Below the pieces are notes generated by a model. That model saw only the letters and a list, made by a program, of their open reading frames with translations, was not told where the DNA came from and ran no database searches. From positions 1 through 29,475 of the forward strand of contig CAZBPC010000036.1 in assembly GCA_964493715.1 (NCBI GenBank): 29,475 nt of DNA, written 5' to 3'. The number at the start of each line of letters is the position of its first letter. Position 1 is the first letter of the stretch. The position numbers and the translations under genes are program-made. The stretch comes from an uncultured archaeon (GTDB lineage: Archaea; Asgardarchaeota; Lokiarchaeia; Sigyniarchaeales; SOKP01). Shown piece by piece: positions 1 to 29,475 of the stretch.

Positions 1-1
1 G

Positions 2-358
2 ATCAAACTCACTTCGGTAACAATTCATCGTAATCCAACTTTTTGCTGGTTCATACGATACTGACTCCGTGGGACGCGCCATTACATAACCAGCAACAAT
101 ACCCTCCTGATTGACGAAATAATTTCGTGCTGCAGAACCTGCTCTAATGGAAGGACACTTTTCTTGTGTTAATTCCTTCATCATATTTGGGAAATCTCTC
201 CACATCCGAGGACCTAAACCACATCCAGATGAATTTTTTTCACCAGGTTTACGCCCACGTTCAAAGAAAATTGTTTTTAATCCCAAATCGGCTGCATATT
301 TTGCAGCCATTGACCCTCCAGGACCCGCACCAACAACTATTAAATCATAAGTGTTCAT
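2..358 (-). CDS. FAD-dependent oxidoreductase, geranylgeranyl reductase/FixC family (N-terminal part; runs off window start)
   Basis: Not in the ORF track. Manual translation from ATG at 358: MNTYDLIVVGAGPGGSMAAKYAADLGLKTIFFERGRKPGEKNSSGCGL..., with a GxGxxG Rossmann motif and GGR/FixC-like ERG..PG.K motif; GGTGA SD upstream. Confidence 0.85.
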   Translation of the reverse strand, partial: MNTYDLIVVGAGPGGSMAAKYAADLGLKTIFFERGRKPGEKNSSGCGLGPRMWRDFPNMMKELTQEKCPSIRAGSAARNYFVNQEGIVAGYVMARPTESVSYEPAKSWITMNCYRSEFD

Positions 359-362
359 AAGT

Positions 363-367
363 TCACC
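363..367 (-). promoter_or_regulatory. Shine-Dalgarno site GGTGA
   Basis: tcacc on + strand, 4 nt upstream of the ATG at 358. Confidence 0.6.
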
Positions 368-511
368 CTAATTAACTGAATTTCGATTTCAAAAAGAAAA
401 TTGATAATATATTTTTATGCAGATCACTATTTAAAATTCACTTAATTGGAACCCGAATTTTTCAATACAATGTTATGAGAAGGTGGAATATTAGATGAAT
501 TGAAAAAGAAA

Positions 512-1045
512 TTACATTAAAGATTCTATCTCTTTTTGCATTTTTTCAGTTCTTTCTTTTGATTTTAATAGAAGAGTAGTTTTACCATATTTAGAAAACC
601 ATTTATTAAATCGTTGCTCAATCGTGACTTCTTTTGTACCTACAGTGAGTTTATCTGCAACACATATTATTTTTTCCTCCAATGTAATAGGCAAGTATTC
701 CTTTTCTGGTAAACCTATAAATTTTGCATCTTCTTTATCTAATCCCCCCAAAATATGGGTTTCACAGATTCTAACTAATTGATTAGGCAGACCACGCTCT
801 TTTAAAATCTTGCCTCCTATTAATGCATGATTAAAGCCATGAGTCTTCGCTCTACCGATATCGTGTAATAGAGCACCAACTTCAACTAAACTTTTGTCTA
901 CTTTCTTTTTTTTAATCATATTTGCAATTTCTAATGCTTTTTCAGCTACTTTTATTGAATGCTTGCGAACTTGATATGGAACTTTTAATATCCTAAGCAA
1001 TTCAAAAGCAAAATCACTGGTAGGTAATGGTTCATGTTCTTCCAT
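512..1045 (-). CDS. HD-domain phosphohydrolase (archaeal HDIG/TIGR00295-like)
   Basis: HSIKVA...LLHDIGR...HALIG...H...EEKIICVADKL motif series. Confidence 0.85.
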   Translation of the reverse strand: MEEHEPLPTSDFAFELLRILKVPYQVRKHSIKVAEKALEIANMIKKKKVDKSLVEVGALLHDIGRAKTHGFNHALIGGKILKERGLPNQLVRICETHILGGLDKEDAKFIGLPEKEYLPITLEEKIICVADKLTVGTKEVTIEQRFNKWFSKYGKTTLLLKSKERTEKMQKEIESLM

Positions 1046-1130
1046 TGTAAAATATAATTTAGTATGTACTTTAAGTTTTAGTTAATCTTAAATTAGGAAA
1101 AACTGAAGAAATAAGGGATTATAAGCAGAT

Positions 1131-1616
1131 CTAAATTTCTTCAAATGGACCGGTAATTAATCCCCCTAAAAATCCACCGATTAAAACTCCGATCATTCCA
1201 GTTAAAACGCCTCCAATTGTTGCACTTAATTGAGCTCCTTGAAATAATGCCATTAAATCTTCTCCAGAAATAACGCTTAATAACATCCAAATCAAGAAAT
1301 CCACAACTACCACTAAACTGCTAGCTATTAGACTTCTCTTAATTCCTTTTACTATGGTTCCGCTCACATATCCAATAAAGATACTAGCAAGGATTTGGGG
1401 ACTGAAGATCTCGAGAAATCCAGGATTATTTGCAAAAAATGAGATAATATCAAATTCAAAATTCGCACCAATCATCAATATAATTACTTTTAAAGGATCG
1501 GAGCCCAAATATGATTCAATACGAAGGATCACATTGTCCATGTTAAAGAAAAATACTGTTAAGAAACTAAAACAGATTCCAACTATAATTCCAATCACTA
1601 ATCGATAAGAGACCAT
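1131..1616 (-). CDS. Hypothetical integral membrane protein (~4 TM, glycine-zipper C-terminal helix)
   Basis: Four hydrophobic stretches; GGVLTGMIGVLIGGFLGGLITG; cggag SD-like site upstream. Confidence 0.7.
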   Translation of the reverse strand: MVSYRLVIGIIVGICFSFLTVFFFNMDNVILRIESYLGSDPLKVIILMIGANFEFDIISFFANNPGFLEIFSPQILASIFIGYVSGTIVKGIKRSLIASSLVVVVDFLIWMLLSVISGEDLMALFQGAQLSATIGGVLTGMIGVLIGGFLGGLITGPFEEI

Positions 1617-1825
1617 TTTATTCTCCGTAAGCGGTTAAATCTTTTAATGTGAATACTAATGAGAAAATATTATTTATTATAATAACTACTATTTAATAAT
1701 TCTTTAGTTCTTGCCGTTTTAGAAGATATCTATTGATAAAATATTAAAATTATGTTATTTTATTTATGTTAATTAAGGTTTTTTTTGTATAGACAAATTT
1801 AAACATTAACAACAAGGTCTCTACT

Positions 1826-2653
1826 TTGGCAAGAAAGAAAAAGAAAGATGAAGAACTGGAGAAGGAAGAAGAAATTCAAGAAAAAGAGGCTAAAGAACCT
1901 CTTGGCAAGCGTTTCATTGATGATTTCGAAGAAGACTTCGAAGATGATTTAGATTTAGAAGAAGAATTAGAATTACTTGATACTGAAGATTTAGACGCTG
2001 ATATTGAAGAACCAGATAAAATTATCGATAAAGATGAAGAAAAAAAGCAACTTTATCTGAGTTGTGGAATTCACATCGGAACAAAACTATTAACTGGAGA
2101 TGCTCGAAGATTTGTTTACAGGCAAACTAATTATGGTTTATATGTTATTGATTTAACTAAAACAGATGAACGATTAAAGATAGCGGCTAAATTTTTAAGT
2201 AAATATATTGAAGAAGGAAGCGAACGAGTAATTGTCACTTCTGTACGAAGATATGGAAAAGAACCCGTAAAAAAATTCTGTAAGGTCCTAGGTTGTAAAG
2301 CTATTACTACTAGATTCATACCCGGATCCCTTACTAATCCAATCATCGATGATTACATAAAGGACGCTTCAGTTGTCCTCATTGTTGATCCACATGCCGA
2401 TAAAGTAGTTTTAAAAGAAGCAAAATTAGCTCGTGTTCCTATAGTCTCATTATTTGATACTGATGACACACTTAAAGGAATAGATCTAGCCATACCTGCC
2501 AATAATAGAGGTAAAAAAGCATTAGGAGTCGCATTTTGGCTTTTAGCCAGACAAATCATGCTTGAATTGGGAAAAATCAATAGTGAAGATGAATTCACAC
2601 CTACTCTTGAGGAATTTACTTCTAAAATCGTGCCAATGTATAAACAAACATAA
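1826..2653 (+). CDS. rps2: 30S ribosomal protein uS2 with acidic N-terminal extension
   Basis: YLSCGIHIGTK, GLYVIDL.KTDERL, RFIPGSLTNP, DP..D, DLAIPANNRG..ALG..FWLLAR are archaeal/eukaryal uS2 motifs; TTG start. Confidence 0.95.
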   Translation: MARKKKKDEELEKEEEIQEKEAKEPLGKRFIDDFEEDFEDDLDLEEELELLDTEDLDADIEEPDKIIDKDEEKKQLYLSCGIHIGTKLLTGDARRFVYRQTNYGLYVIDLTKTDERLKIAAKFLSKYIEEGSERVIVTSVRRYGKEPVKKFCKVLGCKAITTRFIPGSLTNPIIDDYIKDASVVLIVDPHADKVVLKEAKLARVPIVSLFDTDDTLKGIDLAIPANNRGKKALGVAFWLLARQIMLELGKINSEDEFTPTLEEFTSKIVPMYKQT

Positions 2654-2827
2654 CTCAATTTTCACTCAAATTCTTCTTATTCGTCAAAATAATTATGTAT
2701 TTATGATATCTTAAAATAAGAAATCTATATATACATCCTTTAAAATCTAAGAAATTCTTAAAATATAGTTAGAGACGATTTAAAAGCATTCTATACAATT
2801 AAATTCTTATTTTATATCAGATTAAAA

Positions 2828-3637
2828 TTAGATTATTTTTGCGAAAAGCTCTTTTGTTGATTTGTAAAATTTGTTTTCAGGAGAGATATCTAGCAAATTC
2901 TTGGCTAATAAATTCATTTTACTAATTTCTTCATCGTTAGGGAGTAAGCCCAGAAATTTTACCCTAACATCTTTTATACTATTAACTTTTTCTGTCAATA
3001 AATCTTTCATATCTTCGGGAAAACGATTACCGATAACGAGTATGTTTTTAAAATCTAAGTGGACTTCATTGGTTACTTCGACGATTCTTTCCATAGTGTG
3101 AAATCCCATTTTACTCGCATCCGTTACGATAACGAGGTCAGTCACGTCCTGTCCCGTTCTGCGAGCAAAGTGCTCTAATCCCGCGGGAGCATCTACTAAT
3201 ACGATGTCGTAATTTTTCGATAATACATCAATTATCCGCTTTAGAGTGTTATTCACACTGCAATAGCAACCTTCTCCTTCTCCGCGTCCCATTTCTAACA
3301 AGTCAAAATCGTCTAATTCTATTAAAGTGTCAAAGACTTCAGATTCTATTATTTGATCTTTCGAAACTTCGAGTGGTATTTGTCTCTTCTGAATTTTATC
3401 TTTAAGGGCTGTCATTTTTCCCCCTACTGTTTGTTTGAATCCAATATTTTCACCGATAATGTCTCCGATGTTTGCATCTGGATCTGCATCAATAACTAAT
3501 ACATTCTTGTATTTTTTCGATTCTATGAGGTGTTTAAGCATGAGTACCAGCAATGTAGATTTGCCCACGCCACCTTTTCCACTAAAAGATATAATCTTTA
3601 ACGCCACGATTTTTCTCACTCTTTCTTTTACGTTCAC
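2828..3637 (-). CDS. cooC: CooC-family nickel-insertion ATPase (CODH/ACS maturation factor)
   Basis: Deviant Walker A SGKGGVGKST, IDADPDAN, MGRGEGEGCYC (CxC Ni site), VDAPAGLEH; true start may be GTG at 3607 (GAGTGAG SD upstream). Confidence 0.85.
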   Translation of the reverse strand: MNVKERVRKIVALKIISFSGKGGVGKSTLLVLMLKHLIESKKYKNVLVIDADPDANIGDIIGENIGFKQTVGGKMTALKDKIQKRQIPLEVSKDQIIESEVFDTLIELDDFDLLEMGRGEGEGCYCSVNNTLKRIIDVLSKNYDIVLVDAPAGLEHFARRTGQDVTDLVIVTDASKMGFHTMERIVEVTNEVHLDFKNILVIGNRFPEDMKDLLTEKVNSIKDVRVKFLGLLPNDEEISKMNLLAKNLLDISPENKFYKSTKELFAKII

Positions 3638-3794
3638 ACGAGCTTATATGAGAAAAAAAGTGCACCTCATATAAAGTTTGATTTTATGCTTTATTAAAAG
3701 TAGGCCCTATTAACCTAATTACTTAAATCGAACTTAATATCGTGATTCTATATTATAAATATTCATTTTGAGTAATATTAGAGAAATTTTTTTT

Positions 3795-4475
3795 TCAGAG
3801 AAATTTATCTAGTGTTTTCTTTCGAAAACGTATCTCAACGCTATCTCTCATTCCAGGCAAGTTAAAGCATACATCAGGTATCATTTTTTTAAAATATGGA
3901 ATATTTTCCCGTTCAGAAATAAATTGCGAATTGTATAACGTTTCAAAGATTTCTTCTCCGGAAAATTGAATATCATCAAAATAACGAATTACTGGTCTAT
4001 TCTCACTAATGCTGTCTACAACTTCCTTTAAAGGAGAGTAATATTCGCGAATTATTCCCTTTTCATTAATTGTGCTTGTTTTTTGGGAATGTTCATTATA
4101 TAAGCAAATGATACATTTAGGCCATCTTTCATGAAAATATTCTAAAACACGATCAACTACTCGATGTTTGAGCATTACGACTCCAAAGAGGACTCCCCGA
4201 TTATTTATTTCAGTTCGCGTAAATTGTTTTGCACGATATGCTTCTGTCGTCACTTCACGCATCATTCGATTAATTTTTTTTGCAAGAGGAGTACCAGAAT
4301 TTCGAAAAATTACTTCTGGAATTGAATTTATCTGTTTTATTAACAATCGTGAGAATTTATTATGCCGAGGCAGGTTTGATAATAACTCTTCTTTGGTATA
4401 TCCTTTTGCACAACCAACAACTTCCAATGGATCCCTTTTTTTTACATTATCCTCATTCACGCGATTTCCCTCCAT
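3795..4475 (-). CDS. DUF4130 / TIGR03915-like putative DNA metabolism protein
   Basis: REVTTEAYRAKQFTR, H.V...V..YF.ERW, LYNSQFISEREN..YF..MIP resemble DUF4130; overlaps the radical SAM gene by 19 nt, its usual partner. Confidence 0.75.
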   Translation of the reverse strand: MEGNRVNEDNVKKRDPLEVVGCAKGYTKEELLSNLPRHNKFSRLLIKQINSIPEVIFRNSGTPLAKKINRMMREVTTEAYRAKQFTRTEINNRGVLFGVVMLKHRVVDRVLEYFHERWPKCIICLYNEHSQKTSTINEKGIIREYYSPLKEVVDSISENRPVIRYFDDIQFSGEEIFETLYNSQFISERENIPYFKKMIPDVCFNLPGMRDSVEIRFRKKTLDKFL

Positions 4476-5785
4476 GAATTTTCTTCTGGAGATATATGTG
4501 TAAAATGGTCGAGCGTTCTTTGATTTTTTCCGTTGATTAATAAATAAGGTTCAGCTCGCTTTAATACTACTCCCACTGCTTTCAAATCTTCCCGTTTCTT
4601 AAATTCAAATTTTTTTGATTGCAAATTAATTATTCTTTTAGCGGAGATAGGTCCGATTCCTGGGACTCGAATTAAATCTTTGTATGACGCAATATTGGGA
4701 TCCAATGGGCGGCGGCCTTCAAAATATTTTTTTGCGAGATAGATCTTTGGATCACCTTTGGGTAGGTTGTCATCGTCAGTCAATATATCTTTTAAATCAT
4801 TCAATTTATAGTGATATATTCTTAATAACCAGTCACTTTGGTATAATCGATGTTCTCTAGAAAGTGAAGCTGCTTGTTGTCCAGCAAGAGGAGTTCCTTC
4901 AATAGGAATGAATGAAGAAAAATATCCTCGTCGTAAATCAATATTACGATAGCCCCAATCAATTTGTTTAAGAAGATCAAAGTCTGTCTCTCCATAGGCA
5001 GCCCCCACGACAAATTGGGTGGTTTGTCCGCTATTTAATATTGGAGCTCCATCCCAACGAAATTTCTTATATCCATCTTCACGGCGATCTTGGATCATCA
5101 TTTCTTGGTATTTAACTTGACTATCTTCTTTCATATCTTTAATAATTTTTAGAGTGTCTAAGTTATGTTTTACTCTAATTTCTTTTAACCATCGCTGGCG
5201 CAAGATTATATCATTATTAAAATCTTTTTGTTCCGCGATTTCGGATAAAAATTCTTTGGTAGAGGCTTCAGAATTAACTGAAATGCGATCCGAAAGCGTA
5301 ATGGCTTCTTTTAATAGGGATTGACTTACACCTGGTAAACATTTAAAATGAACATATCCTTGGAAATGATATTTGAATCTAAGTAGTCGTATTGCTTCTA
5401 GCATTTCTTCAGTTGTTTCATCAGCACTACCAAATACTCCTGATGAAATAAATACTCCTTCTACTACATTCATCGAATACAGTTTCATAAATGTACGGGC
5501 ATACTCTTCTGGAGTAAAACTCATTTTATGCTTACATATATGTGAGAAACAGTATTTACAGTTATATATGCACTTGTTGGTATAGAGGGTTTTGAACAGA
5601 CTCATGCAACGACCATCAGGTGTATAAGAGTGACAAATTCCAGCACTAGCCGCAGCTCCTACCCAATTTTTCGAAATTCCGAAAATTTTTGGATATTTAT
5701 CTGTACGACTGGAAGCGGTGCTGGCACATATATCGTATTTTGAATTTTCTCCTAAAACTCGTATCTTTTCTAAGGTAGACGGCAT
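4457..5785 (-). CDS. Putative DNA modification/repair radical SAM protein (TIGR03916/COG4277 type)
   Basis: KYDICAS, GICHSYTPDGRCMSLFKTL, CxxxCxxC (CIYNCKYC), GQTTQFVVGA, REHRLYQSDWLLRIY, C-terminal HhH LIRVPGIGPISAKRII. Confidence 0.92.
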   Translation of the reverse strand: MPSTLEKIRVLGENSKYDICASTASSRTDKYPKIFGISKNWVGAAASAGICHSYTPDGRCMSLFKTLYTNKCIYNCKYCFSHICKHKMSFTPEEYARTFMKLYSMNVVEGVFISSGVFGSADETTEEMLEAIRLLRFKYHFQGYVHFKCLPGVSQSLLKEAITLSDRISVNSEASTKEFLSEIAEQKDFNNDIILRQRWLKEIRVKHNLDTLKIIKDMKEDSQVKYQEMMIQDRREDGYKKFRWDGAPILNSGQTTQFVVGAAYGETDFDLLKQIDWGYRNIDLRRGYFSSFIPIEGTPLAGQQAASLSREHRLYQSDWLLRIYHYKLNDLKDILTDDDNLPKGDPKIYLAKKYFEGRRPLDPNIASYKDLIRVPGIGPISAKRIINLQSKKFEFKKREDLKAVGVVLKRAEPYLLINGKNQRTLDHFTHISPEENSWREIA

Positions 5786-5888
5786 GTATCCTTCAGCTAA
5801 GTAGAATTGAAAAAAATCATTTAATGTATGTATTTATCTCTTGATGTTTACTTATAAAAAGTGAGGGATATCGAATTTTCAATATAGT

Positions 5889-6314
5889 TTATTTCTTATT
5901 ATTTTTAAATTCTTTAAGAATATTCCCCCTTATTTTTCTAAAATTCTCGCCTTTATCTACAAAAGTGGGAACATCCCCATGAGGTGATTTATATGAATCC
6001 ATTCTTATTCGGAAATGTGTGCGAATTATGTCTACGATCGCATCAGAATAATCCATCCAAATCCCAGCTTCAATATTTTCATTTAATAGGTCGAGCCAGA
6101 AGGTTGGAATTGAAAAGATAATTCTAGTTGTATTTGCTACTGATTTGGAGGAAGCTATAATAGTAGAAGGTCTTCCTTCTTTATCCCATTGTTTAGCTGC
6201 TGAAATTGTACCATAAGAGCATTTTTCATCAATTACAATCGAAGATTGTTTTTCTGCTTTTTCAAGTCTTTCAAGTATGCGTAAATATTTTTCTTTGTCA
6301 ATACTTCTAGGCAT
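5889..6314 (-). CDS. Putative transcription regulator, N-terminal HTH-like + ribbon-helix-helix domain
   Basis: aa 62-101 RIIFSIPTFWLDLLNENIEAGIWMDYSDAIVDIIR fits the CopG/Arc RHH pattern; aa 10-43 ...EKCSYGTISAAKQW is HTH-like; GGTGAG SD at 6321-6326. Confidence 0.6.
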   Translation of the reverse strand: MPRSIDKEKYLRILERLEKAEKQSSIVIDEKCSYGTISAAKQWDKEGRPSTIIASSKSVANTTRIIFSIPTFWLDLLNENIEAGIWMDYSDAIVDIIRTHFRIRMDSYKSPHGDVPTFVDKGENFRKIRGNILKEFKNNKK

Positions 6315-6325
6315 ATTAAACTCAC

Positions 6326-6385
6326 CTACTATTATAATATCTACTATTATATTTAAATATTTGTAGTAGAAAAATAGTAGATATT
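6326..6385. promoter_or_regulatory. Operator-like array of CTACTA/TAGTAG boxes around a palindromic TATA box
   Basis: CTACTATTATA direct repeat (6326-6336, 6341-6351); perfect 13-bp inverted repeat AATATCTACTATT (6336-6348) / AATAGTAGATATT (6373-6385); extra TAGTAG 6364-6369; palindrome ATATTTAAATAT 6349-6360. Confidence 0.65.
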
Positions 6386-6472
6386 TATTATATTGTTTTT
6401 ATTTCATGGATAAACAAACTAAAATCTATTTTTAGTTTATTGGATTATATTTAATTAAAATCAATAAATTAA

Positions 6473-8308
6473 TTGAAGTTAAAAATGCCTATCTATACTG
6501 GAGGAGAAATAATCTCTAAATACCTAATTAAAGAAGGGATAAAACATGTTGCAGGAATTCCAGGACATGGCAATTTACCCTTAGTCGACGCTCTTTTTAA
6601 AGATAAAGAAAAAATCAAATTTATTCAACCAAAACAAGAAATGAGTGGAATACATCTCGCAATTGGATATTACAGAATTACTGGAAAACCTTTAGCTGTT
6701 GTCACGTCGATTGGACCAGGAGCAATTAATACGGCAATTGGTTTAGCAGATGCTTTTGTTGATGGATTTCCTGTATTATGTCTAACTGGTGACACCCACA
6801 CGCACATGCGTGGAAAAGGAGTTCTTCAGGAAATAGAGCGAAGAAGAGATTCTGACTTCCCAAGAATCTTAGAACCTGTGACTAAACGTTCTTGGCAAAT
6901 AAGTCAAGTATCTCAGCTTCCTAATGTAATGCAACGAGCATTTAATCAGATGATGACTGGTCGGAGAGGCCCTGTTCATATTGATCTACCAATGAATGTA
7001 CAAGCTGACGCGATCGATTGTGAAATTCCTGAACCACTAGAAAGAAGATCAATGGCACGTATACAAGGTGATCCAATAGAGATCAAGAATTCAGTTAAAT
7101 TACTTAAAGAAGCAAGACGTCCAGTTCTATTATTAGGTGGTGGGGTTGTATCCTCAAATGCTTATGATGAAGTAAAAGAATTAGCAGAAAAAATTGGTGC
7201 TGCGGTTGTAGTCACCATGATGGGAAAGGATGCTTTTCCAAATGATCATTCTCTTTTTTGTTGGTCAACTGGCTCGAAAGGAACAAAAATAGGTCTTTCG
7301 ATGACATCAAAAGCAGATGTGTTAATAGCAATTGGTTGCAGATTTGCAGACGAAACTGCTAGCTCCTATAGAGATGGAGTGAGTTTTTCAATACCTCCGA
7401 CAAATTTAATACAAATTGATATTGATCCTCATGAAATAGGTAAAAATTATCCTGTATCAGTAGGAATTATCGGAGATGCCAAAGCATGTATACAACAGTT
7501 AAATGATGAATTAGATTTACAGGGATTCACAAAAGATTTTAAAAAGTCAGAATTTTTCAAAGAAATTCAAGTGGAAAAAAAGAAATGGTTTGATTTTATC
7601 AATCAGAATAAGGATGATTCAAAAATACCTGTAATGATCTCGACAGTACTTCAAGAAATAAGAAAATTTTTCAATAGAGACGCGGTCATTGTAACCAGCT
7701 CGGGAAATGTACAAGCTCAAATTTTACAAGAACTAGAGTTTTATGAACCCAGAACATGTTTAACTGCGGGAGGGTTTTCAACAATGGGATATAGTGTCCC
7801 CGCTGCAATTGGCGCAAAATTAGGACTTATAGATAAGGGAAATCCCAATTGTCAAGTTGCAGCTCTCGTTGGAGATGGAGATTTTATGATGACAATTTCT
7901 GAGATTTCAATGGCAGTGCAACTTGGATTAGATAACATATTCTTTATCGTTCTCAATAATCATGGATGGATAGCAATAAAGGACTTACAACAAGCAGCCT
8001 TTGGTGAAGATCGAGGTTATGGCACTTCATTTGAAGATACACATGGAAATTCATATTCTCCTGATTTTGCTAAAATTGGTGAAGCATTTGGATGCCATGC
8101 TGAAAAAATTTCTAAGATGGAAGAGATTATACCCGCATTAGAAAGAGCTGCTGAATCTAATAAGCCTGCTGTAATAGAAATCGAAGTTCAAAGAGTTTAT
8201 CCTTTTACTGGGAGTCCAGCAGTTGGATGGTGGGATGTCCCTAAACCCATATACTTATCTGAACAAAGAAAAGAATATGAAGAAGAAATTAAAGGGGAAA
8301 AACTATAA
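6473..8308 (+). CDS. ThDP-dependent enzyme, acetolactate synthase-like superfamily, IolD-like
   Basis: GIPGHGN, TSIGPGAIN, VLQEIE, GPVHIDLP, IQIDID, ThDP motif GDGDFMM...VLNN, C-terminal WWDVP; likely start ATG 6485. Confidence 0.85.
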   Translation: MKLKMPIYTGGEIISKYLIKEGIKHVAGIPGHGNLPLVDALFKDKEKIKFIQPKQEMSGIHLAIGYYRITGKPLAVVTSIGPGAINTAIGLADAFVDGFPVLCLTGDTHTHMRGKGVLQEIERRRDSDFPRILEPVTKRSWQISQVSQLPNVMQRAFNQMMTGRRGPVHIDLPMNVQADAIDCEIPEPLERRSMARIQGDPIEIKNSVKLLKEARRPVLLLGGGVVSSNAYDEVKELAEKIGAAVVVTMMGKDAFPNDHSLFCWSTGSKGTKIGLSMTSKADVLIAIGCRFADETASSYRDGVSFSIPPTNLIQIDIDPHEIGKNYPVSVGIIGDAKACIQQLNDELDLQGFTKDFKKSEFFKEIQVEKKKWFDFINQNKDDSKIPVMISTVLQEIRKFFNRDAVIVTSSGNVQAQILQELEFYEPRTCLTAGGFSTMGYSVPAAIGAKLGLIDKGNPNCQVAALVGDGDFMMTISEISMAVQLGLDNIFFIVLNNHGWIAIKDLQQAAFGEDRGYGTSFEDTHGNSYSPDFAKIGEAFGCHAEKISKMEEIIPALERAAESNKPAVIEIEVQRVYPFTGSPAVGWWDVPKPIYLSEQRKEYEEEIKGEKL

Positions 8309-8988
8309 TGTTGAATTCAATCTCAATAAAGGAAATTTCATTTAGTTTAGGATTTGATTTATGTGGTATTGCTCCAACTGATCGATTTAGTGACGCTCCA
8401 GATGGATTTCAACCTAAGGACATTTATAAAGAATGTAAGTCTGTCATTGTATTTGCAAAAACAATTCCATATAGTTCTTTTTCTGCTTCTAGTTTTGTTC
8501 CATATTCTCATCTTGGAAGTGTAATTATTCAAGAAGTTGATAGTTTAACAATTAAATTTACGCGACAATTAGAAAAGCTAGGTATAGGTGCAATTCCAAT
8601 TCCTACTGACGATCCTTATGAATATTGGGAGCCAGATAGATTATATGGAAGAGCTATCTTATCATTAAGACACGCGGGTTATCTTGCAGGACTTGGAGTT
8701 TTAGGAAAAAACACTCTTTTGATTAATAATGAGTATGGTAATATGATCCAACTTGGAGCTATCTTAGTAAACATTGAGTTATTAGGTGACCCTATCGTTA
8801 AATACGAAGGTTGCTTAAAAGATTGTGAACTTTGTTTAAATTCCTGTCCTATGAAAGCTTTAGATGGAAAAACGGTAAACCAAAGACTCTGTCGATCTCA
8901 TTCGATCTACAAACACGAAAAAGGTTATGTGTTAAAGAGATGCAATACTTGCAGAAAAATCTGTCCCCATGCTCTTGGTATGAAATAA
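8308..8988 (+). CDS. Epoxyqueuosine-reductase(QueG)-like, cobalamin/2x[4Fe-4S] protein
   Basis: LGFDLCGIA, SLRHAGYLAGLGVLGKNTLLIN..YG, CxxCxxCxxxCP and CxxCxxxCP; TAATG coupling to upstream gene. Confidence 0.8.
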   Translation: MLNSISIKEISFSLGFDLCGIAPTDRFSDAPDGFQPKDIYKECKSVIVFAKTIPYSSFSASSFVPYSHLGSVIIQEVDSLTIKFTRQLEKLGIGAIPIPTDDPYEYWEPDRLYGRAILSLRHAGYLAGLGVLGKNTLLINNEYGNMIQLGAILVNIELLGDPIVKYEGCLKDCELCLNSCPMKALDGKTVNQRLCRSHSIYKHEKGYVLKRCNTCRKICPHALGMK

Positions 8989-9074
8989 TTTATTTAAATA
9001 AATAGAATATTTAAGATAAATTTTAATTAGTTTCTTGTTATTTTAACTTACCTCTTACATTATGGGGATTTAAT

Positions 9075-9188
9075 ATGATTGAAATCTCCAAAAAACTTAA
9101 TGAAGATAATATTGATTATGTGGAGAAAAGCAGAAATGGGAATAAACAAGATATCTTAACTGCTAATTGCAGAATATTACAAATTTAA
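9075..9188 (+). CDS. Possible 37-aa small ORF or gene remnant
   Basis: ATG 9075 preceded by GGGGA; MIEISKKLNEDNIDYVEKSRNGNKQDILTANCRILQI; overlaps the next gene end by 12 nt. Confidence 0.2.
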   Translation: MIEISKKLNEDNIDYVEKSRNGNKQDILTANCRILQI

Positions 9189-10031
9189 AAACTCCAATAA
9201 CAAATCTGTTAACTCTTTAAGAATCAAGACTTTAAATTTATCATTCTCTTTAGCCTCAACTTTAATCTTCCCTTTCATGAAAGCATTTATTGGATTTGTT
9301 TCAAATATAACTTCTGCCGAAGTTTTAAATCCCATTTCAAACCTAAGATTTGGATTGCGAGCTTCTCCGATCGCCCAGCCAAACTTTCGATCTAAAATTC
9401 GTATGAAATATTTACCCACATCTACTATATTCATTTGAATAATAAGATCTTCTTCATCTATCAATTTTTTAGCTTTAGCATTGTTATTCGCAAAAGCAGT
9501 TAATATTTCAAAAAATAAAGGTATATGTATTGGCTCTAAAACAGAAAGACCTCTTGCATATATATCAAAAAGCTTTTTTAAGGAGCTAGAATCTGAAATA
9601 AAACTCACCTTACTATCCTTTTCTTTAAGATAATTGATAATAATGAATTCCATAATCTGAAAAAACTCAATCATGTAATATAGATCTCCTTTGATAAGAA
9701 ATAATTCAGAAAAAAAAGCTTCAATAGGATCGACCAATTCACCTACTAATAACTTGAACACAACATCAATGTTAGATGTGAGTAAAAAATCATAATTATT
9801 AATAAGACCATTTCCAAATTCAGCATATCCTTCTTGAATTAGTAGAAAAAAGGGACCTACTTCTTTTATATGTATTAATATTGAAAGATCTTTTCCTTTT
9901 ATATATTCTTGAATATTTTGTGTCTCATTGATCAGACTACAAAATAATGTGAATGCTTTTATTACCTCTTTCATTGTAATAGAATTCTTATCTAAGGTTT
10001 CCAACTCTTTAAGCTTAGGTATAATGTCCAT
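9177..10031 (-). CDS. Tandem (2x) SCP2 sterol/lipid-carrier domain protein
   Basis: Two repeats ending in GELVDPIEAFFSELFLIKGD and TNPINAFMKGKIKVE (SCP2 signature P..AFM.GKLKI.G). Confidence 0.75.
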   Translation of the reverse strand: MDIIPKLKELETLDKNSITMKEVIKAFTLFCSLINETQNIQEYIKGKDLSILIHIKEVGPFFLLIQEGYAEFGNGLINNYDFLLTSNIDVVFKLLVGELVDPIEAFFSELFLIKGDLYYMIEFFQIMEFIIINYLKEKDSKVSFISDSSSLKKLFDIYARGLSVLEPIHIPLFFEILTAFANNNAKAKKLIDEEDLIIQMNIVDVGKYFIRILDRKFGWAIGEARNPNLRFEMGFKTSAEVIFETNPINAFMKGKIKVEAKENDKFKVLILKELTDLLLEFLNL

Positions 10032-10035
10032 CTAA

Positions 10036-11568
10036 TCACTTAATTGAATATATTGAATATTTCTTATCGAGTTTCTCTTTTAATTTAGTTTGAAAGCCAA
10101 ATTGTATTGAATAAAAATCGAATACTAGATTGTCTATTTTTTTTTGTTCAAGAACATAGTTGTATCCTTGATTTTTCTTTTTTTCATTTATTATGTGTCG
10201 TACTATATTCTCGATTTTAGATTTAAAATTTGGAGTTGGAACTAAAAAAGGTAGAGCATGAATTCCCGTAATTTGTATACTGTTAGTGTTGTTTATAACT
10301 CCCTTAGCTAAGTAATTATATAAAGAACTATTTAAAATTCCTAACACATACTCAATTGAAATAGATTTATCTTTTAACATAAAACCGATTGCTTTATTTG
10401 AGTCCCAACGACAGCCTTCAGGCATGTATCGAGCTGCGAGTCGAGAACTAACCCCACTTATAACAATTCCTTCCTCTAAGAATGGAACATTAGAAGGAAT
10501 ATCATAAATTTTTATCGATTCCTCTTCCCACTTCAATGCTTCGATGATAGGACGATAATATTGGTCCCCTCCACCACGTTTTAAATATGGACACCATTCT
10601 TTATCACTAAGAGTCTCTTCTGAAATTATAGTATATTTTTTATCTTTTTCCTGAATTTTTTCATTCTTTTTGCTGAAAATCTTTGCTAGATCACTTCCTT
10701 TGACTGCAGCTATATATTTTCTGTTATCATGAGTATGCATACCTATATATCCTTGTAGATAATGCTTCATTTTTGGAGCTTTTTCAAATAGTCTTATGAT
10801 TTGTTCTTCAACTTCGAGGTGAAATATGTAAAAAGGTAAACTATGGTATTTTTTTTGTGCAATTTGATATTCAATTGGTGGATTAATGTACTCTCTTTCA
10901 TTTTCTACTCGAGGAATAACTCTCATCAAATTTCTATTTCTTTCTTCTTTATATTTTGAACCCGTGAATTTGGTCAAAATTGTAATGACTGGATTTGTAT
11001 TCACATTTTGATTATCAAATAAATTAGCCGGCGCTAACATGACTTCATTAATTTTACAATTTTCAAGAATAAACCTTCTTAGTTTTGTATGCGTGCTTAA
11101 TGTTAAAAATGAATCGCTGGTGATAAATCCCAGTTTTCCCCCTTCCTTTAAACGCCAAATTGAATTTACAATGAACATTGAATAGGTTTCGTGAGCATTA
11201 ATCTTTCCATAAATCTTTTTTAGTTCAGTTTTGTTTTTTCTCACGTATTTACTCGCTTTGTTCAAGTAAGGAGGATTTCCAACAATAAAATCGTATTCAT
11301 TATAACATTCTGAATTAAACGAAAGTAAATTATCTAAAATTTTAAAGTGTACACCTAAATCTTTAATATAATCTTTATAATCGGGATTTATATCATAGCA
11401 AAAGATTTGGGATTTATTTACACCCGACTTTATTAGGGATTTAACAAAAACGCCGGTACCTACACATGGATCTAATACTTTATGTGTTTCTTTTATTTTT
11501 CCTAAACTAAATACAATATATTCTGCAGTTTTTGGGGGTGTAAAGACAGTCCCTAATTCGTTTTCCAT
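10036..11568 (-). CDS. N6-adenine DNA methyltransferase, gamma class (M.TaqI/Eco57I-M-like), no cognate REase seen
   Basis: GTVFTP, motif I VLDPCVGTGVF, motif IV IVGNPPY, LKEGGKLGFIT, TaqI_C-like YVLGILNSSL. Confidence 0.88.
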   Translation of the reverse strand: MENELGTVFTPPKTAEYIVFSLGKIKETHKVLDPCVGTGVFVKSLIKSGVNKSQIFCYDINPDYKDYIKDLGVHFKILDNLLSFNSECYNEYDFIVGNPPYLNKASKYVRKNKTELKKIYGKINAHETYSMFIVNSIWRLKEGGKLGFITSDSFLTLSTHTKLRRFILENCKINEVMLAPANLFDNQNVNTNPVITILTKFTGSKYKEERNRNLMRVIPRVENEREYINPPIEYQIAQKKYHSLPFYIFHLEVEEQIIRLFEKAPKMKHYLQGYIGMHTHDNRKYIAAVKGSDLAKIFSKKNEKIQEKDKKYTIISEETLSDKEWCPYLKRGGGDQYYRPIIEALKWEEESIKIYDIPSNVPFLEEGIVISGVSSRLAARYMPEGCRWDSNKAIGFMLKDKSISIEYVLGILNSSLYNYLAKGVINNTNSIQITGIHALPFLVPTPNFKSKIENIVRHIINEKKKNQGYNYVLEQKKIDNLVFDFYSIQFGFQTKLKEKLDKKYSIYSIK

Positions 11569-11605
11569 CTAAATAAAATTTATCATTTTAAATGTGTTTT
11601 TAAAA

Positions 11606-12787
11606 TCAATAACTAAATTGGTTATCATAGGATATTAAATTTTCGATGATCATTTCACACAATCTCTTTAGCAAAGAGCTATCTACTTTATCTACAGTAT
11701 CATGAATTGAATGAATAAATTCATATGATTCCATATCAGCAAAGCCAAATCCATGAAAACCTTCCTTTTTTAAATAATATCCATCAGAATGGGAACCAAA
11801 ATAAATTCTTTTAGGATTTCTTTTAATAATCAAATCCTTATTATTCTTTGAAAACATGTTAAAAATAGTGTAGATTTGCTCATTCATCTTTTTACCAGGA
11901 AATACGTAAGTATTTTTAGCAACCGCATCAAAATTAAAAATAATAGACTCATCACGATTAACATGTGTTAATATTTTGCAAAAATTCCTGATTCCCATGG
12001 TGCCACATTCTTCTGCTCCTGTAAATACAAAATATAAATTAAAATGTTTTAATCTAAATTCTGGATTTGAGAAAAATGTAAGTATTTCTAAGATGCACGC
12101 GATACCCGAAGCATTATCAATTGCTCCTCTAGAATCGTTATTTGTTGTATTTAAAAATACTAATATAGTAGATATGAAGTAAATAGTTATGGGGAAGATT
12201 CCTATAATATAAAACAGCAAGGAAAATGGAGTAAAAACATAATTCTTCAAGATTGTAATAATTAATAATATCAATCCTGAAAATACCCAAGTTCTTATAA
12301 TTCTTATACGGCCAAGAATCGAAAATCTTTGTCCTTTTGAATCTAAATGACATAAAAACAAAACATTCCTTTCTTGGTCATTTAATTTTGATTTAATAAT
12401 TTCTGAATTATTCATTAGATTTACGTAGAGGTTACTAGAGCTCAATTTCTTAGGTAATCTTATGGACTCAGGCTTTCTCGTAAGAATGAATAAAAGACCC
12501 AAAATTATCATAAAAGTTAAAGATATAATGAATTCTCCAAAATTTAAATAGAATAAAAAGAGAACCACGAATCCTAATGAAAAAGCTATCTTTGGATAGG
12601 TTCTTCCAAAAAACGTACTAAAAACGAAATCTTGGGTTAACGGTTTTAGATTCAATTCCTCAATCTTTAGGATAGCTAATTGCAGAGCTTTTTTTTCTCC
12701 CTCAGTTCCTGATAATCTCGGAAAGGAAAACAATTCTAAGTTCTTTCTAATGCGATTTTCATTCATCATATTAATCATAGAATACAA
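11606..12787 (-). CDS. Membrane-embedded M28-family metallopeptidase
   Basis: PRLSGTEGE, CHLDSK, GAIDNASG, GAEECG, NFD, SD, IHSIHDT plus 4 TM helices. Confidence 0.85.
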   Translation of the reverse strand: MYSMINMMNENRIRKNLELFSFPRLSGTEGEKKALQLAILKIEELNLKPLTQDFVFSTFFGRTYPKIAFSLGFVVLFLFYLNFGEFIISLTFMIILGLLFILTRKPESIRLPKKLSSSNLYVNLMNNSEIIKSKLNDQERNVLFLCHLDSKGQRFSILGRIRIIRTWVFSGLILLIITILKNYVFTPFSLLFYIIGIFPITIYFISTILVFLNTTNNDSRGAIDNASGIACILEILTFFSNPEFRLKHFNLYFVFTGAEECGTMGIRNFCKILTHVNRDESIIFNFDAVAKNTYVFPGKKMNEQIYTIFNMFSKNNKDLIIKRNPKRIYFGSHSDGYYLKKEGFHGFGFADMESYEFIHSIHDTVDKVDSSLLKRLCEMIIENLISYDNQFSY

Positions 12788-12789
12788 TT

Positions 12790-14448
12790 TTAGTCTAAAT
12801 AAGCTCCATATTTTGCTGAACTTACTAACTTTCTATATATTTTTAAATAACCAGTTAATACTTCTTGTTCTGGTTTTTTCCATTTTGTAAATCTCCGTTT
12901 TATTTCACTTTCATCAATTAGTATGTTTAACTTACGGTTATTAATATCTATCTCTATAATGTCTCCATCCTTAACAATCGCTATTGGTCCTCCTTCATAG
13001 GCTTCAGGGCAAATATGTCCAATACAAGGACCTCTAGTAGCACCAGAAAATCTCCCATCAGTTATCATTGCTACACTATTTCCTAATCCCATACCAACTA
13101 AAATTGCAGCAGGAATAGATAATTCTCGCATACCTGGAGAACCTTTAGGACCTTCGTATCTTATGACTAACACATCTCCTTCCCTTATTCTTCCAGAAAA
13201 TAAAGCTTCCTTGACATCTTCTTCACATTCAAAAACCTTGGCAGGACCTTTATGATATCTCATCTCATTCTTTATTGCACTTTGTTTAATTATAGCTCCA
13301 TCTGGTGCTAAATTACCTTTTAGTACCGCAATGCCTCCCTCGTGATATATTGGATCATCTAAATCTCGAATTATTTGATGATCCTCGATCTTAATTAAAT
13401 CTAGATAATCCTTGAGTTTTAATCCTAAAACGGAATTTGCAGTTAAATCCAATAATTTAGACATTTTTTTCATCAAGACCTTTACCCCTCCCGCTTCATA
13501 AAAATCTGAAACATTATATTCAGATGCAGGTTTAAATTTTGCTAGTAAGGGTATTACTTTACTAAATTCATCAAAATTAAAATGATTTAAATTCCCCCCT
13601 ATTTCATGAGATAAAGCGCTCATGTGAAGTATCATGTTACTAGAACCGCCAATAGCTAATGCTACTTTAATGGCATTCTTTATAGAATTCTCAGTTATCA
13701 AATCAAGAGCTCTAATATTTTTGTTAATCAATTCTATGATACATTTTCCTGATTCTTTGCACAATAATTTTCTCTCTTCACTTATTGCACTCATGGTTGC
13801 ACAATCTGGCAATGATAGCCCCATTGCTTCCACAATGCAGGCCATTGTAGTCGCTGTTCCCATCATATTACATGCTCCAGGACTACAACACGTTTGTTCT
13901 TCAATCAATTTAAATTCCTCTTTAGTTAGTTTGCCGATTTGATATTCCCCAATTGCTTCTTTAATATCCGAGGTTACGAAAGTTCTTCCTTTTAATGGAC
14001 CATCATAGAAATGTTTAGGTTCCATAATTCCACCAGTTACAAAGATAGTTGGGATATTACACCTTGCAGCTGCCAGTAACATGCCCGGAATTATCTTATC
14101 GCACGAACAGAGCATTACCATCCCATCGAAATTATAAGCTTTAATCGTACATTCAATAGAATTAGCAATAACTTCTCGGGATGGCAATATATATTTTGAA
14201 TTGTTTCCAGAATTTGCAATACCATCGCAAGAACCTATAGTATTGAATTCCATGGGCGTAGCTCCCATTTCTTTAATAGTATCCTTTATTATACTAGATA
14301 AATCACGTAAATGTATATGTCCTGGATTGATCTCGCTCCAAGAATTTACAATAGCTATCCTTGATTTGGCTAGATCTTCATTTGAAAATCCACAACCGTG
14401 AAATAATGCTCTCTCATATGCTTTCCTAACATCTAATTCTCTATTCAA
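12790..14448 (-). CDS. ilvD: Dihydroxy-acid dehydratase (IlvD/Edd family)
   Basis: [66 protein letters not shown]; TTG start with GAGGGTGGGG SD. Confidence 0.9.
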
Positions 14449-14579
14449 TGAATAACCCCACCCTCTTTAATTTTTAAATATCAAAACATTGACCAATCAC
14501 GTTTTTAATTAAATTCGGTATTTTTTAAATATCAAAGAAACATAGTTGTTATATTTAATTAAAAATTTTAAAAATTATT

Positions 14580-15689
14580 ATGTTAAATGTTGGGATCATA
14601 GGAACTGGAGTAATTTTCGATTTACATATTCTTGGTTATTTAAATAATCCAGATGCTAAAGTTATTGCTTTATGCAATAGGACAGTAGAAAAAGCAAGAG
14701 AGAAAATTCACAAATTTAAACTAGATGAAAATATTCCGGTTTATTCAAATTATAAAGAAATGTTAGATATCGAGGATTTAGATATTGTTGAAATTCTCAC
14801 ACCACATCATCTACATGCTGAGATGACGATATATGCTGCTAATAAAGGCGTGAAAGCTATATCCGTTCAGAAACCAATGGCACTTAATTTGAAAGAAGCT
14901 GATGAGATGATTAATGCTTGTGTGAATAATGGTTCAATCCTTTCAGTTTTTGAAAATTTCTTTTTTGCTCCTCACATAAAGAAGGCAAAGCATTTAATTG
15001 ATGATGATTACATAGGGGATCCTACTTCAATAAGAATAAAAACTATAATGGGCTTGACTGGTGGATGGAGTATTCCAAAAAGTGCAAATATATGGCGTAA
15101 AGATCCTAAAAAGATAGGAGGTTCTCAAGAAGGATCCCCAGTTCTTCTAGATAATGGTTGGCATGCGTTTTCTTTAGCTTCTTGGATGATTGGGGAAGAA
15201 ATTGAGAAAGTTTTTGCTTGGACAGATAAGTTCCATGGTATTGATGCTCCCGCATACGTGATGTTTAAATATAAACAAATCAACGAACATGTTGTTCCCC
15301 AGTATGGACACATGGAGTTTGTCTTGATGCCAGATGTTAAAATCCCCTCTAATTATTATCCTACTGATGAATTTATCGAAATCATAGCAAGTCGTGGTAT
15401 TATGAAAATTAATCAAGGAACTTCAATTGGCAATCAAATGTCTGATTCAGAAATTTTTGCTCCAATAATTATAATTAGAGATGGTAAAATTGAAAGATGG
15501 GATGATTTTGAGAAAGATTGGAAATATAGTTTTATCAATGCTACGAAAAGTTTCATTGAATCTATAAAAGAAAAAAGGGAACCCGCATTATCTGGAAAAA
15601 GAGCACGAGAAATCTTGAAATTTAATTTAGCTGCAATAAAATCAGCAGAATTAGGACGTGAAATATATCTAGAAGAAATAGAAAATTAA
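14580..15689 (+). CDS. Gfo/Idh/MocA-family NAD(P)-dependent oxidoreductase
   Basis: VGIIGTGVI, DIVEILTPHHLH, SVQKPMA, WR.DP...GG, LDNGWH. Confidence 0.9.
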   Translation: MLNVGIIGTGVIFDLHILGYLNNPDAKVIALCNRTVEKAREKIHKFKLDENIPVYSNYKEMLDIEDLDIVEILTPHHLHAEMTIYAANKGVKAISVQKPMALNLKEADEMINACVNNGSILSVFENFFFAPHIKKAKHLIDDDYIGDPTSIRIKTIMGLTGGWSIPKSANIWRKDPKKIGGSQEGSPVLLDNGWHAFSLASWMIGEEIEKVFAWTDKFHGIDAPAYVMFKYKQINEHVVPQYGHMEFVLMPDVKIPSNYYPTDEFIEIIASRGIMKINQGTSIGNQMSDSEIFAPIIIIRDGKIERWDDFEKDWKYSFINATKSFIESIKEKREPALSGKRAREILKFNLAAIKSAELGREIYLEEIEN

Positions 15690-15692
15690 ATT

Positions 15693-16949
15693 CTATTTTT
15701 CATACTGGTATTTAAAAATTCTATTTTCTAATCCTTGTTTTATTCCTTTTCGTAAATCAGCTTTAGATCTCCTTGAATATTTTGTCAGACCACTTTGATC
15801 CAAATCTGTTGGTTCAATAACCTTACAAGATTTATTCTGCTCATTTTCAATCGTCATATCTTCCCAGAACACGGGTTTATTTTGTTGTTGCGATACATAA
15901 GGCATTTTAGCAAAAATACATAAATTTTTCCCTTGTTCACCCGTATAAATCGGGTCACTATTCTCTTTAATAGCGTTGATAAAGTGTTCAGTTGAATTTA
16001 TAAAAGAGTACCTCCAATCTCTTGGGAGATCTTGACCATATATTTTTATTTCGCCATCTACATAAGTGACAATTGGTGGAAATTCGGGACTTTTAGAGAT
16101 GAAATTCCCTGCCGAAGTACATTGATTTAGCCACATCATTCCTTTAGTACCCGTTATTTCAATGTATTCATCACAATCATAATAGTTGCTTGGATAATAT
16201 ACATTTGGAGCTAAAGTAAATTGGAACGTGCCATACTTTGGTGGATCATCCTCATTTTTACTTGGATACTTCCAAAAAATATAATTTGGAGAGTCCATTA
16301 TAGTTGCAAAATAATCTATCCATCCGTATACCTTTTCAACTCGATCCTCATCCATCAACCATAGTGCCATGGAAAATTTATGAGTTCCATCATCATAAAC
16401 ATGCGGACCTCCACCACAAGTATCAATTCTATGGCGCCAAACAAGAGATTTGAGATCTCGGGGCATGCTTGGACCTCCAGTCAATATGGTATTTATTCTA
16501 AAGGTTAATAATTCTCCTATTATCCCTTGATCAAGCAGTTCTTTAGCTTTAAGATGTGATGGATAAAATCTGAAGTTCTCATACAACTTAAGTTTTACTT
16601 TTTCTTGCTTGCATACTTGAATGATTCTTTCACAATCCGATATGGTATGAGCTAAAGGTTTTTGAACAGAAATTCCAGAAATCCCGGCTTTGGCGGCATA
16701 TTCTGTCATTGGAGCGTGTAAATGATGTGGTGTGAGAATTTCAATAATATCAAGGTCCTCATTGTCAATCATTTTAGTATAATCTTGATATATTTTTATT
16801 GTTCTAAGTCCCCATCGCTCTAACTTTTGACCTGCATTAATTAGATCCAAATCGCTCACTGCAACCACTTCTGCATCGGGTGAATGTAAATACCCTAAAA
16901 TATTCAAATTAGCGATTTCCCCAGTCCCAATAATTCCAACTCTTAACAT
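15693..16949 (-). CDS. Gfo/Idh/MocA-family oxidoreductase (paralogue, C-terminally extended)
   Basis: VGIIGTGEI, DIIEILTPHHLH, SVQKPLA, GGGPHVYDDGTH. Confidence 0.9.
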   Translation of the reverse strand: MLRVGIIGTGEIANLNILGYLHSPDAEVVAVSDLDLINAGQKLERWGLRTIKIYQDYTKMIDNEDLDIIEILTPHHLHAPMTEYAAKAGISGISVQKPLAHTISDCERIIQVCKQEKVKLKLYENFRFYPSHLKAKELLDQGIIGELLTFRINTILTGGPSMPRDLKSLVWRHRIDTCGGGPHVYDDGTHKFSMALWLMDEDRVEKVYGWIDYFATIMDSPNYIFWKYPSKNEDDPPKYGTFQFTLAPNVYYPSNYYDCDEYIEITGTKGMMWLNQCTSAGNFISKSPEFPPIVTYVDGEIKIYGQDLPRDWRYSFINSTEHFINAIKENSDPIYTGEQGKNLCIFAKMPYVSQQQNKPVFWEDMTIENEQNKSCKVIEPTDLDQSGLTKYSRRSKADLRKGIKQGLENRIFKYQYEK

Positions 16950-17048
16950 GTTCTCAAAAATATCAATATTTAATAAATGATTTAAATTATCTTAAGATTA
17001 AAAATTTTTATATACATAATAGCTTGAAGCTAATAACAAGTTTTTAAT

Positions 17049-17075
17049 AAAAAAAAGTGATAAAACAAAAAAAAA
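17049..17075 (-). terminator. Oligo-T terminator candidate downstream of the SCP2 gene
   Basis: A8 and A9 runs on + strand (T-runs on -) 35-60 nt past the stop at 17110. Confidence 0.4.
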
Positions 17076-17109
17076 TTGAATATTGTAGTATTATATCGTG
17101 GGATGGTTT

Positions 17110-17541
17110 TTATTCCATATTTTCCATTGCCATGCTCAGGATTTCTCCATATGCAATGGCATCTTGAAGATTTCCTTCTATTACTAAATCTCCGGACATG
17201 TAGGCGCTAGTGGAATCAAGTTCACCCGATGCTAAACCTGCCCAAGTTGCTCCTGTAGCGGACATAGTTACTCCAGGGTCATCAACTTCTCCCTCTGCAT
17301 AATCGAATTTACCTTCACCTAAAATGATATAATATTTATAAACTGGATCTGCATCAGTGACAATCATTTGAACTTTCGTTTCATCCATATCTTCAAGTTC
17401 TTCTTTCAAGTCTTCATCTTCTGCAGCAACTTGCTTGATAAACTCATACATTTTTAAAGCATCAGAGGGTTCACTTGTCCCCTTTTCTCTCATTTCTTTT
17501 AATTCTTTTATTAAATTTTCATCAACCATATATAAATTCAT
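17110..17541 (-). CDS. Acidic single-domain SCP2 lipid-carrier protein
   Basis: GEVDDPGVTMSA...W..LASGELDSTSAYMSGDLVIEGNL SCP2 pattern; TTTAAATA TATA box at 17589-17596 (-). Confidence 0.85.
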   Translation of the reverse strand: MNLYMVDENLIKELKEMREKGTSEPSDALKMYEFIKQVAAEDEDLKEELEDMDETKVQMIVTDADPVYKYYIILGEGKFDYAEGEVDDPGVTMSATGATWAGLASGELDSTSAYMSGDLVIEGNLQDAIAYGEILSMAMENME

Positions 17542-17775
17542 CTCACTATTCTTTTTTATTTAGTATATTGAAAGTTATGATATACTCCTATTTAAAAATG
17601 CAATTTTATTTATCAATATGATCATTTTTGGCTCTAGTCAAAATTTGACAAAAAAAATCTGATCTGACTAATTTAAATAGCTTTTTATGATTTTTACTAT
17701 TCTAACAATTAATATTATTTTAAGTGGGAATTCTTTAATAGCAATTGAAAAATTACCGTTTTATAACAAAAATTT

Positions 17776-18528
17776 TTGATGATTTTTATGAGTGTATTAT
17801 CTGATTTACTCTTAGTATTATTTACTTATATCTATGTCTTCGCTACAATTCTCATTCCCGTGTATCTAAAAAAAAAAGATAAGATTTCGAAGTTTCAAGC
17901 TCGAAAAGCAGTGCACTTATTTGCAGGGTTAAGTATATTTTCAATACCTTATTTTGAATGGTCTTGGTGGGCTGTAATAATCGCTGGTTCACTAACTTTA
18001 TTAGTATATATGAGTTCAAAAAAATCAAAAATAAAACAATTAAAAGAATTGTACGAGTCCATAGGAGAAGAAGCTGAAGAACAAGCAGGATATCTTCAAG
18101 GACCGTTTCACTATTGCATGTCTATAACACTATTGATGCTTGTATTTGTTATTTTTGCTCCATCTCAAATGTATTTTCCACTTTCCGCAATTTTGTTGAT
18201 GATTATTTCAGATACATTAGCATCAGTTATTGGAAAAAGATATGGGAAGCATAATATAAAAATTCCTTGGATTAAAGGAATAAGGACTCTTGAAGGCTCA
18301 TTAGCATTTTTCATTAGTGGTTTTATCGTATGTTTTTTAGCTTTCAGTTTATTTGGAGTCACCAACCCTATTACCCAAACACATATAAGTCTTGTAGAGG
18401 CAATATTATACTCTTTAATTGCGAGTGTTTTAGCAACTTTAATTGAAATGTTTTCACCGAGTACATGGGATGATTTAACTGTACCAATTTTAACGGCATT
18501 AATTATATTTTTATTAACTTTAATATAA
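17776..18528 (+). CDS. CTP-dependent polyprenol/diacylglycerol kinase family (phytol/dolichol kinase, Dgk1-like)
   Basis: ARKAVH, SDTLASVIGKRYG, RTLEGSLAFF, LIE...WDDLTVP; multi-TM. Confidence 0.82.
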   Translation: MMIFMSVLSDLLLVLFTYIYVFATILIPVYLKKKDKISKFQARKAVHLFAGLSIFSIPYFEWSWWAVIIAGSLTLLVYMSSKKSKIKQLKELYESIGEEAEEQAGYLQGPFHYCMSITLLMLVFVIFAPSQMYFPLSAILLMIISDTLASVIGKRYGKHNIKIPWIKGIRTLEGSLAFFISGFIVCFLAFSLFGVTNPITQTHISLVEAILYSLIASVLATLIEMFSPSTWDDLTVPILTALIIFLLTLI

Positions 18529-18578
18529 AAAAAATTTATTTTCCTTTTTTACTTGAATAAAAATTACAAAGAGCGCTA

Positions 18579-19973
18579 ATGGAAGATATAAAGAAGATAT
18601 ATGACGTGGTTATAGTAGGAGCTGGGACCGGGGGAAGCACTGCTGCCCGATTTGCTACCCAAAAAGGTCTTGAAGTGTGTCTCATTGATCGGAAAGTAAA
18701 AAATGAGATTGGAAATAAGATTTGTGGAGACGCGGTAGGTACAGAGATTTTTGATTTTTTAAATATCAAACATCCAATAAATGAAGAATTATCTTGCCAC
18801 ATAAAAGGAGCAAAAATATATTCTCCAAATATGGAGAAATGCATAAATTTATTAGATCCAAAACAAGCTGGTTATATTGTTAATCGTTTAGAATTTGGTC
18901 AACGCCTTCTGGATGATGCTCTAAATGCAGGCGTGACATCTTTTTTAGATGACACCAACGCTTTAGAGTTATTATATGAAAAGAATATAGTATCAGGTAT
19001 AAGGGTCAAATTAAAAAATGGAGAAAAAAGAGAAATCAGAGCCAAAATTGTTATAGATGCTTCTGGATTTTATTCACCACTAAGGAAGACTATAAGAAGT
19101 ACTATTGTTGAAAAAATAATTCCAAAGGAAGATAGTATATTATGTTACCGAGAAATAGTCAAATTTCCTCCATCTGAACATAAAGTACAAGATCCAGAAT
19201 ACATAACTATTATTTTAGATAAAAAACGAGCTCCTGGTGGTTATATTTGGTATTTCCCAAAAAATGAGTCTTCAATTAATATCGGATTAGGAGTATTTAT
19301 GGATTATAAAGGTAAAGTTAAAGAATTTTATCAAAACAATGTATTCAAAACTTATATTAAGACATCAAAGTATGAGATACTCTCATCTGGTGGTGGAGTT
19401 GTACCGATTAGGCGTCCATTGTGGTCATGTGCAGATGATGGGATAATGTTAATAGGGGATGCGGCATGTCAAGTAAACCCTCTACATGGAGGGGGTATTG
19501 ATCCTTCAATGAGGGGAGGATTCTTCGCTGCTAATGCAGCATTTGAAGCGATTCAAAAGGGTGATTATACTCTTAAGTCTTTGTGGAAGTATAATGTTGA
19601 TGTGATGAGAAGTTTCGGAGCGGATTATGCCTCCTTAGATTTATTAAGGCAAGTACTTCAAGTTTTTACTAATGAGGAACTTAATTTCGGATTGGGAAAT
19701 GATTTATTGTCAGGTGAGGAAATCTTAGAAATTTCGTCAACTGGGGGTCTTAAATTATCTATTTTTGATATGGCTTCAAAACTAATTAAAGGGATATCAA
19801 AACCGGATTTACTCTTAGATTTAAATTATCTTCGGATAAGGATGAAAGAAATATCTTCAATTTATAAGAGATTTCCAACAGATTTAAAGGAATTCGAAAG
19901 ATGGAAGTCTAATGTAATAGAGGTTCAAAATAAAGTAAAAAAAATGTTAATAAATACAAAAAGAGTAAATTAA
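18579..19973 (+). CDS. Digeranylgeranylglycerophospholipid reductase (GGR)
   Basis: YDVVIVGAGTGG, KICGDAV, APGGYIWYFPK, GDAACQVNPLHGGGI; operon with GGGPS. Confidence 0.9.
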   Translation: MEDIKKIYDVVIVGAGTGGSTAARFATQKGLEVCLIDRKVKNEIGNKICGDAVGTEIFDFLNIKHPINEELSCHIKGAKIYSPNMEKCINLLDPKQAGYIVNRLEFGQRLLDDALNAGVTSFLDDTNALELLYEKNIVSGIRVKLKNGEKREIRAKIVIDASGFYSPLRKTIRSTIVEKIIPKEDSILCYREIVKFPPSEHKVQDPEYITIILDKKRAPGGYIWYFPKNESSINIGLGVFMDYKGKVKEFYQNNVFKTYIKTSKYEILSSGGGVVPIRRPLWSCADDGIMLIGDAACQVNPLHGGGIDPSMRGGFFAANAAFEAIQKGDYTLKSLWKYNVDVMRSFGADYASLDLLRQVLQVFTNEELNFGLGNDLLSGEEILEISSTGGLKLSIFDMASKLIKGISKPDLLLDLNYLRIRMKEISSIYKRFPTDLKEFERWKSNVIEVQNKVKKMLINTKRVN

Positions 19974-19992
19974 TTATAATCAGTTAAAAAAA

Positions 19993-20811
19993 ATGGTAAA
20001 TGTTTTGTCAAGCAAAATTATTGAATTCAATACTTATAAATACATCATAAACAAACTAAACAAGGAAGGAGCATTACATTTTTCCTTAATCGATCCTGAT
20101 CCTGTTAAACAAAGCACAAAAAAGGCTGCAAAAATGGCTAAATATGCTGAAACGGCGGGATCAGATGCGATTCTTATAGGTGGGAGCACTATCTTTGATC
20201 AAAGATTTGTAGATGATACCATCATTGCGATTAAGGAAGTTGTGGATATACCTGTAATTATCTTCCCTGGTGGAATCTCAAATGTTTCAAGAGAGGCGGA
20301 TGCCATTCTTTTTATGTCTCTATTAAATTCCGAAGATCCATATTTTATTATTGGTCAACAAGCACTTGCATCATATACTGTTAAAAAAGCTAATTTAGAA
20401 CCTATTTCTACTGGTTATTTGATCATTGAACCGGGAGCTACAGCTGGATGGATCGGAAAAGCCAAGTTGCTTCCAAGAAAGAAACCAAAATTAACAGCAG
20501 CATATTCATTAGCAGCAGAAATGCTTGGTTTTAAAATAATTTATTTAGAGGCGGGATCAGGGAGTGAAAGAATACCTGCTGATATCATTCAACTCTGCTC
20601 AAATTTTGTGAACATTCCTATTATTGCAGGTGGTGGTATCAATTCAAAAGAAATAGCTAGAGAATTTGTAAAAGCTGGAGCGGACATTATTGTAATGGGT
20701 ACATTTTTAGAAGATAACATTTTAAAAGATAATGGGACTTCCCTTAAAGTCATAATAGATGAAATAAAAAAAACGGGAAAAGAATGTCCAAAAACATTTT
20801 GTTTAAAATAA
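19993..20811 (+). CDS. Geranylgeranylglyceryl phosphate synthase (group II GGGPS)
   Basis: SLIDPD, DAILIGGS, IIFPG, ADAILFMSLLNS, GYLIIEPG.TAGWIG, YLEAGSG, GGGI. Confidence 0.95.
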   Translation: MVNVLSSKIIEFNTYKYIINKLNKEGALHFSLIDPDPVKQSTKKAAKMAKYAETAGSDAILIGGSTIFDQRFVDDTIIAIKEVVDIPVIIFPGGISNVSREADAILFMSLLNSEDPYFIIGQQALASYTVKKANLEPISTGYLIIEPGATAGWIGKAKLLPRKKPKLTAAYSLAAEMLGFKIIYLEAGSGSERIPADIIQLCSNFVNIPIIAGGGINSKEIAREFVKAGADIIVMGTFLEDNILKDNGTSLKVIIDEIKKTGKECPKTFCLK

Positions 20812-20832
20812 ATAGCGCTAGGTGTTTTTGAT

Positions 20833-21705
20833 TTGAGGTTGAAGGATACTATTGAAATACTTCGCCCTATTAATTGTTTAATGGGAGCTTTAACAGTAAT
20901 AATCGGCTTATTAAATACAAGAACTTCTATCTCATTCCCTTTAATTGTTTCTAATTTCATTTTAGGAACTTTAACTTATATATTTCTGGCAGGTTCTGGA
21001 ATGGTAATTAATGATTTCTATGATTATGAAATTGATAAAATAAATCGACCAGAACGACCTATTCCCAGAGGATCTATTAGTCTAAATCAAGCAAAAATGT
21101 TGTTTTTTATATATTTATCAATTGGGTTACTATTTAGTGTACTTAACGTTATGATATTTAATTTAAATTACACTATCGTTGTTATAGCTACCTTTTTTGG
21201 ATTTATAGCATGGGTTTATGCAAAATGGGGTAAAAAAAGTGGATTTCCTGGAAATATAATTGTTAGTATTTCATTTTCTATTGGAATGATTTATGGGGCA
21301 TTACTAAATAGTTCACTAATTCCTAACTATATTTACTACTTCTTTTTAACTTCGTTTTTTCTGCTTTTATCACGTGAGATAATTAAGGGATGTGAGGATA
21401 TTGAAGGAGATAAAAAAGAAGGGGTAAAAACACTTGCAATTCGGATTGGTACTAAAAAAGCAACCACCTTTAGCATGATTTCAGCCTTATTTGCTTTACT
21501 ATTCTTCATTTTACCTCTCTTTACAAATATAATAAATCCTTTTCTATTTTTAATAACAATGAGCTCTGGATTAATAATTGTTGTTTTTGCAATTTACCAT
21601 ATGATTAAATCAACTATGCAAAGAAACGATTTTAAGCGTATAAGCTTATTTTTAAAAATAGGAGCACTATTAGGATTATTATCATTTGTTTTTGCTAGTT
21701 TATGA
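20833..21705 (+). CDS. Digeranylgeranylglyceryl phosphate synthase (UbiA family, DGGGPS)
   Basis: LRPINC, NDFYDYEIDKINRPERPIPRG, REIIKGCEDIEGD...G.KTL; follows GGGPS. Confidence 0.92.
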   Translation: MRLKDTIEILRPINCLMGALTVIIGLLNTRTSISFPLIVSNFILGTLTYIFLAGSGMVINDFYDYEIDKINRPERPIPRGSISLNQAKMLFFIYLSIGLLFSVLNVMIFNLNYTIVVIATFFGFIAWVYAKWGKKSGFPGNIIVSISFSIGMIYGALLNSSLIPNYIYYFFLTSFFLLLSREIIKGCEDIEGDKKEGVKTLAIRIGTKKATTFSMISALFALLFFILPLFTNIINPFLFLITMSSGLIIVVFAIYHMIKSTMQRNDFKRISLFLKIGALLGLLSFVFASL

Positions 21706-23121
21706 GTTAAGTCTTTTTAAAAATCTAAGAATATCTCCAATTTTCTTTTTTGTAACAAGCTGTTGAAGAGAGACTATGCCATTATTATCCAAATTATGAG
21801 GAAAAGTTCTAATTAGACCTCTTACTTGAGTTAAACCCAGATACTTTCTTGTATAATTGGCATTTGAATATTTATATGTTGTGAGAAATTGTGAGTCAAG
21901 TGTATGCCTAAAATGCTCTAAAATAAAATTAAAATATTCTCTAAGTAATTTTTGATCAGTAATGGACAATTGGGGGTATAAAAAAACATGTATGGGGTGC
22001 GTGCGATAAGCGTTTCCCGAAACATAAATTCCACTAGCATTGAAATCATCTGGAATAATTCCTAATCCTACTCTTCCATCATCTGAACCACTATCGACCG
22101 TCTTTGTATATAAGATATTTGAATTGATTTTATCATTCAATTCTTTATTTACATCAATAGTTAATCTTTTATATTGATGATGTTCATATTTGTTTGCATC
22201 AATTACCTCAACTCGACAGCGACCATTATTTTGACTAACTTCATCCTTTGAAAGATAAAATTTGACAATAAGTGGATTCTTTCTCCTATAAGTTTCTATA
22301 AATTCATCAAAAATTGAACCTGCACGATATTTATATTTAGGATTAAGTTTAAAATTTCGATTTAGAATAATATCTTTTTTTTTAATTTTAATTCCATTAA
22401 AATCTTGAATATTAGATGAAGGTATCTGTTTTTTACTAAAGAAACCTATACAAATGTTTGTTCCAGTAAATTCAAATACTTTTATCTCGAAAATTATCAT
22501 TTTAATAATTTGGTACTCTCTTAAAAAATCCATTCGAAATTTATTTGATACAGATGATCCAAAAAGAAAGTTAGAAGGAATTATATAGATTATATTTTGA
22601 ATTTCGTTCCTTAAATCATTCATCATGGCAATTTGATATAAATCTTGATATCCTTCATTTTTTTCTTTAAAGTATTTCAAATATTTTTTCGTCTCATCGT
22701 GTTTAGTGATATATCCAAGATATAAGTAAGGGGGATTTGTAATATGATATATAGGATATTTTTTCTTTTTTAATGATTCAGGGAAATTATTTAAATTATC
22801 TCGAACAAAAATATTATTTTGAGCCACATTTTCAGGGATTCCGTAAGAAATCGCGTTATCAATACATCTATCAACCATTTCTTGATGAATATCATAAAGA
22901 AACATGTGTTCTTTGAAAAATCTTACTCTTTGATCTTGAGAAAACTCTTCTAAAATGGGTAATACAAGATTACCTTCTCCAGCAAATAAATCTACCCACA
23001 AATATTGATTCATATTATCCTTAATGTGAGGAAGAATGAATTCGTTAAACAATTCTTTTGAAGTTAAATGAATTCCGTATTGTCTCCGAAATTTCTTTTT
23101 TTCCTTTTCAGTAGAATCCAT
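21700..23121 (-). CDS. Amino-methyltransferase (m6A/m4C DNA MTase-like, NPPY), orphan
   Basis: YGIHLT, motif I WVDLFAGEGNL, motif IV ITNPPY, DLYQ, IIPSNFL; 6-nt convergent overlap with DGGGPS. Confidence 0.78.
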   Translation of the reverse strand: MDSTEKEKKKFRRQYGIHLTSKELFNEFILPHIKDNMNQYLWVDLFAGEGNLVLPILEEFSQDQRVRFFKEHMFLYDIHQEMVDRCIDNAISYGIPENVAQNNIFVRDNLNNFPESLKKKKYPIYHITNPPYLYLGYITKHDETKKYLKYFKEKNEGYQDLYQIAMMNDLRNEIQNIIYIIPSNFLFGSSVSNKFRMDFLREYQIIKMIIFEIKVFEFTGTNICIGFFSKKQIPSSNIQDFNGIKIKKKDIILNRNFKLNPKYKYRAGSIFDEFIETYRRKNPLIVKFYLSKDEVSQNNGRCRVEVIDANKYEHHQYKRLTIDVNKELNDKINSNILYTKTVDSGSDDGRVGLGIIPDDFNASGIYVSGNAYRTHPIHVFLYPQLSITDQKLLREYFNFILEHFRHTLDSQFLTTYKYSNANYTRKYLGLTQVRGLIRTFPHNLDNNGIVSLQQLVTKKKIGDILRFLKRLNS

Positions 23122-23268
23122 GATAATCTGTGCATTATAATGACGTATTGATTAATATAAGGATTAGGTTTTAATAAGAAAAATTGGGCTCCAAATTTTT
23201 AATAAATGATTATTGATAATTTCTACTTAAATACAAATTAACTAATGCAAAAAAGGTAAGTGATTTAA

Positions 23269-24516
23269 ATGAGTGTAGTAAAAAATCTATTACTAGTCGA
23301 TTTTCTTGCTCAAGTAAAGAAGAAATTGCCTGAATGGTTGAAGTGGAAGGAAGAAGATCTTAAAAACATTTTAGATGATCTAGAATCTCAGATAATGAAC
23401 GAAGCTCGTATTATCGCAGGTGGAGATGAACCAAGTGATAAAGACATTCGAGATGCGATTTTGAACTTTGGATCTCCTGAAAGCATTGCTAAGCCATACA
23501 AATCGCGTGGTACTCCCAAATTTTTCCTTACTCAAGAATTATTCGAATTTTATGTTCGAACTCTTTTCTTCTTTTTTGGAATTATAATCTTGATTAACAT
23601 CATTGTGTCAATTTTCAGATTCTTCATTACGCCTTGGTGGACGGTATTGGGAGATATGTTTGGGGGAATGTGGGTTGGATGTTTAATTGCTGCTGTATTT
23701 ATAACTGTTGTATTTGTTTATTTTTCAATGGAAGGATTCTTACCAGAAGATTTTGGAATAATTCCTAAAAGACTTGCTTTAATTTTCCCTTTCAATCTTA
23801 CGGAAGAAGAAATCGAAGAAAATAGAAGATATACGAAGATGAAGATAGAAGAAATTCGTCTAAATAGAGAAGCAAAATTAGGTAAAGCTAAATCTCTAGT
23901 TAGTGAGAGGTTTGCTGAAGCTCAATTATTTAGGGAAGAAAGACACAAAGAAGCACAAATTTTGAGAAGACAGAAAGCTGCTGAAGCAAAATTTTTACGA
24001 AAACAAAAAGTTGCTGAAGCTAAAGAAAAACAGAAACTCAAGAAGAAATATCCTGTCACGGTTGGAGACCTAGTGTTTGGAGCTGTAGGAGGAATAATTT
24101 TTGGACTACTTCTCATCCTCCAACCATTTGCTGATATAACTGGATTATTTGATCCAATATTTCTTAATTGGCTTAAGTTATTTGGTCTATTAATCTTTAT
24201 TAGTGGATTATTTAGTTTAGTTAGATTAGCGATGGGTGTAAGAAACTACACCGGTCAACAAATTATGCTCGCATTACTCGCCGGCTATAATCTGATCTAT
24301 ATTCCACTATTCTTGTTACTGCTAAACCAACCCGAAATATTTCCGATTTCATTATTTTCTGGAGGTATAATTACAAGTATAACCGTGGATCCAAGTTCAT
24401 TGGCTTATATCATATATTTCTGGGCAATTATTCTCATTTGTATAGGAATAATAGCAGGATTGATTGAAAAAGTCTATAAAATATCCAAACTCCAAGATCT
24501 TAAAAAGGATTATTAA
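23269..24516 (+). CDS. HAAS-domain multi-pass membrane protein with cytoplasmic coiled-coil insert
   Basis: N-terminal FLAQVKKKLP..ILDDLESQI..AILNFGSPESIAKPY (HAAS/DUF1700-like); about 6 TM; paralogue of 26665..27699. Confidence 0.75.
   Translation: MSVVKNLLLVDFLAQVKKKLPEWLKWKEEDLKNILDDLESQIMNEARIIAGGDEPSDKDIRDAILNFGSPESIAKPYKSRGTPKFFLTQELFEFYVRTLFFFFGIIILINIIVSIFRFFITPWWTVLGDMFGGMWVGCLIAAVFITVVFVYFSMEGFLPEDFGIIPKRLALIFPFNLTEEEIEENRRYTKMKIEEIRLNREAKLGKAKSLVSERFAEAQLFREERHKEAQILRRQKAAEAKFLRKQKVAEAKEKQKLKKKYPVTVGDLVFGAVGGIIFGLLLILQPFADITGLFDPIFLNWLKLFGLLIFISGLFSLVRLAMGVRNYTGQQIMLALLAGYNLIYIPLFLLLLNQPEIFPISLFSGGIITSITVDPSSLAYIIYFWAIILICIGIIAGLIEKVYKISKLQDLKKDY
23848..24045 (+). repeat. Degenerate in-frame 33-bp (11-aa) tandem repeat, ~6 units
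   Basis: EEIRLNREAKL/GKAKSLVSERF/AEAQLFREERH/KEAQILRRQKA/AEAKFLRKQKV/AEAKEKQKLKK; gctgaagc recurs at 23914, 23980, 24013. Confidence 0.65.
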
Positions 24517-24553
24517 ATTTTATTTATATTTTTTTCTTGCTTATTTTTATTAT

Positions 24554-25264
24554 ATGTGTGGATATAAATCGATTGCTAAAGTTCTCGTTGATCCAAAGAT
24601 AGTTAGAATTGCAATAATAATCAACTTGTTAACTTTTATTCCTGGGTTAATATTATCCGTTTTAATAGCTAATTTCTTTGGCCCTCAAGGTTATAATATT
24701 TGGGATAACTTCATCAGTGATCTTGGATCGATTAAATATACTCCAGTTCCTTTTATATTTGATTTTATAATAATATTTGGAGCTATTCTCACAATACCCG
24801 CTTTTCTTTATAATAATAAGTTTTTGATGGAAGGAACTCGAGACATTATTTTAAATTCATCAGAGAAAATTTGGAAGAGAATTCATTATGTCTTCATCGA
24901 TATTTGTACGATTTTAGGGTACTTTTTCCTATTAATAGGATCAGTTGGAATGTTCGGGATTGGAATCTTCAGCATAGATAGGTCTCCTCCCATCCATCAC
25001 TTCTTTTCATTTTTTGTGTTTTTTGGCTTGATATTTGGAGCATTATTCGCAGGAATTGCAATTCTCCTTAAAAAGGTAATATGTCCTCATCTCCTGGGGC
25101 TCTATATGATTATTGGACCTTTTATGGGAGGTTTTTTATTTTTAAACCCCCCTGTATCATTTAGTGCTCAATTCCTAGAATGGATAATGTTGTTTACTCA
25201 GCAAATTTGGCTCATACCAGCTGGTTTTTATACATTGCATCATATCCAAAAAAAAAGGCTTTGA
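24554..25264 (+). CDS. DUF998/Frag1-DRAM-like membrane protein
   Basis: YNIWDNFISDLG, GIFS....IH..FS, LEW motifs; ~6 TM; ATG 24554 preferred to the overlapping 24464 start. Confidence 0.7.
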   Translation: MCGYKSIAKVLVDPKIVRIAIIINLLTFIPGLILSVLIANFFGPQGYNIWDNFISDLGSIKYTPVPFIFDFIIIFGAILTIPAFLYNNKFLMEGTRDIILNSSEKIWKRIHYVFIDICTILGYFFLLIGSVGMFGIGIFSIDRSPPIHHFFSFFVFFGLIFGALFAGIAILLKKVICPHLLGLYMIIGPFMGGFLFLNPPVSFSAQFLEWIMLFTQQIWLIPAGFYTLHHIQKKRL

Positions 25265-25269
25265 TGTGT

Positions 25270-25941
25270 TCAATCCTTCAATACAACTTCTAATGTATTC
25301 CCATTTGAATCGAAACATTTTATACAATCCATATTGTCATAGGGATACCCTAATAACATGGTAAAATGCCTTTTTTTAAAAATTAAGTTAAGTTCTTCGT
25401 TGCTGGAGAGGTCTCCTGATGGTCGTGAGATGAAAGTACCTTCATTTGAAGCATCTAAAGGAATGTTACAAGTTGGTCTAAAAATTTCAAACTCCTTCTC
25501 TGGATCACTACAAGATCTTGAAGGTAATACATATTCAGAGACTACCCCTTTTTTAACACTTAAAAGCCCCACTAACTTATGAGGGTGTTGAGTTTTGCAA
25601 ATATCCATTAAAGCATAAAGAAAATCTTTACGTATTAGAATTTGGTTTAATTCCATGCTTTCGATAAGAAGAAATATTTCTTTCAATAGTTCTACAATCG
25701 ATATCGGAGGATAATCCTTCCAATCTCTCAAGGAAGAGACTATACGTTGTAGTTTGAAGTGCCTACCCTCATAATTTAATAATTGTGCTTTAGGTTTCTT
25801 TGGGTAATTCTTGAAGTTTAAATCAAGAAAGACATCCCTTTTTACTTGAAACCTTAGATGATATTTTTTATTAGAGATACATTCTATATCCGGGAACGTT
25901 TCAATAATTTCATTATATTGTTCTTCAATAATATCAATCAT
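25270..25941 (-). CDS. UBC/UEV-like domain fused to catalytically inactive JAB/MPN domain
   Basis: aa 1-95: NYPKKP and LRDW..PISIVELLKEI (E2-fold hallmarks); aa 100-223: HPHKLVGLL, GTFISRPSG, LGYPY, CFDSNG match archaeal Mov34 with E/HxH/D lost. Confidence 0.65.
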   Translation of the reverse strand: MIDIIEEQYNEIIETFPDIECISNKKYHLRFQVKRDVFLDLNFKNYPKKPKAQLLNYEGRHFKLQRIVSSLRDWKDYPPISIVELLKEIFLLIESMELNQILIRKDFLYALMDICKTQHPHKLVGLLSVKKGVVSEYVLPSRSCSDPEKEFEIFRPTCNIPLDASNEGTFISRPSGDLSSNEELNLIFKKRHFTMLLGYPYDNMDCIKCFDSNGNTLEVVLKD

Positions 25942-26089
25942 TACTTACTAAATAAAATTTGAATCCTAAAAATTTTTCCATATGCTTTTTATTTTAATTT
26001 GAAACATCACTTTTTATTAAAAAATTTTATAAAATCATATTAGACTCTTGGAGATATTATTTTAATTACTGTGAATTACAATGGATAGG

Positions 26090-26097
26090 TTTAAATA
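26090..26097 (+). promoter_or_regulatory. TATA box candidate for PadR operon
   Basis: TTTAAATA 54 nt upstream of ATG 26151. Confidence 0.4.
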
Positions 26098-26150
26098 CTA
26101 TTACCGATATACATTATTATGGACACTATACCAAACTAGGTAAAAAAAAA

Positions 26151-26672
26151 ATGATAAAAAAAGTGAAAGGATTGGATCCTGAATTCAAGGAATACGCATC
26201 GAAAGTGGAATCAGAAATCAACCGAGGAATCTCAACGATATGCATTTTATCAATCATCAATGGATCTCCCGAAAATGGTATACATGGTTACCAAATTTCA
26301 AAAGATCTCGAGGAACAAACAAATTACATGCTAATTATTGAAGAAGGAACGCTTTATCCATTATTGCGAAAATTGGAGGAAGATGGATTGATAAAATCAT
26401 ATAGAGAGGAAGGTGGCAGAAGGCGTAAGTATTATTCACTTACAACATATGGTAAAAAAGTATTTAACTATTTGTCAGGGTTTTATTCTAAACTGATTGA
26501 AGCCATTGGCCCTTTATTTGATGTGAATGTAAATTTGAATCAAGATCGATATTTATTTTGTCCAATGTGTGCAAACAAAATTAAACTTACGAATACGGAA
26601 TTAAAATTTTGCGATGCATGCGGTTATAATCTTGAAAACGATTTGAGTACAAGAGGTTTAAAGAATGAATGA
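26151..26672 (+). CDS. PadR-family wHTH regulator with C-terminal zinc ribbon
   Basis: HGYQI, EEGTLYPLLRKLEEDGLI, RRRKYYSLT..G; CPMC...CDAC. Confidence 0.92.
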   Translation: MIKKVKGLDPEFKEYASKVESEINRGISTICILSIINGSPENGIHGYQISKDLEEQTNYMLIIEEGTLYPLLRKLEEDGLIKSYREEGGRRRKYYSLTTYGKKVFNYLSGFYSKLIEAIGPLFDVNVNLNQDRYLFCPMCANKIKLTNTELKFCDACGYNLENDLSTRGLKNE

Positions 26673-27699
26673 AATTAGAAATGTGAACGTGCAAAATATG
26701 ATAAAATCATATTTAAAAGACGTGAAAAAGGCTCTCCCAGATTGGTTAAAAGAAAAGAAGGAACATAAAGAAATTTTAACTGACCTAGAAGAGCATATAT
26801 GGCAAAAAGCATCAGAATTATCGGGCAATAATGAACCAACGGAAGAATCGGTTAAACTAGCAATTGAACAGATGGGTAAACCAGAAACAATTGCAAAGGA
26901 ATACAAAAGGAGAGGCGAGCCAAAAGTATATATTACTAAAGAGATGTGGCCAGTCTATATAAAAGTGCTATGTATAGTTTTTGCAGTGATATTTGGTTTA
27001 CAAATATTAGGATTAATCATATCAGCATTAACTGAGCTTGTTAATTTTTGGGATATGATTGGAGGGCTTATAGCAGGAATACAAAATGGTTTATTATTTT
27101 CATTTACAATAGTGACGATTATTTTTGTCGTATTATCTATGGAAGGATATTTCCCTGAAGATTTTCAATCTAAAAAAGATCAAAAAAAACAGAGAGAATT
27201 AATTGAACTAGCTGCTGAAGAAGGATTACCTATCTCTAGAACTGGAAAGTTAATGAAACCCTTCATTAAACCAATTGGAGAAATTATTGGTGGAGGAATA
27301 GCCATAATTTTTGGATTAATCTTCTTAATCCAACCTTTCCCAGCTGTTATTTTCTTTCCGGAATTTCTTCTTTTACTCCGTGGTTTTGGTTTGATTTGGT
27401 TGATCGAAGGATGTTTAAATATATCAAGAGGAATAATTGGAAACCATCATCCCGAAAAACATCAAGTAATTCATGGATTTTTGATTTTAGTAAAATTGTC
27501 AGCGGTACCCCTACTAATTATTTTGATGAATCAACCTGAAATCTTTCCAATCTATTCGGAAATGTGGGTACCGGTAGGAATCCCTGTAGAACTTTATGAT
27601 ACATACCGAGGAATCGTCGCAGTTGTGATAGTCATTGTTTGCCTTACAACATTAGAAGATTTTTACAGAATTTTTAAACTTCAAAAATACAAATACTAA
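26665..27699 (+). CDS. HAAS-domain multi-pass membrane protein, coupled to PadR
   Basis: YLKDVKKALP..EILTDLEEHI..AIEQMGKPETIAKEY; about 6 TM; 8-nt overlap with padR stop. Confidence 0.8.
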   Translation: MNEIRNVNVQNMIKSYLKDVKKALPDWLKEKKEHKEILTDLEEHIWQKASELSGNNEPTEESVKLAIEQMGKPETIAKEYKRRGEPKVYITKEMWPVYIKVLCIVFAVIFGLQILGLIISALTELVNFWDMIGGLIAGIQNGLLFSFTIVTIIFVVLSMEGYFPEDFQSKKDQKKQRELIELAAEEGLPISRTGKLMKPFIKPIGEIIGGGIAIIFGLIFLIQPFPAVIFFPEFLLLLRGFGLIWLIEGCLNISRGIIGNHHPEKHQVIHGFLILVKLSAVPLLIILMNQPEIFPIYSEMWVPVGIPVELYDTYRGIVAVVIVIVCLTTLEDFYRIFKLQKYKY

Positions 27700-27700
27700 A

Positions 27701-27730
27701 TTTTATTTTCTTTTTATTTATTTTTTTTTC
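27701..27730 (+). terminator. Oligo-T archaeal terminator
   Basis: ttttattttctttttatttatttttttttc immediately after TAA at 27699. Confidence 0.55.
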
Positions 27731-27731
27731 T

Positions 27732-28571
27732 TTATGTCTCTTTTAATAAATATACAAAGTAATTATTCATAGCATGAAGATTTTCTCCGTTTATTTTCAA
27801 TTTAAATCTATGCTTAAGTAAATCATAAAGCAAGTCTATTCCATAAAATTTTCCGAATTTACCTATAATAGAATATAAAATTTTATTTATATTTTGATTA
27901 TTATTAATTTGGACAGTATTTTTGCAAATATCTAGATTTTTATTAAAAAATTGCAATATATCATTAATACACCTTTCACGTATAGATTTATCTTGAAAAC
28001 CAGCTAATTTTAATTTTTGGTTTTTAAAAATCTTGAAATTTAATGAAGGAATATCACCTAAAATAACACTCTTCTTAGTTTTTGATTTGCGGTAATATTC
28101 AAATCCATTTTGAAGACCTTTTCGCTCATGAAAGGTATTAAAATAGAGTGAATACACGGGGCTATGGATACCCGATTTTCTCATATTTATATAATATACT
28201 CGTCCATGGTACAGCTTTTGGCAAGTTTTTTCGAAATCTAAAATCCGAACCCAACGTTCATTTCTAGGCAAACGATCAAAAGAGTTTCCATTAAATATCC
28301 ATAAGACATAACAATCGCTTTTATTGTATTCTTCAGTTCTTTGAATTAAATCTTTTACCAATATCATTGAATGTTGCACCTCAATCACTACTTTTTTACC
28401 ATTGGTAAGTTCACAATATATGTCGGCAATTCGGTCTCCGATATAGTATTCTTCCATAATTGTGGTTATATCGTTATCGAGAGGAAGATTACGAGCAAGA
28501 TATTCCTTAATCTTAATATGTTCAATAGATTCTGCTTCTTTCTTTTTTTGATTTTGAATTTCAATTTGCAT
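27732..28571 (-). CDS. CoiA-like PD-(D/E)XK nuclease
   Basis: ESIEHIKIK, E....RIADI, VIEVQHS, RT..Y...YVLWIF. Confidence 0.8.
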   Translation of the reverse strand: MQIEIQNQKKKEAESIEHIKIKEYLARNLPLDNDITTIMEEYYIGDRIADIYCELTNGKKVVIEVQHSMILVKDLIQRTEEYNKSDCYVLWIFNGNSFDRLPRNERWVRILDFEKTCQKLYHGRVYYINMRKSGIHSPVYSLYFNTFHERKGLQNGFEYYRKSKTKKSVILGDIPSLNFKIFKNQKLKLAGFQDKSIRERCINDILQFFNKNLDICKNTVQINNNQNINKILYSIIGKFGKFYGIDLLYDLLKHRFKLKINGENLHAMNNYFVYLLKET

Positions 28572-28660
28572 GCCTTTTTATCTAAATGTATGTTTTTAAA
28601 CCATTGCTTTAATTAAATAAAACTTAATAACTGTCTATTGATTAACTTAATTTGAGGATA

Positions 28661-29475
28661 TTGACGGAATTATCAAAGAAATTAAAAAAAAAATTAGAGC
28701 AACTAATCGCATTGTTACAAGATCAAAAAATTATTGTTGCTTTTTCTGGAGGTGCTGATAGCAGTTTACTTGCTTTTTTGTCTAAAATGAATGCAAAAGA
28801 AACCCTACTAATCACAATGAAATCATTACTATATTCGGACGAGGAAGTTAAAGAAGCAAAAAATTTTGCATCAAAGTTTAACATTCCCCATTTAATTCTC
28901 GAAACTGAACCGCTTTCTAATGAGGAATTTATTAAAAATAAAACCAATAGATGTTATACATGTAAGATAGATATATTCACGAAAATATTAAAAGTTAAAG
29001 AAGAACGCGCTTATGAATTAGTGATAGAAGGTTCAAATATCACGGATTTAGGAGATTACCGACCCGGGTTGGATGCCTTGAAGGAACTTAAAATCTTATC
29101 ACCTTATATTGATACAGAAATCGATAAGGATGAAATTAGAATCTTGAGTAACCATTTTCGACTTGAGACTGGATCAAAACCCTCGGGAGCTTGTTTTGCA
29201 TCTCGAATACCATATCATCAAGTTATTTCGAAAGAGAAGTTAGAAATGGTTCAAAAAGCTGAAAAATTCTTAAAAGAACAATATGGATTGAAACAACTGA
29301 GAGTACGTGTCCATGAAGGGGCCCTAGCTCGTATTGAAGTCTTAAAAGATGAGATAGCAAGGATTTTAAATGATAATTTCGCTAAAATCGTATCTTATTT
29401 TAAAGAGTTAGGATTCGTCTATGTAACAATCGATTTAGAAGGATTTCGGTCTGGTTCCCTAAATGAAGCACTTAC
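28661..29475 (+). CDS. larE: ATP-dependent sacrificial sulfur transferase LarE (3' end runs off window)
   Basis: Not in the ORF track. TTG 28661; VAFSGGADSSLL (PP-loop), NRCYTCK, EGSN..D..DYRPG, ACFASRIPY, RVRVH, DLEGFRSGSLN. Confidence 0.92.
   Translation, partial: MTELSKKLKKKLEQLIALLQDQKIIVAFSGGADSSLLAFLSKMNAKETLLITMKSLLYSDEEVKEAKNFASKFNIPHLILETEPLSNEEFIKNKTNRCYTCKIDIFTKILKVKEERAYELVIEGSNITDLGDYRPGLDALKELKILSPYIDTEIDKDEIRILSNHFRLETGSKPSGACFASRIPYHQVISKEKLEMVQKAEKFLKEQYGLKQLRVRVHEGALARIEVLKDEIARILNDNFAKIVSYFKELGFVYVTIDLEGFRSGSLNEAL

Follow-up and report, generated by a model that had tools for sequence, protein, structure and literature searches.

Two neighbouring genes of an uncultured Asgard archaeon encode a radical SAM protein and a DUF4130-domain protein, and the tails of both proteins hold short peptides that resemble the PCNA-interacting (PIP) box of archaeal replication proteins. 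We asked whether this pair forms a DNA-acting enzyme that works on the sliding clamp. The genes lie in a stretch of 29,475 nt (CAZBPC010000036.1, positions 1 to 29,475, assembly GCA_964493715.1; Lokiarchaeia, Sigyniarchaeales, SOKP01), which is called the window below. A preliminary description had placed QRTLDHFT in the radical SAM protein and KKTLDKFL at the end of its partner, and translation returned both motifs at these places (Table 1). The COG4277/DUF4130 family occurs in roughly a fifth of prokaryotes, and the definition of the TIGR03916 family includes its association with a UDG-family domain (TIGR03914), which may be fused to DUF4130 or encoded nearby. In the literature outside subscription journals we found neither a biochemical study of the TIGR03916/DUF4130 pair nor a paper tying this family to clamp motifs; what we found on function was limited to bacterial SOS regulation and one structure-prediction preprint.

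The gene pair and its surroundings

The radical SAM protein matched the TIGR03916 profile with 328.6 bits (E 6.2e-98, profile positions 3-382 of 415), which is below the cut-off of 343.5, and we treat it as a divergent member of this family. Across the phylum, 56 of 299 genomes had a match above the cut-off and 99 of 299 matched at E <= 1e-20; Caulobacter vibrioides and Bacteroides thetaiotaomicron, used as positive controls, matched too. The protein has the architecture of TIGR03916, with the CX3CX2C motif in a Radical_SAM domain (PF04055, aa 68-206) followed by a C-terminal helix-hairpin-helix (HhH) domain (HHH_3, PF12836, aa 361-404, E 3.1e-9). The three cysteines of the motif did not vary among 12 aligned sequences, and in a larger alignment of 38 they were conserved to at least 90%. 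The ~45-aa insertion was evident from the homologues, most of which aligned as two stretches (query 1-~205 and ~249-428), and as a gap in the 12-sequence alignment. Long forms (open frames of ~430-471 aa) were found in the window's own order and short forms (385-400 aa) in other families of the phylum. The shortfall of the TIGR03916 score accompanies this insertion and a differing tail. When compared by sequence with solved structures, the protein matched ComEA-type HhH domains alone, while the folds nearest to its AF2 model (mean pLDDT 86.5, pTM 0.85) were HydE, NifB, viperin, PylB and BioB. An SPL-like identity was considered and discarded, as there was no SPL family among the Pfam/NCBIfam matches and no spore photoproduct lyase among the fold matches listed. 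The label 'SplB-like' is used in PMC3765255 and was not borne out for the window's protein by the fold and family tests.

The partner protein matched PF13566 with 43.9 bits (cut-off 27; aa 51-200, profile positions 16-137 of 146). Its TIGR03915 score was 34 bits, against a cut-off of 112.25, and the match was confined to profile positions 88-233 of 243, leaving the N-terminal third unrecognised. By score it is a DUF4130-domain protein and no TIGR03915 equivalog. A search by sequence against solved structures gave no match. At the level of structure models, a weak likeness to DHH/DHHA1 phosphoesterases (RecJ, NrnA, PAP phosphatase, Cdc45) was detected (Foldseek E 0.05-0.4, TM 0.26-0.38), which is a likeness of fold and not membership. 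A 2026 bioRxiv preprint states that DHH/DHHA1-type catalytic residues are not conserved in DUF4130; it also predicts a confident DUF4130-radical SAM heterodimer from a Lachnospiraceae bacterium, with an interface of 3,666 square angstroms, and makes the case for a role in modification and for a narrow channel that takes single-stranded nucleic acid (10.64898/2026.08.19.745780).

The two open reading frames overlap by 19 nt. The same order, a radical SAM gene followed by a DUF4130 gene, was found in 18 of 20 loci of the phylum and in 56 of the 70 bacterial loci scanned. In the explanation that we favour overall, the products of both genes are likely to be subunits of a single radical SAM enzyme that acts on DNA, the archaeal TIGR03916/DUF4130 (COG4277) module. 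A conserved third gene was looked for and rejected: neither the 141-aa upstream ORF (5889..6314) nor the downstream MinD/ParA-like ATPase (2828..3637) had a BLASTP match at E <= 1e-5 in 20 phylum loci from other families. The 141-aa ORF also gave no Pfam, NCBIfam or PADLOC match. A defence system was rejected as well, with neither subunit matching a PADLOC model. The genes next to the pair include no methylase or restriction gene; the nearest such gene lies ~4 kb off beyond other genes. The preliminary description had noted that no UDG-type glycosylase adjoins the pair, and this holds: no UDG-family gene was present among the 29 window ORFs scanned, and PF03167 had 0 matches in the genome (estimated 100% complete).

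Table 1. Features of the radical SAM/DUF4130 pair, in positions of the window
Feature	Position	Strand	Basis or remark
Radical SAM/HhH subunit gene, TIGR03916 type (COG4277)	4457..5785	(-)	ORF, 442 aa
CX3CX2C cluster-binding motif, C72, C76, C79	5549..5572	(-)	Translation; radical SAM core
~45-aa insertion, roughly aa 205-250	5036..5173	(-)	Without counterpart in DPANN-type and bacterial homologues
Helix-hairpin-helix DNA-binding domain, aa 361-404	4574..4705	(-)	HHH_3 PF12836
PIP-box-type motif QRTLDHFT, aa 422-429	4499..4522	(-)	Translation and homologue conservation
13-aa stretch after motif, aa 430-442	4460..4498	(-)	Predicted disordered; last codons overlap DUF4130 start
DUF4130 subunit gene	3795..4475	(-)	ORF, 226 aa; start 19 nt inside radical SAM gene
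PIP-like tail KKTLDKFL, aa 219-226	3798..3821	(-)	Last 8 aa before stop codon; basic run RFR precedes

Terminal peptides of the archaeal proteins

As described in PMC4929162, the PIP motif has the form QXXhXXaa and is carried by PolB, PolD, RFC, Fen1 and RNase H2. In the radical SAM protein, QRTLDHFT begins 18 residues past the HhH domain, because the PF12836 match ends at aa 404. Relative to QxxhxxaA, the Q, L and F agree and the eighth residue is T, not aromatic; relatives show F, I or T at this place. The motif ends 13 residues short of the C-terminus, and in several homologues (e.g. P0077, P0095, P0105) the post-motif stretch is absent and the protein ends at the motif. The pLDDT of the AF2 model fell from 92 (aa 411-420) to 66 (aa 421-430) and to <50 (aa 430-442), with a short helix at aa 426-429. 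The motif is on a flexible and exposed terminal segment, as it sits at this fall in confidence and forms the C-terminus in several relatives. Part of it may be structural, since it begins directly after the last strand, at a pLDDT of 66, and is not disordered.

The DUF4130 tail, KKTLDKFL, agrees with QxxhxxaA at L, F and L and has K at the Q place. It reaches past the end of the conserved domain, the point where the bacterial proteins stop. The AF2 model of the protein has low confidence over the C-terminal 50 aa, in which a short helix spans aa 222-225; like the radical SAM motif, the tail is on a flexible and exposed terminal segment. The basic run upstream of the motif could instead bind DNA.

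Conservation among archaeal homologues had been set beforehand as the test of the two motifs, and they were kept in both proteins. The pattern Q..[LIMV]..[FYW] was present in the radical SAM tail of all 120 listed near homologues (shuffled mean 5.4, maximum 15 in 1000 shuffles). Likewise, the last 20 aa contained [LIM]..[FYW][FYWLIMV] in 115 of 120 listed DUF4130 homologues, and in 111 of these the pattern formed the exact C-terminus (shuffled mean 7.0, maximum 16). The homologues are kin, so the shuffles exclude composition and not shared descent as the source of these counts. Both motifs were conserved among orthologues while flanking residues vary. The 115 motif-bearing DUF4130 tails shared the consensus KRFRNKK[IL]N[DE][FY][LF] at the exact C-terminus, and 105 of them have N where Q would stand; Q itself was found in 0 of the 120 homologues listed. 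Without Q the pattern is of low information, as shuffling alone produced its shorter h..a form in a mean of 32 of 120 tails.

More distant archaeal sequences gave a similar picture. DPANN-type radical SAM homologues carried Q..h..a in 103 of 120 cases and a clamp motif of the bacterial type (see below) in 0 of 120. All 20 rows with an organism name were archaeal (Woese-, Aenigm-, Nano-, Alti-, Hod- and Helarchaeota, Methanofastidiosa); systematic genome sampling covered Asgard archaea only, and named non-Asgard archaea were drawn from protein records only. The 80 DPANN-type metagenome loci gave 54 different DUF4130 tails encoded downstream; 49 of these had h..a within the last 20 aa (shuffled mean 10.7, maximum 22), and in these DPANN-type tails the Q place held S, C, T, N or K, and Q once only. 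Among the phylum loci with a downstream DUF4130 gene, 13 of 18 had the motif in the last 14 aa, and some variants (L267, L268, L271) had a lysine-rich extension after the motif. Two further phylum loci (L281, L282), whose radical SAM gene has no DUF4130 neighbour, had V at the aromatic place. Taken together, 0 of 239 archaeal radical SAM tails had a bacterial-type clamp motif.

The host genome supplies both a gene for a PCNA of 272 aa and PIP-type tails for comparison. Its Fen1 ends in QISLDSFFK, a Fen1 paralogue in QKKLLEF and PolD DP2 in QQKLSDFF. Its RNase HII ends in NKKITDYV, the same type of tail as that of the DUF4130 protein. The Q place of RNase HII was N in 5 of 5 members of the window's family (the host and 4 relatives), and Q-type motifs were found in other families of the phylum. 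Over the genome, Q..h..aa was present in the last 14 aa of 19 of 2600 host ORFs of >= 150 aa, against 2 in an internal control window and 7 after shuffling.

Bacterial counterparts and the tree

The bacterial sample consisted of the first 80 loci from a scan with a degenerate DNA pattern, and hence was not random; all were titled as bacteria, and 71 held complete enzymes. The preliminary description had given a QLxLF-like motif as the frequent ending of bacterial members. Indeed, 58 of the 71 radical SAM enzymes carried Q[LMI].[LMFI][FWL], the QLSLF-type beta-clamp motif (shuffled mean 1.7, maximum 8), and the strict form was present in 50 of 71 (shuffled mean 0.17). The PIP pattern, in contrast, was seen in 2 of 71, under the shuffled mean of 4.2. 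The bacterial motif lies downstream of the archaeal PIP position. Tail length varies, and a linker of variable length often leads to a motif at the end of the protein; in 14 of the 71 the motif is the very C-terminus.

No clamp motif was found on bacterial DUF4130 proteins, either in the stand-alone form (0/43) or in the form fused to UDG (0/12). The proposed swap of clamp motifs in archaea thus stands for the radical SAM subunit and fails for DUF4130. Because bacterial DUF4130 carries no such motif, the second tail is an archaeal addition. The fused form made up 12 of 56 bacterial DUF4130 genes, so the UDG link of the TIGR03916 family is common and not universal.

To place the two peptides, a tree was built from 224 radical SAM cores with the tails left out. 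One clade of 66 rows (support 95) contained all 31 known archaeal rows and comprised 60 with PIP, 6 with neither motif and 0 with the clamp motif. A second clade of 84 rows held all bacterial-named rows and comprised 61 with the clamp motif, 19 with neither, 2 with both and 2 with PIP. The exchange between PIP and clamp motif is essentially one event following the archaeal/bacterial split. As the split is single on the tree, it counts as one evolutionary observation with long retention and not as many independent ones. Repeated convergence was considered and rejected, the few bacterial 'PIP' rows being pattern matches inside clamp-type motifs or isolated cases. Some homologues, for example P0312 (Armatimonadota) and P0272, keep Q..L at the motif place and have a separate downstream clamp motif.

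Probable clamp association, its alternatives and its meaning

Clamp association is the simplest reading of these results, because the radical SAM subunit carries a PIP-type peptide in archaea and a beta-clamp-type peptide in bacteria. The family, then, probably works tethered to the sliding clamp. We consider it likely that the pair is a clamp-tethered radical SAM enzyme for DNA repair or modification, both archaeal tails docking on PCNA and the bacterial forms using the beta clamp. In the mechanism that we propose, the CX3CX2C motif of the radical SAM subunit would bind a [4Fe-4S] cluster and SAM, and the HhH domain would bind DNA, with the PIP-type peptide directly after it. The DUF4130 subunit probably holds the nucleic-acid substrate and ends in the second, glutamine-less PIP-like peptide. 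Both peptides would bind in PCNA's hydrophobic pocket, possibly each on a different subunit of the same ring, which would keep the enzyme on clamp-loaded DNA, at stalled forks or primer-template junctions. A 5'-deoxyadenosyl radical would repair or modify a base at these sites, and replication-coupled lesion repair or modification would be the outcome. Bacterial orthologues would act likewise from the beta clamp through the QLSLF-type motif on the radical SAM subunit only.

A bolder version would make the whole COG4277/DUF4130 family an obligate clamp client, the first radical SAM member of the replisome/repair toolbelt, using radical chemistry to directly reverse or process a replication-blocking base lesion beyond other pathways, with the archaeal heterodimer gripping two PCNA subunits. 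We put this forward tentatively, as a possibility with the odds somewhat against it.

The task of a clamp-tethered enzyme might also lie outside repair. The enzyme could modify DNA behind the fork, leaving an epigenetic or anti-virus mark, or its substrates could be RNA primers or Okazaki fragments; we regard this as rather unlikely. To our knowledge archaea have no SOS system, hence no argument from damage induction applies to them, and the archaeal module is without a UDG partner. The NCBI family name reads 'DNA modification/repair', and the channel and modification role argued for in the preprint would also fit (10.64898/2026.08.19.745780). Damage processing is nevertheless suggested by the bacterial operon, which is often fused to UDG and is under LexA control according to PMC8565304 (predicted in Bacteroidetes, reported in Verrucomicrobia and Alphaproteobacteria). 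Furthermore, a marking or defence role sits poorly with the absence of PADLOC matches for both proteins and of an adjacent methylase or restriction gene.

The DUF4130 tail is the less canonical of the two peptides, and its role was weighed separately. If its PIP likeness were superficial, the radical SAM subunit alone would dock on PCNA and the tail would have another role, such as binding DNA or clasping the radical SAM partner or some other protein. The missing Q (0/120 homologues, one Q only among DPANN-type tails), the bacterial DUF4130 proteins that do without a clamp motif (0/43, 0/12), the K/R-rich residues before the tail and the lysine-rich extension after the motif in three phylum variants all agree with this. 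We nevertheless find it improbable. The host RNase HII shares the terminal peptide N/K-K-K-[IL]-x-[DE]-[FY]-h, and in other lineages of the phylum this place of RNase HII carries a canonical motif of the Q type. Also, the hydrophobic/aromatic spacing and the exact C-terminal place are kept across Asgard and DPANN-type metagenome loci, and the AF2 model gives no confident packing of the tail on the domain. A further alternative is that the two tails serve the structure of the heterodimer or contacts inside it, for example as the last part of the HhH module and as a clasp between subunits; they would be kept for folding, and their PIP likeness would be coincidental. This is very improbable, in spite of the moderate model confidence of the Q..L part directly after the last strand, the Q..L remnant beside a clamp motif in some deep-branching homologues and the large interface predicted in the preprint (10.64898/2026.08.19.745780), since a structural element would not switch by domain of life to fit the cell's own clamp (clamp motif in 0/239 archaeal and 58/71 bacterial enzymes), the bacterial tail varies in length with its motif often terminal after a variable linker, and bacterial DUF4130 lacks the tail entirely.

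The likely clamp-tethered enzyme can be set beside three known systems. The closest is the bacterial SOS-linked COG1573-COG4277 operon (TIGR03914/TIGR03915/TIGR03916), which has the same two families in the same order, often overlapping, and shares the CX3CX2C and HhH architecture with a clamp-type peptide after the HhH domain. The archaeal pair differs from it in several points: its radical SAM peptide is of the PIP and not the QLSLF type, its DUF4130 protein bears a second PIP-like tail, the radical SAM protein has the ~45-aa insertion in the window's order, the TIGR03915 score is far under the cut-off, and no UDG fusion or gene was found in the window or genome, compared with 12/56 fusions in bacteria; LexA control is not applicable in an archaeon. 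Archaeal PIP-box clients (Fen1, PolD DP2, RNase HII, NucS, NreA) likewise carry a short h..aa at or near the C-terminus on a flexible tail, often with basic residues before it. PCNA binding has been measured for these nucleases, polymerases and factors, whereas the pair in the window is a putative client, is a radical SAM enzyme, has a tail on both subunits and lacks the glutamine in the DUF4130 tail. The archaeal NreB/SplB-like pair, as described in PMC4929162, similarly joins a PIP-bearing DNA repair factor to a radical SAM protein of unknown substrate. The families differ, however, as no SPL or Nre model matched, and in the window it is the radical SAM protein itself that carries the motif.

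A clamp peptide that changes with the domain of life points to the workplace of the enzyme, namely clamp-loaded DNA, and the putative clamp-docking tails offer simple experimental handles on a widespread pair. If the proposal is correct, a radical SAM enzyme would join the list of sliding-clamp clients, and the hunt for its lesion or modification would narrow to replication or repair-synthesis intermediates. In Asgard archaea, whose PCNA toolbelt resembles that of eukaryotes, the enzyme would then be a new client.

The radical SAM/DUF4130 pair in the window

The window containing the pair is contig C36 of an archaeal genome of 3.68 Mb (G000) that also encodes PCNA, and the closest protein relatives carry Asgard names (Promethearchaeota/Lokiarchaeota, Thor-, Hod-, Odin- and Hermodarchaeota). 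The two ORFs overlap by 19 nt. The radical SAM protein scored 328.6 bits against TIGR03916, slightly below the curated 343.5, and the DUF4130 protein scored 43.9 bits against PF13566 and only 34 bits against TIGR03915, in a match confined to its C-terminal two thirds. The preliminary description had placed a PIP-like motif, a PCNA docking peptide, in the tail of each subunit, and its coordinates for both proved exact. Its remark that no UDG lies beside the pair also held, as none of the 29 window ORFs scanned has a UDG-family domain. The UDG superfamily (PF03167) had no match in G000 (estimated 100% complete) at E <= 0.001, with 13 of 14 control genomes positive.

Coordinates of features in the window
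Feature	Window position	Strand	Protein position or length	Source
Radical SAM subunit ORF	4457..5785	-	442 aa	
DUF4130 subunit ORF	3795..4475	-	226 aa	
Radical SAM domain PF04055		-	aa 68-206 of radical SAM protein	Pfam match
CX3CX2C motif		-	C72, C76, C79 of radical SAM protein	Translation/alignment
Insertion, ~45 aa	5036-5173	-	aa ~205-250 of radical SAM protein	
HhH domain PF12836		-	aa 361-404 of radical SAM protein	Pfam match
PIP-type motif QRTLDHFT	4499-4522	-	aa 422-429 of radical SAM protein	Translation
PIP-like tail KKTLDKFL	3798-3821	-	final eight residues of DUF4130 protein	Translation
Ribosomal protein S2	1826-2653	+		
Methylase-domain protein	10036-11568	-	510 aa	
Archaeal ether-lipid genes	18579-21705	+		

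The radical SAM model (mean pLDDT 86.5) had a pLDDT of 92 over aa 411-420, 66 over aa 421-430 and below 50 beyond aa 430, with a short helix at aa 426-429. Its closest folds were generic full-barrel radical SAM enzymes (HydE, NifB, viperin, PylB and BioB), and spore photoproduct lyase was absent among the listed fold matches. The insertion, modelled as helical (pLDDT 62-88), occurs in the long-form proteins of the order to which the window belongs and is missing in other families of the phylum, DPANN-type homologues and bacteria. In the DUF4130 model (mean pLDDT 76.6), confidence was low across the final 50 residues, where aa 222-225 form a short helix. The fold matches of this model were only weak and nearly all to DHH-family proteins, a likeness that agrees with the accessible text of a preprint on structure prediction of the heterodimer (10.64898/2026.08.19.745780).

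Elsewhere in the window, ribosomal protein S2 has an N-terminal extension of ~75 aa rich in lysine and acidic residues, and the Pfam match of its S2 domain begins at aa 78. The methylase-domain protein, which combines Eco57I-type and N-6 DNA methylase domains with a TaqI-like specificity domain, is probably a restriction-modification DNA methyltransferase; other genes separate it from the pair, ~4 kb away. The ether-lipid genes encode a geranylgeranyl reductase-like flavoprotein, a PcrB-family (GGGP synthase-like) protein and a UbiA prenyltransferase.

PIP-type tails in archaea

Every one of the 120 near homologues listed for the radical SAM protein (77-100% identity) carries Q..[LIMV]..[FYW] directly after the 'ING' strand that closes the HhH domain, and none has the bacterial clamp pattern; shuffled tails averaged 5.4 matches per 120 and never exceeded 15. 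Several homologues, among them P0077, P0095 and P0105, end at the motif, so the window protein's 13 residues beyond it are dispensable. The eighth residue of the window motif is T, and the start of the motif may be partly structural. When a Woesearchaeota homologue was used as the query, 103 of the 120 best matches had the PIP pattern no more than a few residues from the C-terminus; the clamp pattern was absent from all 120, and each of the 20 organism-named rows among these 120 is archaeal. The Methanofastidiosa motif has Y at the Q place.

Among the 120 listed near DUF4130 homologues, 115 have a [LIM]..[FYW][FYWLIMV] ending, at the exact C-terminus in 111 (tail consensus KRFRNKK[IL]N[DE][FY][LF]). 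The glutamine place in these 115 is taken by N (105), K (9) or Y (1), Q stands there in none of the 120, and the glutamine-less motif is of low information content. Furthermore, h..a (h, hydrophobic; a, aromatic) was present in the last 20 aa of 49 of 54 distinct DUF4130 proteins encoded downstream of DPANN-type radical SAM genes at 80 metagenome loci (shuffled mean 10.7, maximum 22); the loci were found with DPANN-type radical SAM proteins and the DUF4130 proteins with an HMM built in this analysis. Across the phylum, a DUF4130 gene follows the radical SAM gene at 18 of 20 loci, and the motif lies within the last 14 aa in 13 of these 18 and within the last 40 aa in 17. All of these rows are related by descent; the archaeal tail counts show that the motif was retained for long, and do not represent a series of independent events. 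At L281 (genome G006) and L282 (G076), no DUF4130 gene was detected alongside the radical SAM gene and V occupies the motif's aromatic place; in that family the module may be decaying.

The PIP motif is defined in the accessible text of PMC4929162 as QXXhXXaa, with PolB, PolD, RFC, Fen1 and RNase H2 as carriers. Among the 2600 G000 ORFs that are 150 aa or longer, 19 carry Q..h..aa in the last 14 aa; an internal control window gave 2 and shuffling 7. PCNA clients of several known kinds are among the proteins with PIP-type tails in this genome: Fen1 (QISLDSFFK), a Fen1 paralogue (QKKLLEF), the PolD large subunit DP2 (QQKLSDFF) and RNase HII (NKKITDYV). The RNase HII tail reads N-[KR]-K-I-[TS]-x-[FY]-h in 5/5 genomes of the window's family (G000 and four relatives), whereas other phylum families have a Q-type motif at the equivalent place, which argues that N/K-K-K-[IL]-x-x-[FY]-h without glutamine is the lineage's own PIP form on this classical client. 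The DUF4130 tail is glutamine-less and of the same form. Five further G000 proteins with PIP-type C-termini (C1:73693-74493, C141:3316-3888, C3:49299-49922, C4:31200-31961 and C58:8673-10217) are candidate PCNA clients; they comprise two DUF72 proteins, a deoxynucleoside/thymidylate-kinase-like protein, a RadA/Rad51-like paralogue and a leucine-rich-repeat protein. PCNA of the window's family (L203-L207, from G000 and four genomes) is extended at its C-terminus by an acidic stretch that finishes in D/E-D/E-F/Y (e.g. ...EDMDDF), and PCNAs in most other phylum families stop at a conserved LAPR.E.

Bacterial counterparts and the split by domain of life

QL[SD]LF is the beta-clamp-binding consensus. 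A 2026 preprint reportedly describes penta- and hexapeptide clamp-binding motifs. Scanning with a degenerate pattern for a conserved family peptide gave at least 120 stretches, 80 with flanking DNA; these 80, the first loci from the scan and not a random sample, are all bacterial by record title and come from many phyla. A complete enzyme with HhH was encoded at 71 loci, and the tail after the HhH was examined. The relaxed clamp type, Q[LMI].[LMFI][FWL], was found in 58 of 71 tails (shuffled mean 1.7, maximum 8), the strict form in 50 (mean 0.17, maximum 2) and the PIP pattern in 2 (mean 4.2, maximum 10). The clamp motif is the extreme C-terminus in 14 of the 58, and most of the 13 non-matching tails contain near variants. 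A second, conserved terminal peptide, x-G-[EQSI]-hydrophobic (e.g. ...TGEL, ...TGQL), ends 12 of the 71 proteins, a few to ~20 residues past the clamp-type motif, which 10 of the 12 have; carriers among L003-L082 include L007, L010, L014, L025, L031 and L040.

DUF4130 is encoded downstream at 56 of 70 bacterial loci scanned, fused to a UDG domain in 12 of the 56. Neither a clamp nor a PIP-like pattern occurs in the last 30 aa of the 43 complete stand-alone proteins, and the 12 fusions lack the clamp pattern anywhere. The bacterial proteins terminate at the conserved domain end, which argues that the second, DUF4130 tail is an archaeal addition.

In a FastTree phylogeny of 224 radical SAM cores, with tails removed beforehand, one clade (support 95) comprises 66 rows (60 PIP, 6 none, 0 clamp type) and holds 31/31 rows known to be archaeal. 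All bacterial-named rows fall in a second clade, whose 84 rows divide into 61 clamp type, 19 with none, 2 with both and 2 PIP. On this tree the motif exchange tracks the archaeal/bacterial split as a single event. For repeated exchange, the tree offered no good case. A separate clade (support 99) of five 50% representatives (P0288, P0313, P0337, P0338 and P0367) has neither pattern; its long tail, with a conserved '...YP.Q.GK...' and a CR end in 4/5, may represent a third type of tail with a docking or regulatory role.

A putative clamp-held enzyme

A literature search, with subscription journals and supplements outside its reach, returned no paper joining the TIGR03916/DUF4130 family to clamp motifs. 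Taken together, the simplest account of the observed family, pairing, motifs, conservation and split by domain of life is a heterodimeric DNA-acting radical SAM enzyme that would be held on the sliding clamp, with clamp binding, bivalent docking and chemistry all putative. PIP-type tails on both subunits would hold the enzyme at the clamp in archaea; in bacteria the radical SAM subunit's QLSLF-type tail would play this part. A role of the pair in modification is conceivable. The bacterial context, namely UDG fusions and LexA control, predicted or reported in the accessible text of PMC8565304 and PMC3765255, points to damage processing.
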